This document shows, piece by piece, positions 1-64,000 of a stretch of DNA of 64,000 nucleotides. Under the pieces are notes generated by a model. The model was given only the letters and a program-made list of their open reading frames with translations, did no database searches and was not told where the DNA came from. A program made the position numbers and the translations under genes. Source of the DNA: an uncultured Gammaproteobacteria bacterium (GTDB lineage: Bacteria > Pseudomonadota > Gammaproteobacteria > UBA9214); contig CAVYZN010000016.1 of assembly GCA_963773065.1 (NCBI GenBank), positions 80,904 through 144,903 on the forward strand. The letters run 5' to 3'. Every line of letters starts with the position of its first letter. The stretch's first letter is position 1.

Positions 1-2713
1 GACGCCGCAGTGCCTGCGGCGGTTTGCGTTGAAGAAGGCCGATCCGGCGCTCGAGCGAGGGTTTTTCCTGCGCTGCGGTGAGGTATGGGGAAGGTCTGCG
101 CGCGCTGAAACGCGACCTGCGCGCCGCCGCCCTGACAGAAGCCGCGGCCTTCGCGCGCGAGCAGGTCAGGCAGGCCAAATTCACGGCCCAGGTGCTCTCC
201 TACGACGATTTGCTCGCCGAGATGTACCGGGCGCTGCAGAGCGGCAACGGCGCGGCTCTGGCGGAGTCGGTGTGCACGCGTTTTCCGGTGGCGATGATCG
301 ACGAGTTTCAGGATACCGACCCGGTGCAGTACGGCATCTTCCGCGAACTCTACCGCGGCCGGCTGGACTGCGGCCTGATCCTGATCGGCGACCCCAAGCA
401 GGCCATCTACAGTTTCCGCGGCGGCGATATCTTCACCTACATGCAGGCCAAGCAGGACGTGGGCGCGGACAGCGTCTACACCCTGAACATCAACTGGCGC
501 TCGACGCCGGAGGTGCTGAACGCAGTTAACGCCTTCTTCAGGCAGCGTGAGAGGGATGCCTTCGTTTATGGAGAAACCATTCCGTTTATCGGCACCCACG
601 CGGCGGACAAGTCGCATCGCTATCTGCAAAGGGACGGTGAGCGGCAAGCCGCGCTGCAACTCTGGTTGCTGCCCGAGGGCCGCAACGCGAAAGGCGAGGC
701 GAAACCGCTCTCGAAAGAGGAGGCGAGCGGGCTGAGCCATGACGCCGTGGCGCAGGAGATCACGCGGCTCATCGCCGAGGGCAGAGCCGGGACGGCGCGG
801 CTCGGCGACCGGGCGCTCTGTCCCCGCGATATCGCGGTGCTGGTGCGTACCTCCTTACGAGGCCTCGGGTCTGCGCCGGGTGCTCTCGGAACATGGCGTC
901 AATGCCGTCTCCGTCGGGCGCGAGGGCGTGTTCAATACCCCGGAGGCGGCGGCTCTGGAGGTGCTGCTCCAGGCCGTGCTCGCCCCGCGCGAGCGGGAAC
1001 TCGCGCGCCTGGCGCTGACCTCCGCGCTGCTCGCCCTGGACTACGCGCAGATCGAGCGCATCCTCCAGAGCGAAGCGCAGTGGGTGGACTGGGTGGATCA
1101 ATTGCGGCTGTTGCACCAGGTCTGGCAGCGCAAGGGATTCATGTCGATGTTCCAGCAGATGCTGCGTCGCCTGGGTATCGCCGAGGCGCTCGGCCGGGGC
1201 GAACAGGCCGAGCGCCGCCTGACCAATCTGCTGCATCTGGGCGAGTTGCTGCAGCAGGCTTCCAAGGCTCACCCGGGCATGGACGCGTTGCTGGGATGGT
1301 ATCGGGAGCAGCGCGACCGCGGCGCGGCGGAAGAATCCGAACTGCGTCTGGAAAGCGATGAGGAGCTGGTGCAGATCGTCACCATCCATGCCAGCAAGGG
1401 GCTGGAGTATCCGGTGGTCTTCGTACCCTACCTGTGGGGCTGCAAACCGCGCGCACTGAACGGCTTGCTGGGGTTTCACCGCGGCAACGAGGCGTGTCTG
1501 GATGCCGGGTCCGACGCCATCGAGGAGCATCTCCTCCTCGCCGAGCAGGAACGCCTGGCCGAGGACGTGCGCCTGGCCTATGTGGCGCTGACCCGCGCGG
1601 AGGCCGCCCTCTATCTGGTGTGGGGGCGGGCCGGATCCAGAGACGGTTCCGCCGGCCAGACCGCGCTGGCCTGGCTGCTGCACCCGCACCAGGCGCGGGA
1701 ACGGCTGGCCGCGGAGCGCCCGGACGCGTTTGCCGGCCTGGCGGACCTGGAGCCGGACCTGCACCGGCTGGCGGAGCGGGCGCGGGGCGACATCGTCGTT
1801 ACCCCGCTGCCGCAGTCCGTGGCGGAGACCGTGGCGCCGCCGGCCGGAGAAGCCGGAAGCGCTGGCGCCCCGGCGCTTCACCGGTCACATCGCCACCGAC
1901 TGGCGGATCAACAGCTTTTCCGCCCTGACACGGGATGTCCATTCCGGTCCGGCGATTCCGCGTGCCGGCGCGGCGGATGACCCGGCGCTGCAATTTCCGG
2001 CGGGCAGCCATGTCGGCTCCTATCTCCACTTGCTGCTCGAATGCCTGGATTTCCGGGGCGATGTCGAACGGCAGGTGCTGCAGCACAGCGCGCAGGTGGC
2101 CGCGCGCTTCAACCTGGATCACGAACGCTGGGGCGCGAGCGCGGCCGAGTGGCTGGCGCGGGTGATCGCCACGCCGCTCGATGCGCAGGGGTTGCGGCTG
2201 GCGCAACTGCCGCCGCAGGCGCGGCTCAACGAACTGGAGTTCGATTTCTCCACGCAGCGGGTCGACATCCCTTCCCTGAATGCCTTACTGGAACAGGCGG
2301 CCGGTCGGCCTCTGCCGCCGCTCGAGGTCGCGACCTTCCGGGGCATGGTCACCGGCATCATCGACCTGGTGTTCGAGTACGAGGGCCGGTTCTACATCGC
2401 CGACTACAAGAGCAACTTCCTCGGCGGGCAGTTCGGCGACTACGAACGGCCCGGGCTCGAGCGGGCCGTGTACGAACGCCGCTATGACCTGCAGTACCTG
2501 CTCTACACCCTGGCGCTGCACCGCTACCTGCGCCAGCGCGTCGACGGCTACGACTATGCGCGCCATTTCGGCGGGATCCACTACCTGTTCCTGCGCGGCA
2601 TGCGGCCGGAAAGCGGGGCGGCGTGCGGGGTGTACTTCGTCCGGCCCGACCCGGCGCTGGTGGAGGCGCTGGACCGGCAAATATTCCACCCTGATGAGGC
2701 GGTAGCGACATGA
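1..2713 (+). CDS. recB: Exodeoxyribonuclease V subunit beta (5' end outside window; two apparent frameshifts near 853 and 1850)
   Basis: UvrD-type motifs IDEFQDTD, IGDPKQAIYSFRGGD, TIHASKGLEY and LAYVALTRA, plus the C-terminal nuclease GIIDLVF..IADYKSN, spread over ORFs 78-1361, 739-1980 and 1730-2713. Confidence 0.95.
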
Positions 2714-4560
2714 GCGACGTGTTGCGGCGCCTGATGGACACCGGCGGTCTCCCGCCGCTGGCGTATTACTTCGCCCGCTTCGTGGCGCGCGGCTGCGGGG
2801 TGGATGAGGACGGTCTGCTGGCCCGGAGCGCCGCCCTGGTCAGCCTGCGCAACCTGCAGGGCGACGTCTGCGTGGACCTCGCGCAGTATGCGGGCCGACC
2901 CCTGTTCGGGGATGACGACGAGGCATCGCGCGAGCTTCCCCGTGCACCGGCGCTCGGCGAGTGGCTGGAGGCGCTGGCCGCTGCGACCTGGGTGGGTCGG
3001 CCCGGCATCAGCGCGCCGCTCATCCTGGATAACCACCGCCTCTACCTCGGCAAGTACTGGCAGTACGAACAGACAGTGGCCGAGGCCCTGCGGGAGCGTC
3101 TGGAATCCGTGGCGGCGCTGGACGCGGCGCGGCTGGCCGATGGCCTGCGGCGGCTGTTCAGGGATGCGCAGGATGGCGCGACAGATTGGCAGAAGGTCGC
3201 GGCGGCGATCGCGGTCAGCCGCCGTTTTGCCGTGATTTCGGGCGGACCGGGTACCGGCAAGACCACCACCGTGGTGAAGGTGCTGGCGCTGCTGTTGGAG
3301 CAGGACCCGAGACTGCACATCGCCCTGGCGGCGCCCACCGGCAAGGCGGCGGCGCGTCTCACGGAAGCCATCCGCGGCGGCAAGGGCTGCGTCGACGCCG
3401 CGGCTGGAGTGCTGGCCGGCATACCGGAGGAGGCGAGCACGCTGCACCGGTTGCTCGGCGCCGGGTTCGGCAGCGGCTTCCGCCACAACCGGGACAACCC
3501 GCTGGTGCTCGACTGCCTGGTGGTGGACGAGGCCTCGATGATCGACCTGCCGCTAATGGCCCGTCTGCTCGAGGCCCTGCCGGCGCAGACCCGCCTCATC
3601 CTGCTCGGCGACCGCGACCAACTGGCCTCGGTCGAGGCGGGCAACGTGCTCGGTGATATCACCGGTCATGGCCAGGAGATCCGTTACAGCCGGCCGCAAA
3701 TCGATTTCCTGGAAGCTCTCGGCGTGGCGCCCGGCGGGGTGCTGCCGAGAGCGTCGCAGTCGCCGCGCGTCGCCGATGCGGTGGGACTGCTGCGGGTCAG
3801 CTACCGTTTTGCCGCGGACAGCGGCATCAGCGAGTTGGCGCGCCGGGTCAATGCCGGGGAGGGGGAGGCAGCGCTGCGGCTGTTCGGGGATGATCGCTAC
3901 CGCGATATCGCCTGGCTCGACGCGCGGGAGGGTGGCCTCAATCCCGCCTGCATGGACTGGGCGGTGGATCGCTATGCCCGTTATCTGCAGGAGGACGATG
4001 TGGCCGCCGCGCTTCGGTCCTTCGAGCAGACGCGGGTGCTGGCCGCGCTGCAGGGCGGAGCCTTCGGCGTCGAGGAAATCAACCGGCGCATCGCCGAGCG
4101 GCTGCAGGCGCGTGGGCTGATCCAAGGCGGCGAGGAATACCACGGCAAACCCGTCATGGTGACGACCAACGACTACGAAGTGGGCCTGTTCAACGGCGAC
4201 ATCGGCCTGTTATGGCGCGCCGCGGACGATACCCTGCGCGCCTGGTTTGCCTTCACGGCAAACGAGCCGCGCAGTGTTTCCATCCGCCAGTTGCCCGAAC
4301 ACGTCTGTGCCTACGCCCTGACGGTGCACAAGAGCCAGGGTTCCGAGTTCGACGAGGTGCTGCTGGTGTTACCCGCAACGGAAAGCCGGGTGCTGACCCG
4401 TGAGCTGGTTTACACCGGTGTTACCCGGGCGAGACGCCGGGTAACCATCCAGGGCGAGCGGCAGACCTTCCTGCAAGGCTGCCAGCATCGCGTGCTGCGG
4501 GCCTCCGCCCTGTCGGAGAAGCTCGGCTGGGGCAGGGAGCAGAGGAAACATCATCAGGCC
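2710..4560 (+). CDS. recD: Exodeoxyribonuclease V subunit alpha (homology ends near 4530; the ORF runs on to 5316 without a stop)
   Basis: GGPGTGKTT, VVDEASMID, GDRDQLASV, ALTVHKSQGSEF and RELVYTGVTRAR; ATGA overlap with recB. Confidence 0.93.
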
Positions 4561-4638
4561 ACCCTCAATAATCCTGAACAAATCCCGATTTTTCGAGGTT
4601 CCCATGCGTTGGGAGGCATGGACGCGTGTCGGGTGCGG

Positions 4639-5502
4639 CTACCCCCGCTGCTTGAAAATCCAGACTTCATTCAGGCGGAGTGTTTCCTTGACCTCTTCGG
4701 CATGGGTTTGCGCTTCTTTTGCCGTCGCAAAGCCGGTGAGCTGTACGCGCCAGAACATCCGGCCTTTCACCTCGGCTTGGTTCTGCTCCACGGGGACGCC
4801 GCGGTCGCGTGCGCTGGCCGCGAACCGTCCCGCCACCGCCTTGTTCGGGTCGGACAGCAAATTGATCACCCAAGGGCCCTTCTTGCCGCTCCCCTGCGCA
4901 AGAACCGCGTCGGTTGCGAGGGCGGTGGTAATCGGGATTGCTGGTTCTCCTTTGCGTGCCTCGACCGGTGTCTCCTTCACGGAATCCTGCGCCGCCGCGG
5001 TGTCACCCGCTGCCCCGCTGACCATGGTCACAGGTTGCGACTCGACGGGTGTGGACGCCGCCGCGGGTGTTTCCGCAAGCGCTCTCCTCACTCTGCCGGT
5101 GGCTTCCGTAGATTCGGGCGCGACATCGGCAGGCGACCGCGCAATGCCTGCCGCGGGCGCCTCGGAAGGGATGTCCACTTCCGTGATTGCCGTCGTCCCT
5201 TCCTCTGCTGCCCAGGCCGCGACGGTAGCCTGCCGCTGCTGCGAGGTGACCGAGGCGAGTTTGGCGTCGAGACCGGAAAATGCCTCGGTCAGCGCCCGTA
5301 CGCGCGCATTCAGTGAGGTATATTTTCCCTCGAGCAGGCTGGCGGGAAAGGCCCAGGTCTTTACCTCGACCAACTCGCTTTCCAGTGCACTCAGCCGCTT
5401 GTTGATGTCGAAAATATAGAGATTGACGCCAACGGTAAGACAGATAACGACGATCAGGGAAAACAGCTCCAGATATTTCAATATGCGATTATTAATGGCC
5501 AA
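4639..5502 (-). CDS. Membrane-anchored SPOR domain protein
   Basis: N-terminal TM, coiled coil, Ala/Pro/Thr linker, C-terminal SPOR (WVINLLS...WRVQLTGFATAKEA); TTG start. Confidence 0.8.
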   Translation of the reverse strand: MAINNRILKYLELFSLIVVICLTVGVNLYIFDINKRLSALESELVEVKTWAFPASLLEGKYTSLNARVRALTEAFSGLDAKLASVTSQQRQATVAAWAAEEGTTAITEVDIPSEAPAAGIARSPADVAPESTEATGRVRRALAETPAAASTPVESQPVTMVSGAAGDTAAAQDSVKETPVEARKGEPAIPITTALATDAVLAQGSGKKGPWVINLLSDPNKAVAGRFAASARDRGVPVEQNQAEVKGRMFWRVQLTGFATAKEAQTHAEEVKETLRLNEVWIFKQRG

Positions 5503-5787
5503 CGGTATTTGCCCTTGAGTTGTGAGTCGATTGACGTCGGGTTCTTTCCGGATAGGTCAAGGCGCCCGGGGTGGCTGGAGTTCTGCAGGGCCGGTCTCTG
5601 TAGAGGAAGAGTCCTGCGTTTTCCGCTACCTCTATTACACAGGCAAGCATCATTCAAACAGGTACTGAAAACCCGGCCTTTGTGGATGCTCATTTTTCTG
5701 ATTGGTACAGCAAAACAAGAACGACGGCCCGGCGGGCGGCGCTACGTTTAGGGATCGACATGGTGATGGCAATTGACAGTGCTGGCA

Positions 5788-5991
5788 TCACCATCTTTTC
5801 ACTATCCGACAAAGTAATCTTGTGAACAGGGTTTCAGTCGCCGGGTGATTATAAACATGCTCCAGAGGTACCCATTCTGCCGAGATACTATTCAATCGCC
5901 GGTCTGGGAATCTTCGCCGATTGTGGGGATAGGCCTGCTCCTCCTTGGTGTCGAAGCTGCGCCTGTCTGTCAACTTCCTCCGGTCTCGCAT
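5788..5991 (-). CDS. Small hypothetical protein with repeated (D/N)RRxxxDRR motifs
   Basis: 67 aa; DRRKLTDRR and NRRRFPDRR; GGATGAGGG upstream of the ATG. Confidence 0.6.
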   Translation of the reverse strand: MRDRRKLTDRRSFDTKEEQAYPHNRRRFPDRRLNSISAEWVPLEHVYNHPATETLFTRLLCRIVKRW

Positions 5992-6177
5992 CCCTCATCC
6001 TGCATTCATGAGTTTTCAAGCGGAGGGATTCTATCAAATCACTGTCCTAGTGACTAACGCTTCTGATCTTCGAGGAGAACGTCGCATTGGGGTCACCAAA
6101 TTTTCACCTCCAGCCCCCGCATTCGCGGGGTATTGGCTAGAATGACGGGTTTGGTCAGGGTATCACCTGACCCCGTG

Positions 6178-6495
6178 TCAGCCGCCTCTGTCGACCTCTT
6201 CCGATGGATTGTCCGGCAAGCGGGCATAGGGGTGGTCAATGGGCGTTTCCACATAGGCCTGGCGTGTCTTTTCGGATTCGAAATAAATGGTCAGATTCCC
6301 ATCGACGATATAGGGGTGGCCTGATACGTTCTCGATATCCCGGTTGGTAATCGGATCAATGGTATTGATGAGATGGTCCGGCTCATGCAGCCGATGGCTT
6401 TGCTCCCGATCGCGAGGCAATGGATCCGAAGCGACCCAGTTGAGGTTTTCAATACCCTGAACCGGGGTACGTTGAGTAGGTGTCGAGATGGTCAT
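6178..6495 (-). CDS. Hypothetical protein with a Cys-less YHS/TRASH-like segment
   Basis: AAGGAG RBS; IDPIT..DI....PY..DG..IYFESE.T..Y resembles the YHS pattern DPVC...YYFCS. Confidence 0.65.
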   Translation of the reverse strand: MTISTPTQRTPVQGIENLNWVASDPLPRDREQSHRLHEPDHLINTIDPITNRDIENVSGHPYIVDGNLTIYFESEKTRQAYVETPIDHPYARLPDNPSEEVDRGG

Positions 6496-6614
6496 TGTAG
6501 TCTCCTTAACCTTATCGGTTGATCGAGTCGCCGAACGCGCCTGCTGCGCCTAGCGAACCTCGTTGTGTGTGTCAGGATGAGTGGCTGGCGGCTAGCCTGT
6601 TCAGGCGCCGACGA

Positions 6615-7127
6615 TCAGACGTGCAAGGCATCGACGCTCCAGCCTACCCCACCTGCCATGGCTTCAGGATGGTTCCGATGGACCATTGCCTCCACTTTGG
6701 CTACCTGCCAGACGGGCACATCGATCATCAGCAGTATCTCCCGGTGTTTCATCGCACTCTGGAATTCGGCCAGATGGACGTTGGGGACGCGCATGACAAA
6801 TTCCAGCCCCAACAGAAAAGATGCCAGCATCACTCCCGCCGGTATCGCTAGCCAAAACCAGGGTGCCTGCAGCAGCGCAAGCACCACCAGCGCACTTAAT
6901 GCCATGAAAAACAGGGTCAGATTGCCGCCCCACAGATAATTCTCGATGCGTGCCCCAAGATCATCACGCTGCGTCGGCGAAGCGACGGGTAATCCACCCA
7001 CTTCACCACCGCGTCCCGCGATGGCATGCATAGAATTACGCTCGAATCCCCGCAATTCCAAGTCACTTACCAACGCTCGGGCATGTTCGCTATCGGGCGA
7101 CAGAAAATAGAGACGTCGCTTAATCAT
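6615..7127 (-). CDS. Conserved membrane protein (DUF1269-like)
   Basis: RRLYFL..D...AR, two TM helices, F..A....EILLMIDVP; GAGGAG RBS. Confidence 0.7.
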   Translation of the reverse strand: MIKRRLYFLSPDSEHARALVSDLELRGFERNSMHAIAGRGGEVGGLPVASPTQRDDLGARIENYLWGGNLTLFFMALSALVVLALLQAPWFWLAIPAGVMLASFLLGLEFVMRVPNVHLAEFQSAMKHREILLMIDVPVWQVAKVEAMVHRNHPEAMAGGVGWSVDALHV

Positions 7128-7396
7128 AGGCTCCTCGCTAGAACGGTCTGATGCTGGATCCCTCCAGCTCGCCGGCCGTGGGATGTTTACCCAACATGTT
7201 CATCACGCCACGGATCTAATTCTTGGTACTTAATAAACATAGTAAACCTGAGTGTTTTAGTCAAGTATTATGCGCCGCTGACCGATTGCGTATTTTTCTA
7301 CCAATTCGCGCCATGGCTCTTACTCTGAAGCTGAGAGTGCGTCAGCAGCCGACGGCCATCTCTTTGACGGGACAATCGGCGGACGTCCTGTAATCG

Positions 7397-7858
7397 CTAC
7401 GCGTCCACATTGATGGGCAGGGCGGTGGTGTACTTCATCTGTTCCATGGCGAAACTCGAGGTGACATTGGATAGTTCGATGCGGTCGATCAGCTTCTTGT
7501 AAAACCGGTCGTAGGCCTCGATGCTGTCGACCGCGACACGCAGCAGGTAATCAATTTCACCGCTCATGCGATAAACCTCCATAACCTCCGGCAGGTTACT
7601 GACCGCCTTGTCGAAGCGCGCTATCCATTCCCTGGTGTGCTGGTCGGTCTTGATCGCCACGAAGACCGTGACATCGGCGTTGACTTTTTTGGGGTCCAAC
7701 AGCGCGACCCTGGCTCGAATGTAGCCCTCCGTTTCCAGTTTTTGAATCCGCTTCCAGCATGGCGTAACCGACAGGGGGATTTGCCCGGCAATTTGTTTAA
7801 CTGTCAGGCTGGCATCTGTTTGGAGGAGATTCAGTATTTTCCTGTCAGTCGCATCCAT
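7397..7858 (-). CDS. decR: Lrp/AsnC regulator, DecR (YbaO/CyuR) type
   Basis: LSVTPCWKRIQKLE HTH; YRMSGEIDYLLRV; YDRFYKKLI; VTSSFAMEQMKYTTALP, all typical of DecR. Confidence 0.8.
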   Translation of the reverse strand: MDATDRKILNLLQTDASLTVKQIAGQIPLSVTPCWKRIQKLETEGYIRARVALLDPKKVNADVTVFVAIKTDQHTREWIARFDKAVSNLPEVMEVYRMSGEIDYLLRVAVDSIEAYDRFYKKLIDRIELSNVTSSFAMEQMKYTTALPINVDA

Positions 7859-7859
7859 A

Positions 7860-8010
7860 GATAAATATCCTATTTATACGGATTATACAAATAATATATT
7901 TTCACAATAGCAGATACCCTGCGTATTATAATAATTATTTTCTACAGATAATAGAATATGGATAAAAACAATATAGACTGATATCTACCGTCGGCAGTTG
8001 ACATTACGCT
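7860..8010. promoter_or_regulatory. AT-rich divergent promoter region, likely containing Lrp/DecR sites
   Basis: Strongly AT-rich stretch between divergent genes in a GC-rich genome. Confidence 0.5.
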
Positions 8011-8022
8011 AGGAGAGGAACG

Positions 8023-8442
8023 ATGGAATCCGTCATGAATCCGCTGGAAATCACAGGATTACCGTCCAATGTCGGCAGTTGGAGCGCGGTCAGCATCCCC
8101 GGGTTTCTCATCGCGGTTCTCAACCGCTGGCAGAGACACTTGGGGAGACTGCCGGCGCGATTTGTGTTGGTCGCCTGCCCACAGGTGGAAGTCAATGCCG
8201 TGGGGGGTCTTCCGTCCCGGGTCAGGGAACTGACGAATCCGCGTCAGCGGTTGCAGCATTTTACCGGTTGTCACAAGCCCTATCTGGTCATATTCCTGGT
8301 GGGCGAGGATACTGAAGCCCGCCGTGAAGAAATCCAGAAATGGCTCTCGTGGTCTGAAGGCTATCAGGTGGAATTCACGGACGGGACTCTACGACTGCGT
8401 TTCATCGAAGCAATCGAGGAGCGTGACGACGTCGCCGCATAA
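8023..8442 (+). CDS. Hypothetical protein divergent from decR
   Basis: AGGAGAGG RBS, 139 aa ORF, no recognised family. Confidence 0.6.
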   Translation: MESVMNPLEITGLPSNVGSWSAVSIPGFLIAVLNRWQRHLGRLPARFVLVACPQVEVNAVGGLPSRVRELTNPRQRLQHFTGCHKPYLVIFLVGEDTEARREEIQKWLSWSEGYQVEFTDGTLRLRFIEAIEERDDVAA

Positions 8443-8838
8443 GGGCATGAGGGAAATGCGCGGGGCCGGTGACCGCCACGCGGGTTCGAACGGGAACGCG
8501 ATACCACCTCATGGCATCGAAGGAAAGCCGGCTTCATTCGGCCCATGCCATACCCGCGCAAGCGGGACAACCCCTCAGTAGCTTTGAGCAGCCGCAGATA
8601 GGCTCGCACCGCGAATACTCAGAGTAGTTCGCGCACATCCCGCGCAAGATCAGTATTGTTTCGTCGCACCGGCGGGTCATAGCTGGAAATTCCACGCCAA
8701 TGGGCTAATCTGACAGTTGTCTCTCGTGCGGTGACCACGGCCATACCCATGGTGCGAACGGCAACCGTGAACAGGCTCGATTGGCGGGAGACAGTCCGGG
8801 AATTACCTGCTACTGACTAACGTTCATGGAGAAGACTT

Positions 8839-9108
8839 ATGATGATGACACGCAAGAAAATGACGGGCCTGCTGCTGGCTACAACCGCCGCCGCGCTGTT
8901 TAGCACCGCGAACATCACGGCAGCCGCAGAGGAAACCGCGAAAAGCGCGGAGGTGAAGTGCATGGGCATCAATTCCTGCAAGGGTACTTCCGAGTGCGCG
9001 AGCGCAACCAATTCCTGCAAGGGACATAATAGCTGCAAGGGCCAGGGTTGGGTGCACGCGAGCAAGGAGGACTGCACCGCCAAGGGCGGCAGCGTAATCG
9101 AAAAGTAA
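8839..9108 (+). CDS. bufA: Bufferin (BufA2-type) Cys-rich RiPP precursor with signal peptide
   Basis: Sec signal followed by [28 protein letters not shown]...C; lies directly upstream of DUF692. Confidence 0.85.
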
Positions 9109-9119
9109 TACCGCTACAA

Positions 9120-9153
9120 ATGCCAGGGCGCCGTCCGGCTCCCTGGCGTTTTC
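9120..9153 (+). terminator. Stem-loop after bufA (terminator or mRNA stabiliser)
   Basis: GCCAGGG...CCCTGGC stem followed by TTTT. Confidence 0.55.
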
Positions 9154-9296
9154 AACCAACGGTGTACCAACGACATAATCGGGCCGGTCGCACCGGAGCG
9201 CAGGCGCGGCGGAGCGGATCAGCGTTGCCGCTGCCTGCCGGCCGGCGCTACCATGTCCATCAGTACCCCGCACCCGCGCGGCGTACCATCAGGAAC

Positions 9297-10172
9297 ATGA
9301 TGGCGAAGTCAGAGCAAGGCCAAACCCGATTCCCGGATCTCGGCTTCGGGCTGGGTTTGCGCACGCAGCACTATCAGGAAATCCTGGACAGCGCTCCGCC
9401 CGTGGACTGGTTCGAGGCGCTGACGGAGAACTATCTCGTCCCCGGCGGCAAACCGCTCCATTATCTGGAGCAGGTCCGCGCCCGTTATCCGCTCGTTCTG
9501 CACGGGGTATCCCTGTCCATCGGCAGTTCCGATCCCCTCAATTGGGACTATCTGCGGCAGCTCAAGGCGCTGGCGGCCCGCATCGAGCCGATCTGGATCT
9601 CCGATCATTTGTGTTGGACGGGGCTTAACGGGCGCAACCTGCATGATCTCCTGCCCTTGCCCTACACGGAGGAGGCCGTGCTCCACGTGAGCGATCGCAT
9701 CCGGGCGGTGCAGGATTTCCTCGGCCGCCGCCTGCTGATCGAGAACGTATCGAGTTACCTCACCTATACCGATTCCTGCATGAGCGAGTGGGAGTTCCTG
9801 AGCGCGGTCGCCGGGCGCGCCGACTGCCTGATACTGCTCGACATCAACAACATCTACGTCAGCAGTTTCAACCATGAATTCGATCCGCTGGAGTACCTGC
9901 GGGGAGTACCCGTGGAGCGGGTACAGCAGTTCCACATCGCCGGGCATCGCAATCACGGCGACTATATCGTCGATACGCACGACGAACCGGTGATCGATCC
10001 GGTGTGGCGACTGTACGCCGACGCCTGCCGGCGCTTCGGACCGGTGTCCACCATGATCGAACGGGATGACAACATCCCCCCGCTCGCGCAATTGCTGGAG
10101 GAGCTCGATCGGGCGCGCCGCATCGCGGCCGGCATGGCCGTGCAGGCTCCGGAACGGGCAGGCGCCACATGA
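9297..10172 (+). CDS. bufB: DUF692 multinuclear non-heme iron oxidative enzyme (bufferin maturase)
   Basis: [72 protein letters not shown]. Confidence 0.93.
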
Positions 10173-10957
10173 GCAGCGGCAGTCTGCGCGAGCTGCAGGA
10201 ACAGTTCCAGTCCCATCTGCTGCATGGCGATCCCCGCGTGCAGGATCGCATCATCGGCACACCCCGGGTGGACGCGCACACGCGGCTCGCGATCTATGGC
10301 GATGCCTATCGCCTGCGATTGCTGGAGGCATTGAGGACTGACTTTCCCGCGCTGCATACGCTCGCGGGTGACGCGGAATTCGAACGCATCGGGCGCGCGT
10401 ACATCGACGCCCATCCCTCCGGGCACTTCTCGATCCGTTATTTCGGCCGCCGGCTCGGCGAGTTCTTGCGGCGGGACGAGCGCTGCCGGCGGATCCCGGT
10501 GTTTGCGGAGATGGCCGATTTCGAGTGGGCCTTGGGTTTGTCCTTCGATGCCCCCGACAGCGGGGTGATCGGCGTGGAGGACGTCGCCGCGATTCCAGCC
10601 GCGGCGTGGGCCGGGATGCGCATCGGCCTGCATCCCTCGCTGCAGCGGCTGGATCTGATCTGGAACGTGCCCGGACTCTGGAATGCGATTGATGAGGAGC
10701 AGCCGCCACAGGCGCCGGTCGCCGCCGACTGCCCGCTTGCCTGGATCATCTGGCGCCGGGAATTGCGCACGCTTTTCCGTTCCCTGCCGGTGGATGAAGC
10801 CTGGGCGATCGATTTCCTGGGGCAAGGACACGGCTTCGCGGAGATGTGCGAAGGGTTGTGCGAGTGGGTCGACGCGGCAGTGGCGGGAGCGCAGGCGGCG
10901 CTGTTCATGCGCCGCTGGGTGCAGGACGGACTCATCGCCCGCATCGATCTGGATTAA
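10169..10957 (+). CDS. bufC: DUF2063 RiPP-recognition partner (BufC/HvfC)
   Basis: [37 protein letters not shown]; ATGA overlap with bufB. Confidence 0.88.
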
Positions 10958-11005
10958 CCCGGATTATTAACCGCCAAGCCAGGATAACAGGGTACCGCTG
11001 TTGCC

Positions 11006-11623
11006 ATGTGGACGTGGTCGCTCAACTGGGGAGAAGTCTCGCCGCACATCGTGGTGGGAACCTGTCCGATGGCGCCGGAGGATGTCGGGCGCATCCAGGC
11101 GGGGGCGGGGGTATCCGCCGTCCTGTCCCTGCAGCATGACGACTGTCTGGCGTACTGGGGCATCGACTATGACGCCATGCACAACCAGGGATCGCGGCTC
11201 GGTCTCACCATGAGACGGTGCCCGCTCCGTGATTTCGACATCCCGAACCAGCGTGAGCGGCTGCCGCATGCCGTTGCGGCGCTGACCCGCCTGCGCTCGG
11301 AGGGACACCGCATCTACGTGCATTGCACCGCGGGTTTGGGTCGGGCGCCACTGACGGTATTGGCTTACCTCACCTGGGTGGAGGGTCAGCCGCCCGAGTG
11401 CGCGATACGCACGATTCATAACGCGCGGCCAGGCGCGGTGCCCGCCTGGGAGGCTTATCATGGGTGCCGCGCAGACCTCGTCGCGAGATACCGTTCGATG
11501 ATCGAGCGGCGGGCCTATGAACTGCATGAAAAAGGCGGCCCAAGAACCGCGCTCGATAACTGGGTCGATGCCGAAACCGGGGTCATCCGATCCGCGCTCA
11601 TGGAATTATCCCTGCTCGGATAA
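11006..11623 (+). CDS. Dual-specificity phosphatase of glucan-phosphatase (LSF2/SEX4/laforin) type with C-terminal DUF2934-like domain
   Basis: P-loop VHCTAGLGRA, D-loop RDFD, LSLQ....AYWGID; C-terminal IERRAYEL.E.GG..ALDNWVDAE. Confidence 0.85.
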   Translation: MWTWSLNWGEVSPHIVVGTCPMAPEDVGRIQAGAGVSAVLSLQHDDCLAYWGIDYDAMHNQGSRLGLTMRRCPLRDFDIPNQRERLPHAVAALTRLRSEGHRIYVHCTAGLGRAPLTVLAYLTWVEGQPPECAIRTIHNARPGAVPAWEAYHGCRADLVARYRSMIERRAYELHEKGGPRTALDNWVDAETGVIRSALMELSLLG

Positions 11624-11634
11624 CAGGCTAAAGC

Positions 11635-13239
11635 TCATTGAAACAGGGATTTCAATTTGTCCAGGGTCCGCTTTGAGACATCTGAAACTGCGTTGGTGCT
11701 CTCGAGTTCCAACAGGCGTTTGTTGTCCGGATCAACCGCCAGTCCCCGATCTCGATAGACTTGCGCCTTGCCGTAATGGAACTGGTCGAGCTCCCGTTGC
11801 GCCAGGTCGGCGTAGCGATCGGCGATCTGCGCCACGCCCGTTAACGCCTCCTCGTTATCGGGATCCTCTGCCAGGATCCTCTGGTAATAGTAATACGCGT
11901 TGTTCATTTCCGGTGTGGTGAGACGGTAGTCATCCAGCGCCTGCCTGGCCAGCAACAAGTCATTCTCACGTTGCAGTGTCAGGTCATCGCTCAGGCGCAG
12001 CACAACCTTTTGTGTTGTTGCCTTACCAGCCGGCAAACTCACGGTTTGCTCTTCCTCCGTCATCATCAACGGTTCTGAGATGAACAATTTTAAGGTGACA
12101 GTCAACAATAGCAACATCACCGCGCCGGTTAGCGCCCAGCGGATGCGGACGTGGTCAGCAAGGATTTCCTGCAACTTCCGGAATGCGACTCGCGACCGGT
12201 GACCGAGCTGGTAAACAGTATCCGCACCGGCTCTGTCGTGATCTATCGGCAATCGTTCCCTGCGTTGTCCTACTTCCACGGTAACTGCTCCCTGCGTTAC
12301 CCTACCTCCTACATCCCTGTAGTCGTGCATTTTTGCAGTCATACGAGCGGCGATCCTGGCGGCGATGACTTTTATCCGCGCCCATGGCCTGGAATTGCGC
12401 AGGTCCCGGACAGCACCGGCTACTGCCGCTGCAGCGACGCCCCGCGGCCGGTGCTGCCGAAGCTCCCGGATGATCCCGACCATTTCCCCGGCGGTGGCGT
12501 AGCGGTCGTCAGGCGCTTTCGCGACCATCCGTTCGATCAACTCCTGATAACGGCTCAGCTCCGCCGGCAAAGCGGGACAAGGCCTGGTCAGGTGGGCCAT
12601 GATGGTTTCGATCGGAGAGTCGCCCTGAAATGGCTTAACGCCCGTCAGCATCTCATAGAGAATGATGCCGAGCCCGTAGATGTCGGCGCGCCCGTCCAAT
12701 GGTTTGCATTCGGCCTGTTCCGGGCTGAGGTAATACGGGCTGCCCAGCGCGGTGCTGTCCAGCGTCAGCCGGATGTCATTCTCCAGGTGCTTGGCGATCC
12801 CGAAATCGGTGAGTACCGGGGTCCCGTCCTTGCGAAACAGGATGTTCGCCGGCTTGATGTCGCGGTGAATGATGTCTCTGCGGTGCAGGAAATCCAGGCA
12901 GCCGCCGATGATCTCCGCCAGCTCGAGCGCCGCCTCGATGTTCATGCCCTTGCTGATCCGCTTCTCCAGGTCGCCATCCTCGAGGTATTCCATGGATATG
13001 TAGTGCCGCTCGCCGACGACGCCGATATCGTGGATGGTGATGATGTTGCGGTGATTGAGCGAGGCGATGATCCGGCCCTCGTTGCGGAACCGGGTGGACT
13101 GCAGGGGGTTATCGATATTCTTCAGCAGTTTGAGGGCGACCTGCCGCTCCAGGGATTCCTGTATGGCCAGGTGCACGGATGCCATGCCGCCATCGGCGAT
13201 GGGTCGTATGATTTTGTAGCCGGGTATCTGCAGATCCAT
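11635..13239 (-). CDS. Hanks-type Ser/Thr protein kinase with TM and TPR-like C-terminus
   Basis: GGMASV, VALK, HRDIKPANIL, DFG, GSPYYLSPEQ, DIYGLG. Confidence 0.92.
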   Translation of the reverse strand: MDLQIPGYKIIRPIADGGMASVHLAIQESLERQVALKLLKNIDNPLQSTRFRNEGRIIASLNHRNIITIHDIGVVGERHYISMEYLEDGDLEKRISKGMNIEAALELAEIIGGCLDFLHRRDIIHRDIKPANILFRKDGTPVLTDFGIAKHLENDIRLTLDSTALGSPYYLSPEQAECKPLDGRADIYGLGIILYEMLTGVKPFQGDSPIETIMAHLTRPCPALPAELSRYQELIERMVAKAPDDRYATAGEMVGIIRELRQHRPRGVAAAAVAGAVRDLRNSRPWARIKVIAARIAARMTAKMHDYRDVGGRVTQGAVTVEVGQRRERLPIDHDRAGADTVYQLGHRSRVAFRKLQEILADHVRIRWALTGAVMLLLLTVTLKLFISEPLMMTEEEQTVSLPAGKATTQKVVLRLSDDLTLQRENDLLLARQALDDYRLTTPEMNNAYYYYQRILAEDPDNEEALTGVAQIADRYADLAQRELDQFHYGKAQVYRDRGLAVDPDNKRLLELESTNAVSDVSKRTLDKLKSLFQ

Positions 13240-13446
13240 GGTCTAGCGTTTAGTGAAGGCCGGTTAGAGAGCGGGCACTGCCCCGGGTATCACGTCCAAG
13301 GAGATTGGTCTACCACGGCGATGTTCATTGAACCCAGCCTGGAACAAGGCGTTAGTCACCGCTATCGACCGTACTATCGAATTCCTGAACGATCATGCCG
13401 TGGCCATGCTAAGGCCGTCGTTAGTGGATCCACTTTGCGAAGGTAC

Positions 13447-13547
13447 GGTCGGGGATGGGCTTGCCGGGACCGTGTGCCGCCAGGACGGCGGCACCCGAGC
13501 CTACAGGGACGTATTCACGGCGTGTCCCGGCAAGTCCATCCCGGACC
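13447..13547. repeat. ~100 bp palindromic REP/MITE-like element, copy A
   Basis: GGTC.GGGATGGGCTTGCCGG...CCGGCAAGTCCATCCCGGACC; near reverse complement of 18128-18228. Confidence 0.85.
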
Positions 13548-13631
13548 AGGTGGCACTTCGTGGTCTTGAGCGTTGGCAGGCAGACTCAACCCTCAGCGAC
13601 AGGGATCAAAGGGCATCACCATCGGGACAGT

Positions 13632-16600
13632 TTACCGCTCGTCACGTTCGGACCGGGTAGCGGAGGCGGATTCGGTACCGTCGGTCTTGTCGCCGAGCAG
13701 CCGGCGCATCACGACATAGAACACCGGCACGAACAGCACGCCGAGCAGCGTCGCGCCGACCATGCCGCCCATCACATCCGTGCCGATCGCATGCCGGCTG
13801 TTGGCGCCGGCGCCGGTGGAGATGGCCAGCGGCAGCACGCCGAGGATGAAGGCGATGGAGGTCATCAGGATCGGCCGGAAGCGCAGCCGGCAGGCCTCCA
13901 GCGTGGCCTCCAGCAGGCCGCGGCCCTGCGCTCGCATGGTGTTGGCGAACTCGATGATCAGAATCGCGTTCTTGGCGGACAGGCCGATCACCGCGATCAG
14001 GCCGACCTTGAAATACACGTCGTCCTCGAGGCCCCGCAGCCAGGTGAAGGTGAGCGCGCCCAGCACGCCGAGCGGCACCACCAGCATCACCGCCACCGGG
14101 ATGGACCAGCTCTCGTAGAGCGCGGCCAGCGCGAGGAACACCACCAGCAGCGACAGGGCGAAGAGGATGGGCGCCTGCTGGCCGGAGATGATCTCCTGCA
14201 GCGACTGGCCGGACCATTCATAGCCGATGCCCTGGGGCAGATACTTCTTTACGATCTCCTGCATGGTGTCCATGGCCTGTCCGGAGCTGTAGCCCGGGGA
14301 GGGGGAACCGTTGATCTGGATCGCGGGGTGGCCGTTGTAGTGATCGATTGCCGGTGGTCCGAGCGTCCAGCTCGATGAGACGACGCTGGTGAGCGGTACC
14401 ATGTTATCGATGCCGCCCCGGCTGGCGGGAATGTAGTAATGGCTCAGGTCCTCGATACGGCTGCGGTAGTCGGCATCCGCCTGCAACAGCACCTTGAGTA
14501 CGCGGCCCTGGTAGTTGAAATCATTGGCGTAGACCGGCGCCATCATCAGGCGGATGGCGTCGTAGATATCCGTCAGTGACAGTCCCATGGACTGCGCCTG
14601 CACGCGGTCCACCTCGAGGTGCAGTTCGGGCGCGTCCTCCAACTGGTTGGGCCGCACCCCGGACAGCACCGGATTGCCCGTGGCCTTGCCGAGCAGGGTA
14701 TTGCGGGCCTGCATCAGCGGGTCGTGTCCCAGTCCGGCCCGGTCCTCGAGGCGGAAGTCGAAGCCGCCGAAGCGGCCCAGGCCGCGAATGGTGGGCAGGT
14801 TGATGACGAACAGGCGCGCGCCCTTGATGGCCTGCAGCGCGCCGTTCGTCCACTGGATGAAGGCATTGATCTGTTCGTCCGCCTTGCGGCGATCGTCCCA
14901 GTGCTTGAGGCGGATGAAGCCGAGGCCGACGTTCTCGCCCTGGCCGATGAAGCTGAAGCCCGCCACGTCGAGCACCTGTTCCACCGCCGGGCTCCGCTGA
15001 ATGATGGTCTCCATCTGTCGCAGGATATCACCGGTGCGTTCCATGCTGGCGCCGGGCGGCAGTTGCACGATCACCAGCGCGTAGCCCTGGTCCTCCTCGG
15101 GCAGGAAGCTGGTCGGCAGCCGGGCGAACAGCAGGATCGCCACGCCCACGAGCACGGCGAAGGCCGCCATCCAGCGCGGCGTGTGGCGGATCGACTTCCG
15201 TACCCGCGCCAGATAGCCGCGGGTCAGTCCGCCATAGAGGGTGTTGAACCCGCGCAGGAAGCGGTTCGGTTCCCCGTGCACCGGTTTGAGCAGGGTCGCG
15301 CACAGCGCCGGTGTGAAGCTGAGCGCCATCAGCGCCGAGATGGCCATGGAGATCGCGATGGTCAGGGAGAACTGGCGGTAGATCACGCCCACGCTGCCCC
15401 CGACCAGCGCCATCGGAATGAACACCGCCGCCAGCACCGTGGTCATGGCGATCACCGCGCCGGTGATCTGGTCCATGGCCTTGCGCGTCGCCTCCTTTGG
15501 CGGCAGGCCTTCCTCGGTCATGATGCGCTCCACGTTTTCCACCACGACGATGGCGTCGTCTACGACCAGGCCGATCGCCAGCACCAAGCCGAAGAGGGTG
15601 AGCACGTTGATGGAGAAGCCGGCGAGGTACATGCCGGCGAAGGCGCTGGTCAGCGCCACCGGGACCACGAGGGTGGGGATCAGCGTCGCGCGCAGGTTCT
15701 GCAGGAACAGCAGGATCACCAGGAATACCAGCACCACGGCCTCGACTAGGGTGAATAGCACCTCGTGGATGGAGATGCGGATGAACTGCGTGGTGTCATA
15801 GGGCACCAGCCAGCTCACGCCGTGCGGAAAGTAGGCGTCCAGTTCGTCCATCTTGTCGCGCACCGCGGCGGCCACCTCCAGGGCATTGGCGTCCGGGGCG
15901 AGCAGGATGGCGAAGCCGGCGATGGGATCGCCGTCGAGGTGCACGTCATGGCCGTAGGACTCGGCCCCGAGATCGATGCGCGCGACATCCTTCAGGCGCA
16001 CGCTGCTGCCGTCCGGGTTGGTGCGCAGGATGATGTCGCCGAACTGTTCCGTGGAGGTGAAGCGGCTCGCGGCGCTGACCGAGGCGCTGAAGCCCTGCCC
16101 CGGCGGGGCCGGCTCCGAACCGATATAGCCGGCGGCGATCTGCACGTTCTGGTTGCGCACCGCATCGAGCATTTGCGAGGCGCTCAGGCCGTAGCCGCGC
16201 AGCTTGTCCGGGTTGAGCCAGATGCGCATCGCATAGGCGGCGCCGAAGAGGTTCGCATCCCCTACACCGGGCAACCGCCGGATCGGATCGAGCACCTGGG
16301 AGGCGATCAGGTTATTGAGGGCGTAGGTATCGAGGCTGCGGTCTTCCGAATGCAGCGCCACCACCATGAGGAAATCGTTGTTGGCCTTGGAGACGGTGAT
16401 GCCGTTCTGCACGACCTCCTGGGGCAGACGCGGCTGCGCGACGCTGAGCCGGTTCTGCACTTGCACCTGGGCGATATCGGGATCGGTGCCGCTGATGAAC
16501 GTCAGCGTGATCTGCACCGTGCCGTTGGAGCGCGAGGTCGAATCGAAATAGAGGAGATTGTCGACACCGGTGAGCTGCTGCTCGATCACCGAGGTCACGG

Positions 16601-16778
16601 TCTTCTCGATCACCTCCGCGCTCGCGCCGGGATAGACGGCGTTGATGCTGATCTGGGGCGGTGCGATCGGCGGATACGCCGACACCGGCAGCTTGAAGAT
16701 GGCGGCGGCGCCGGCCAGGGTGATGAGAATGGCAATCACCCAGGCGAAGATCGGCCGGTCGATGAAAAAGCGTGGCAT
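13632..16778 (-). CDS. acrB: HAE1 RND efflux permease (AcrB/MexB family)
   Basis: MPRFFIDRPIFAWVIAI, GLVVDDAIVVVENVER, GLSAKNAILIIEFA, RFRPILMTS. Confidence 0.95.
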   Translation of the reverse strand: MPRFFIDRPIFAWVIAILITLAGAAAIFKLPVSAYPPIAPPQISINAVYPGASAEVIEKTVTSVIEQQLTGVDNLLYFDSTSRSNGTVQITLTFISGTDPDIAQVQVQNRLSVAQPRLPQEVVQNGITVSKANNDFLMVVALHSEDRSLDTYALNNLIASQVLDPIRRLPGVGDANLFGAAYAMRIWLNPDKLRGYGLSASQMLDAVRNQNVQIAAGYIGSEPAPPGQGFSASVSAASRFTSTEQFGDIILRTNPDGSSVRLKDVARIDLGAESYGHDVHLDGDPIAGFAILLAPDANALEVAAAVRDKMDELDAYFPHGVSWLVPYDTTQFIRISIHEVLFTLVEAVVLVFLVILLFLQNLRATLIPTLVVPVALTSAFAGMYLAGFSINVLTLFGLVLAIGLVVDDAIVVVENVERIMTEEGLPPKEATRKAMDQITGAVIAMTTVLAAVFIPMALVGGSVGVIYRQFSLTIAISMAISALMALSFTPALCATLLKPVHGEPNRFLRGFNTLYGGLTRGYLARVRKSIRHTPRWMAAFAVLVGVAILLFARLPTSFLPEEDQGYALVIVQLPPGASMERTGDILRQMETIIQRSPAVEQVLDVAGFSFIGQGENVGLGFIRLKHWDDRRKADEQINAFIQWTNGALQAIKGARLFVINLPTIRGLGRFGGFDFRLEDRAGLGHDPLMQARNTLLGKATGNPVLSGVRPNQLEDAPELHLEVDRVQAQSMGLSLTDIYDAIRLMMAPVYANDFNYQGRVLKVLLQADADYRSRIEDLSHYYIPASRGGIDNMVPLTSVVSSSWTLGPPAIDHYNGHPAIQINGSPSPGYSSGQAMDTMQEIVKKYLPQGIGYEWSGQSLQEIISGQQAPILFALSLLVVFLALAALYESWSIPVAVMLVVPLGVLGALTFTWLRGLEDDVYFKVGLIAVIGLSAKNAILIIEFANTMRAQGRGLLEATLEACRLRFRPILMTSIAFILGVLPLAISTGAGANSRHAIGTDVMGGMVGATLLGVLFVPVFYVVMRRLLGDKTDGTESASATRSERDER

Positions 16779-16790
16779 CGGAGCTGCGCC

Positions 16791-17924
16791 TCAGGGTTTG
16801 GCCGCGGCCGCCGGCGCGGACGCGGGCACCGCCTTGGCGCTGGCGCCCGGTTGGACCTTCTGCAGCCCATCGACGATCACCCGGTCGCCGCCGCCGAGAT
16901 CGCCCGTGACGATCCATTCGGTACGAGTCATGCCGCGGGTCTGGAGCCGGCGCTGGGCTACCTTGCCGTCGGCGTCGACGACCAGGGCGTAGGCGCCCTG
17001 GTCGTCGCGCGCCACCGCGGCCTGGGGCAGCAGGTAGGCATTGTCGATCGCGCCGCTCGTGAGTCGCAGGTTGACGAACATGCCCGGCAGCAGCGAGTGG
17101 TCCGGATTGGGCAGGATGGCGCGCAGCGACACGGCGCCCGTGCCGGGGTCGACGGCCAGGTCGGAGAAATCGAGCGTGCCGGCGTGCGGGTAGGGCGTGC
17201 CGTCCGGCAGCAGCACTTCCACCCGCGCCGGGTGTTCCGCGGTCGAGCTGCCCCGCAGTTCCCGCAATTCGGCCACCGACTGGCTGAAGTTCACATAGAC
17301 GGGATCGATCTGCTCGATGGTGGTCAGTTGCGTCGCCTCGCCCTGACCCACCAGCGCGCCCTCGGTCACGAGCGCACGGCCGGCGCGCCCGGCGATGGGC
17401 GCGGTGACGGTGGCATAGCCCAGATCCAGGCGCGCGCTTTCCACGTCGGCCTGCGCCTGCTTGACCGCCGCCGCCGTGCTGCGCTCGGCGGCAAGCGCGT
17501 TATCCCGGTCCTGGGTCGAGATCAATTGCTTCTGCGCGAGCTCGCGATAGCGTTTGGCGGTCTGCGCGGCATTGGTGGCATCGGCCTGCGCCTTGGCGAG
17601 GGCGGCATCCCTGGCGTGCAGCGCCGCCTCCAGCGGCGCGGGATCGATCTGGTAGAGGACCTCGTCCTGCCGCACGTCGGTGCCTTCGGTATAGACGCGT
17701 TTGAGGATGATGCCGGCCACCCGCGCGCGCACCTGCGCGACCCGGGTCGGCGCCAGGCGGCCGACGAGTTCACGGGTCAGCGGCACGGTCTGGGGATGGA
17801 CCTCGATGACCGCGACTTCCGGCGGTGGCGGCGTCTGAGGATTCTGGGACGTTGCCTGGTCGCAGGCGGCAAGCAGCAGCAGGCCCGCGACTAACAGTGC
17901 CCTGCGCAGGAATTGTCGTTTCAT
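16791..17924 (-). CDS. acrA: RND periplasmic adaptor lipoprotein (AcrA/MexA family)
   Basis: Lipobox LLAAC, VRARVAGI, LYQIDP, APIAGR, LLPGMFV. Confidence 0.93.
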   Translation of the reverse strand: MKRQFLRRALLVAGLLLLAACDQATSQNPQTPPPPEVAVIEVHPQTVPLTRELVGRLAPTRVAQVRARVAGIILKRVYTEGTDVRQDEVLYQIDPAPLEAALHARDAALAKAQADATNAAQTAKRYRELAQKQLISTQDRDNALAAERSTAAAVKQAQADVESARLDLGYATVTAPIAGRAGRALVTEGALVGQGEATQLTTIEQIDPVYVNFSQSVAELRELRGSSTAEHPARVEVLLPDGTPYPHAGTLDFSDLAVDPGTGAVSLRAILPNPDHSLLPGMFVNLRLTSGAIDNAYLLPQAAVARDDQGAYALVVDADGKVAQRRLQTRGMTRTEWIVTGDLGGGDRVIVDGLQKVQPGASAKAVPASAPAAAAKP

Positions 17925-18127
17925 ATTGTATCCTTGCAAGGCGCGAACGGGATCGGTGCAACGGCGCCCGTTATTTTAGTCCGCCGCCGGTTTCGATAGG
18001 TTCCGTGCCTGATGGGTGGTGGCAGTCGCGGGTCAGGGCGTCATTCTAGCATTCGCCTTCGCGGCCCGTCAGTGGATCGGACGATGTTACGAAGGCCTTC
18101 ATTAGCAGCGCCACTTTGTCGGGGCGC

Positions 18128-18228
18128 GGTCCGGGATGGGCATGCCGGAACACGCCGTGTATACATCCCTGTAGGCTCGGGTGCCGCCGTCCTGGCGGCA
18201 CACGGTTCCGGCAAGCCCATCCCGGACC
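18128..18228. repeat. ~100 bp palindromic REP/MITE-like element, copy B (inverted relative to copy A)
   Basis: Near-exact reverse complement of 13447-13547. Confidence 0.85.
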
Positions 18229-18571
18229 GCGTGGCGATTCGCTAGGATGATTGATCGATCCCCAGATCCGTTGTGCGAAATCGGGAACTCGGGAATCAGC
18301 TTGAATTCGGCTTTGATGGAACGGTCATTGCAGGGTTTTCATCAATCGAGTCCAGTCCGCCGCCGTTCCTCCAACTCGCCCGTCACGACTGTTGGTGGCG
18401 CCGCAACATCCTGCGGTTGCCGCCGCCAGCCGTCACCTGGTCGAGCGCCGGGTTAGAAAATCCTATCCCGTTATTTCAGGCAGTTACGTCGCCGTCATCG
18501 GTTGCGCCTGGCTTGGCACGGATGCTGCACCGTCAGGGGTGAGAGCAGCACTGAAGCGGAGGGCACACACC

Positions 18572-18789
18572 ATGATCACCTTGACGCCTTACCTGGCAAA
18601 AGCCATCGAAATTGCCGCGGCCTGCGTCGAGCGGGAGTTCCGGGTGCGCCGCCGCCTCGATCCCCAGATCACTGCCGAGGAGGTCTGGGCGGGCGTCGGT
18701 CTCGACGGCCGCATCGTGATCGGCCATCCCTGCTCCCGAGCGGGCAGGGCTTTTACGTCAACTACCAGGGTGAGTGGCAGGAGGTATGA
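18572..18789 (+). CDS. Small hypothetical protein (~72 aa, one apparent frameshift near 18730)
   Basis: GGAGGG RBS; MITLTPYL...IGHP joins LLPSGQGFYVNYQGEWQEV*, whose TGA overlaps the next ATG. Confidence 0.55.
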
Positions 18790-18959
18790 ACATGTACACA
18801 CGTTATGAACACAGCGGCGCCCGTGCGCCGGAGCGCTACGACTTCACGCAGAGCGGTTGGTCCGAGTTTGCCGAGGCCGCCGATGTGCCCGAGGCGCCCA
18901 GCGCCTGGACGCTGGAGGATTTCGCGGACATCCTGCCGGCCGCCGGAGGGTGGCAATGA
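18786..18959 (+). CDS. Small acidic, Trp-rich hypothetical protein (57 aa)
   Basis: AGGAGG RBS; ATGA overlaps at both ends. Confidence 0.6.
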   Translation: MNMYTRYEHSGARAPERYDFTQSGWSEFAEAADVPEAPSAWTLEDFADILPAAGGWQ

Positions 18960-19610
18960 GACCCCGCCGGTTGCGGCTGCCGGCGCTCGCCGGCATGCTG
19001 CTCGCGGCAACTCTTGCCAGCGCCTCCGGCCAAGCGCCGCTCGATCTGATCCACGCCGCCGTCGACCAGATCGCGGGCGGAACTTAAAGCCCGGCCGGAA
19101 CTGCGCGGCGACCGCGCCGGGCTGCGCCGCCTGGTCGAGGAGCGCGTCGCCCCGCATTTCGACTTCGCGGCGCTTTCGCGCCTGGCGCTGGGCAAGCACT
19201 GGCGCGCGGCGAGCCCCGCACAGCAGGCGCGCTTCACCGACGAGTTCCACCGCCTGCTGGTGCGCACCTATTCGGCTTACCTCGGTGACTACGACGGCGA
19301 GACGATCGAATATCAGGCGCAACCGGTTTCGGACGCGGGGCGCCGCGCCGGAGTCCTCACGCGCATCATCGCCCCGGGCCGTCCGCCGGTCACGGTGGAA
19401 TACAGCCTGTACGCCGGGGCGGACGGCTGGAAGATCTACAACGTCAGCGTCGAGGGCATCAGCCTGGTCACGACCTACCGCAGCAGCTTCGACGAGGAGA
19501 TCCGGCGCGAGAGTCTCGATGGTCTGATCGACACCCTCGCCGCGCGCAACGCCGGGGAGTGCATGGCCGGACAGTCCGCGCCGGGGCAGGCGGCGAGCGC
19601 CGCGTGCTGA
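18956..19610 (+). CDS. mlaC: MlaC/Ttg2D-family periplasmic lipid-binding protein (frameshift near 19080)
   Basis: Signal peptide; PHFDFAALSRLALGKHWRAAS.AQQARF; WKIYNVSVEGISLVTTYRSSF. Confidence 0.8.
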
Positions 19611-19773
19611 GGCGGGACTGAACACGCGGCTGGTGGAACAACGGGATTTCTGTGGGATGATTTTTCAGTCCATCAAGCATACCTTTGGTCCGCAAACGGT
19701 GCATCACTGCACCGCTACTCCCGCTTTCGTGGGGGATGACTTGTTCAGATTCACCATGTTCGACAGACTTTCA

Positions 19774-19902
19774 GAAGCTCTGATTAAGTCCGTTCGTGGT
19801 GAGCCTGTCGAACCATGAACGGACGAATCGCCTGACATTTATGGCATTTCCCGTTCACCCTTCGACAAGCTCACGGCGAACGGGAGACTTGATCAGAGCT
19901 TC
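19774..19902. repeat. Palindromic REP/MITE-like element (GAGCCTGTCGAA / TTCGACAAGCTC type)
   Basis: Terminal IR GAAGCTCTGATTAAGTC / GACTTGATCAGAGCTTC and inner IR CGTTCG..GTGAGC.TGTCGAA. Confidence 0.75.
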
Positions 19903-20005
19903 CTTTCAGGGAAATAGGCTTTATTCTTTCGCTACTCGAGGGCATGATCATCACGTATGAGTCCGGGCGCTGGAACAAGGTGATTCAAACAACGAGGTTG
20001 CATGC

Positions 20006-20236
20006 ATGGAACAGATTGTCAATTTACATATCGAGAAATTGCCCGAGGGGATGTATCTGGCGACATCGGATGAGATCCCCGGCCTGGTGGCCCAGGGTCG
20101 CACGGTGACCGAGACCCTGGAGATTGCCCGCGATGTGGCGAAGAAGCTGCTGGAAGCCCAGGCCGAACGCCAGGGGCAACCGGTACTGAAAGAGGCCGGG
20201 GATCTTTTCGACTACCCGCTGGTTGTCAGCGGCTAA
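20006..20236 (+). CDS. hicB: HicB-like (DUF1902) antitoxin
   Basis: IEKLPEG.YLATSDEIPGLVAQGRTV.ETLEIARDVA. Confidence 0.85.
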   Translation: MEQIVNLHIEKLPEGMYLATSDEIPGLVAQGRTVTETLEIARDVAKKLLEAQAERQGQPVLKEAGDLFDYPLVVSG

Positions 20237-20343
20237 ATGGGACGCCTGGCCGGCTTTCGTTACCAGCAGATTGTCAAACGCCTGAAGGTACTCTGCGGGC
20301 TATCCTGAAACAGGCGGGTATTTCAACGGAGGATTTTTTTTAA
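20237..20343 (+). pseudogene. hicA: HicA toxin with internal deletion
   Basis: N-terminus MGRLAGFRYQQIVKRLK joined out of frame to the C-terminus PEGTLRAILKQAGISTEDF; the GSH core is absent. Confidence 0.8.
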
Positions 20344-20446
20344 AGGTGAAATAAAGCCCGGCTGAACGATCCTGCCACACGGCGAGGCCGCCGTGACTTT
20401 CGATCAGTTGGCACGCCCCGCGGTTCTTCGCGACGATCCGCCAACG

Positions 20447-21073
20447 CTAACGCATCACGCCAAGAGTCAACCGCATGATAAGCATGGACTGGGATTTCAC
20501 GCCACACTTGTCATAAATCCGCTTCAAGTGCGATTTGACCGTATTCCGGCTAATTCCCAGTTCTTTAACCACGTTGTCTATGCTGCCGGTGATGAACAAC
20601 TGCCGGCAGACAGCCATCTCGGCATCGGTCATATGAAAGTAATCGCGCAATATGGCGGAGGGTAGTTCCGCTTTTTGATCCGGATCGTGGATGGATACTA
20701 TCCATACGCCATGATGCCGGGGTGGATCGTCATCCGATTGATTGCATAACGGACGCGCAATCACCTGGTAGGCCATCTTGCCCGACGGTCGTTCCACTCG
20801 CAGGACAACGGTGCAAGGTAAATCTTCCTTACCTGCCCGATTCAAAGACTCGTTGATTCGGTTCTTGAGATCATCCGCACCCCACTGATTCAACGCGAGG
20901 AAACCATGCGTGAGCCCGATTCCGTCCGATGTGGAAAATAGCCTGGCTGCCGTCTCATTATGGAGTATGACCTTCATCGACTCTGACACGATCACAACCC
21001 CGTACGGGATATGATCCAGGGTCTGCGTGGCAAGGTACTCTACAGGTTCGCATTTCAGACTATACGTATTCAT
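20447..21073 (-). CDS. PAS-LuxR HTH transcriptional regulator
   Basis: LDHIPYGVVIV PAS segment; MTDAE..V...L; LGISRNTVKSHLKRIYDKCGV.SQ. Confidence 0.85.
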   Translation of the reverse strand: MNTYSLKCEPVEYLATQTLDHIPYGVVIVSESMKVILHNETAARLFSTSDGIGLTHGFLALNQWGADDLKNRINESLNRAGKEDLPCTVVLRVERPSGKMAYQVIARPLCNQSDDDPPRHHGVWIVSIHDPDQKAELPSAILRDYFHMTDAEMAVCRQLFITGSIDNVVKELGISRNTVKSHLKRIYDKCGVKSQSMLIMRLTLGVMR

Positions 21074-21176
21074 ACGTATTCGTTGGTCCCATATCGCTTC
21101 TTTTTCACCATGCTTTGTGAGTTAAGCCTGCAATGACGTTTTCACTATCAATGCTAAGAACAGAAGAATTTCAAAA

Positions 21177-21196
21177 CATCACCCAAATGGGTGATG
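21177..21196. promoter_or_regulatory. Palindromic operator CATCACCC-AAAT-GGGTGATG
   Basis: Perfect 8 bp arms in the luxR/protease divergent region; related TACCCAAACGGGTA at 25353-25366. Confidence 0.55.
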
Positions 21197-21377
21197 CGTC
21201 ATCGGCGGGAGTCTGACTAGATTATCAGCGTGGAAATAGTGCATTCACATTTACGCGACAGAACGGCTGTTGCCGCCTTAGTAGCCCCCTCCGTAAGAAT
21301 AGTTGTCACTGTTGTCTATAACGCCAAGAGTAAGTGGGAGGCGGAAGGTGACGAAAGTTGTCGAGGTATTCGCAGGA

Positions 21378-21757
21378 TGCCTGCACCGGGTGTGCTGCAC
21401 CACTCCGACCGGGGAAGCCAGTACGCCAGCGGAGCGTTCCAGGACAAGCTCGCGGACTACGGCATGACGTGCTCGATTAGCCGCAGGGGGAACTGCTGGG
21501 ATAACACGCCGACGGAAAGCTGGTTCAACAGTTTCAAGAATGAGCGGACGCATGGCACGTATTACGCCACGCGTGCCGAAGCAACGGCCGATGCCTTCGA
21601 TTACATCGAGGTGTTCTACAACCGCAAACACCGTCATTCGACCCGCGGTTACAAGGTACCTATCCAGTAGCTTGACGACTGGATCAGTGTTCAACACAGG
21701 AATGAGCTGGTTGCATGAAGCAACCCGGTTGGAAGACGAAAAACCGGAGGAACCTCA
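21378..21757 (+). mobile_element. IS3-family remnant (integrase core C-terminus plus right end)
   Basis: HHSDRGSQYAS, SRRGNCWDN...ESWF.SFK.E, DYIEVFYNR.HRHS; ends in ...CCGGAGGAACCTCA. Confidence 0.88.
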
Positions 21758-21783
21758 CTACAACGAAAAACAGGAGAACATGT

Positions 21784-24387
21784 ATGAACCGTATCTTCTT
21801 CAGTCTGGCTCGTAACACCCTGCTCGGTGCAGCGCTGACGACACTTTGCGCCTGTGGAGGCGGTGGCGGTGGTGGCAGCGGTGACACGGGGGGCGTGAAT
21901 CCCCCGCCCTCCACGGGCATCACCCTGAGCGGCACGATTGGTGTGCCCGCCGGTATCTCGGTCGACAACGATGTCAACGATCCACACGCGCTCTATGCCG
22001 AGAATGACAGCCCCGCCTCGGCGCAGTCCATCGCCAATCCGACGATGGTCGGCGGTTATGCGAACAGCCCGGGGGCCGGAAATTCAGGTCGCTCGCAGGT
22101 CGCGGGGGATGTGAGTGACTTCTATCAGGTCACCCTGAGCGCCAACCAGACGCTGCTGCTGTCGTTGGCCGACCCCGATGCCGGCGATTTGGATCTCTAC
22201 CTCTGGGACAGCAACGGCACCACCATCCTCGATGCCTCGCTCAACACCGGACCGTTGGAGTCGCTCACCGTCGCCGCGGCCGGCACCTATTTCGTGGAGG
22301 TGCAGGCCAAGCGTGGCGCGACCAACTACACCCTGGGCGTCGGTCAGAACGTACCGGCGGCCATCGGCGATCTGGTGTTCGGTGCCGAGTTTGTGCCGGG
22401 CGAGGTGGTCGCGCGCTTCCGGGATGACCGCGCCTCCTTCAGCACGGCCTCGAGCGGATTGGCCCGCGTTCAAGCCCTGGGCCTGCAGCTCGAGGCCGGT
22501 GAGCCCGAGCGCGAAATGTTGCTCCAGGTGGGTGAGGAAGCGGACTTGCGCCGCGCCGCCTCGGTAACCGCTGATGCAGCCGATGCCGATACGGCGCGTC
22601 GGGCGGCCATCGCCGATTCTGAGCTGCAGCGCAAGTGGGACACGTTGCAGGCGATCAAGGCCTTGCGTCTGCGTCCCGATGTGGCCCTTGCCGAGCCGAA
22701 CTTCATCCGTAGGGCCGATGCCACTCCCAACGATGAGTTCTATCGGTATCAATGGCACTATCCGATGATCAACGTCTCCGGCGCCTGGGATCTGGTTGCT
22801 GGCCGTGGCGATGTCGTCGTGGCGGTGATCGACACCGGCGTGCTGCTGGGTCATCCGGATCTGCAGGGCCAATTGCTGCCGGGCTTTGACTTTATCCGCG
22901 ATCCGAACAACGCCCAGGATGGCGATGGCATCGATAGCAATCCCGATGATCCGGGAGATGATCGCTACAATGGCAACAGCTCCTTTCACGGTACCCATGT
23001 CTCCGGCACGATTGCCGCGGCCACCAACAACAACGTGGGTGTGGCCGGCATCGCTCCCATGGCCAATATCATGCCACTGCGCGTGCTCGGCGCCAAAGGC
23101 GTCGGCTACTCCTATGACATCCTCCAGGCGGTGCGCTATGCGGCCGGTCTCAGCAATGATTCCGGCACCCTGCCGGCGCGCCGCGCCGACATCATCAATC
23201 TGAGTCTGAGCGGCGCCAGCGCCTCCCAGGCCGAGCAGGATGTGTACACGCAGGCGCGCGCCCGGGGTGTGATCATCGCGGCTGCCGCCGGCAACAGCTC
23301 TAGCTCGGTCCCACAATACCCTGCCTCCTATGCCGGCGTCGTCGCGGTCAGCGCTGTCAATATCGGTCGCACCCTGGCCCACTACTCCAATTTCGGCGCC
23401 AGCGTCGATGTGGCCGCTCCTGGGGGTGATTCCGGTGACTAAAATGGCGACGGTGCGCAGGATATGGTCATGAGCACCGGTGGCAGCGATGCGTACGGAA
23501 CCATCGCCTATACGTATCGACCCATGGCCGGCACGTCCATGGCCATGCCGCACGTCGTCGGCGTGGCCGCCCTCATGAAGGCCGTCAACCCGGCACTGAC
23601 GCCGGATCAGTTCGATGCCCTGCTCGCACGCGGTGATCTGACCATCGATCTTGGCACCCCCGGCCGTGACGATTACTACGGCTACGGGCTGATCGATGCC
23701 CGCAAGGCGGTGCAAGCCGCCATGACCGGTACCCAGCCGCCGGTCAGCCCGCACCTGGTGGTTGCACCCGCCTCGCTCAACTTCGGCGACGACACGACCG
23801 TCGCCACCGTGGCACTGAGCAACGACGGGGGTGGCTCCCTGTCCGTGAATCCTCCGACCGACGACGCGACCTGGCTCAGCGTAAGCCCCGCGCAGGCCGG
23901 CAACCCGATGGGCGCCTATGTGGTAACTGTGAACCGCAGCGGCCTGGGCGCTGGCACGTACTCGGCCACGATCACCTTCAGTTCTTCGGCCAATACGGTG
24001 AGTGTGCCCGTGATCATGCAGGTCACGAATCATCCGCTGTTCGGTGACGCCGGCTACCACTACGTGCTGCTCATCGACTCGGCGAGCGGGGAAACGGTCG
24101 ATCAGTTCGAGGCCCAGGCCAGCAATGGCGTCTACGCCTACCGCTTCGTCGATGTCGCACCGGGACGCTATGAGATCTTCGCCGGCACCGACGCCAACAA
24201 CGACACCTACATCTGTGATCCGGGCGAGGCATGCGGTGGCTATACCACCCTCGACCAGCCCAAGGACCTGGATGTCAGTGACTCACTCAGTGGACTGGAC
24301 TTCAGCACCGGCTTCGAGCTGAGCGTTCCGGCGGCGGCTGACACCGGGGCGCCGCAGCAGTCCCACGCGCTGCGGCGCCATCACTAA
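21784..24387 (+). CDS. Lipoprotein S8 subtilase with PPC-like, BACON-like and C-terminal beta domains; in-frame TAA at 23440-23442
   Basis: Lipobox LCAC-GGGG; catalytic VAVIDTG, HGTHVSG, AAAGN and GTSMAMPHV; both halves lie in the same frame. Confidence 0.88.
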
Positions 24388-24412
24388 GACCAGTGCCATG
24401 GGAGACGACCTT

Positions 24413-24934
24413 ATGAACACACTGGCCATACTCTCCCTCACGGCCGTGGCGGTCCTCGCCACGGCCTGTGGGCAAACCACGGAGCCCGGCGCCGGAACCG
24501 AAGTCGTGACTGCCGAGGTAATCTACCGCACCGCACAATGCAGCGGCGGCATACGGGAACCGGCCATGACCTGGATCGAGGATGCCACGGCCCTCACCCA
24601 ACTGCTTGCGCGCCTCGACCCGCCGTTCCCGGGTAGCAGCGCCCCTTCGATACCGGTGGTCGACTTCGCTCACGAGCGCGTACTGCTCATCGACATGGGT
24701 GAGCACCCCACCGCCGGTTATGGCCTCGCGCTCGGCGCACCCGCGCCCACGCGCGAGGACGGTCGCCTCACTATCACCGTGCAGTGGACCGAACCGCCAC
24801 CCGGGGCCATCACCGCGCAGGTGCTCACCCACCCCTGCCTGCTGCTCAAGTTCCCGCGCCTGAACACAACCACCGTGCGGGTCGTGGACCAGCACGGACA
24901 AACCCGTATCCAAACCCATACCAGCGGAGAATGA
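24413..24934 (+). CDS. PrcB-family protease complex lipoprotein
   Basis: Lipobox ATAC; VDF..ERVLLIDMGEHPTAGY.L; PPPGAITAQVLTHPCLL. Confidence 0.75.
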   Translation: MNTLAILSLTAVAVLATACGQTTEPGAGTEVVTAEVIYRTAQCSGGIREPAMTWIEDATALTQLLARLDPPFPGSSAPSIPVVDFAHERVLLIDMGEHPTAGYGLALGAPAPTREDGRLTITVQWTEPPPGAITAQVLTHPCLLLKFPRLNTTTVRVVDQHGQTRIQTHTSGE

Positions 24935-25465
24935 ACTTGACTTCGTAATGCTGTCTTTGCTTCTTTATACCTGCATCTCCTTCTCAATAAATATCATAGG
25001 GAAAAACCGGTTCGGGCTCTAGGCGATAAGCCCAAGGTCTCCAGTCAACCGCCCGCAGTCCAGACGGCGCCTTGACCGTTATGTAGAGGAACAGAGTTTG
25101 AACCAGAGGTAAGACACGCCACGATTGCGAAGGCGAAGACAACACGATGCCCAACAGGTAAGACCGACGTCAGGAAACTCCGTTATATGTAGTGGCCAAT
25201 AAGGCCGACACCCTATGAGAAACCCGGCGTGCGCATTGCATTATGGCTCGAGCCAAAGCATGGCTCACTCAGAGGCCGAATAGATACACGCAATCCTTAC
25301 CCCTAATGGCAAAGTCAGATTTTCCCCTTGCAAAACGGGTGGAGTCCATAGATACCCAAACGGGTAGGGCGCTTCAGTCAGCGGGGCGCAATATGGTCTT
25401 CGATGATTGATAGAGAGGATAAATACATTGGTTGAGTGGCCAGAAGTAAAAATAGCGGGTGAATT

Positions 25466-25663
25466 GTGAGCCTGATCATAAGACAGACGGGCAGTCGTCG
25501 TTTCGATTTACCTGCCGAATTTCCGTTAGCGGATAGTCAGGGAGTTTTTGTGATTCAAGATCGAAGACGATTGCCTGACCGACGAACGGCAATGCATGAC
25601 CTTAACGATCTAAAGGACATACTCTCGAAATTAGTTGGAAACATAGAGAACTCTTGGGGATAG
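25466..25663 (+). CDS. Small hypothetical protein with DRRRLPDRR motif
   Basis: 65 aa; FPL.DSQG..V..DRRRLPDRR. Confidence 0.55.
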   Translation: MSLIIRQTGSRRFDLPAEFPLADSQGVFVIQDRRRLPDRRTAMHDLNDLKDILSKLVGNIENSWG

Positions 25664-25969
25664 CCCACGTTTTGGTGTACTCGGATGGCCGTTGCGAGTA
25701 TTGAATTGACAGGAATCAAGCTCTTTAATACGTATTTCTACGTATACATAACCACGTAATTACCAGCACCTACTCTGAAATTCTCATTGTGTATTATTTC
25801 GCACGGGGATAATAATTCCCTTGCCTGACTTTAGGTAATTACCTGAAACAAGAAGTCCGAACCGGCAGGTAGGGTAAAGAACCCAGTCGTTAAGGAATAC
25901 CCCCGCCACGATAGAGGGCGAGTCTTTAACCGGCGGAAATAACAACACGAGAATCTAAGGAGTTCCCCC

Positions 25970-26134
25970 ATGCGTATGTCACGTCTGTATGGCGATTCGC
26001 TGGACGCGGCAGATGAAGCGCTCGGCGTTTCGCGGGAGACTGCCAAGACACACTTGACCCACGTGTTCCAGAAGACGGGTACGCACCGTTAGACTGAGAT
26101 CGCCGCGCTCCTGTTGCGCTTGCCCGGAGCCTGA
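25970..26134 (+). pseudogene. LuxR HTH remnant with premature TAG
   Basis: ALGVSRETAKTHLTHVFQKTGTHR*TEI; TAG at 26090 where a Gln codon is expected. Confidence 0.7.
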
Positions 26135-26165
26135 GTCTCGACGTCATACCTTCCCAAGGAGAGTC

Positions 26166-27337
26166 ATGCCCAAGATGCTGCACAGCGACGACCTCTCGGC
26201 CCTGAACGGCACGATCTATGACGCCGGCGCCGACCCTCGGCGATGGCCCGAGTGTCTGAGAGCACTGGCGCAAGCGGTTGGGTCGGAGCAGGCGCTCATG
26301 CTTCACTCGGAGAAGGATTCAACACCCGGTCAGGAACTCTTCACGACGGGCCTCGACCTCGACGTGATCGCGCGTTGGAATGGTTGCAAGGATCACGTCG
26401 ACGTATGGCTGCAGCACGTTTTCGAGGTTCCCGCCAACGCCGCCTATTTCTCCACCGATATCGTCAACTCCGATGTCTTGCACGGATCCGGGTTCCACGC
26501 CGATATCTTGCGCCCGCTCGGCATCGAATACAGCCTGGGTGGCGTTACGGAGAACGGCTCGCTCCGTACGGGCTTTTTCGCCGTATACCGGAGCGCACGC
26601 GCGGGCCCGTACACGGAGCGGGACAAGAACCTCTACCGCCTGCTGGTTCCCCACGTACGCCGCGCGCTGACATTAGGACGACAACTTGCACTCGTCCACG
26701 ACCGGGAGATGACCTTTCGCCAGGCCCTGGATTGCGCGCCCTTTGGCGTCATCGGCGTAGGCGCGAACGGCCGCGCACTCGTGGTCAATGCGGAGGCTAA
26801 CCGGATTCTGTCCGAAGGGGACGGCATCACGCTGCGCTCCGATCGGATCAGGTTGTCGATCCACGAACAACAACTCGCGTTGGAGCGAATGGTCGCCGCG
26901 GCGATCCGGACCGCCGGCGGACGGTGGGTTCCGCAGGTGGATCATTGAGCGTTCCACGGCCGTCAGGCAAGCGCTCCTACCAGATCCTTATTTGCCCGCT
27001 TCGAGCAGAATCCGACGGACCTTGGCTGGATGTCGGCGGTGTCTGTCTCGTGCTGATGCACGATCCGGAACAGCACGCGAAACCCTCAGCCGTCTTGCTG
27101 CGTCGATGGTACGGCTTGACGGCGGCCGAAGCCCGCCTTTGCGCCGCACTGATGGAGTGCGGATCGATCGATGAAGTCGTCGAGCGGTTGGGGATCAGCC
27201 GCAACACCGCAAAGACTCATCTGGCACACGTGTTTGCCAAGGTGGGGGTCCGGTCGCAGACCGAGCTGCTGCGTGATCTGGCGCTGGGGCTGGCGCATTC
27301 GGGATTCCTTTCTCGACAACACGCTGGCAGTCCATAG
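26166..27337 (+). CDS. GAF/PAS-LuxR regulator (frameshift near 26925)
   Basis: IYDA.ADP..W, LL.PHVRRAL, LD..PFGVI; GLT.AEARL; LGISRNTAKTHLAHVFAK.GV.SQ.EL. Confidence 0.82.
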
Positions 27338-27467
27338 CATTTGGGATTGAGGAGACAGCGTTCCTCCCTGACCAGCCTGTGAAGAATCGATGACTGACAT
27401 CCTATCCCATTAACGTCGTTGGGGAATAGGTATACTGTCCCCTGAAAAGTAAAGCTGAAGATCCCCG

Positions 27468-27752
27468 ATGAAGATGAACCGCTACCACAATGTGTTCGAT
27501 GCGCTGGAAGACGATCCGGCGATTGCCGAGAACCTGAAAATCCGTGCGCAATTGATGAATGCGCTGACCCGGTATATCGAGAAGCGGGGACTCACCCAGG
27601 CGAAAGCCGCCGAACTGTTCGAGGTCAACCAGCCTCGAATCAGTGATCTCGTACGGGGCAAGATCGAGCGCTTCATCATCGATATGCTGGTCAACATGCT
27701 GGCCCGTGCCGGGAAGCGCCTCAACGTGAGGGTATCCAACCAGGCCGCCTGA
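27468..27752 (+). CDS. XRE/HigA-type HTH antitoxin (no adjacent toxin)
   Basis: NVFDAL.D....ENLKIRA.LM; LTQAKAAELF.V.QPRISDLVRGKI. Confidence 0.85.
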   Translation: MKMNRYHNVFDALEDDPAIAENLKIRAQLMNALTRYIEKRGLTQAKAAELFEVNQPRISDLVRGKIERFIIDMLVNMLARAGKRLNVRVSNQAA

Positions 27753-27948
27753 AAAACGTCAGGGATAGACCACCTTTTCCGGCTTCGGGAACTGGCGAAA
27801 AATAAATCTGGCCCTGGAGGGTGGCGGGTTCCAAAACTGTTGATGTGTAAGCATGTTAGAAAACCGCAGGGAAGCCCCGGCGTCTGACCCAGGTTTCCCA
27901 TGACATCAAGTACTGTATGGGCAGCGATGTGGAGAGCAGGGAGAAGCG

Positions 27949-28257
27949 ATGATTCTGGAAGACGGTTTCGGAAACAAGGTGCGGCTTACAGACGAACGGC
28001 TTGCCCACATTCTGGATCATCCCGAAATGCGGGGAATGGAGAAGGAAATCGAGCGGGTACTGCGCGAGCCGCAGCGCGTTCGGCGGTCGCGCACGGACGA
28101 AGCTGTGCGGCTGTTTTATGGGTTCTACGCCCAGACATTGGTGGGTGGCAAATGGTTGTGCGTTGTGGTTAAGTACCTCACGAACGATACTTTTGTGATC
28201 ACCGCTTACCTGACCGACAAACCGAAAGCCGGAGAAGACCTATGGCCGAAAAAGTGA
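27949..28257 (+). CDS. Barnase/RelE-like (DUF4258-type) putative toxin
   Basis: VRLTDERLAHI..HPEM; CVVVKY...FVITAYLTDK; overlaps DUF2283. Confidence 0.7.
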   Translation: MILEDGFGNKVRLTDERLAHILDHPEMRGMEKEIERVLREPQRVRRSRTDEAVRLFYGFYAQTLVGGKWLCVVVKYLTNDTFVITAYLTDKPKAGEDLWPKK

Positions 28258-28451
28258 AAGTGTGGTTCGATGTGGAGGCGGATTACCTCGAAGTTCAGTT
28301 TCGAGAAGGCGTGGGCTATATGAAGGAAACCGCCCACGATGCCGTGATGGAACGGGTGGATATGCAAGGTAATGTGCTCGGGTTCAGCATCCTCGGCGTG
28401 AGCCGGTTCCGGAAGGATAAGCCACTGGAGGCGGAACTGACTGCGACGTGA
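28242..28451 (+). CDS. DUF2283 putative antitoxin
   Basis: VWFD.EADYLEV.F; MERVD..GNVLGFSI. Confidence 0.78.
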   Translation: MAEKVKVWFDVEADYLEVQFREGVGYMKETAHDAVMERVDMQGNVLGFSILGVSRFRKDKPLEAELTAT

Positions 28452-28550
28452 ACCGTCACGTCTCCCCCTTGAAGGTTTGACCGGGAGCAATGACATAAAA
28501 ACGTGAGATTTAGTTTCTGGGGATAGTTACGGAAAATGAATCTATCACGT

Positions 28551-28736
28551 TCAATCACCACGGCCCAACAACTCGGCCTTGACCTGTTCATGCGGGATGG
28601 TGCGGCCCGCCTCGATATCGGCCAGCCCTTCCTCGATCTTCTGCTTCACATACAGTTCGTACATGATGTCGTCCCAGGTCGCCTGATCGGGCAGGCGGTC
28701 AATGATCTGCCGGGCGGCGTCTTTGGCGCTTTGCAT
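28551..28736 (-). CDS. Small ParD-like antitoxin (no adjacent toxin)
   Basis: LPD.ATWDDIMYELYV.QKIEEGLADIEAGRTI.HE.VK. Confidence 0.75.
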   Translation of the reverse strand: MQSAKDAARQIIDRLPDQATWDDIMYELYVKQKIEEGLADIEAGRTIPHEQVKAELLGRGD

Positions 28737-28806
28737 GGTCTGGGTTCTCCATCGTTCTCTCGTTTAGCCGCTGGTCATTTAGCGGGGAATTGCGGGAACA
28801 GTATAC

Positions 28807-29049
28807 CTAAGACGCCTTCTTAAATCGCTCCAGGCCATCGAGGATGAAGACTCGGATCAAAACTTGGTACGGAATCCCATGCTTCTCCGCGACAGCCTTG
28901 AGTTCCTGAATCGTCGTCTCATCGAGAGCAACGCTGGTTGGCCTTTTGGGTGAATGCTTAAAGCGCTTCATTGCGGCCAGAATCTTGTTGGAATCCAGCT
29001 CGACAGGAGCCTCATAGGTTTTCAGCGATTTTACGTAGGATTTCTTCAT
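28807..29049 (-). CDS. BrnA/CopG-like antitoxin
   Basis: TSVALD...IQELK.VA...GIPYQ.LIR; overlaps brnT. Confidence 0.75.
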   Translation of the reverse strand: MKKSYVKSLKTYEAPVELDSNKILAAMKRFKHSPKRPTSVALDETTIQELKAVAEKHGIPYQVLIRVFILDGLERFKKAS

Positions 29050-29350
29050 ATTGCTTTTTCTCCTTACTATGTGCGGGTCTCGCGCTAATGACGCGGACTC
29101 GTCCTTCTCTTAATACAAAAGCCACTTGTAGGAATTTGCCATTGATCGTTGGCCCGACAAGACCAAGGCGCTGTTCGTTCGCCGGCGGACTGACTTGAAT
29201 TCCAAGCGGCAAAGCGAGACCGGAACGAAACACGGCCTCAACCTCTTCAATGGAAGTCTTGTGCTTGGTGGCGTTCTTGGTCTGGTTTCCTTTATCCCAT
29301 TCGAATTCAAAGTGAGAGGTTTCAAGAATCCAAAAGAGCAGCCATTCCAC
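29012..29350 (-). CDS. brnT: BrnT-family toxin
   Basis: FEWDKGN..KN..KH....EEVE.VF; RVRVISARPA..KE. Confidence 0.85.
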   Translation of the reverse strand: MEWLLFWILETSHFEFEWDKGNQTKNATKHKTSIEEVEAVFRSGLALPLGIQVSPPANEQRLGLVGPTINGKFLQVAFVLREGRVRVISARPAHSKEKKQYEEILRKIAENL

Positions 29351-29812
29351 AAATTCCCACTAAGCCATGGTGCACTATACCGCCACTATATCAATAGTGT
29401 CGAGTGGTCTTTCTCCCGAAGGATCATGGGCTAGCCGCTGATGCGGCTATCGAGAGCGCTCGCCCCAATGGGCAACGGCGCTTGCGCGATATCATCCTTC
29501 TGAAAAGGGAATGTAAAGACAGGGTGACAACACGAGAAATGCCACTTGGGGCAGGAGGAACCAGGTGGGATCGTCGGCCGCAGGGACGATGCACAGGGAT
29601 GTGCAAGTGTTGCGTGAGGGCAGGATGCCCGTAGCGACTGCGGCCGGCGAGCCTCCAAGGATGGATTTACAGTGAGTCACGCCTGGCCCCTTCCTGCCCT
29701 TGGCCCATGAGTTATCCGGCATTGCCACTGACGGCCTTGGTGAGTGCCATTCGAGTCTGATGTTTCGATTCTCCGGGGTCACAGATTGTTCTTTCTTTAC
29801 CGGGTCCGCGTG

Positions 29813-30364
29813 CTAAAGCCTCGACACGAACGGACTGCCCTTGACGTAGAAGCGCAGCAGCCGTTTCGCCCAGTGTCCCGCGTAGTCCACGCCGATGCGC
29901 GGCCGCCTGACGATCGTCACCGGCGCCTCGCCGGTGGGTGCGGCGATGTAGAGGTCGTCGCTCAGGAGGTCGTGCGCGTTCAGGCGCCGGTCGATGCCCA
30001 TCGCCTTGCACAGCAGGCCCGGTCCCGAGGTGCGCCCCTCGATTTTCTGCACCGGTTCCACGGCGCGCAGCAGCACGGCCGAGGCGTGTCCTTCCTCCAT
30101 GGTCACGACGTTCATGCAGCAGTGCATGCCGTAGATCAGGTAAACGTAGGCATGACCGGGCGGGCCGAACATGACCTCGGTCCGCGCGGTGCGGCCCCGC
30201 GCGGAGTGCGCGGCGAGATCATGCGGCCCGAGGTAGGCCTCGACCTCGACGATGCGGCCGATGCGCTCGACGCCCTGCGACACGTGGACCAGGTACTTGC
30301 CGAGCAGTTCGCGCGCGACGACGATCGTGTCGCGATCGTAGAACCTGCGGGGGAGCCTGCGAAT
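29813..30364 (-). CDS. mpg: 3-methyladenine DNA glycosylase (MPG/AAG family)
   Basis: LPRRFYDRDTIVVARELLGK, GRIVEVEAY, MFGPPG.AYVY.IYGMH, GPG.LCKA, PRIGV; the frame continues to an ATT at 30364 (atypical or mutated start). Confidence 0.88.
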   Translation of the reverse strand: MRRLPRRFYDRDTIVVARELLGKYLVHVSQGVERIGRIVEVEAYLGPHDLAAHSARGRTARTEVMFGPPGHAYVYLIYGMHCCMNVVTMEEGHASAVLLRAVEPVQKIEGRTSGPGLLCKAMGIDRRLNAHDLLSDDLYIAAPTGEAPVTIVRRPRIGVDYAGHWAKRLLRFYVKGSPFVSRL

Positions 30365-30463
30365 GGCTATTGCGCGGCCACTCGTCGCACCGGCACGCCC
30401 AACGGCAGGACCCGCGGGGGTACACCGTCGAGTCGTGATGATGCATGCGCCAATGGGAACGCG

Positions 30464-30790
30464 TTACCTAAGCAGGCGTCGTTCGAGTAACGACGGCATG
30501 TCCCTGCGCCCATCGAGGACGCAATGAATGTATACGTCCAGCCCGATTACCTCGTAGACGACACGATACGGCTTGAAGTGAACCTCACGGTATGCCGTCA
30601 CACCGATGCGAGCCAGCTCGGGTGGGATATGGCCTCGTTCGGGTAACTCGGTAAGGCGCGAACAGCACGATTCCAGTTGGTCCAGCACGTACGCTGCCTT
30701 TTCGACCGAGTCATGGGATTCAATGTAACGGTAGATGTCGATCAGGTCCTGCTCCGCATCCTCGGCAAGTCGGATGCGATAGCGCTTCAC
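30464..30790 (-). CDS. ParE/RelE toxin
   Basis: AEQDL.DIY.YI, L.ELPERG, YRE..FKPYRVVY, LDGRRDM. Confidence 0.88.
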   Translation of the reverse strand: MKRYRIRLAEDAEQDLIDIYRYIESHDSVEKAAYVLDQLESCCSRLTELPERGHIPPELARIGVTAYREVHFKPYRVVYEVIGLDVYIHCVLDGRRDMPSLLERRLLR

Positions 30791-31068
30791 TCGGGTCGTT
30801 CCTTGAGGCGCTTGCGGATATCCGCGAAGGCCCTCTTGACGGGCTTGCTGCGACCTTCTTGCAAGCTCCTGGAACTCTGGGCTAGCATCTTGAGCAGCGC
30901 CAGGGACTCCTGGGTCTGCTCGTAACTGGCAATATCCTGTAGTACCGCCTTGGCCTCACCGTGTTGTGTGATCACCATGGCCCGCTGGCCCTCGCTGACG
31001 TCCCGCAGTGCCTCGGCGGTGTGGTTCTTGAGGTAGCTGATGGGTTTGACCGATTCACTTAGTTTCAT
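30787..31068 (-). CDS. Phd/YefM antitoxin
   Basis: VKPISYLK.H.AE, VITQHGEAKAVLQDI.SYEQ. Confidence 0.88.
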   Translation of the reverse strand: MKLSESVKPISYLKNHTAEALRDVSEGQRAMVITQHGEAKAVLQDIASYEQTQESLALLKMLAQSSRSLQEGRSKPVKRAFADIRKRLKERPE

Positions 31069-31117
31069 GACGCTCTCCGCCTCTGGGCTCTGTTGCGTGC
31101 CAAATATAAAGCATAGG

Positions 31118-31138
31118 CCAACTATAGGCCATAGTTGG
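31118..31138. promoter_or_regulatory. Palindromic TA operator CCAACTAT-N5-ATAGTTGG
   Basis: Perfect 8 bp inverted repeat 50 bp upstream of the phd start. Confidence 0.6.
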
Positions 31139-31336
31139 TACCACCATAATGATCCCCCCGAATGGTGAAGGTTCATCTGGGCAAACAATGTTTCCCTGTA
31201 TGATCAGAAGTGTCCGCTGCCGTGTTCACAGCCCGGCGCCGCCCGCTTGCCGTGGTGCGGCAACAACCGATGCTTGACGGGTATTTTCCAGCGGGTATAT
31301 CGTTGCCACGCCATCACAAACATAAGGAGGGGGAAC

Positions 31337-32483
31337 ATGGCTGGTGATCAGGGGTTTGTGCAAAAGCTGCCGAAGGCCCTGCCGGGCCTGGCGCTGATAG
31401 TCATCACCATGGTGGTGATCCGCTTGTGGATCGAGCCGTGGATGAGCGAAGCGGTGGTGCTCGGCCAGAAGGGCTGGCTGGTCAAAGTCACGCACCTGAA
31501 CTACATCCTGCTCGGCATCATCATGGGCGCGCTCTACCGCAACGTCATTTTCGGAGGCAGGCTGCCGGGGGTGCTCGTGGACGGTTTCCGCTTGTCGCGC
31601 CTGATGATCAAGACCGGGATCATCCTGCTGGGGTCGCTGTACACCGTGCAGGCGATCGTCAAGCTCGGCGCGATGGCGATCTTTCTCATCGGCGGCTTCG
31701 TCGCGCTCTCGATCGTCATGGTGCTGTGGCTCGGACGAGCTGTTCTCCATGGACCGCTCCATGACCGGTGTGCTGGCCAACGCCTGCGGCATCTGCGGCG
31801 TGAGCGCGGCGGTGGCGACGGCGCCGGCGGTGGAAGCGAAAGCGGCGCAGGTCGCCTATGCCATCGCCACGATACTCGGCTTCGGCATCCTGACCATGTT
31901 CATCAGCCCGTTCATCGGCCACGCGCTGCAGATGACCGATCTGCAATACGGCGCCTGGATCGGCACCGGCATACTCAATTCCGGCCAGGTGCTCGCCGCG
32001 GCGCTCGCTTTCAATCCCAATGTGGCCCCCGGGTCGGCGGTGTCGGTGGCGGAGATCTGGAACATCATGCGCGTGATCTCGATTCCGTTCGCCGTGTTCG
32101 GCGTCACCGTGTGGTACTGGGCGGGCCAGGCGGCGCATCTGCGGGGCGCGCAGCAGAAGACCCTGGGCACGCTGCTGGTGGAGAAGTTTCCCGTGTTCGT
32201 CATCGGATTCATGGTCATGGTCCTGCTGACCAGCGTGGGGGCTTTCGGGGACGTGGGAATCAAGGACGGACCGCCCGCCTCGGAGACGATCAAGATGCTG
32301 CGGGTGTGGATGACCTGGATCTTCGGTTTCGGTCTGGTCGGCCTCGGCGGCTACATCGACGTCAGGGAACTCTCCCAGGCAGGGGGATCGCCGCTGAAAG
32401 TCGGGCTCATCGTCGGTGTGACCAAGTACGTGCTGGCGCTCATCGTGGTGCTGCTGCTGCGCAATTACCTGGTTGAAATCTGA
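31337..32483 (+). CDS. YeiH-family putative sulfate exporter (frameshift near 31745)
   Basis: IKTGIILLG, ICGVSAAVATAPAV, GAWIGTGI.N.GQV.A, EKFP.FVIGF. Confidence 0.85.
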
Positions 32484-32494
32484 AGGAGACGGAC

Positions 32495-32644
32495 ATGGCA
32501 GAAGAATCGAAAATTGGCAGCGAGACCGTCGGCAGCGCCGAAAAGGGAAAAATGACGCTGTTCCGCGACGACCGCCAGGAAGATTGGGTCGCCATCGTGG
32601 TTGCCATCATCGTGGTCGCCATCGTCGTCCTGCTTAGCCGGTGA
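32495..32644 (+). CDS. 49 aa single-TM protein
   Basis: AGGAG RBS; QEDWVAIVVAIIVVAIVVLL. Confidence 0.6.
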   Translation: MAEESKIGSETVGSAEKGKMTLFRDDRQEDWVAIVVAIIVVAIVVLLSR

Positions 32645-32648
32645 GCGC

Positions 32649-33098
32649 GTGAGCCGCGGCATCGCCGTCGCGGTGGATGGTACGGAGGCGAGCCGCGCCG
32701 CCCTCGCGTATGCCATCGGCATGGCCCGGGGGCGGGCGGTTGCGCTGACCGGCGTTTTCGTCATCGACAACGGCTGGGCCGATTTCATCGGCAACGACTG
32801 GCAATCCTCGCGCAACGCCCGGCAGGGGTTTCTCGACTACGTGCTGGCCGATCAGCGGCACCACGCGCAGATGGCCCGGGAGCAGTTTGCGCGGGCCGCC
32901 GGCGGACTGCCCCGCGCCGATTTCACCGTGCTGGTGGGCACGCCGGCCGAAGCCCTGCGGGAACTCATGAAGCGCGAGGACCTGGAGGCATTGGTTGCGG
33001 GGCGACGCGTTTATCAGGCCTGCGGCCGGCCCAGCGTGTCGCGCCTTGGCCGCATACTTGCGCGCAAACTGTCGAAGCCGCTGTATCTGGTCGACTAG
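32649..33098 (+). CDS. Universal stress protein
   Basis: IAVAVDGTEASRAAL.YA; G.PAEAL; LV.GR; C-terminal KPLYLV. Confidence 0.75.
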   Translation: MSRGIAVAVDGTEASRAALAYAIGMARGRAVALTGVFVIDNGWADFIGNDWQSSRNARQGFLDYVLADQRHHAQMAREQFARAAGGLPRADFTVLVGTPAEALRELMKREDLEALVAGRRVYQACGRPSVSRLGRILARKLSKPLYLVD

Positions 33099-33234
33099 TC
33101 GAAGTCGACGGGTAGCCACGATGCGTTGACGTTCTCGCTTCGTGCGGAAAGGGGATTTAGCTGTAGTCATCCGCATCCGATTTGACAGACAGTGTCAGAT
33201 CTGGGGTGAGTGGGTTTCAGAAAAGGCGGTAAAG

Positions 33235-33492
33235 ATGAAAAAGCATCATCAAGTTGAAAACGTTCGTGTAGAGAAAGGTATTCTTAGTCTCATTGTTGAT
33301 GGCAAGAGCATTCAACGTGAACTGAAGGAGATATCCCCACTACTGGCAGCCGCAACAGAAGAAGAACAAAAAGAATTTGAGGTTTCGCCATCGGGATATG
33401 GTATTCACTGGCCGTTGATTGATGAAGACATCTCAATAGATGGTTTACTTGGTATTGTGCACAAGCCAGGCACGAGCAGAAAGAGCGCATAG
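33235..33492 (+). CDS. DUF2442 antitoxin-like protein (partner absent or remnant)
   Basis: SP.L..A...E...FEVSPSGYGIHWP.IDEDISIDGLLG. Confidence 0.8.
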   Translation: MKKHHQVENVRVEKGILSLIVDGKSIQRELKEISPLLAAATEEEQKEFEVSPSGYGIHWPLIDEDISIDGLLGIVHKPGTSRKSA

Positions 33493-33537
33493 CCAGTTAG
33501 TATCGTGGTTAAGTACGTCACGAAAGAAAAAGTAGAA

Positions 33538-33612
33538 AACGGGGACATTCTGGATAAGTGATTTCACTCCACTCTCGTGGCACCTCCCGTGATAATCCAG
33601 AATGTCCCCGTT
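33538..33612. repeat. ~75 bp IR element AACGGGGACATTCTGGAT...ATCCAGAATGTCCCCGTT, copy A
   Basis: 18 bp terminal IR; the interior matches the reverse complement of 38104-38178. Confidence 0.85.
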
Positions 33613-33964
33613 AATCCTAATGGTTGGTCGTCGCCTGTGAACTGCACGTAGACTTAGGGGAAAAGGGCGTCTATTCTTTTTTATACGCCGCATGAATATT
33701 TGCGGGTCCCAGGCGTTTTTACCGCTGGAAGTCGCATTGCCTGGGGCTCGTCCAGCTTCCGGGGGCAGCGTGTGAGAATTCGAGACCCACACCTGAACGC
33801 CGACTTTACAGCGTGAATAGGGTAGCGGGGATACACTGAATGATGCATGTCCGTTGATTGATTTGTCTCATTCGGACGTCTGGGTCAGTGGCTGGCACGT
33901 GAGGCGGCAATACCGTCGTTAGCTTGGTTCATATAAGAACTGGCTAACATGGAGGGTAATCCAA

Positions 33965-34723
33965 ATGTTCACCAGCAATCCGTTCGCCGACCTGACGGTT
34001 TTTCTGTCCCCTCTTGCCATGCAGGTCTACATCGTTCTGATGATCTTGGCGGTTGCCATTGGAACGCTATTCGACATGCTTCACAAAAGCAGCGCCAAAT
34101 TTTTCGTGCGGCAGTGGAAGAAATCAAAGGCTGCCGCAACGAGGAGGCTTAGCGGCGCAGATACCGCCTCCCTGGCGGCCAGGACCATTCTGAAAGAGGT
34201 TGCAACCTCCGGCGAATTCTGCAATCCGAAGAGAAGAATTTCCCATCTCCTGATGTTCTACGGCTTCCTGACGTATCTCATCACGACCATCGTGATGGTT
34301 TTCGGCTATCCGACAGAAGCCACGCCTACGCCGGCGCTCCTGCCGATCCTGTGGAACATCGGCGCGCTGATGGTTCTCATCGGTGGTTACTGGTTTTTCT
34401 TCTTCCTCAGGGTAAACGTAGCCCATGAGGGTCATTCGCCTTTCCGTCTGATGCGCGCGGATCTGTTCATCGTCAGCCTGCTGGCGAGCGTAACCTTCGC
34501 CCTCATATGGGAGCTTGTGCAGACGGCGGATAACCTTGCGGCGACCAAGATAGCCTTCGGCCTCTACATCTTCTTCACGACGCTGCTCTTTGTTTCCGTT
34601 CCCTGGTCCAAGTTCGCCCATATGTTCTACAAACCCGCAGCGGCCTTCCAGAAAAGGGTGGAGGAGGCAAACGGTTCATCCAACCTGCCGCGACCCGCTG
34701 ACGTTAACAACATAGTGAGGTAA
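33965..34723 (+). CDS. aprM: Adenylylsulfate reductase membrane anchor
   Basis: MFTSNPFA, GTLFD.LHK.SAKFF, TSGEFCN..RR.SHLL.FYGF, WSKFAHMFYKP; upstream of aprB. Confidence 0.92.
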   Translation: MFTSNPFADLTVFLSPLAMQVYIVLMILAVAIGTLFDMLHKSSAKFFVRQWKKSKAAATRRLSGADTASLAARTILKEVATSGEFCNPKRRISHLLMFYGFLTYLITTIVMVFGYPTEATPTPALLPILWNIGALMVLIGGYWFFFFLRVNVAHEGHSPFRLMRADLFIVSLLASVTFALIWELVQTADNLAATKIAFGLYIFFTTLLFVSVPWSKFAHMFYKPAAAFQKRVEEANGSSNLPRPADVNNIVR

Positions 34724-34727
34724 TCGG

Positions 34728-35184
34728 ATGCCCACCTTCGTTTACATGACGCGATGTGACGGCTGCGGACAGTGCGTGGATATCTGTCCTTCCGACATCA
34801 TGCACATAGACCGGACCTACCGGCGGGCTTACAACATCGAGCCCAATTTCTGTTGGGAGTGCTACTCGTGCGTGAAGGCATGTCCGCAGCACGCGATAGA
34901 CGTCCGAGGCTATGCGGACTTCGCTCCGCTGGGCCACAGCGTCAGGGTGCTCAGGGAAGAGGAAAAGGGAATCCATCTCCTGGAAGATAAAGTACCGGGA
35001 CGGGCGGGTGAAGGAGTTTACCTTCCCGATAAGGACCACCCCCTGGGGTTCCATAAAGTCGCCATCCGATTATGAGGCACCCGACACAAACGCTCTGAGC
35101 TCTCCGATGCTCGCGCACGAGCCCAAGGCACTCAAGGTGGCGGCGCTCCCCACGCTGCCTCCTTTCAAGAACAAACAGGTGTGA
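34728..35184 (+). CDS. aprB: Adenylylsulfate reductase beta subunit (frameshift near 34972)
   Basis: MPTFVYMTRCDGCGQCVDICPSDIM, CWECYSCVKACP, F.FPIRTTPWGSI. Confidence 0.95.
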
Positions 35185-35188
35185 TGCC

Positions 35189-37032
35189 ATGAGTCTACTA
35201 TCATCCAGAAAAACCAGGTTCGTGGATTCAGACATCCTCGTTATAGGCGGTGGTTTTGGCGGTTGCGGGGCCACTTACGAATCCAGATACTGGGCGCGGA
35301 AGCGAAGATCGTCCTCGTCGAAAAGGCGAACATCGAGCGCAGCGGTGCCGTCGCGCACGGTCTGTCGGCGATCAATTGCTATATGGGCATGCAGTGGGAC
35401 GAAAACCGGCCGGAGGACCATGTGCGCTACGCACGAAATGACCTGATGGGTCTCGTGCGCGAGGACCTGGGCTTCGACATCGCCCGGCACGTCGATGCGA
35501 CTGTGCACATGTTCGAGGAATGGGGTCTGCCGATCATGAAGGACCCGAAGACCGGCAGGTACCTGAGAGAAGGGCGCTGGCAGATCATGATTCACGGCGA
35601 GAGTTACAAGCCGATCATCGCCGAGGCCGCCAGGAAGGCTGCCACTGAAGTGTACAACCGGATCATGGTGACGCATCTGCTGATGGACAAAACGCATCCC
35701 AACCGGGTCGCCGGTGCGGTCGGCTTCAGCGTCCGGAGTGGGGATTTTTACGTCTTCCGGGCGAAAGCGGTCATCGTGGCCGCCGGCGGCGCTTCCCACA
35801 TCTTCAGGCCCAGGTCGGTCGGCGAAGGTATGGGAAGAACCTGGTACGCGCCATGGAGCAGCGCTTCGGCCTACGGGTTGCTGATACCGCTAGGCGTCAA
35901 AATGACGCAGATGGAGAACAGGATCGTGCTCGCCCGCTTCAAGGATGGCTACGGTCCGGTCGGTGCCTGGTTCCTGCTTCTCAAGGCCTATGCCACCAAC
36001 GCCTACGGGGAGAAGTATGAGGCGGCCTGGTTCGACGAGATCAAGGCTCTCGTCGGGGAGTATGCGGAGAAACAGCCGATGCCGACCTGCCTGCGAAATC
36101 ACGCGATGCTGGAGGAGATCAAGGCGGGCAAGGGACCCATCTACATGCATACCCAGGAGGTGCTCGATACCCGGGAGAAGGAGGAGATCGGCTGGGAGGA
36201 TTTCCTCGACATGACGATCGGCCAGGCGGTTGTTTGGGCATCGCAGAACATCGATCCCAAGGAAAAACCGTCCGAGTTGATTACCTCCGAGCCCTACGTC
36301 ATGGGTTCTCACGCCACCTGTTCTGGTGCCTGGGCAAGCGGACCGGAGGACTGCGCACCGGCGGACTACCAGTGGGGATACAACAGGATGATGAGCGTTG
36401 ATGGGCTCTTCGGGGCCGGGGACACGATCGGCGGTTCCGCGCACAAGTTCTCATCCGGCTCCTTTGCAGAAGGAAGGATAGCCGGAAAGTCGGCCGTCAA
36501 GTATGTCATGGATCTGACCGGGGATCCGCCGCAGGTGGACGAAACGGAGATCAAGAGGCTCGAGGAGACAATATTCAAGCCGCTGGAAAACTATGAAGTG
36601 GGTAGGAACGAGATCGTCGCCGGGACCGTGTCGCCAAGTTACCTATCTCCTCTTCAGGGCCTGCAGAGGCTGGAGAAGATCATGGATGAGTACGTTGGCG
36701 GCATCAGTACCTTTTATGTGACCAACGAACCGATGCTCAACCGGGGCCTGGAGCTTCTAACCATGCTGAAGGAGGACCTCGACCATATCGGTGCCGAGGA
36801 CCTCCACCAACTCCAGAGAGCATGGGAACTCAACCACAGGGTCTGGACTTCGGAGTCCGTGACCCGCCACACGCTCTTCAGGCAGGAAACCCGATGGCCG
36901 GGTTACTACTATCGTGGCGATTATCCGAAGCTGGATGACACCGAGTGGCATGTTTTCACCGCATCTCAGTACGACCCGAAGACGGGTGAATGGCACATGA
37001 GCAAGCTGCCCGTACACCACATCATAGACTGA
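35189..37032 (+). CDS. aprA: Adenylylsulfate reductase alpha subunit (frameshift near 35298)
   Basis: IGGGFGGCG, EKANIERSGAVAHGLSAIN, WQIMIHGESYKP, RFKDGYGPVGA, HKFSSGS, ETRWPGYYYR. Confidence 0.96.
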
Positions 37033-37233
37033 TCGGGGTGATTCAATGATACCCGAGCCCTACGGTGGAAAGCGAGTAAAACAGGCTTGGTGTGCGCAGC
37101 ACAGATTGATCTGAAATGACCCCGTTTATCTTTCCAAGGTCCACGCACTGCTACCGGTCACCGTTGTGACGTCGAATGCAGCGCGCCCGGTAGGCGCGCC
37201 GCGATCGATGACTGGATTTATCGCCCGTTCACT

Positions 37234-37698
37234 TCACAGCAGGCTGCGCAGCATCCAGGCGTTTTTCTCGTGCACCTGCATGCGCTGCGTCAGCAGGTCC
37301 GCGCTCGGTTGATCGCTCGCACGGTCCACGTCCGCAAAGACGGCGCGGGCGGTGCGCACGACCGCCTCCTGCCCCGCGACCAGTTCGCGGATCATGTCCT
37401 CGGCTTTGGGTACGCCCTGCGCCTCCTTGATCGAGCCCAGGCGTGCGAACTCCGCATAACTGCCCGGCGCCGGGAAATCCAGGGCGCGGATGCGCTCGGC
37501 GATCTCATCCACCGCCAATGCCAGCTCCGTGTACTGCGTCTCGAACATGAGGTGCAGCGTATTGAACATCGGGCCGGTGACGTTCCAGTGAAAATTGTGG
37601 GTCTTGAGATAGAGCGTGTAGCTGTCGGCGAGCAGCCGTGACAGACCCTCGGCGATGGCCGCGCGATCCTTCTCGTTGATTCCGATATTGATGTCCAT
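37234..37698 (-). CDS. dps: DNA starvation/stationary phase protection protein Dps
   Basis: [34 protein letters not shown]; HEK.AWML. Confidence 0.95.
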
Positions 37699-37755
37699 GT
37701 TGATCTCCTCTGTGGTCAGGTTAAACAAGTCTCTCGATGCCCGCGCCTCCAGCCT

Positions 37756-37998
37756 TCATGCCGCCTTGATTTCCTTGACATCAAGGCCCAGCCCCTGCGC
37801 AACTCCTTCCCCGTACGCCGCATCCGCCCTGTAGAAGTGGCGCACCTGGCGCACCTGGATTTCGCGCGGCACACCCTGCATGGCGCCGACGAGGTTGCCG
37901 ATCAGGCGCTGCTTCTCCCCGGCGTTCATGAGCCGGTACAGGTTGCCGGGCTGAACCTAGTCGTTTTTGTTGCCGGCCCACGGGTCGTAGCGACCGTC
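37756..37998 (-). pseudogene. katA: Catalase C-terminal remnant
   Basis: Minus strand reads RYD...ND*VQPGNLYRLMNAGEKQRLIGNLVGAMQGVPREIQVRQVRHFYRADAAYGEGVAQGLGL, the C-terminus of monofunctional catalases. Confidence 0.85.
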
Positions 37999-38103
37999 GG
38001 GTTACTTCTGTGATAAAGCTTAGACGTGTGCGGCGGATGCGGCTAGTTGATTGTCGGCATGGGGGCGATAGCCGCTGGCTATCGGCGCCGATGGGGAAGG
38101 AAA

Positions 38104-38178
38104 AACGGGGACATTCTGGATTATTACTGGATGAGCCACGAGCGTGGCATGAAATCATTAATCCAGAATGTCCCCGTT
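38104..38178. repeat. ~75 bp IR element, copy B (inverted relative to copy A); overlaps the oxyR 3' end
   Basis: Same terminal IR and homologous interior. Confidence 0.85.
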
Positions 38179-39105
38179 TTTTCCGAGGTAGGTGACACAG
38201 TCGAGCGCGCAGGCGCGGATCGCCTGGCGCAGCGCCTCGATCGCCTTCGGGCGCGGGAAGCTCACGCGCCAGGCGAGCGCCACGCGCCGCCGCGGCGGGT
38301 CGGCGAACGGCCGCACCAGCGTCAATTCCGACCGGTAGTGGCCCGGCCCCTCGGCCGCCGTGCACGGCAGCACGGTGATGCCCATGCCGGAGGCCACCAT
38401 GTGGCGGATGGTTTCGAGCGAACTGCCTTCGAAAGTCTTTTGCAGCCCACCCTCGACGGAGGGCGGACTGACGCAACTGGGGCAGGCCGCGACGACCTGA
38501 TCGCGGAAGCAGTGCCCGGCGCCCAGCAACAGGACGGTCTCGGAACCGAGATCGTCGGTGGTGATCGCTGCGCGCCTGCGCCAGGGATGCGCCGCCGGCG
38601 CCATGGCGACAAACGGCTCGTCGTACAACGGCAAGGTGACGACGCCCGGTTCCTCGAACGGCAGACAGGCGAGGACCACATCCAGCTCGCCTTGCAGGAG
38701 ACGCTCGCCCAGCCGCGCCGTGTAGTTCTCTTCGATGACCAGCGGCATGAGCGGCGCCGAGGCGTGCAGGACCGGCACCAGGCGCGGAAAGAGGTAAGGG
38801 CCGACGGTGTAGATCGCGCCGATGCGCAGCGGTCCGGCGAGCGGATCATGTGCCTGCCGGGCGATGCGCCTGACACCTTCCATCTCCTCGAGCACGCGGC
38901 GCGCCTGCTCGACGATGCGCTCGCCGACCGGCGTGACCGCGACCTCGGTCTTGCCGCGCTCGAACAGGGCGACGCCGAGTTCTTCTTCCAGCTTCTTCAC
39001 CGCCACGCTCAGCGTCGGCTGGCTGACGGGGCAGACCTCGGCCGCGCGTCCGAAATGACGCTCGCGCGCGAGCGCCACGATGTAGCGAAGTTCGGTAAGG
39101 GTCAT
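38158..39105 (-). CDS. oxyR: Hydrogen peroxide-inducible activator OxyR
   Basis: LysR HTH (HFGRAA..C.VSQPTLS); redox motif GHCFRDQV...CP; GSSLETIRHMVASGMG; next to kat and dps. Confidence 0.92.
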   Translation of the reverse strand: MTLTELRYIVALARERHFGRAAEVCPVSQPTLSVAVKKLEEELGVALFERGKTEVAVTPVGERIVEQARRVLEEMEGVRRIARQAHDPLAGPLRIGAIYTVGPYLFPRLVPVLHASAPLMPLVIEENYTARLGERLLQGELDVVLACLPFEEPGVVTLPLYDEPFVAMAPAAHPWRRRAAITTDDLGSETVLLLGAGHCFRDQVVAACPSCVSPPSVEGGLQKTFEGSSLETIRHMVASGMGITVLPCTAAEGPGHYRSELTLVRPFADPPRRRVALAWRVSFPRPKAIEALRQAIRACALDCVTYLGKNGDILD

Positions 39106-40030
39106 GGTGCGGTGATTCTACCGTTTATTTCCGCGAGCACACATTCACTGACGAAGCGGGTGAATTTTCTATCCGTACCGTAAATCCATGACGTTCCGTA
39201 CGCCAGCGTCTGTAAAAGGTGATCGACTTCGTGTAGCCTTCTTTGCGAAGCCGGACAGTCCCGCTTTGCTTCGGCCTGGCGCGGTAACAAGGTCGGTCAT
39301 TGGGTTGGTATTCCCCGTTGGCTCCACCTTGAAGTGCCGGCTTGAAATCTATCGAATTACCCTTTTCCCTAAAGAAGGAGTGTCCCCATGAATATCAACC
39401 TGAGCCTTACCCCGCTGGTGTCGCTGGTTGCCGGCATTCTCATTCTGGTCGTGCCGCGCTTATTGAACTACATCGTCGCCATTTATTTAATCGTCATCGG
39501 CCTGATTGGGCTGTTTGGCCACGGCAGGTTAGCGATGGCGCCTGCTCGCACGTCCGACTGACGTTTGCGCGCCAGCGCCACGATGTAGCGAAGTTCGGTG
39601 AGGGTCATGGTGCGGTGATTCTACCGTATATTTCCGCGAGCACACATGCACTGACGAAGCGGGTGAATTTTCTATCCGTACCGTAAATCCATGACGTTCG
39701 GTACGCCAGCGTCTGTAAAAGGTGATCGACTTCGTGTAGCCTTCTTTACGAAGTTGGACAGTCCCGCTTTGCTTCGGCTTGGCGCGCTAATAAGGCGGTG
39801 ATTGGGTTGGAATTACCCGATGGGCTCCACAGTGAAGCGCCGGTTTGAAATCTATCGATTTACCCTCTTCACCTAAAGAAGGAGCGTTCCCATGAATATC
39901 AACCTGAGCCTTACCCCGCTGGTGTCGCTGGTTGCCGGCATACTCATTCTGGTCGTGCCGCGCTTATTGAACTACATCGTCGCCATTTATTTAATCGTCA
40001 TCGGCCTGATTGGGCTGTTTGGCCACGGCA
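39056..40030. repeat. Tandem direct duplication (~470 bp unit, period ~503 bp) of the oxyR 5' end, promoter and DUF3096 gene
   Basis: 39056-39526 and 39559-40030 align with scattered substitutions. Confidence 0.93.
39388..39561 (+). CDS. DUF3096 small membrane protein, copy 1 (extended C-terminus)
   Basis: LTPLVSLVAGILILVVPRLLNYIVAIYLIVIGLIGL; AAGGAG RBS. Confidence 0.8.
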   Translation: MNINLSLTPLVSLVAGILILVVPRLLNYIVAIYLIVIGLIGLFGHGRLAMAPARTSD

Positions 40031-40038
40031 AGTTATAA
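39892..40038 (+). CDS. DUF3096 small membrane protein, copy 2
   Basis: Same peptide, ending GHGKL*. Confidence 0.85.
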   Translation: MNINLSLTPLVSLVAGILILVVPRLLNYIVAIYLIVIGLIGLFGHGKL

Positions 40039-40086
40039 CGATGAGCGCCCGGTCACTAGCCGTTACGCATTCAGGGGGGAAATACT

Positions 40087-40383
40087 ATGGAAGATGAAAT
40101 AAAGCAAAACCTGCGCAATCGCAAGACATGGCTGCGCGCGCTCTATATGTTGCTGTTTATGGTTATCTATGGTGTTGCCGAGTTTATCATCGCGGCCGTC
40201 GTGCTGTTCCAGTTATTCTCTGTACTGTTCACCGGCAGTACCAATGAGCGACTGTTGACGCTGGGGCAGAATCTCAGCACCTACGTTTATCAGATTGTTC
40301 TTTTTCTCACCTTTAACAGCGATGACCACCCCTATCCGCTGGGAGAATGGCCACAGGGGACGCCAACGGATACTGTCTATTGA
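40087..40383 (+). CDS. DUF4389 membrane protein
   Basis: W.R.LYMLLF, FQ....LFTG..NERL...G..LS.Y.YQI..FLTFN.D..PYP...WP. Confidence 0.82.
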   Translation: MEDEIKQNLRNRKTWLRALYMLLFMVIYGVAEFIIAAVVLFQLFSVLFTGSTNERLLTLGQNLSTYVYQIVLFLTFNSDDHPYPLGEWPQGTPTDTVY

Positions 40384-40578
40384 TGGCTGCAACCGATAAC
40401 GACGGTGAAACACCACAAGGCGCTCAACTATGGCGCGGTCTACAGCGCCACGCGCTGGTTTGACGTTACGTCCCGGAAACGAACCCTGCCGCGACATTTA
40501 TCCCGAGGAATCCCGGCATTTGTTTTGCGCTATGCGGATTTCAACCTTCAACCACCTGGTCTGGAAACAGCAGGCGTG

Positions 40579-43047
40579 TCACGTCGCTGTTCCGGGTGAT
40601 CCGGCGTGCGGCTGATGCTTATCGCGACAGTCAGCCGTGCCCTTGGCGGATAACCCCTTATTTAATATCCATTGCAGGGGGACAACCGCGGCCCTCCCGG
40701 TCCAGTTCACCGCGGTGCTGAACAAGTCGCGCAGCCTGTTTCCGGAATCGTGATCATTCCCTTCCAATTCAAACACCACATCCGTTGCCGCACCCGACGG
40801 GTCAAGATAGCCCTGAAAACCGGTGGCGCCGATACGGGCATGAAAGGGGGAACGCATCGTCTTTCCCCCGCGGATCTGACTGGAGAGAGAAACCTCCGTG
40901 ATTTCCACCGGCTTGATGAGGAGATGTTCTATGGCCAGTTCGATGTCCGCATTCTTGATCTCGACACGCTTGGGGAGGATGGGCATGTCGATGGCAATAC
41001 CCTTTTTCGCAGCATCCCCATCGCCGGACTTGAGTACCGGTAATAGCCCGTCAAGATCGGCGGGGTCCAGCGCATCGACGTGCATGCTCGCATGGAGCAG
41101 GGGTATTTGCTCATCCACGGACCAATCCAGGTCACCGTTGAGTTGCGTCTTCCCGGTACTTGCCTGGAGAAACTGCAGGCGTCCGACATTTTCAGAAAGT
41201 ATCAGTTGACCACGGGCGGTATAGGACGCCTCCGCGCAGGGCGAGACTCCGAACCAGTCGGCGAGATCGCCAATGCGTTTACCGGAGAGATGCAGATTCA
41301 GCCGGGTTTGTGTATGATCCGCGCGCGCTTGCCAGCGAGCCGTTGATGCCAAACGCGGCGCCGCCCCCGGTGGCGGACAAGTCGACAGGCCAGCCTTCGC
41401 GCTTGAGGAGCGCTTCCAGGCCGCCCCCGGTGAATTCGATAGTTAAAGGGGTCGTTGAGCAAGGTTCCCTGCGCGCTCACCGACATTTCCTTACCCCCGG
41501 GAATCGTCAACGCCAGATCATCCAGCGTGAGATCGACAGGCTTTCCGCCGGCGACATTACCGTACGAGAGTTGCGCGCCGGTTAGGTTCAGTCCGATGTC
41601 AAACCCGTTCAGGAAATCCACCGTGCGGGCATCGCTCGTGGCGGCATGGAACTCGATCTGATTGAATCTGCCCCGGATGCCTTCGATCCCCGTCAGACTC
41701 TCGGCGAGCTTTGCTGCGTTGGCATCCGTGGCGGTGAGTCCCAATTTCAGCACGGGACCGTCACCCTGCCGGTTCACTGCCAGGTCACCGTGGAAAGGTA
41801 CTTCGGCAATGGTTGCATCCAGCGGCGCGCTCAGCCGCCCGTCCCGCACGGACAGCCTCAGGCTGGCATTGCGGATAGCGACCGGGGTATGAATGAACTC
41901 CTGAACGGTGATCGCGGCATTGATATCGACAGCCTCGAGCCACCCAGGGACATCCGCCGAACGCCCCGCCGGTGATCCAGCGGTCTGGTGACGGGGAGAT
42001 GATCCATCCGCCGCATGCGATGACCCGGTAGCGGAGAGGAGCGCCGCATCGAGCGCCGATACCCGCAGGTCACCGGTGATGCGTGGCCGCGGTGCATCGA
42101 AGCGCGCGGATAACTGCCCCCGCAGCGCGGATTGCCCGAACCTGGCCACGATGTCCATGAGATCCAAACCGGAATCCGAAGCCGCCAGCCGGCCACGCAT
42201 CATGGCTTCTCCGATGGCAGGCAGACGCTCGCCATGCAGCTCAAATTCCATTGCAGGCCCGTGTTCTGGATGCGACGCGTCCACTGTGCCGTTCAGCGCC
42301 AGGCTTGCGCCCGCGATGGTCGCCGTGATTTGCAGCGGCCAGTTTTCGGAGGAATGCCAGCAGTTCCGAGAGAGTTCCGCCTGTCAGGTTTGCAACATAG
42401 GGTTCCTGTCCAATGCCGCCACGGATCAGCAGGTCAAGGGGCTGGTCGAGCAGGGAGCTGCCGCTGATCTCATCGAGTTTGATCCGATAATGTTGGCCCG
42501 TTCTGTCATCCCGGTAGGACAAGACGATATTGAGCAGGGACAGATCCCGCAGTTCCTGCTGCCGGATCACCGGCGCTTCGCTTCTCGGTGTCATAGGTGA
42601 TGGCGCGTGATCGGTCGATGCCCGGGCATCGGCATGGCGCCAGTTACGTGAACCATCCCCGCGGGTTTCCAGCGTGATGCTGACGTCCTGAATCAGGAGT
42701 CGTGCGATGTAGGGCCTGCCCCTCAGCAAGGCTATGAGTCCGAGCCTCGCCTCCACCCGATCGGCCTGCAGAAGGTCCGTGCCATCCTGTCCACCGGAAC
42801 CGGCGATACCCAAGCCGTGCACCACGACGGTTGGACCGAGTGTGGGTCTTAATTCAATCGGTCCGCCGATGCGGACTTCCCGGCCGAGCGCGCGGGATGC
42901 CGCAGTCTCTATGGGATCCCGGAGGACATCGAGACGGACGGTAACACCCAGGGCCAGCACCATCAGCCAGACGATAATCAATCCCGCCAGCAGGGCAGCG
43001 AAGGATGTGGCAATCCGGCGGATCGCACGCTTAAGGCCCTTATTCAT
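40579..43047 (-). CDS. AsmA-family protein (at least two frameshifts)
   Basis: N-terminal TM followed by LRDPIE.A.SRALGREVRI.G.I; repeated beta-rich AsmA-like segments across ORFs 42241-43152, 41298-42284 and 40579-41352. Confidence 0.7.
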
Positions 43048-43296
43048 CGAGCAGGTATTCTGCGCCTCATGGGGTGTTTCAAGCCAGGAGAACCGACCGA
43101 AATCCGCGCCGACTGAGCATGCAAGATCGGAGAATGATTGATTGCAAGCCATGACCCCGATGCGTCTACAGCGCCTTATATTTCATCGCCGGCTATTTGA
43201 ACCGGGATGCCGCCGAAGCTTAGGGTTGGAAATTGCGCGTGGGGACAGTGGCCGGGTGGCGCTCGGGTGAGGGCGCCGCTCCATCACGCGAGCCGG

Positions 43297-44565
43297 TTAT
43301 TGCAGGGAGGTGATATGGCTGTGGTTGCCCGCAGCCGGTGTGCCCTGGTCTGCGTACTTGCGTCTTAACAGGCGAGTCAGGAACGCCATGAAAGTGCGTG
43401 GCTTGAATCTGAAAGGATCGAATTTACTTTCCCGCGAAAACCCCTGTGGCAACGCACGGCCAGGCGCTGCGTCGAGTTCCTCGATGACCGTACCGAGATA
43501 GACAGCCGCGGCCGGAACGGGGGCAATCCCGCCCATGCGGGGTTTCAGGTACCCGATGTTTTCCACGCGTTTCGCCAGTGACGGCATGGGATCATCCCAG
43601 CGCGGTTCTCTGTCCATGGCCTTCTTCAGCCACTCCAAACCCCGGTCGCCCTGCAGCCCGGCGCGTAACACCGAAGCCATCCCCGCATGCGGTTTCAGCA
43701 TGGCCTCCCGCACACGCGCCGAAAGTTTCCTGTACACCGGCCAGAATTTCTCCTCGAGGTACAGGCGGCATACCGTCTCGACCGTGATCGTGTCAAGCAC
43801 CTCCTCGTCGCTGCACACTTCCATCGCATAGCTGTCTGCCGCCAGTTCGTCGAGGCGGGCGGCGGGCAGGCTGATCGATTCGTAGAGTGGTGCAAAGACC
43901 GAGAAGAACCAGCGCACCGGCTGGAAGCCGGGGTCTGCAGCTTTGGTTGCGATACCATACAGTGGCCAGATCCGGCGCAGTTGATAGAGCCAGTTCCCCA
44001 GCGGGTTGTGGCGTTTCGAGAATTGGCCCAGTCGGCGTGCCAGCGCGCAGCGAAACTGGGCAGCGGAAAGACTCTGCATCAGCGGCAGGCCGATGACCAG
44101 CGTGTTCATCGACCACACGGGCAGGGCCCAGCACGGGGTCTTCACGACCTCGAGTGCAAACGCGCCGGTTATCACCATGCGGTCGATCCGGGGATGACGG
44201 TAATGCCTGTGCAGTTCTTCCACCAGTTCGAAGAGTGCGGGCGCCTTTTTCCGATCGAGTACGATGCCTGCGGGTAATGCCGGCCTGAACTGTGCCACGC
44301 GGTAGGTAACCAGCGCGGAGAATACCGTTACGGCTGACCAGACGATCAAATGGGTCCAGGCGACAGCCGGCTGGCCGATCAGGGCATCATAGCTGCCCGA
44401 GACGCCCGCCAGTACCAGCCATGGAAACAACAGCAGCCAGCCATAGCCGGCGACCGCGAAGCCGGTTACCACCAGCAGATAGCCGCGAGGGTATGTCTCC
44501 GCAAGGGATTCGATTCCGGTACCGATATGCTGCAGGAGTGACTGTCTCCATCCCGTCTCTGACAT
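43297..44565 (-). CDS. M48/HtpX-like membrane protein lacking HExxH
   Basis: AP.LF.LV.EL, LVIGLPLMQSLS..QFR.AL[ARRLGQ]F, ELAAD, P.L..R. Confidence 0.75.
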   Translation of the reverse strand: MSETGWRQSLLQHIGTGIESLAETYPRGYLLVVTGFAVAGYGWLLLFPWLVLAGVSGSYDALIGQPAVAWTHLIVWSAVTVFSALVTYRVAQFRPALPAGIVLDRKKAPALFELVEELHRHYRHPRIDRMVITGAFALEVVKTPCWALPVWSMNTLVIGLPLMQSLSAAQFRCALARRLGQFSKRHNPLGNWLYQLRRIWPLYGIATKAADPGFQPVRWFFSVFAPLYESISLPAARLDELAADSYAMEVCSDEEVLDTITVETVCRLYLEEKFWPVYRKLSARVREAMLKPHAGMASVLRAGLQGDRGLEWLKKAMDREPRWDDPMPSLAKRVENIGYLKPRMGGIAPVPAAAVYLGTVIEELDAAPGRALPQGFSRESKFDPFRFKPRTFMAFLTRLLRRKYADQGTPAAGNHSHITSLQ

Positions 44566-44716
44566 GGCATTGCCTCGACCGACCGTGTGTACGGTGACTG
44601 TGTATTACCTAGGGAACCAGAGTAACGCTCCGCCGGATTCATGCCGAGACGGTAGTCACGCTTCGTGCATGCGGTCTTGCCATGGTAGGCGATTCCGCCT
44701 GTTAAATCAGTTTCGC

Positions 44717-46988
44717 TCAATAAGTGACCGCATGCATGGCTTTGCGTGTAATCAATAATAGGTCGGCGATAGTAAATACATCAGCAGGCGAAGTGGCTGG
44801 CGCACCATTGACCAGGGGCGCTACGTTACCGCGCGCCAATTGGTCGGATGTCAGCGTTACCAGCCCTAACACGGCACGGTTTGCGATAAGCACATCAGCC
44901 GCATTTACCACCCTGTCGTTGTTGATGTCGCCCCATACCGGAAAATTGGTTTGGGATAAGGGGTCGTAATTGGCCGCCACTTCCGTTCCATCCTTGAAAC
45001 CGTCGCCATCCGTGTCTTTATTCAAGGGATTGGTACCGGTACTTCTAACTTCATTGAAGTCGGTCAGCCAGTCGCCGTCGGTGTCGCTTGAGAGCGGGTT
45101 AAGGTCCTGGGCGGGATCATAGGACAAGGCATCACCGTCCCAGGCAACTTCCTCGTAGTCGGAGAGGCCGTCGCCATCGGTGTCGATATTGGTTGGACTG
45201 GTGCCGATGCTCGCTTCAAGGGTGTCGGACAATCCGTCATTGTCACGGTCCGTTTCACAGAGCCCCACGATGCCGTCACCGTCATCATCCTCATCCAGCT
45301 CTCCCTTGTCGATAGCGAGCAGGTAACTCTCCGGAATATGCCCCGGCGCGTAATCGCGGTAGCGGTGATAACGCGCCAGATCCGGATTCGCGTCCAGCAA
45401 TTCCGCCAGCGGCAGCAAGGCGGCCTTGAGATCCGCCTCGGTCTTTGCGTTGCTGACTGAGCAGACCAGCGTTGTGTACTGGGTAATGATGGCCTCGTTG
45501 AGCGGAGTGATGAGTGAGGTGTATTCACCGTAGGTCAGGCCACCCAGCTCTATGTTGACCTTGCCCGCGTAGTTGGGATCGCCGTAACACGGGATGCTGG
45601 CGGGGTCCGCATGGCGAAATTCATCCGCCAGTTCGCTGTAGTGCCAGTACATGGAGACCTCGTAGAGCAGGCCGCTCTCATTCGGACCCTTGGTGGTGTC
45701 GTCGGCCGTGACGACGCCGACGCCGCCGATCTTCGCGACGGTAAACGCCTTGGCAAAGGTGCCGCCGATGCGTTGACCGTTTCTTGCTCAACGGGCAGGT
45801 AATCGATCTTGTTGCCGCCCGACAGGCCATTGCTGGCGGGCTGCAGCGTATAGGCGGCGTTGCCGCTGCCGTTGTCGACCTTCAGCAACTGCACGGTCAA
45901 GCGCGCCGTTGCGCCAGCGGTAGCCGGACTGCCTTCAGTGCTATACAGCGCGGTGATATGCAGGTTCTTCGCCGGATCGCGCAGATAGTCCAGCGGTGGC
46001 GGCGATTGCGGATCCGCGCCATTGCAAGTGGAATAGGTGTGCGGCGTCAGCGTACCCGCCTGGTAGGTGGCCACGGCCGCTTCCGCCCGCGTCAGGGTTG
46101 CCCGGTCCGTGTAGCAGAGCTTCTCCCGGTAGTCATGCAATCCCAGCACACACGCCGAGCGCGTGGCGTGGATGCCCGCATAGAGTATCGCTCGCCGCTC
46201 AAAGCCGACACGCAGCGTCGGTATCCGAACTGAGTCCGTGCTGGACCGCATACGCCCCGGTGGGGCAGGTGGCCGGGTCGCTACCGTAGATGCCCGCCAG
46301 GGTGAAGACGAGACCGCCGCCATTGACGGTATCCACCAGCGCCGAGGGCGCTGTCCCGCTCTCGAGCTGGCTGGTGATCATGTCCTGGTAGGCAACGACC
46401 GGCCAGGTGCGGCAGCCGATCTGCAGGATGCCGCCGTTGGAGCGGTCCGCATTGGCCAGCACCACGATGAACTTCTGGTTCGAATCGAACGGCGTGGAGC
46501 CACCCAGGGCATAGACCTTCGAGGCCATGCCGGCTTCCGGGTTGCCATTGGCGTCGGTCTGCAGGGTGTCATAGGCGCGGTTCAGCTCGCCTTCAACCGC
46601 AGCGAGGCATTTACCGTCAACCTCTACCCCGACTTCATTGGGACACATTGCCACAGGGAGAAACGCCCTTATATTCAGGCGCCAGACTGGCGAGTCCCCG
46701 TCGGGGCTCGAGCCGGAAGAGATCCACGTAAGTGACTCCGTTGACGGTGTCGTAGTCGTGAAAGTGACCATCGACCCCGCGCCCCAGTCCGTCACCTAGT
46801 GTGACGTTATAGCCCTGGCTTTGCTTGACTGTGGAATTTGTTGCCGTCGTGCCATTATGGGGACTGTCGGTGTGCACCTCGATATGGCCGTTTAAAAACG
46901 ACATGGGGGCCACGACGTCGGTGGCATAGGCGGGATAGACGATTGACAGAAGAAGTAATGCAGCAAGATGGGTGGCTATTTTGTTCAT
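44717..46988 (-). CDS. Large secreted protein with Ca-binding DxDxDG (TSP3-like) repeats and a dockerin-like C-terminus (several frameshifts)
   Basis: Signal peptide; repeated DTDGDG..D..E...GT.P; GDINND..VNAADV...D...IADLLLI.R. Confidence 0.7.
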
Positions 46989-47331
46989 TGTTTTCACTTT
47001 GTCTGCAGATAACGGAATGAGCATGACGCATCTGCTGATTTATAAGGTATTTTCAATACAGAGAAGTACCACAGAAGACAAAGTGTTTCCAGTTTATATG
47101 ACCTGGGCAAATGCCAAGGCGTGTGCGGAGCGAATGCGATCTGTGACAGACCACGATTTCCGCATTCCAGATACACGACGACCATGGCCAAGTTTCGTGT
47201 AAATCGTAATCTGTGCTCGATTCACAAGGCGTGATTTGTCCTCGCACGCCAGATGGTAAGTCGCGGCGGGACGGCATCTGTGAGATAATGCCGAGCTTTA
47301 CCTCATCACCTACCTACTCTGGATACACGCC

Positions 47332-48972
47332 GTGTTAGCCACAGCCAATATCACCATGCAATTCGGGGCCAAGCCCCTGTTCGAAAACATCTCGGTCAAA
47401 TTCGGCGACGGCAACCGTTACGGCCTGATCGGCGCCAACGGCTGTGGCAAGTCGACACTGATGAAGATTCTCGGCGGCGATCTCGATCCGACCGCGGGCA
47501 ATGTCTCGGTCGACGCCAATGAGCGCATCGGCAAACTGCGCCAGGATCAGTTCGCCTTTGAGAACCACACGGTGATCGACACCATCATCATGGGGCATGC
47601 CCGCCTCTGGACCGTGAAACAGGAACGCGACCGCATCTATGGTCTCACCGAGATGAGCGAAACCGACGGCATGAAGGTCGCCGATCTGGAGGTCGAGTTC
47701 GCCGAACTGGACGGATACACCGCCGAGGCGCGCGCCGGCGAACTGTTGCTCGGCGTCGGCATTCCGATCGAGCAGCACTTCGGGCCGATGAGCGCCGTGG
47801 CGCCGGGCTGGAAGTTGCGCGTACTGCTGGCGCAGGCGCTGTTCGCCGATCCCGACATCATGCTGCTCGACGAGCCGACCAACAACCTTGACATCAACAC
47901 CATCCGCTGGCTCGAAGAAGTGCTCAACGAGCGCAACAGCACCATCATTATCATCTCGCATGACCGTCACTTTCTTAACCGCGTCTGCACTCACATGGCC
48001 GATCTCGATTACGGCGAGCTGCGCGTCTACCCCGGCAACTACGACGAGTACATGACCGCGGCCAGCCAGGCGCGCGAGCAGCAGTACGCCGACAACGCCA
48101 GGAAGAAGGCCCAGATCGCCGAATTGCAGACCTTCGTCAGTCGCTTCTCCGCCAACGCCTCCAAGGCCAGGCAGGCCACCTCGCGCGCCCGGCAGATCGA
48201 GAAGATCAAACTCGAAGACATCAAGCCATCGAGCCGCGTCAATCCGTTCATCCGCTTCGAGCAGGACAAGAAGCTTTATCGTCTGGCGCTGGAAGTGAAA
48301 CACCTCTCCCAGGGTTATGACGGGGTCCCCCTGTTCAGTGGCCTCGACCTGACGATCGAAGTCGGCGAGCGCGTCGCCATCATCGGCCCCAACGGCATCG
48401 GCAAGTCCACGCTGCTGCGCACGCTGGTGGAGGAAATGAAACCGCGGCACGGCACGGTCAAATGGTCTGAGAACTCGATCATCGGCTATTTCGCGCAGGA
48501 TCATGCCGCGGATTTCAGCATGAACCTGAATCTATTCGACTGGATGAGCCAGTGGAAGCAACCCGGCGACGACGAGCAGGCCGTGCGCGCCACGCTGGGA
48601 CGCCTTCTGTTCTCGCAGGACGACATCAACAAATTCGTGCAGATCATCTCCGGCGGCGAACAGGGCCGCATGCTGTTCGGCAAACTGATGATGCAGAAGC
48701 CCAACATCCTGGTCATGGACGAACCCACCAACCATCTGGACATGGAATCCATCGAGTCGCTCAACACCGCGCTGGAAAAATATCCCGGCACGCTGCTGTT
48801 TGTCAGCCATGACCGCGAGTTCGTCTCGTCTCTGGCGACGCGCATCATCGAGTTGAGTCCTACCGGTGTAGTGAATTACAACGGCAACTACGAAGACTAC
48901 CTGCACAGCCAGGGCGTGGAAGTGCCGGGCTCACTGCCGGCCGGAAAGAAAGCCACCGGCGGTCGGAAATAA
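47332..48972 (+). CDS. ybiT: ABC-F ATPase YbiT
   Basis: [55 protein letters not shown]. Confidence 0.93.
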
Positions 48973-49163
48973 CTGTTGGGCGGGTTTCCCGTTCCAGTCC
49001 TTCGCGTCAACTGCCGGAACGGCAGAAAAGCAACGCTACTTCACCTTCTACAACACGCGTCGACCCCCAACCAGTTCTACTTAACAACCTGGGCAGAGCT
49101 GTTCAAACAAACGGGGCCAGCTCTTTTCCCCACATGACTATTGTGGGTGCAGGAGGTTCGACC

Positions 49164-49856
49164 ATGGGACAGATATGGGCTGCGGCTTGGCTTGTGACAT
49201 TCCTTCTGGTGGGCCAGACGACTGCGGCTGACCAGACCCAGAAGGCGGAAACCGCCAAGAGCAAGGCGGAGGTGCTGGAGGAGAAGGCCGCGCCCGAGGG
49301 CAGTCAGGCCCAGAAGGCGGAAACCGCCAAGAGCAAGGCGGAGGTGCTGGAGGAGAAGGCCGCGCCCGAGGGCAGCAAGGTGCTACCGACTCCCGCCCAG
49401 ATCATCACTAAGCCCCAAGCGCAGGCGGTCGATCCGACCGGCGAAGAGTCCTTGGACGATGCGATCACCTGTCTTGCCCGCAGCATCTACTGGGAGGCCA
49501 GGGGTGAGGGTGATGCCGGCATGGAAGCCATCGCCAATGTCGTTATGAACCGGATCGGCCATGAGGGCTTCCCAAACACCATCTGTGGAGTCGTCAAGCA
49601 AGGCCACGAGCAGGGTGCCTGCCAGTTCTCGTGGTGGTGTGATGGCCGTTCGGATGACGCAGCGGAGGAAGAGCCCTACTCGCACGCCAAGGAAATCGCC
49701 CGCAAGGCCCTCAACCGCCAACTCAAGGATAGAACCGGTGGTGCCTTGTATTTCCACCATTGGAAACTAGCCCCCAATTGGTCCAAGGAATATATCAGGA
49801 CGGTCGAGATCGGCGAGCTTGTCTTCTACAAACCGGCTGGCGGCGAGGCCAAATAG
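49164..49856 (+). CDS. SleB/Hydrolase_2 cell wall hydrolase
   Basis: CLARSIYWEARGE, ANVVMNR, FP.TICGVV.Q, CQFSWWCDG, T.GALYFH. Confidence 0.9.
   Translation: MGQIWAAAWLVTFLLVGQTTAADQTQKAETAKSKAEVLEEKAAPEGSQAQKAETAKSKAEVLEEKAAPEGSKVLPTPAQIITKPQAQAVDPTGEESLDDAITCLARSIYWEARGEGDAGMEAIANVVMNRIGHEGFPNTICGVVKQGHEQGACQFSWWCDGRSDDAAEEEPYSHAKEIARKALNRQLKDRTGGALYFHHWKLAPNWSKEYIRTVEIGELVFYKPAGGEAK
49237..49375 (+). repeat. In-frame 72 bp tandem duplication (QKAETAKSKAEVLEEKAAPEGS x2)
   Basis: Identical nucleotide copies starting at 49239 and 49311. Confidence 0.95.
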
Positions 49857-49957
49857 GATTAACACGTACTTCCGCCCTTTTCTAGCATTCAATCCGCTAT
49901 CGATGGAAAATTCAAGGTTAAAATGAGGCTTTGAACAATCAACAATTGGAGAAAGCT

Positions 49958-50140
49958 ATGGATCTCACTGGAATTGGCGGTCTCATAATCTTGATTGCAG
50001 ATATTTATGCAATTGTAATGATTCTGCAGAGTTCGGCAGAGAGTATTGAAAAATTGGTTTGGTCTTTGGTAGTGCTTTTCCTACCACTGATCGGCCTGAT
50101 TATCTGGTACTTGGCGGGGCCAGGTAAGAAACCATTCTGA
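49958..50140 (+). CDS. PLDc_N-domain small membrane protein
   Basis: IADIYAI..I..S.....K.VW.LVVL.LPLIGLIIW...GP. Confidence 0.8.
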   Translation: MDLTGIGGLIILIADIYAIVMILQSSAESIEKLVWSLVVLFLPLIGLIIWYLAGPGKKPF

Positions 50141-50402
50141 TCGAGTGAAATGATTCGAGCGAGGCTTTCCGGTCACTGTCAACGTGCAGTGTGAGCGTAA
50201 GCCCTTTCGCGCTCAGGTTCAGATCGGGTCAGTCTCGGTGTCGAACGTGCCAGGGTTCTGGCTAGGGCATTAAAGTGCCATCCGGCCGTTCTGCTTTTTC
50301 CAGGGTTGGGACATTAATCAAGAATCCGCGGCATAATAAGGCACCCCAATGTGGCTCGGTGTCAGATCAAAATGGCACTGACTTAAGCGGCTCCACCATC
50401 GA

Positions 50403-50528
50403 TGTAGGGCGGGTTAGGCACGCAGTCTGTGCCGTAACCCGCCGGATGTGCCGGAGGCACGCATTAAAAACGCGTTGTGTTGCTGTGCAACGCCTGGTGG
50501 GTTACGCAAAAAATGCTAACCCACCCTT
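50403..50528. repeat. GTAG-type REP doublet
   Basis: GTAGGGCGGGTTA...TAACCCGCC and GGTGGGTTA...TAACCCACC. Confidence 0.7.
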
Positions 50529-50607
50529 GTATTGTGAAATTGTAGGTGCCATTCGGTTTTGATCTCTTTTTCTGAAACGTTGGCAGTAATGACGGAGAAC
50601 CAAGCGC

Positions 50608-50868
50608 ATGGCGAAACTCGGGACAGAGAAACATCCGGCCGTGGTTAGAGTTGCCACCCAGGAAAGGGCCGAGGAAATCCTGGCCATCTGCAATGCAAAT
50701 GGCTGGCAGGTGATCGCCGGTATTGAACCTGGTGAACCGGAAGACATCAGTGATGTCGAGCGACTGCTGAATCCATCCGAACCGTATCTGGCGCAAGCAT
50801 CGATTGGGCGGAATGAACCATGCCCCTGTGGAAGCGGAAGGAAGTCTAAAAAGTGTTGCGGCCCATAG
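50608..50868 (+). CDS. SEC-C metal-binding motif protein (PBPRA1643-like)
   Basis: KLGT.K.P..VRV.T.ERA; [17 protein letters not shown]. Confidence 0.85.
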
Positions 50869-50896
50869 AGGGTACACAGGCACTCGTAAAATGAAT

Positions 50897-50940
50897 CCGC
50901 CAACCAACGGGTCCAGCGTACGCTGACCCGCAATGATGGC
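50897..50940 (+). other. Degenerate, shortened attC-like site
   Basis: CCAACCAACGGGTCCAGCG-TA-CGCTGACCCG hairpin with an extra-helical base; right core decayed. Confidence 0.4.
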
Positions 50941-50968
50941 GAGAAGAGAACAAGGAGAAATGGCGTAG

Positions 50969-51211
50969 ATGCCCACTATCCTGAGGGTAGGACCGTATCG
51001 GTTCTTCTTTTACGCAGGAGATGGATACGAGCCGATACACGTGCATGTTGAGCGAGATGACAATATTGCGAAATTCTGGCTCGATCCAGTTCGCTTGCAG
51101 AGAAGCGGAGGATTCCGACGCCCGGAGATAGCGCGTATCATGAAGATGATTGAAGAGCACCGTACAGAAATTATGGAGGCCTGGCATGAGTACTTCGGCA
51201 GTCGAACTTGA
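50969..51211 (+). CDS. DUF4160 toxin-like protein
   Basis: MPTILRVGPYRFFFY..D..EP.HVHV....AKFWL.PV.L. Confidence 0.88.
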   Translation: MPTILRVGPYRFFFYAGDGYEPIHVHVERDDNIAKFWLDPVRLQRSGGFRRPEIARIMKMIEEHRTEIMEAWHEYFGSRT

Positions 51212-52463
51212 AATACCGGATGCCATCGACGTGAAGGTGTCTGACGACACGCTGAGCGTGGAACTGAGTGACGGAAGAACGATTTCCGTCCCTTTGGATT
51301 GGTATCCGCGGCTAACGCATGCCACAGAAGCGGAAAGGAATAATTGGCGAATTATCGGTCGAGGCCACGGGATTCACTGGGAAGATATAGACGAGGACAT
51401 CAGTGTAGAAGGACTCTTGGCCGGGAGGCCATCCGGTGAGAGCCAGTCTTCATTCAAGAAGTGGCTTGAAAGCAAGATAGTCTTCAAGTACTCTGACCCC
51501 TCGATTCCAGAAAATACTGATTCAGGATATTCAGAGAGTGAAGAAATGACTTGGTTGGAACGTCTAACATCAATCGAATTACCTGAGTCAATTAAGAACA
51601 ATGCGATTACAGCAATTGCCAAAGGTATCGGTGGTTTGATTGAGTCAGGCCTAAACTTGCCAAAGGCATATTTGGATGGCCTAACAGCGAAAATCCAAGC
51701 GAAATACGATGCTGAATTAAACATTATCACCGCCGCAGGCAAATCCGCCGCAAATTTGATCGCCGAGAATCCAGAACTAGGTGAGCGTGCTTTGGCGCGC
51801 TATGGAAAGGAGATATATCAACAGCAATTGAACCGCGAATCAATTGCCTGGAAGACATTCGAGGAACTAGAACATACTGTGACTACGACCGAATCCGTAG
51901 ATGCTATAGATCCCGATTGGTTAACACTATTCTGGAAAACTGCGCAGATAAAATCCAATGAAGAGATCCAACGCTATTTCGCCAAGCTACTGGCCAGCGA
52001 AATTTCTGCGCCTAGCTCTATTAGTCCACATACACTTCTAATTCTTTCGGTGCTTACCGGCGGGCTTGCTAAGTCGTTTGAAAGTTTATGCAATATTTCC
52101 ATAGACGATGGCCATTGGGCATTTGTCGTACATCCTGATGTTATGGCCTTCCAGACTATAGGGTCCCTGGAGAGTTATAGCGTTTCGTATGATGATTTAT
52201 TCGATCTGGATGGCGCCGGGCTAATACGCTCAGCTGAGGCACTATATTTGAACTTCAAAGGAGATGACGGCGGTCCTCTAGCTGACGTTGAGTACGCTGG
52301 CTCTCCTGCGGGCTTGCGTTTGGCAGGACATGCGGCGTATCTGATCCAGTTCACAAAAGCCGGCCGTGAGTTAAGGCGGCTTGTCGATAAGCAACGCATT
52401 CAAGCTTATACGGATGCCCTAATCAACAATTTAGGGGGCGATTTTGATCCCCGAGACACCTAA
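51186..52463 (+). CDS. DUF2442 antitoxin fused in frame to a low-GC DUF2806-like protein
   Basis: L.DGRTISVPL.WYPRL..AT..ER..W..IG.G.GIHW..IDEDISV; then Q.NRE.I, D.DWL..F...A...SNEE.Q..FAK.LA.EI..P.S.S..TL. Confidence 0.75.
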   Translation: MSTSAVELEIPDAIDVKVSDDTLSVELSDGRTISVPLDWYPRLTHATEAERNNWRIIGRGHGIHWEDIDEDISVEGLLAGRPSGESQSSFKKWLESKIVFKYSDPSIPENTDSGYSESEEMTWLERLTSIELPESIKNNAITAIAKGIGGLIESGLNLPKAYLDGLTAKIQAKYDAELNIITAAGKSAANLIAENPELGERALARYGKEIYQQQLNRESIAWKTFEELEHTVTTTESVDAIDPDWLTLFWKTAQIKSNEEIQRYFAKLLASEISAPSSISPHTLLILSVLTGGLAKSFESLCNISIDDGHWAFVVHPDVMAFQTIGSLESYSVSYDDLFDLDGAGLIRSAEALYLNFKGDDGGPLADVEYAGSPAGLRLAGHAAYLIQFTKAGRELRRLVDKQRIQAYTDALINNLGGDFDPRDT

Positions 52464-52520
52464 CGATTCAATGCTGTCAGACGACCAGAAAGCTGGCCGC
52501 TGCTGTTTGGGTCGTTCCGG
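52458..52520 (+). other. attC-like integron recombination site
   Basis: ACCTAAC contains the stop codon; imperfect IR AACGATTCAA / TTGGGTCGTT with central CCAG-AAAG-CTGG hairpin; ends GTT. Confidence 0.6.
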
Positions 52521-52654
52521 AATGTCTCGTTGTGGCCGTTCTTTGCCCTCCAAGGGTGTATGATAAACCGGCTGGTGCCAGAACTTGGTTTATCCCCAGC
52601 CGGCCACTGGCGTTACCCGGCGCATTTCCGGCTGCACCATACCCGCCGCGCCGT

Positions 52655-53656
52655 TCAGGTCGCGATCAAGAGACTCTCCGCGAAGGGCCACTCCTGATCG
52701 AGCCACTGCGCCTCGCAGGAAAAACCCGCGGCCGCGGCGAGCCGCGGCACTTCCTCGGGCGCGTACTTGTGGCAGCTCTCCGTCCAGATCGTCTCGTCCT
52801 CGCGCAGCGTGAATGCGAGCCCTGCCGCGCGGAGGGTGACGGTCTGCGTGCAGGTCGAGCGCAGGTGCATCTCGATGCTGCGCGCGTCGGGGTTGTAGCG
52901 GGCGAGATGGCGGAACTGCGGCAGCATAAAGTCGGCGTCGAACTCGCGGTTGATGCGCGCGAGCAGGTTGAGGTTGAAGGCGGCCGTGATGCCGAGGGGA
53001 TCGTCATAGGCGGCGAGCAGTTGCGCGACCGGCTTTTCGAGGTCGGTGCCGAGCAGCAGCGAGTCCCCCGGACGCAGGATGCGCCGGACATCGCGCAGGA
53101 ACTGCACCGCGGCCGGGCGCTCGAAGTTGCCGATGGTGCTGCCGAGAAACAGCACCAGCAGGTGCTCCTCGTCACGGCGGCGCGCGGCCACCTGCGCGAG
53201 GCCCTCCAGGTATTCGCCCTCGTAGCCCACGATGCTGATCGCCTCGATATCGCCGAGCTCGCGCCGGCACATGGCGAGCGCGCTGCGCGAGATCTCGATG
53301 GGGCAATAACACGAGGGCCGGCGGCGGGCGAGCGCCTCGAGCAGCCAGCGGGTTTTCTTCCCGCTGCCGGTCCCCAGTTCCGCCACGATCACCGGCAGCG
53401 GCAGCCGTGAAACGATTTCCGGCGCGTGGCGCCGCAGCAGCCGCACGTCGGCGCGGGTCAAGCCGTATTCGGGCAACACGCTGATGACCTCGAACAGCGC
53501 CGAGCCGACCTCGTCATAGAGGCATTTCGATGGCAGCTCCTTTTGTCCGGGCCGGGTCAGCCCGGCGCAGACCTCGGCGGCGAAGCCGTTTAATGAATCG
53601 GCGGAAAGTGTCTGGCGCAGCATACGATGGCCTCCTGTTGAAACGGGTTTATTCAC
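52655..53656 (-). CDS. egtD: L-histidine N-alpha-methyltransferase
   Basis: K.LPSK.LYD..GS.LFE.I..LPEY, ELG.GSG.KT, FLGSTIGNF, AYDD..GITAAFNLN.L.RINRE, IEMHL. Confidence 0.92.
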   Translation of the reverse strand: MNKPVSTGGHRMLRQTLSADSLNGFAAEVCAGLTRPGQKELPSKCLYDEVGSALFEVISVLPEYGLTRADVRLLRRHAPEIVSRLPLPVIVAELGTGSGKKTRWLLEALARRRPSCYCPIEISRSALAMCRRELGDIEAISIVGYEGEYLEGLAQVAARRRDEEHLLVLFLGSTIGNFERPAAVQFLRDVRRILRPGDSLLLGTDLEKPVAQLLAAYDDPLGITAAFNLNLLARINREFDADFMLPQFRHLARYNPDARSIEMHLRSTCTQTVTLRAAGLAFTLREDETIWTESCHKYAPEEVPRLAAAAGFSCEAQWLDQEWPFAESLLIAT

Positions 53657-54984
53657 TTACGCAGCGGAACTTCGCGTAGACGTAGGGGTAGTGCGGCTGG
53701 AACCAGTTGCGGAACGAGCGGCGCAGCATACAGGTCGCCGTGCGGGCCGAGCCGCCCTTCAACACGTAATGCCGGCCGTCGAAGAAATCGGCCGAGTAGC
53801 CGGGATAGCATTCGAACGGGCGAAACCCCGGGAAGGGGGCGAACCGGCTCGCGGTCCACTCCCAGCCGTTGCCCAGCAGCCCGGCGACGCCGAAGGCGCT
53901 GCGGTTTGCGGGGAAGGCGCCGACCGGGACGGGATCCCAGTCGCGGAAGTCGAAATTCCCGAGACCATGGCGGGGCGGCGCGTCGCCCCATGGGTAGGCT
54001 CTTTCGCTGCCGTCCGGCGCGCCATACGCTGCGCGCTGCCATTGTGCCTCGGTGGGCAGGGCCTTGCCGGCCCAGCGGGCATAGGCGCTCGCCTCCGCGT
54101 GGCTGACGTAGACGGGCCATTGCAGCGGCAGCGGTACGAGCTCGAACATGCCGCGGTAATACCAGCGGTTATTGAGCCGGGTCCAGAACGCGGGGTGGCC
54201 GATGTGCTGTTCGGTGCGCCACCGCCAGTCGCTCTCCGACCACAAGGCGCGTTCCTCGTACCCGCCCGCCGCCATGAACTCGAGGTACTCGCCGTTGCTG
54301 ATCGGATAGCGGTCGATGGCAAAGGCGGGCACCTCGACCGGATGCCCGTCATACTCGTTGTCCCAGCCGAAGCCGCGACCGTCATCACGAGACAGCCCGA
54401 GGGTGACGGCGCCGGCGGGAATCTCGACCACGCTGGGCACGACCTCCGGGGCGATGACCCGCGGCGTACACGGGCGCCGGAGCTTTTGCTCCGGCGGCAA
54501 CCGATGGAGCAGATACGCCAGGGTTTCCGCGTGCATCAGGCGGTGCTCGATGGCGACGTTGAGCAGCAGCTCCGGCGGCTCCTCCGCGGGCGTGGCCGCG
54601 GATAGCGAGCGCGCGTGCCAGTGCCGCATCGAGCGCCGCGCGCACGCGCTGGCTGTAGCGGCGGATCGCCGCGGCGGAGGGCCAGTCCGCGGGCGTGTCG
54701 GTCGGGAGCCCGCCCCCCACGGGATCGATGCCGAAGGCGAACAGGCGGTCGAATTCCGGCGCGAAGGCCTTCAGCCCGGGAAGCCGCGCGCGGAACAGGT
54801 TCCCGTCGAAGGCCTCGAGGTGGCCGAGGTAGAAGACGAGGCGGTGCCGCTCGGCAACCGGCCGCTCGTAGAGCGCATCGGGCCTGACCAGAGCGAACAG
54901 CCGGTCGGTACGGATGCGGGCCACCGCCAGGCGTGTCAGCAATTCATGCCGGGTGACGGCGGCGTTTTTTTTCATGGCAAGCAT
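53649..54984 (-). CDS. egtB: Sulfoxide synthase of the EgtB/OvoA family (frameshifted near 54600-54625)
   Basis: RH.LVFYLGHL, EHRLMHAET iron ligands, FGWDNE, FGE-like LPTEAQW, GNGWEWT, YPGYSADFFDG.HYV.KGGS, RRSFRNWFQ. Confidence 0.88.
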
Positions 54985-55103
54985 GCGGATCCTCCCGGTT
55001 TATGAGCACTATGACCTATTCGAAACGAGGTTCCTACAAGTATGGACAATGATTATTGAGGCGCCATTGAAATATCCTCCGGCGCCGAGACAATGCCATC
55101 CGT

Positions 55104-56372
55104 TTATTGTCGCAGCGCCACGCCCACCGCCGTGGTTCGCCGCCGCAACACCACGAAGCCGAGCAGCAGCGCCAGGGCGGGGTAGAGCGTCGATAACCGG
55201 TAGAGCTGCTCCATCGCGACCGCCTCGCGCAGCAGGCCGATGACGTAGGAGCCGAGGCCGACGCCGACCATCAGCGCAGCGATCAGCATCGAGGACACCC
55301 ACGGCACGTGGCGGTCGAAGCGCTTCGAGGCGAGCCCGATGCTGAGCGGGAAGAAGGCCGAACAGGCCAGACCGGCGAGCGCGAAGCCGGCGATGCCGCG
55401 CGCCGGGGTGTCGGCATAGGGCAGCAGCAGGAACGCGACGATCATGAGGCCGGGCAGGCTCAACCAGATGTAGCGGGGCGCGAGCTTCAGCACCAGCACC
55501 GAGGTCAGCAGGCGCCCGCCCACCATGGCGGCCCAGAACACCGACAGCGCCGAAGCGGCGACCGTCTCGGGCAGGTGCTTGACGTCCTGCAGGTAGAGTA
55601 CGGCCCAGTTGCCGAAGGTGCCCTCGGCGAAGGCGTACAACACGGCAATCACCGTGAACAGCCAGAAGCCCGCCGTGCGCACCGGGTGATCGCGCAGCGC
55701 CGGCGGCGGCATGGCCGGCAGGGGCATGGGGTCGCACATGGCCAGGCGCCCGGATGCCGATTCCTTCCGCGCCGCCCCGTCATCGGGGAAGCGCTGCGCG
55801 AACGCGGCCGCGGCGAGCAGCGCACACAGGCTCGCGAGCAGCAGCGGGAAGCCGGCCCAGCGTCCGGTCATGATGAAGGGACTGGCCACCAGCGGCCCGA
55901 CCGCGAGCCCCAGGCCGAGCAGGGTGTGCAGCGCCACCAGCGCGGTGTCGCGCCGGAGCGGGAAAAACAACGGCGGCAGACCGTTGAGCGGCGCGCCGGA
56001 GGCGCCGAAGCCGAGGCCAAGGCAGGCCGTGCCGAGCAGCACCACGGCGAAGGCGGCCGTCGGCGGCAGCATCACCGTGCCCGCGAGCAGCAGTTGCGAC
56101 AGGCCGTTGATCAGCAGCGCCCCGCCCAGCAGGACCCTGAGGCCCAGGCGCGAGGCGAGCGCCCCGCCGCCGAGCGCACCAATGACCGCAAGCGCCACCT
56201 GCGGCAGGAAGATCGCGCCGTACTGCGCATCGCTGAAACCGTGCATCTGCTTCAGCATTGCGCTGCTCGCCGGGAAGCTCACCAGGGTCAACCCCTGCAG
56301 CATGCCGGCGAGATAGAGGCTGCCGATCGGCAGCCAGGGAGTGGCGCGTTGCGCTTCAGTTTGGGTGTCCAT
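55104..56372 (-). CDS. MFS transporter (FucP/TsgA-like sugar permease)
   Basis: About 12 TM segments; LY...EG..GNW...YL; FW..M..GR; ..FP. Confidence 0.82.
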   Translation of the reverse strand: MDTQTEAQRATPWLPIGSLYLAGMLQGLTLVSFPASSAMLKQMHGFSDAQYGAIFLPQVALAVIGALGGGALASRLGLRVLLGGALLINGLSQLLLAGTVMLPPTAAFAVVLLGTACLGLGFGASGAPLNGLPPLFFPLRRDTALVALHTLLGLGLAVGPLVASPFIMTGRWAGFPLLLASLCALLAAAAFAQRFPDDGAARKESASGRLAMCDPMPLPAMPPPALRDHPVRTAGFWLFTVIAVLYAFAEGTFGNWAVLYLQDVKHLPETVAASALSVFWAAMVGGRLLTSVLVLKLAPRYIWLSLPGLMIVAFLLLPYADTPARGIAGFALAGLACSAFFPLSIGLASKRFDRHVPWVSSMLIAALMVGVGLGSYVIGLLREAVAMEQLYRLSTLYPALALLLGFVVLRRRTTAVGVALRQ

Positions 56373-56462
56373 CGTCAATCCTCGTTTACTGCCGTGCCGT
56401 TTGCAGGCATCGGCAATTCATCGATTCGTTTCCAACCAATAGAAGGAAGCGCTTCCCTGTTC

Positions 56463-56530
56463 GTCATGCCCGCGAAAGCAGGCATCCAGTTTTTTAAGGA
56501 GTTCTGGATTCCCGCTTGCGCGGGAATGAC
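56463..56530. repeat. REP-like palindrome GTCATGCCCGCG...CGCGGGAATGAC
   Basis: Inverted repeat doublet in the intergenic region. Confidence 0.75.
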
Positions 56531-56555
56531 ATTGATCAAGGGTTCCAGGAATAAA

Positions 56556-56623
56556 TTCACCGCAAAGCCGTTTGATTGTTGTTGCCAAAAAATTCCTTCG
56601 CGTCCTCTGCGTCTTTGCGGTGA
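56556..56623. repeat. CACCGCAAAG...CTTTGCGGTG REP-like element
   Basis: Terminal IR; second copy at 61677-61760. Confidence 0.65.
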
Positions 56624-56656
56624 TAAAGGTTTCTGATTGGATCATTACCGTGATCC

Positions 56657-58849
56657 TCACTCGGCAACCTGCCCGGGCGCCGGCTCGGGGGTCGAGGGCC
56701 GCGTGATCAGCCGCGTGCTGCTGCGGAAGGTGAAATAGGCCCAGGCCCAGTCGAGCATCACCGAGATGCGGTTGCGCATGCCGGCGAGAAAATAGACGTG
56801 CACCAGCCCCCACAGCCACCAGGCGAGCGCGCCGGAGAGGCGCACGACGCCGAAGTCCGCGACCGCCGCCTTGCGCCCGATGGTGGCGAGGCTGCCGAGG
56901 TGCTGGTAGCGGAACGGCCGCGGCGCCGCGCGCCCGGCGAGGTGGGCGCGGATCATCCGCGCGGCATAGTGGCCGCCCTGTTTGGCGGCCGGGCCAAGCC
57001 CCGGCACCGGCTGGCCGTTCCAGGCGGTCGAGAGCGCGGTATCGCCGATGGCGAACACCTCGGGGTGGCCGGGCACGCTGAGATCGGGCGCGACCTTGAC
57101 GCGGCCGCTGCCGTCGCGCTCGGCCGCGAGCCAGTGCGCGGCGGGGGAGGCGACCACGCCGGCCGCCCAGAACACGTTGCGCGCGACGATGCGTTTGCCG
57201 GCGACCCGCACGCCGTCGGCATCGATCGCCTCGACGCGGCTGTCGGTGAGGATTTCCACGCCGAGTTTGCCGAGCGCGCCGACAGCGCGCGCCGACAGCG
57301 CCTCGGGGAAGGCTGGCAGGATGCGCGGCCCGGACTGCACCAGGATCACCCGCGCCCGCGCCGGATCCACGTGGCGGAATTCCTTCTCCATGCCGTAGCG
57401 CGCCAGCTCGGCGATCGCCCCGGCAAGCTCCACGCCGGTGGGGCCGGCGCCCACGATCAGGAAGGTGAGCAGCGCGGCGCGTTCGGCCTCGTCCTGCGCC
57501 GCCTCGGCCTGTTCGAAGGCGAGCAGCAGGCGGCTGCGCATGTCATTGGCGTCCTCGACGCGTTTGAGCCCCGGCGCGAAGGCGGCCCACTCATCCCGGC
57601 CGAAATAGCTGTGCGTGGCGCCGGTGGCGAGCACCAGATAATCGTAGGCAATGCGCCGCGCGCCGAGGCGCACCTCGCGGTGTTCCGTATCGACGCCCGT
57701 CACCTCCCCGAGCAGCACCCTGGCGTTGGCCTGATCGCGCAGCAGCGAGCGGATCGGCATGGCGATGTCGCCGGCGGCGAGCGCGGTGGTGGCGACCTGG
57801 TAGAGCAGCGGCTGGAACAGGTGGTAGTTGTGGCGGTCGATTAGCGTCACGCCGACCGGGGCGTGGCGCAGCGCATGGGCGCAGGCCAGCCCGCCGAAGC
57901 CCGCGCCGGCGATGACCACCTGCGGCAAATCCTCGAAGCGCCCGGGCAGTCTGCCCTCAAGCTCCGGGTAGCGGCGCCGCAGCCGGTAGTGCAGGGCATG
58001 ATCGAGGGAGTACGTGCCGGCGCCGGCCAGTCCCAGCGACGCGAGCAGCAGGACGAAGAGATGCGTGGTGTCGAGGTCCGCCGGCCCCGCCATTGCCAGG
58101 CCGAGGTAGAGCCCGATCACGGCGAGCACCGCGGGGCGGGGCGCGAGACCCGCGAACAGCAGGGCGGCGACGATCAGTCCGATTCCGCCGGCGAGCGGGG
58201 CGAGGGTCGTCACCGGCAGCCACGGCAAGGCCGTGCCGCCGATGAATCCGCCCGCCACCAGGATGCCGGCCGCCAACCATAGCCGCAGCACCAGCAGATA
58301 AACCGGCGCAACAAAGCGCGTGACCCAGTCCGCCGCGCGCACGGCCGGTCCCGCCAGCGGCAGCGCGCTGTCGGCAAGCCCCGGGGCGAGCAGGCGATCG
58401 AGCGAGAGCGCTCCCGCCCCGCGCACGACATAACCGAGGAGCAGGGCGGCCCACAACAGATGCGTGTCCAGCGCCAGAAAGTTGAACTGGATCACCAGTG
58501 AGAGCAGCGCGAGCGGCACGGCCGCGACCCGGGTAGCGAGCCCCAGGGCGAGCAGCACCGGCGCGACCAGCTCGGTGGCGGCGCCGAGGTACGCGGCGGT
58601 GATCGGGTCCATCCAGGCGACCGGGTACTCGTAGCGCGAGAGCGCCAGGGCGTTGTCCCAGTTGGCCGCCTTGAGCAGGCCCGAGACGAAGAAGCCCTGA
58701 GCGAGCCACAGGCGGATGTACAGATCGAGCAGCGGGCCGACGGTGCGGGTCAGCGCCGTCACCGTCCCGGCATAAGCCGTGAACGCGCCGCGCAGCCCGC
58801 CCGCCGCCCAGCGTTGCTGCGGTTTCTTCATGGCGATTGCCGTGTCCAT
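56657..58849 (-). CDS. Fusion of two DoxX-like membrane domains with an NDH-2-type FAD/NAD(P)H oxidoreductase
   Basis: RLWLAQ.FF.SG..K...W, E...P.LL.LGL.TR, GAG.LSLD and a second GAG.YSLD; then GAGFGG, NYHLFQPLLYQVAT, GAGPTGVELAG, AIGD, A.Q.G. Confidence 0.88.
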   Translation of the reverse strand: MDTAIAMKKPQQRWAAGGLRGAFTAYAGTVTALTRTVGPLLDLYIRLWLAQGFFVSGLLKAANWDNALALSRYEYPVAWMDPITAAYLGAATELVAPVLLALGLATRVAAVPLALLSLVIQFNFLALDTHLLWAALLLGYVVRGAGALSLDRLLAPGLADSALPLAGPAVRAADWVTRFVAPVYLLVLRLWLAAGILVAGGFIGGTALPWLPVTTLAPLAGGIGLIVAALLFAGLAPRPAVLAVIGLYLGLAMAGPADLDTTHLFVLLLASLGLAGAGTYSLDHALHYRLRRRYPELEGRLPGRFEDLPQVVIAGAGFGGLACAHALRHAPVGVTLIDRHNYHLFQPLLYQVATTALAAGDIAMPIRSLLRDQANARVLLGEVTGVDTEHREVRLGARRIAYDYLVLATGATHSYFGRDEWAAFAPGLKRVEDANDMRSRLLLAFEQAEAAQDEAERAALLTFLIVGAGPTGVELAGAIAELARYGMEKEFRHVDPARARVILVQSGPRILPAFPEALSARAVGALGKLGVEILTDSRVEAIDADGVRVAGKRIVARNVFWAAGVVASPAAHWLAAERDGSGRVKVAPDLSVPGHPEVFAIGDTALSTAWNGQPVPGLGPAAKQGGHYAARMIRAHLAGRAAPRPFRYQHLGSLATIGRKAAVADFGVVRLSGALAWWLWGLVHVYFLAGMRNRISVMLDWAWAYFTFRSSTRLITRPSTPEPAPGQVAE

Positions 58850-58872
58850 CGTGCTTGCCTCCACCCGCCGGT

Positions 58873-61602
58873 TTATGCCACCTGACCGGCGGCAGGCGCC
58901 GCCGCGGCCGGCGCCGCCTGCGATCGCTCGCGCCAGAAGCGCGGGATGTCGCGGCGGTAGCGACGCGCGACCAGGTTGGCGATGAGCCCCGTCCAGCCGG
59001 TCTGGTGCGACGCCCCCAGCCCCTGGCCGGTGTCGCCGTGGAAGTATTCGTAGAAGAGATGCAGGTCGCGCCAGTAGGGATCGTGCTGGAACGGACTGTC
59101 CGGCGGGTGGGCACGCACCCGCCCGGTCTCATCGCGCCGGTAGATGTCCACCAGACGCTCGGCGATGAGGTTCGCGATCTCCTTGAGGTTCAGCCTGCGA
59201 CCGCCCAGGCAGGGCACGGGCACGGTGAACTCGTCGCCGAGGAAGCGGTAATACTTCTCCAGCGCCTGCACCAGCAGGAAATTGGTCGGCATCCAGATCG
59301 GGCCGCGCCAGTTGGAATTGCCGCCGAACAGCCCCGAGTTCGACTCCCCCGGAACGTACTCGATCATCGCCTCACCCACGCCTGGCAGGTGGCCGAGTTC
59401 GCGGTGTGTGGCGTGCAGCTTGCTCACGCTGCGCACGCCGTAGGACGAGAGGAACTCGTCCTCGTTCAGCAGCCGCTGCAGGACGCGCGGCAGCATGGTG
59501 TGATCGGTGAGCGACAGCAGGTGTTCGCCGCGGGCGTTCCCCCACTCCGGGCAGGCGCAGATGTAGTTGCCCTGGAACAGCCCGCCCTTGTGCTGGGCGA
59601 GCAGCGCGGCGAAGCGCGGCGCCTTGGAGAGCAGCCGCTGGTCCACCACTTCGCAGGCAAACAGCGGGATCAGCCCCACCCAGGAATAGACGTCGATGCG
59701 GTGATGGCTGCCGTCGGGGGTGACGACCAGGTCCTTGAAGAAACCCGCCTCTGGGTCCCACAGCGAGATGCCGCCGTCGTTATGGCCGGCAACCGTGTTG
59801 GCGATAGAGAGGAACTGATCGAAGATCTGGATGGCGATGTCCTCATATTCCGGGTCGTAGTGTGTCAGCTCCAGTGCGATCAGCGTCATGTTGAGGGCGA
59901 ACATCGCCATCCAGCCGGTGGCGTCCGCCTGCTTGAGGCTGTAGCCCGGGGGCAGCGGGTGCGAGCGGTCGAACACGGAGATGTTGTCCAGTCCGAGGAA
60001 GCCACCCTCGAACACGTTGTGGCCGTCGGCGTCCTTGCGGTTGATCCACCAGGCGTAGTTGAGCAGCAGCTTGTTGAACACACGCAGCAGGAAATCGCGG
60101 TCGCCCCGGCCGCGTTGCACGCGCTCGCTGCGGTAGCACTTGAGCGCGCCCATGGCGTGCACCGGCGGGTTGACGTCGCCGAAGGCCCATTCGTAGGCCG
60201 GGATCTGGCCGTTGGGATGCAGGTAGGTATCCTTCAGCATCAGCTCGATCTGCTCCTTGGCGAAATCCACGTCGACCAGCGCCAGCGCCGCGCAATGAAA
60301 CGCCAGATCCCAGGCCGCGAACCACGGGTACTCCCACTTGTCCGGCATGGAGATCACGTCGCCGGCGCGAAAGTGCTTCCAGTAGCGGTTGCGCCCGAAA
60401 CGGCGCGGGGACGGGGCGGGGTAGCGGTCGCCCGCGAGCCAGCGCGACACCTCGTAGTGGAAGAACTGCTTGCTCCAGATCATGCCCGCGAGCGCCTGGC
60501 GCATGATGCGGTGATCCTCGGGGCTCGCATCGGGCAGGAATTCATCGTAGAACACATCCGCCTCCGAGCGGCGCTGCGAGAAGGTCACCTGGCTGCGTGC
60601 GAAGGGTTCCTCGAGCGGCTGGGCGGAGAGCACCAGGTTGACCACCGTCTTCTGCCCGGGCGCGACGTTGCAGCGGAGCCAGGCCGCGAACTTCGTGCCC
60701 TGCGAGGCCGGGTTGACGGCCTCGTGTTGCCCATCGATGAGGAAGCGGTGGAAGGCATCCTTGACCCAGGGAGTGGCGTTTGGGCAGCCCCACAGGCGCT
60801 CGGCATTGCTTTCGTTTTCGGTGTAGAGACCGGTGCCCGGCTGGCGCCCGTAGAGGTAATAGCTGCCGAGCGTCGGGTGGCTCGCCTGCACCGCCCAGGC
60901 GGCGCCCTGCGGCGGCTCAATCGCCTTCAGTAGCGGCTTCTCGCCCACGGCCTCTCCCCAGGACCAGGTGTTGCGGAACCAGAGCGTGGGCAGCAGGTGC
61001 AGCGTCGCCTCCTCGGGTCCGCTGTTGTAGGCGAGGATGTTGGCGTGGATCTCCTCCGGCGAACGCTTGGCGTAGTGCACCTCGATGTCCCAGTAGCGGT
61101 TCTCGTGAAACACCCCGGTGTCGAGCAGGCTGTAGGGCGGGTCGAGCCGGCCGCGCCGCCGGTTCTCCTCGACCAGCCGGGCGTAGGGGTATTCCGCCTG
61201 CGGATACTTGTACAAATAGCGCAGGTAGCTGTGGCTCGGGGTGGCGTCGAGGTAGAAGTAATACTCCTTGACGTCCTCGCCGTGGTTGCCCTGGTTGCCG
61301 GTCAGGCCGAAGGCGCGCTCCTTCAATATCGGATCGCGGCCGTTCCACAGCGCGAGCGCGAGACACAGCCGCTGCTGGTCGTCGCAGACGCCGCCCAGGC
61401 CGTCCTCGTTCCAGCGGTAGGCGCGCGCACGCGCCTGGTCGTGGTCGAAATATTCCCAGGCGGTGCCGTGGTCGCTGTAGTCCTCGCGCACCGTGCCCCA
61501 GGCGCGCTCCGCCAAATAGGGCCCCCACAGGCGCCAGTTCTCGCGGCCCTGGTGCTGCTGCTCCAGGCGCTGCCGCTCCGCGTTCAGTTCAGGTGTTGCC
61601 AT
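58873..61602 (-). CDS. GH63-like (MGH1) glucosidase
   Basis: [77 protein letters not shown]. Confidence 0.9.
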
Positions 61603-61676
61603 GTCGTATGCCTCCCGAAGTCTGTCTGCCGTCATCGCTGTTGAAAGTAGTTAGTGTTCATCCATAAACACCGTTT

Positions 61677-61760
61677 TCACCGCAAAGTCGCAAAGTTCGC
61701 GAAGAAACTTATTAACAAAAACAATTAAACGGCTTTGCGTCCTTTGCGTCTTTGCGGTGA
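61677..61760. repeat. CACCGCAAAG...CTTTGCGGTG REP-like element
   Basis: TCACCGCAAAG-TCGCAAAG / CTTTGCG-TCTTTGCGGTGA. Confidence 0.7.
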
Positions 61761-61770
61761 GTTTATTTCT

Positions 61771-63837
61771 TTATGGATGGACACCAGTTAGGTCCATCGT
61801 TTCCACGGCGGTACTGGCGCGGCGCGCCTGCTCGATGCGCCACCAGGCCTCCAGCACGCAGGCGACCGACCAGGCCTGCGCCGGGGCGCCGCGCGGGGTG
61901 TGCGGCGGATCGCCGTCGAAGATCTCGCTCACCGTGCCCAGGCCCGCATCGCGCAGATGATCCTGAACCGGTTCGAGCAACCGCTGCGCCGCGGTCGCAT
62001 CGCCGTTCACGCGATAGTGAGCGAGCGCGTAATGGCCGAGCAGCCAGCTCCACAGCGGTCCCTGGTGATAGCCGCTGTCGCGCTCCCATACGCCGCCCTG
62101 GTAGCGCGGCCGGTAGTCGGGGTGCGCGGGGGTGAGCGAGTGCAGCCCGTAGGAGCCAAGCAGCTCGCGCGCACACTCGGCCACCACGGCGGCTTGCGCC
62201 TCGGCGGGCAGGGGACTGTGCGGCAGGCTGACGGCGAAGATCTGATTGGGACGCACGCTGGGATCGTCGCCCGCGGGGCCGTCGAGCACGTCGAACAGGC
62301 CGCCCTCCGCCCGGCGGTAGCGCGCGAAGCCCGCGCCTGCTTGCGCGGCCAGCGTCTCATAGCGTTCGGTGGGCCGCCCGAGGTCCCGGGCGAAGCCGGC
62401 CATGACGCACAGGGCGTTGTACCACAGGGCGTTGATCTCGACCGGCTTGCCGATGCGCGGCGTCACCACCCAGTCGCCGAGCTTCGCGTCCATCCAGGTG
62501 AGCTGCACCCCCGGTACGCCGGCGCGCAGCAGGCCGTCGGCGGGGTCCACGCCGATGCCGTAGCGCGTGCCGCGGACATGCCAGTCGATGATCGATTCCA
62601 GCACCGGGAACACCCGCGAGAGCGCCGCTCGGTCGCGCGCGGCCTCGTGGTAGGCGCGCCACGCCTCCACGTACCAGAGCGCGGCGTCCACGGTGTTGTA
62701 GTCGGGACGGTCGCCGGCGCCGGGAAATACGTTCGGCAGCATGCCCTGGTCCACGAAGCGGGCGAAGGTCTCGAGGATGCGCCGCGCGCTGTCATAGCGG
62801 CCGGTGGCGAGTGTCAGACCGGGCAGGGCGATCATGGTGTCGCGCCCCCAGTCGCCGAACCACGGATAACCCGCGATCACCGATTCCCCGTCCGGCGCCT
62901 CGGGCAGCGGCCGAGCGAATATGAAGCTGTCGGCGGCCAGCACCAGTTGTTGCAACCAGGCGGGCGCCGCGCGCAGGCCGGGAGTGTGCAGGCGGGCGCG
63001 CGCTAGTACGCCGCGGTCGTGGGCCTGGAAGCGCCGCAGCGCCTCCTCGAGATAGGGCGAGGCATCCTCGCGCAGGCTGGCCGTGATCCCGCTCCAGAGG
63101 CCCGGCGTAAGTTCCAGCAGCGCCTCGCCCACGCACAGGTGGTTGTCGGTCGGATCGAGGCCGCGTTCGCGTTCCACCGGCAGGTCGAGGTTCTCGATCC
63201 AGGTGTGGTCGCTGCGCAGTTCACCCGCCGTGGCGCGGAGAGTCAGCCGGAACCCATTGGGATGGATGACGGTGAGTCGTTGGCCCTCCTGTGCGATGAC
63301 CGGGTTGAAATCCCAGGGACGGGCGCTGCCGTGGTGGTCGCGTGCGTTGACCAGGAACCGCACCCGCAGCCGCGGCGCCCCTACTCCTGAAACTGGGCTT
63401 GCCAGGCGATAGGCGACATAGGTCGTGTGCGCCCCCGGCTCCATCCAGATGCGCTGCTCGAGGCGCAGCGCGCCGGCAGCGTAGTGCCACACCGGCATGC
63501 GGCCCTCGAGATGAAACGACTCGATATGCACGTGTCCTTGCGGCGCGACCGCACCGCCCGACCAGTGGTTGGTGCCCAACTCCCATTCTCGGCTGCCTGC
63601 AAGCAGCACCGCCTCGGCCTTGGCGAACACCAGGTGGCGGCCAAGCGGCGGATTGACCGGGGCGATCAGCAGGCCGTGGTAGCGGCGCGTCAGGCTGCCC
63701 GTGATGGTGCCGGCGGCATAGCCGCCGAGCCCGTTGGCGAGCCACCATTCGCGCCGTTCGGCCTGGGCGAGGTCGCCGCAGATCTCGCGTCCGAAGCGGA
63801 TGAACTCAGGCAAGGGCGTGTTCACGATCGGCGGCAT
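61771..63837 (-). CDS. Amylo-alpha-1,6-glucosidase (GH133, glycogen debranching-type)
   Basis: REW...NGLGGYA.GT...TRRYHGLL, IAGYPWFGDWGRDTMI.L.GL, TWMDA, PR.GKPVEINALWYNAL, RPNQ.FA.SL, YHQG..W, QAWSVA. Confidence 0.92.
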   Translation of the reverse strand: MPPIVNTPLPEFIRFGREICGDLAQAERREWWLANGLGGYAAGTITGSLTRRYHGLLIAPVNPPLGRHLVFAKAEAVLLAGSREWELGTNHWSGGAVAPQGHVHIESFHLEGRMPVWHYAAGALRLEQRIWMEPGAHTTYVAYRLASPVSGVGAPRLRVRFLVNARDHHGSARPWDFNPVIAQEGQRLTVIHPNGFRLTLRATAGELRSDHTWIENLDLPVERERGLDPTDNHLCVGEALLELTPGLWSGITASLREDASPYLEEALRRFQAHDRGVLARARLHTPGLRAAPAWLQQLVLAADSFIFARPLPEAPDGESVIAGYPWFGDWGRDTMIALPGLTLATGRYDSARRILETFARFVDQGMLPNVFPGAGDRPDYNTVDAALWYVEAWRAYHEAARDRAALSRVFPVLESIIDWHVRGTRYGIGVDPADGLLRAGVPGVQLTWMDAKLGDWVVTPRIGKPVEINALWYNALCVMAGFARDLGRPTERYETLAAQAGAGFARYRRAEGGLFDVLDGPAGDDPSVRPNQIFAVSLPHSPLPAEAQAAVVAECARELLGSYGLHSLTPAHPDYRPRYQGGVWERDSGYHQGPLWSWLLGHYALAHYRVNGDATAAQRLLEPVQDHLRDAGLGTVSEIFDGDPPHTPRGAPAQAWSVACVLEAWWRIEQARRASTAVETMDLTGVHP

Positions 63838-64000
63838 CGCGGGTCTCCCGGTTGTGTTGGCCCAGCAGGTCGCTCACCCGCAGCGACCAGGCGAAGATGG
63901 TGAGCGAGGGGTTGACGCGGCTCGAGCGCGGCAGCACGCTGCCGTCGACGACGTAGAGGTTATCCATGCCGTGCACCTTCCCGCTCGCGTCCACCACCGA
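63806..64000 (-). CDS. GMC oxidoreductase C-terminus (continues beyond the window)
   Basis: VVDA.GKVHG.DNLYVVDGSVLP.S..VNPSLTI.A..LR. Confidence 0.85.
   Translation of the reverse strand, partial: SVVDASGKVHGMDNLYVVDGSVLPRSSRVNPSLTIFAWSLRVSDLLGQHNRETRDAADREHALA

Follow-up and report, generated by a model that had tools for sequence, protein, structure and literature searches.

A CBM-less phosphatase of the SEX4/LSF superfamily in an uncultured gammaproteobacterium, a candidate bacterial glucan phosphatase

The window considered here, meaning the whole stretch of 64,000 nucleotides of DNA that was analysed from an uncultured gammaproteobacterium, carries a plus-strand phosphatase gene, a convergent kinase gene 11 bases downstream of it and, much further along, two genes related to alpha-glucan metabolism. 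The start codon of the phosphatase at 11006 is supported by the opening MWTWSLNW, which is the common start of most aligned homologues. Read by eye, the N-terminus of the translation has no obvious signal sequence. The genes and features needed below are as follows.

11006 to 11623, plus strand: phosphatase gene of 205 amino acids (ATG at 11006, TAA at 11621-11623, the stop being included in the coordinates); the product is assigned as a cytoplasmic, dual-specificity-fold phosphatase of the SEX4/LSF superfamily from the translation, the Pfam DSPc match, the PDB matches and an AF2 model
11009 to 11029, plus strand: N-terminal aromatic motif W2-T-W4-S-L-N-W8, of the form W.W.[LF][NED]W in 110 of 121 close members
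11129 to 11167, plus strand: variable-loop motif LQHDDCLAYWGID, in which Y50-W51 align with Y135-W136 of LSF2 (alignment to 4kyq)
11228 to 11239, plus strand: D-loop R-D-F-D, with D76 as the general acid (position of LSF2 D161) and F77 aligned with LSF2 F162
11321 to 11350, plus strand: P-loop HCTAGLGRAP, with R113 and the nucleophile C107, which aligns with LSF2 C193
11492 to 11620, plus strand: C-terminal two-helix tail, DUF2934-like (residues 163-205; helices 163-175 and 182-204)
11635 to 13239, minus strand: Hanks-type Ser/Thr kinase gene (Pkinase and TPR), convergent with the phosphatase gene
58876 to 61635, minus strand: GH63-like gene
61774 to 63837, minus strand: GH133 debrancher gene (GDE_N and GDE_C)

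The motif strings quoted in a first-pass annotation of this DNA are all found in the 205-residue translation, as LNWGEVSPHIVVGTCPMAPEDV (residues 6-27), LSLQHDDCLAYWGID (40-54), PLRDFDIPNQRERLPHAV (73-90), IYVHCTAGLGRAPLTVLAYLTW (103-124) and IERRAYELHEKGGPRTALDNWVDAE (165-189). Pfam DSPc matches the protein with 39.8 bits against a cut-off of 33.5 (E 4.9e-10), and the same search returns no CBM, as that annotation had held. In an alignment of 75 sequences (A1), C107, R113, D76 and G110 are invariant, H106 is invariant or nearly so, and F77 and W8 are at least 90% conserved. Among 121 close members (the query and its best 120 matches), C.AG[LMVI]GR is kept in 117, DF[DNH] likewise in 117, and the YW pair in 108. 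The P-loop signature of glucan phosphatases is said, in the papers of Gentry and Vander Kooi, to be C-(hydrophilic)-A-G-(aliphatic)-G-R followed by A/S-P, a description that HCTAGLGRAP fits. By itself, the C-x-A-G-aliphatic-G-R loop does not single out these enzymes: the generic bacterial DSP outgroups have HCKAGLGRTG.

The same conservation weighs on the idea of a catalytically dead scaffold that binds glucan or a partner protein. Plant LSF1, described as a non-catalytic family member recruiting beta-amylases in the available part of PMC13666283, offers a model for it, and is the third-best solved match of the query. Nevertheless, with the four catalytic residues C107, R113, D76 and H106 so constant, a canonical P-loop in 117/121 close members, and neither the PDZ nor the CBM48 domain of the LSF1 type detected in the query by Pfam, such a role is very improbable.

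Sequence comparison places the protein close to the plant enzymes. In a phmmer search of PDB sequences, LSF2 (4kyq) is the best solved relative (E 1e-26, query residues 6-158), followed by SEX4 (1.1e-22) and LSF1 (1.6e-17); the first match outside SEX4/LSF is ShufPTP (3.7e-10), with laforin at 1e-8, PTPMT1 at 6.3e-4 and Cdc14 at 0.029. Judged on these scores, the likeness to LSF2, SEX4 and LSF1 is far above chance. The LSF2/SEX4 motifs that the first-pass annotation had cited (LNLQQDKDIEYWGID, KDFD/RDFD and HC(S/T)AG(L/M)GRAP) can be seen in the phmmer alignments, in which the query does carry an LSF2-type P-loop, the DFD D-loop and the variable-loop Tyr-Trp.

The fold comparison, made with an AF2 model of the 205-residue protein (pLDDT 97.4, pTM 0.93), likewise puts glucan phosphatases first. 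Foldseek ranks 1-8 are occupied by chains of LSF2, SEX4 and laforin only, and the next fold match, at rank 9, is PTPMT1. In the VIA comparison, the model aligns with LSF2 at Z 25.3 (rmsd 2.2 Å, 183 aligned residues; model 1-204 on LSF2 80-282), with SEX4 at Z 24.3 (model 2-205 on SEX4 90-378, a range that takes in both DSP domain and CT motif), and with laforin at Z 22.2 (rmsd 1.8 Å over 159 residues). The best other phosphatase is Tk-PTP (Z 19.1), and PTPMT1, a baculovirus RNA 5'-phosphatase and Cdc14 reach 17.7, 17.3 and 16.3, respectively.

With six generic gammaproteobacterial DSPs as the root, the tree splits outgroup from ingroup at 100/100. The query falls in division II (99/94), which is sister to division I, holding LSF1, SEX4 and LSF2; the LSF2-like clade (100/97) sits within division I. 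The query is, therefore, no LSF2 orthologue, and the LSF2-like character proposed for it holds at the level of the superfamily, where sequence, fold and tree agree, but not at that of orthology. Membership of the SEX4/LSF glucan-phosphatase superfamily is solid: neither in sequence, nor in the fold ranking, nor in the rooted tree does the protein cluster with Cdc14 or PTPMT1. Eukaryotic contamination or recently acquired foreign DNA is ruled out by the G+C content of the gene (0.655, equal to that of its flanks), by the 145-kb bacterial contig that contains it, and by the presence of homologues in 24 bacterial records.

The query family is a large one, made of proteins of about 200 residues from sediment Gammaproteobacteria and Desulfobacterales, and has a cultured carrier, Thioalkalivibrio denitrificans (50% identity). 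Its distribution is patchy: the gene occurs in 3 of 61 related genomes, that of the window included, and in none of the 32 genomes from other genera of the taxonomic family, though glycogen genes are common. We know of no characterised member in the division of the query. Within this division, the P-loop reads CTAGINR in 66 of 150 representatives and the YW pair is missing from several aligned members, a variation which points to differing substrates among family members. It also lends weight to another reading, in which the LSF2-like features are ancestral and the enzyme acts on some other non-protein phosphoester, such as an exopolysaccharide, the LPS core, a phospho-oligosaccharide, a lipid head group of the PTPMT1 type, or a nucleotide or RNA end. 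The positions of PTPMT1 and of the baculovirus RNA 5'-phosphatase in the fold ranking, the patchy distribution and the lack of a genomic link to glycogen genes (see below) fit that reading as well. However, the query's own subfamily retains the LSF2-type loop and the YW pair in 108-117 of 121 members, both PTPMT1 and the RNA phosphatase score far below LSF2 and SEX4 in sequence and in fold, and no lipid-synthesis or polysaccharide-export neighbour recurs among the 110 ORFs surveyed around 22 loci. Such a substrate is, on balance, unlikely, if a serious competitor to an alpha-glucan.

Beyond the catalytic domain, the C-terminal tail was first described as a DUF2934-like module that could target the enzyme to granules or partners. 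The DUF2934 assignment is borne out by the family more than by the query: PF11154 is matched by 25 of the 75 aligned members at E <= 0.01 (best 4.1e-8), one relative (P0123) passes the cut-off with 25.7 bits, and the query itself, at residues 165-190, scores 13.5 bits where 22 would be required (E 0.058). The modelled tail has block-mean pLDDT values of 89-99 and is packed with the rest of the protein into one globule, where it overlays the CT motif of LSF2 and SEX4. It thus looks part of the fold, and no free targeting module; as modelled, it looks like the structural counterpart of the CT motif. The DUF2934 motif is, in the query's case, fused to the phosphatase domain and packed on it, and the papers found to name DUF2934 are, by their titles and the openings of their abstracts, on other topics.

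The glucan channel of LSF2 is lined by Y83, Y85, Y135, W136 and F162, according to the available text of PMC5779698. Three of these five aromatics align identically in the query (Y135, W136 and F162 correspond to Y50, W51 and F77). In the sequence alignments, Y83 and Y85 have no counterpart: both lie N-terminal to the first aligned residue, the query beginning five residues before its L-N-W, which aligns with M-N-Y of LSF2. The conserved W2 and W4 might serve as stand-ins for the two tyrosines. As for surface sites, none of the four mappable residues of LSF2 SBS2, as given in the available text of the same paper, is kept (R153, M155, R157 and W180 are replaced by T68, R70, C72 and R95), and SBS3 falls outside the sequence alignment. 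Non-catalytic glucan-binding platforms, whether CBM48, CBM20 or the mapped LSF2 SBS2 sites, are thus not found in the query.

The gene neighbourhood raises a further explanation, namely a signalling phosphatase acting on phosphotyrosine or on phosphoserine and phosphothreonine in proteins, which might oppose the adjoining Hanks-type kinase. The DSP fold with its intact Cx5R and Asp is compatible with this role, and archaeal and human protein phosphatases (Tk-PTP, SsoPTP and DUSP23) come next in the rankings. The kinase, nevertheless, does not recur beside the homologues: the syntenic locus L002 lacks it, AcrB coming directly after the phosphatase there, and no Pkinase is present among 110 neighbour ORFs of 22 loci (a survey made without the partial matches L024 and L025). 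Its G+C content (0.545-0.61, against 0.65-0.67 for the phosphatase and the other flanks) suggests a later insertion and, as the two genes converge, they do not form one operon. Protein DSPs also give E-values at least 16 orders of magnitude weaker than that of LSF2. Protein dephosphorylation is, on this evidence, improbable.

Other features of the surroundings are of little help with function. A functional link with the upstream MbnB/DUF2063 RiPP genes was considered and rejected, the arrangement being found only in close relatives (L002, with 75% identity, and the fused call P0122, with 86%) and missing from the remaining 21 loci. Metatranscriptome contigs from four runs (X16-X19) mapped on 8800-13300 fall on 8800-10494 and, in places, on the kinase gene; most have 90-95% identity and, therefore, come from relatives. 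None of them lies on 10612-12272, and they have no bearing on the expression of the phosphatase. A scan of 8500-13500 yields one promoter-like and two terminator-like sites, no more than in shuffled sequences, and so gives no information on operon structure.

The host has a full glycogen toolkit: its genome encodes GlgA, two GlgB, two GlgC above the cut-off, two alpha-glucan phosphorylases and the GH133 debrancher, a set that includes all of the glgCAB genes. The GH133 and GH63 genes cited in the first-pass annotation are indeed both in the window, but they are unlinked to the phosphatase, at a distance of 47-52 kb. Nor does the survey of homologues provide the link: at 22 loci, the neighbourhoods are not conserved, and their 110 ORFs include no alpha-glucan gene. 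The search for a glucan-water-dikinase-like gene found none in a genome that is 90.9% complete, so absence is unproven. The two PPDK_N (PF01326) matches in this genome are a canonical three-domain PpsA and PPDK; the PpsA, located beside an alpha-glucan phosphorylase (contig C6), was considered as a hidden glucan dikinase and dismissed on its complete architecture of PPDK_N, mobile and PEP-binding domains. In carriers of the phosphatase, GlgB is above the cut-off in 7 of 10 genomes and GT5 glucan synthase genes are present in all five Desulfobacterales tested (the GH57 branching enzyme, found in one of these five, is uninformative). GT5 is also present in 11-12 of 14 control genomes, so glycogen genes in carriers discriminate little and, being too common in controls, are not retained as positive evidence.

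Taken together, these data make a CBM-less bacterial glucan phosphatase, with glycogen as the substrate that we infer, the preferred reading, at a probability of roughly 45%. The protein would be an active cysteine-dependent phosphatase, a cytoplasmic, CBM-less bacterial form of the SEX4/LSF superfamily, in which the DUF2934-type two-helix tail may do structurally what the CT motif does in the plant enzymes. C107 in HCTAGLGRAP would attack the phosphate monoester of an alpha-glucan, for which glycogen or a malto-oligosaccharide is the most likely candidate, with R113 holding the phosphate and D76 protonating the leaving sugar hydroxyl. The glucan chain would be held in a channel lined by the aromatic residues Y50, W51 and F77, to which W2, W4 and W8 may contribute; this role for the aromatic residues, like the occurrence of phosphorylated glycogen in this organism, is put forward as a hypothesis. 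Stripping phosphate esters from the storage glucan would then allow phosphorylase, debranching and branching enzymes to act on it.

Glucan phosphatases are described as absent from bacteria in the available portions of PMC2714694 and PMC13666283, in line with the first-pass remark that they are regarded as eukaryotic. The older survey, as far as its available text goes, demanded a CBM fused to the phosphatase, and would miss an LSF2-like enzyme. The bacterial family within the SEX4/LSF superfamily offers a concrete and easily expressed candidate for the question of whether bacteria have glucan phosphatases, and suggests where the plant enzymes, together with their CT motif, may have come from. 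A broader scenario can be drawn, in which a CBM-less phosphatase dedicated to glucan is maintained in some bacteria, where glycogen acquires its phosphate esters without the plant dikinases, and in which SEX4/LSF1/LSF2 and a second green-lineage clade each descended from within a bacterial radiation of DSPs with a DUF2934-type tail, the plant CT motif being a remnant of that tail. As a whole, this scenario is rather doubtful; if it is true, bacterial glycogen would have to carry phosphate esters in need of removal. Even with a different substrate, the family gives a picture of the ancestors of starch phosphatases.

Among known systems, SEX4 (DSP4; 3NME/4PYH) and LSF1 (8J5D) share the D-loop and P-loop type of the query, the chains of SEX4 crystal constructs reading (H)STAGMGRAP with S at the nucleophile position. 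In both, a CBM48 separates the DSP domain from the CT motif, and LSF1 also has an N-terminal extension; the query has no such domain and no such extension. Human laforin (4RKK/4R30) acts on glycogen, the polymer that a bacterium would hold. In the fold ranking it comes third among the glucan phosphatases, but its sequence similarity is weak, its N-terminal CBM20 is absent from the query, and only the DSP domain aligns.

OsttaDSP of Ostreococcus tauri, as presented in the available text of PMC5779698, is CBM-less and LSF2-type, with an HCTAGMGR loop and 48.5% identity to LSF2; it is devoid of the LSF2 surface sites, yet binds and dephosphorylates amylopectin. It thereby provides, within what that text reports, a precedent for deducing activity of the query from the channel alone, although OsttaDSP keeps all five channel residues, Y83 and Y85 included, while three of the five align in the query.

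The nearest eukaryotic relatives form a green-lineage DSP clade nested inside the query's own division (96/89), and are 37-41% identical to the query along its residues 2-197, a stretch that includes the tail. Examples are Bryopsis GMH34854.1, Klebsormidium, a Selaginella 'DSP4-like' protein and an Ostreococcus 'dual specificity phosphatase'; the names in the sources are 'hypothetical' or automatic labels. These proteins have the W-x-W-T-L-N-W N-terminus and the tail in common with the query, but differ by a CTAGINR P-loop, the lack of YW and long N- and C-terminal extensions, one of them with a CP12 end.

The closest parallel remains LSF2, the chloroplast phosphoglucan phosphatase of Arabidopsis (4KYQ/4KYR), which likewise has no CBM. 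The two proteins are alike in HC(S/T)AGLGRAP, in KDFD/RDFD and in the EYWGID/AYWGID variable loop and, in the model of the query as in LSF2, a C-terminal helical element is packed on the DSP domain. Compared with LSF2, the query is bacterial, has no transit peptide, and carries a longer, DUF2934-like tail.

The phosphatase is a well-supported member of the SEX4/LSF superfamily of plant starch phosphatases, and we put at roughly 0.45 the probability that it is a glucan phosphatase, with glycogen as the presumed substrate. It is encoded by a single open reading frame (ORF) by translation:

11006-11623, + strand: phosphatase ORF, ATG at 11006, stop codon at 11621-11623, 205 residues

The start codon is supported by the sequence MWTWSLNW, with which most homologues in the 75-sequence family alignment (A1) also begin. 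The five strings quoted in the first-pass annotation are all found in the protein, at residues 6-27, 40-54, 73-90, 103-124, and 165-189. In Pfam, the DSPc domain scores over its cut-off (E 4.9e-10), while a DUF2934 match at residues 165-190 is sub-threshold (E 0.058, 13.5 bits vs. 22); an NCBIfam scan of the query gave no useful match.

When the query was compared by phmmer with all PDB chain sequences, the top match was LSF2 (4kyq; 1e-26, over query residues 6-158), followed by SEX4 (1.1e-22) and LSF1 (1.6e-17). E then rises by seven orders of magnitude to ShufPTP (3.7e-10); next in line are the human glycogen phosphatase laforin (1e-8), archaeal PTPs, and DUSP23, and much weaker matches are PTPMT1 (6.3e-4) and Cdc14 (0.029). 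An AlphaFold2 model built from A1 is very confident (mean pLDDT 97.4, pTM 0.93). Foldseek against the PDB ranked only LSF2, SEX4, and laforin chains at positions 1-8, and PTPMT1 at position 9. VIA-align, computed on Foldseek's match list, gave Z 25.3 for LSF2 (rmsd 2.2 A over 183 residues, model 1-204 on LSF2 80-282), 24.3 for SEX4 (model 2-205 on SEX4 90-378), 22.2 for laforin, and 19.1 for the top non-glucan phosphatase. The proposed grouping with the plant glucan phosphatases, and not with PTPMT1 or Cdc14, is thus borne out by phmmer, by the Foldseek/VIA-align ranking, and by the tree.

Two extra helices (163-175 and 182-204) follow the DSP core in the model. The VIA-align alignments extend to the final residues of both LSF2 and SEX4, skipping CBM48 in the latter, so the bacterial tail stands where the C-terminal motif of the plant enzymes does and, as confidently modelled, would be its counterpart. 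The tail had been labelled DUF2934-like, which is right at the family level, as E against PF11154 is 0.01 or lower for 25 of the 75 family members (best 4.1e-8), although the query's own match falls short. The model does not favor the suggestion that it acts as a targeting module of its own; in the model, tail and DSP core are predicted to pack in one globule.

A word-indexed search among proteins of 112-359 aa returned 600 proteins at E <= 1e-3. The best 120 of these are 57-94% identical to the query, almost all about 200 aa long and, where named, called 'hypothetical' or 'atypical dual specificity phosphatase'. An exhaustive search of 1.84 billion representatives yielded 1854 proteins at E <= 1e-3 and 69 at E <= 1e-30. 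On one-genome-per-species contigs, relatives are encoded at 24 loci, whose hosts are uncultured Gammaproteobacteria, Chromatiales, Methylococcaceae, Candidatus Thiodiazotropha, Thioalkalivibrio denitrificans ALJD, and several Desulfobacterales. The distribution is patchy: three of 61 related genomes carry the gene, the window's own counted, including two of the four other genomes of the host genus, whereas all 32 genomes belonging to the family's other genera lack it, as do all 24 that belong to different families. In 200 further genomes of the class, 24 loci were returned for DSPc, of which three (in genomes G208, G113, and G227) encode superfamily members and the remaining readable ones generic DSPs.

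Quick trees of 106 rows and of 119 rows (with ten outgroups) agree with a careful 68-row tree (LG+G4, ultrafast bootstrap/SH-aLRT, bootstrap not fully settled), for which six generic gammaproteobacterial DSPs served as outgroup (outgroup-ingroup split 100/100). Division I (97/82) contains the plant-type clades, labelled by architecture and source names: LSF1-like (about 600 aa with CBM48), SEX4-like (DSP domain and CBM48), and LSF2-like (260-350 aa without CBM). These are jointly monophyletic (100/97) and nested among seven short bacterial-type proteins, one of them from the gammaproteobacterial genome G227. Division II (99/94) comprises 200-aa bacterial proteins, including the query, which is therefore a superfamily member but no LSF2 orthologue; the proposed LSF2-like placement holds to that extent only. 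Nested among the division II bacterial proteins (96/89) is a green-lineage clade of chlorophytes, streptophyte algae, a moss, and lycophytes, with no seed plant among the listed matches; its proteins (P0153, P0187, P0163, P0297, P0354, and others) bear automatic names at most in their sources. They have a CTAGINR P-loop, a bacterial-type WxWTLNW start, and a DUF2934-like tail, and one of them has a CP12 domain at its C-terminus. Both eukaryotic clades may have descended from within bacteria, which we can only infer, since the short division I proteins are mostly nameless metagenome proteins of no recorded provenance.

The gene is flanked as follows:

8839-9108, + strand: small Cys-rich ORF, its Cys motifs repeated and its N-terminus signal-like; no Pfam match
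upstream of the phosphatase, + strand: MbnB/TglH/ChrH (DUF692) gene, E 6e-113
ending 48 bases 5' of the phosphatase start codon, + strand: DUF2063 gene
11635-13239, - strand: Pkinase+TPR gene (Hanks-type Ser/Thr kinase whose C-terminal half is TPR-like), convergent, 11 bases downstream of the phosphatase
beyond the Pkinase+TPR gene: AcrB and membrane-fusion protein genes

The first three form a RiPP-type operon (8839-10957, + strand) directly upstream of the phosphatase, which we take to resemble 'bufferin' copper-binding peptide operons. Over the precursor region, metatranscriptome contigs of relatives reach a high word depth, up to about 316 (run X18). P0122, a 464-aa metagenome protein, joins a DUF2063 domain (8-100) to a segment (319-464) 86% identical to query residues 56-205; either the fusion is genuine, or gene calling ran through the two neighboring genes of a close relative. 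Elsewhere in the window, a subtilase S8 domain is divided between two successive ORFs (21715-24387, + strand), one covering profile positions 3-211 and the other 232-288, as if a frameshift or stop had broken up a single peptidase gene, and a histidine-specific methyltransferase (Methyltransf_33) adjoins an FGE-sulfatase-type protein (52658-54629, - strand), presumably an EgtD/EgtB-type pair for ergothioneine synthesis.

The kinase gene has a G+C content of 0.545-0.61 vs. 0.65-0.67 for its neighbors, is probably a later insertion, and is missing from the syntenic locus L002 (75% identity), which alone among 22 homologous loci shares the MbnB/DUF2063 and AcrB flanks; the G+C of the phosphatase matches its surroundings. 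At these 22 loci, ORFs of 90 aa or more, three at most on each side, were picked by a crude longest-ORF choice and compared with Pfam (E <= 1e-6). None of the 110 neighbor ORFs is a protein kinase gene, and the reading of the query as a protein phosphatase, for which the DSPc domain and the adjoining kinase may be cited, is unlikely. None encodes an alpha-glucan enzyme either; the context is neutral on a glycogen link, and action on another non-protein phosphoester, set against the closeness to the glucan phosphatases, is somewhat unlikely. As neighbor families recur only among close kin (Kup in two Desulfobacterales, a beta-lactamase-fold protein twice, YkuD twice), the phosphatase behaves as a stand-alone accessory gene.

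The host has glycogen genes, as the suggested search for glgCAB confirmed: its genome (90.9% complete) holds GlgA, two GlgB, and two GlgC above cut-off, two more slightly below, and two DUF3417-type alpha-glucan phosphorylases, none found close to the phosphatase. The GH133 debrancher and GH63-like gene pointed out earlier are present, but at the far end of the window. On contig C6 of this genome (188902-194045), a canonical PEP synthase lies immediately 5' of one phosphorylase on the same strand; the second is beside glgC and glgB on contig C5. Among carrier genomes, GlgB is above cut-off in seven of ten, and all five Desulfobacterales tested have GT5 synthase genes; in gammaproteobacterial carriers (G237-G240, G243), full-length GlgB-type branching-enzyme genes often number two to four, and the window's genome has two. 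Such genes are common and therefore add little, beyond taking away one possible refutation. A glucan-water-dikinase-like gene was not found in the 90.9% complete genome, its sole PPDK_N proteins being three-domain PEP synthase and PPDK. Mammalian glycogen gains phosphate partly through a glycogen synthase side reaction; if that holds, a phosphatase could be of use without a dikinase.

Gentry and Pace 2009 (PMC2714694), searching for CBM+DSP fusions, concluded that neither bacteria nor archaea possess laforin or SEX4, and a 2025 paper (PMC13011383) and a 2026 review (PMC13666283) still view bacteria as lacking such enzymes, leaving bacterial glycogen phosphorylation open. No description of a bacterial or prokaryotic homologue family was found in the full-text literature, a scope that excludes most subscription journals and supplements and leaves absence from print unproven. 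The interest of the query is mainly as a testable handle on bacterial glycogen phosphorylation and dephosphorylation, and on the origin of the plant enzymes.

C107, G110, R113, and D76 are invariant in A1, and W8, F77, and H106 nearly so; a dead scaffold, a DSP fold without catalysis, is highly improbable. Close members keep the LSF2-type P-loop (117/121) and YW (108/121), and among 150 representatives CTAGINR is the commonest P-loop (66), with YW in 30. The P-loop pattern by itself is not diagnostic, because generic outgroup DSPs carry HCKAGLGRTG. With LSF2 the query has in common the variable loop (LQQDKDIEYWGID in LSF2, LQHDDCLAYWGID in the query), the D-loop (KDFD/RDFD), and the P-loop (HCSAGLGRAP/HCTAGLGRAP). 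As described for LSF2 in PMC5779698, the channel consists of Y83, Y85, Y135, W136, and F162, with C193 as nucleophile; in the phmmer alignment, Y135, W136, F162, and C193 align with query Y50, W51, F77, and C107. Y83 and Y85 lie N-terminal to the first aligned residue, and in the query just five residues precede the aligned LNW; to judge from the sequence, its W2-x-W4, kept in 110 of 121 close members, might occupy their place. Of surface site 2, the four mappable LSF2 residues (R153, M155, R157, and W180) correspond to T68, R70, C72, and R95, none being kept. According to PMC5779698, OsttaDSP is also without the LSF2 surface sites, yet binds and dephosphorylates amylopectin.
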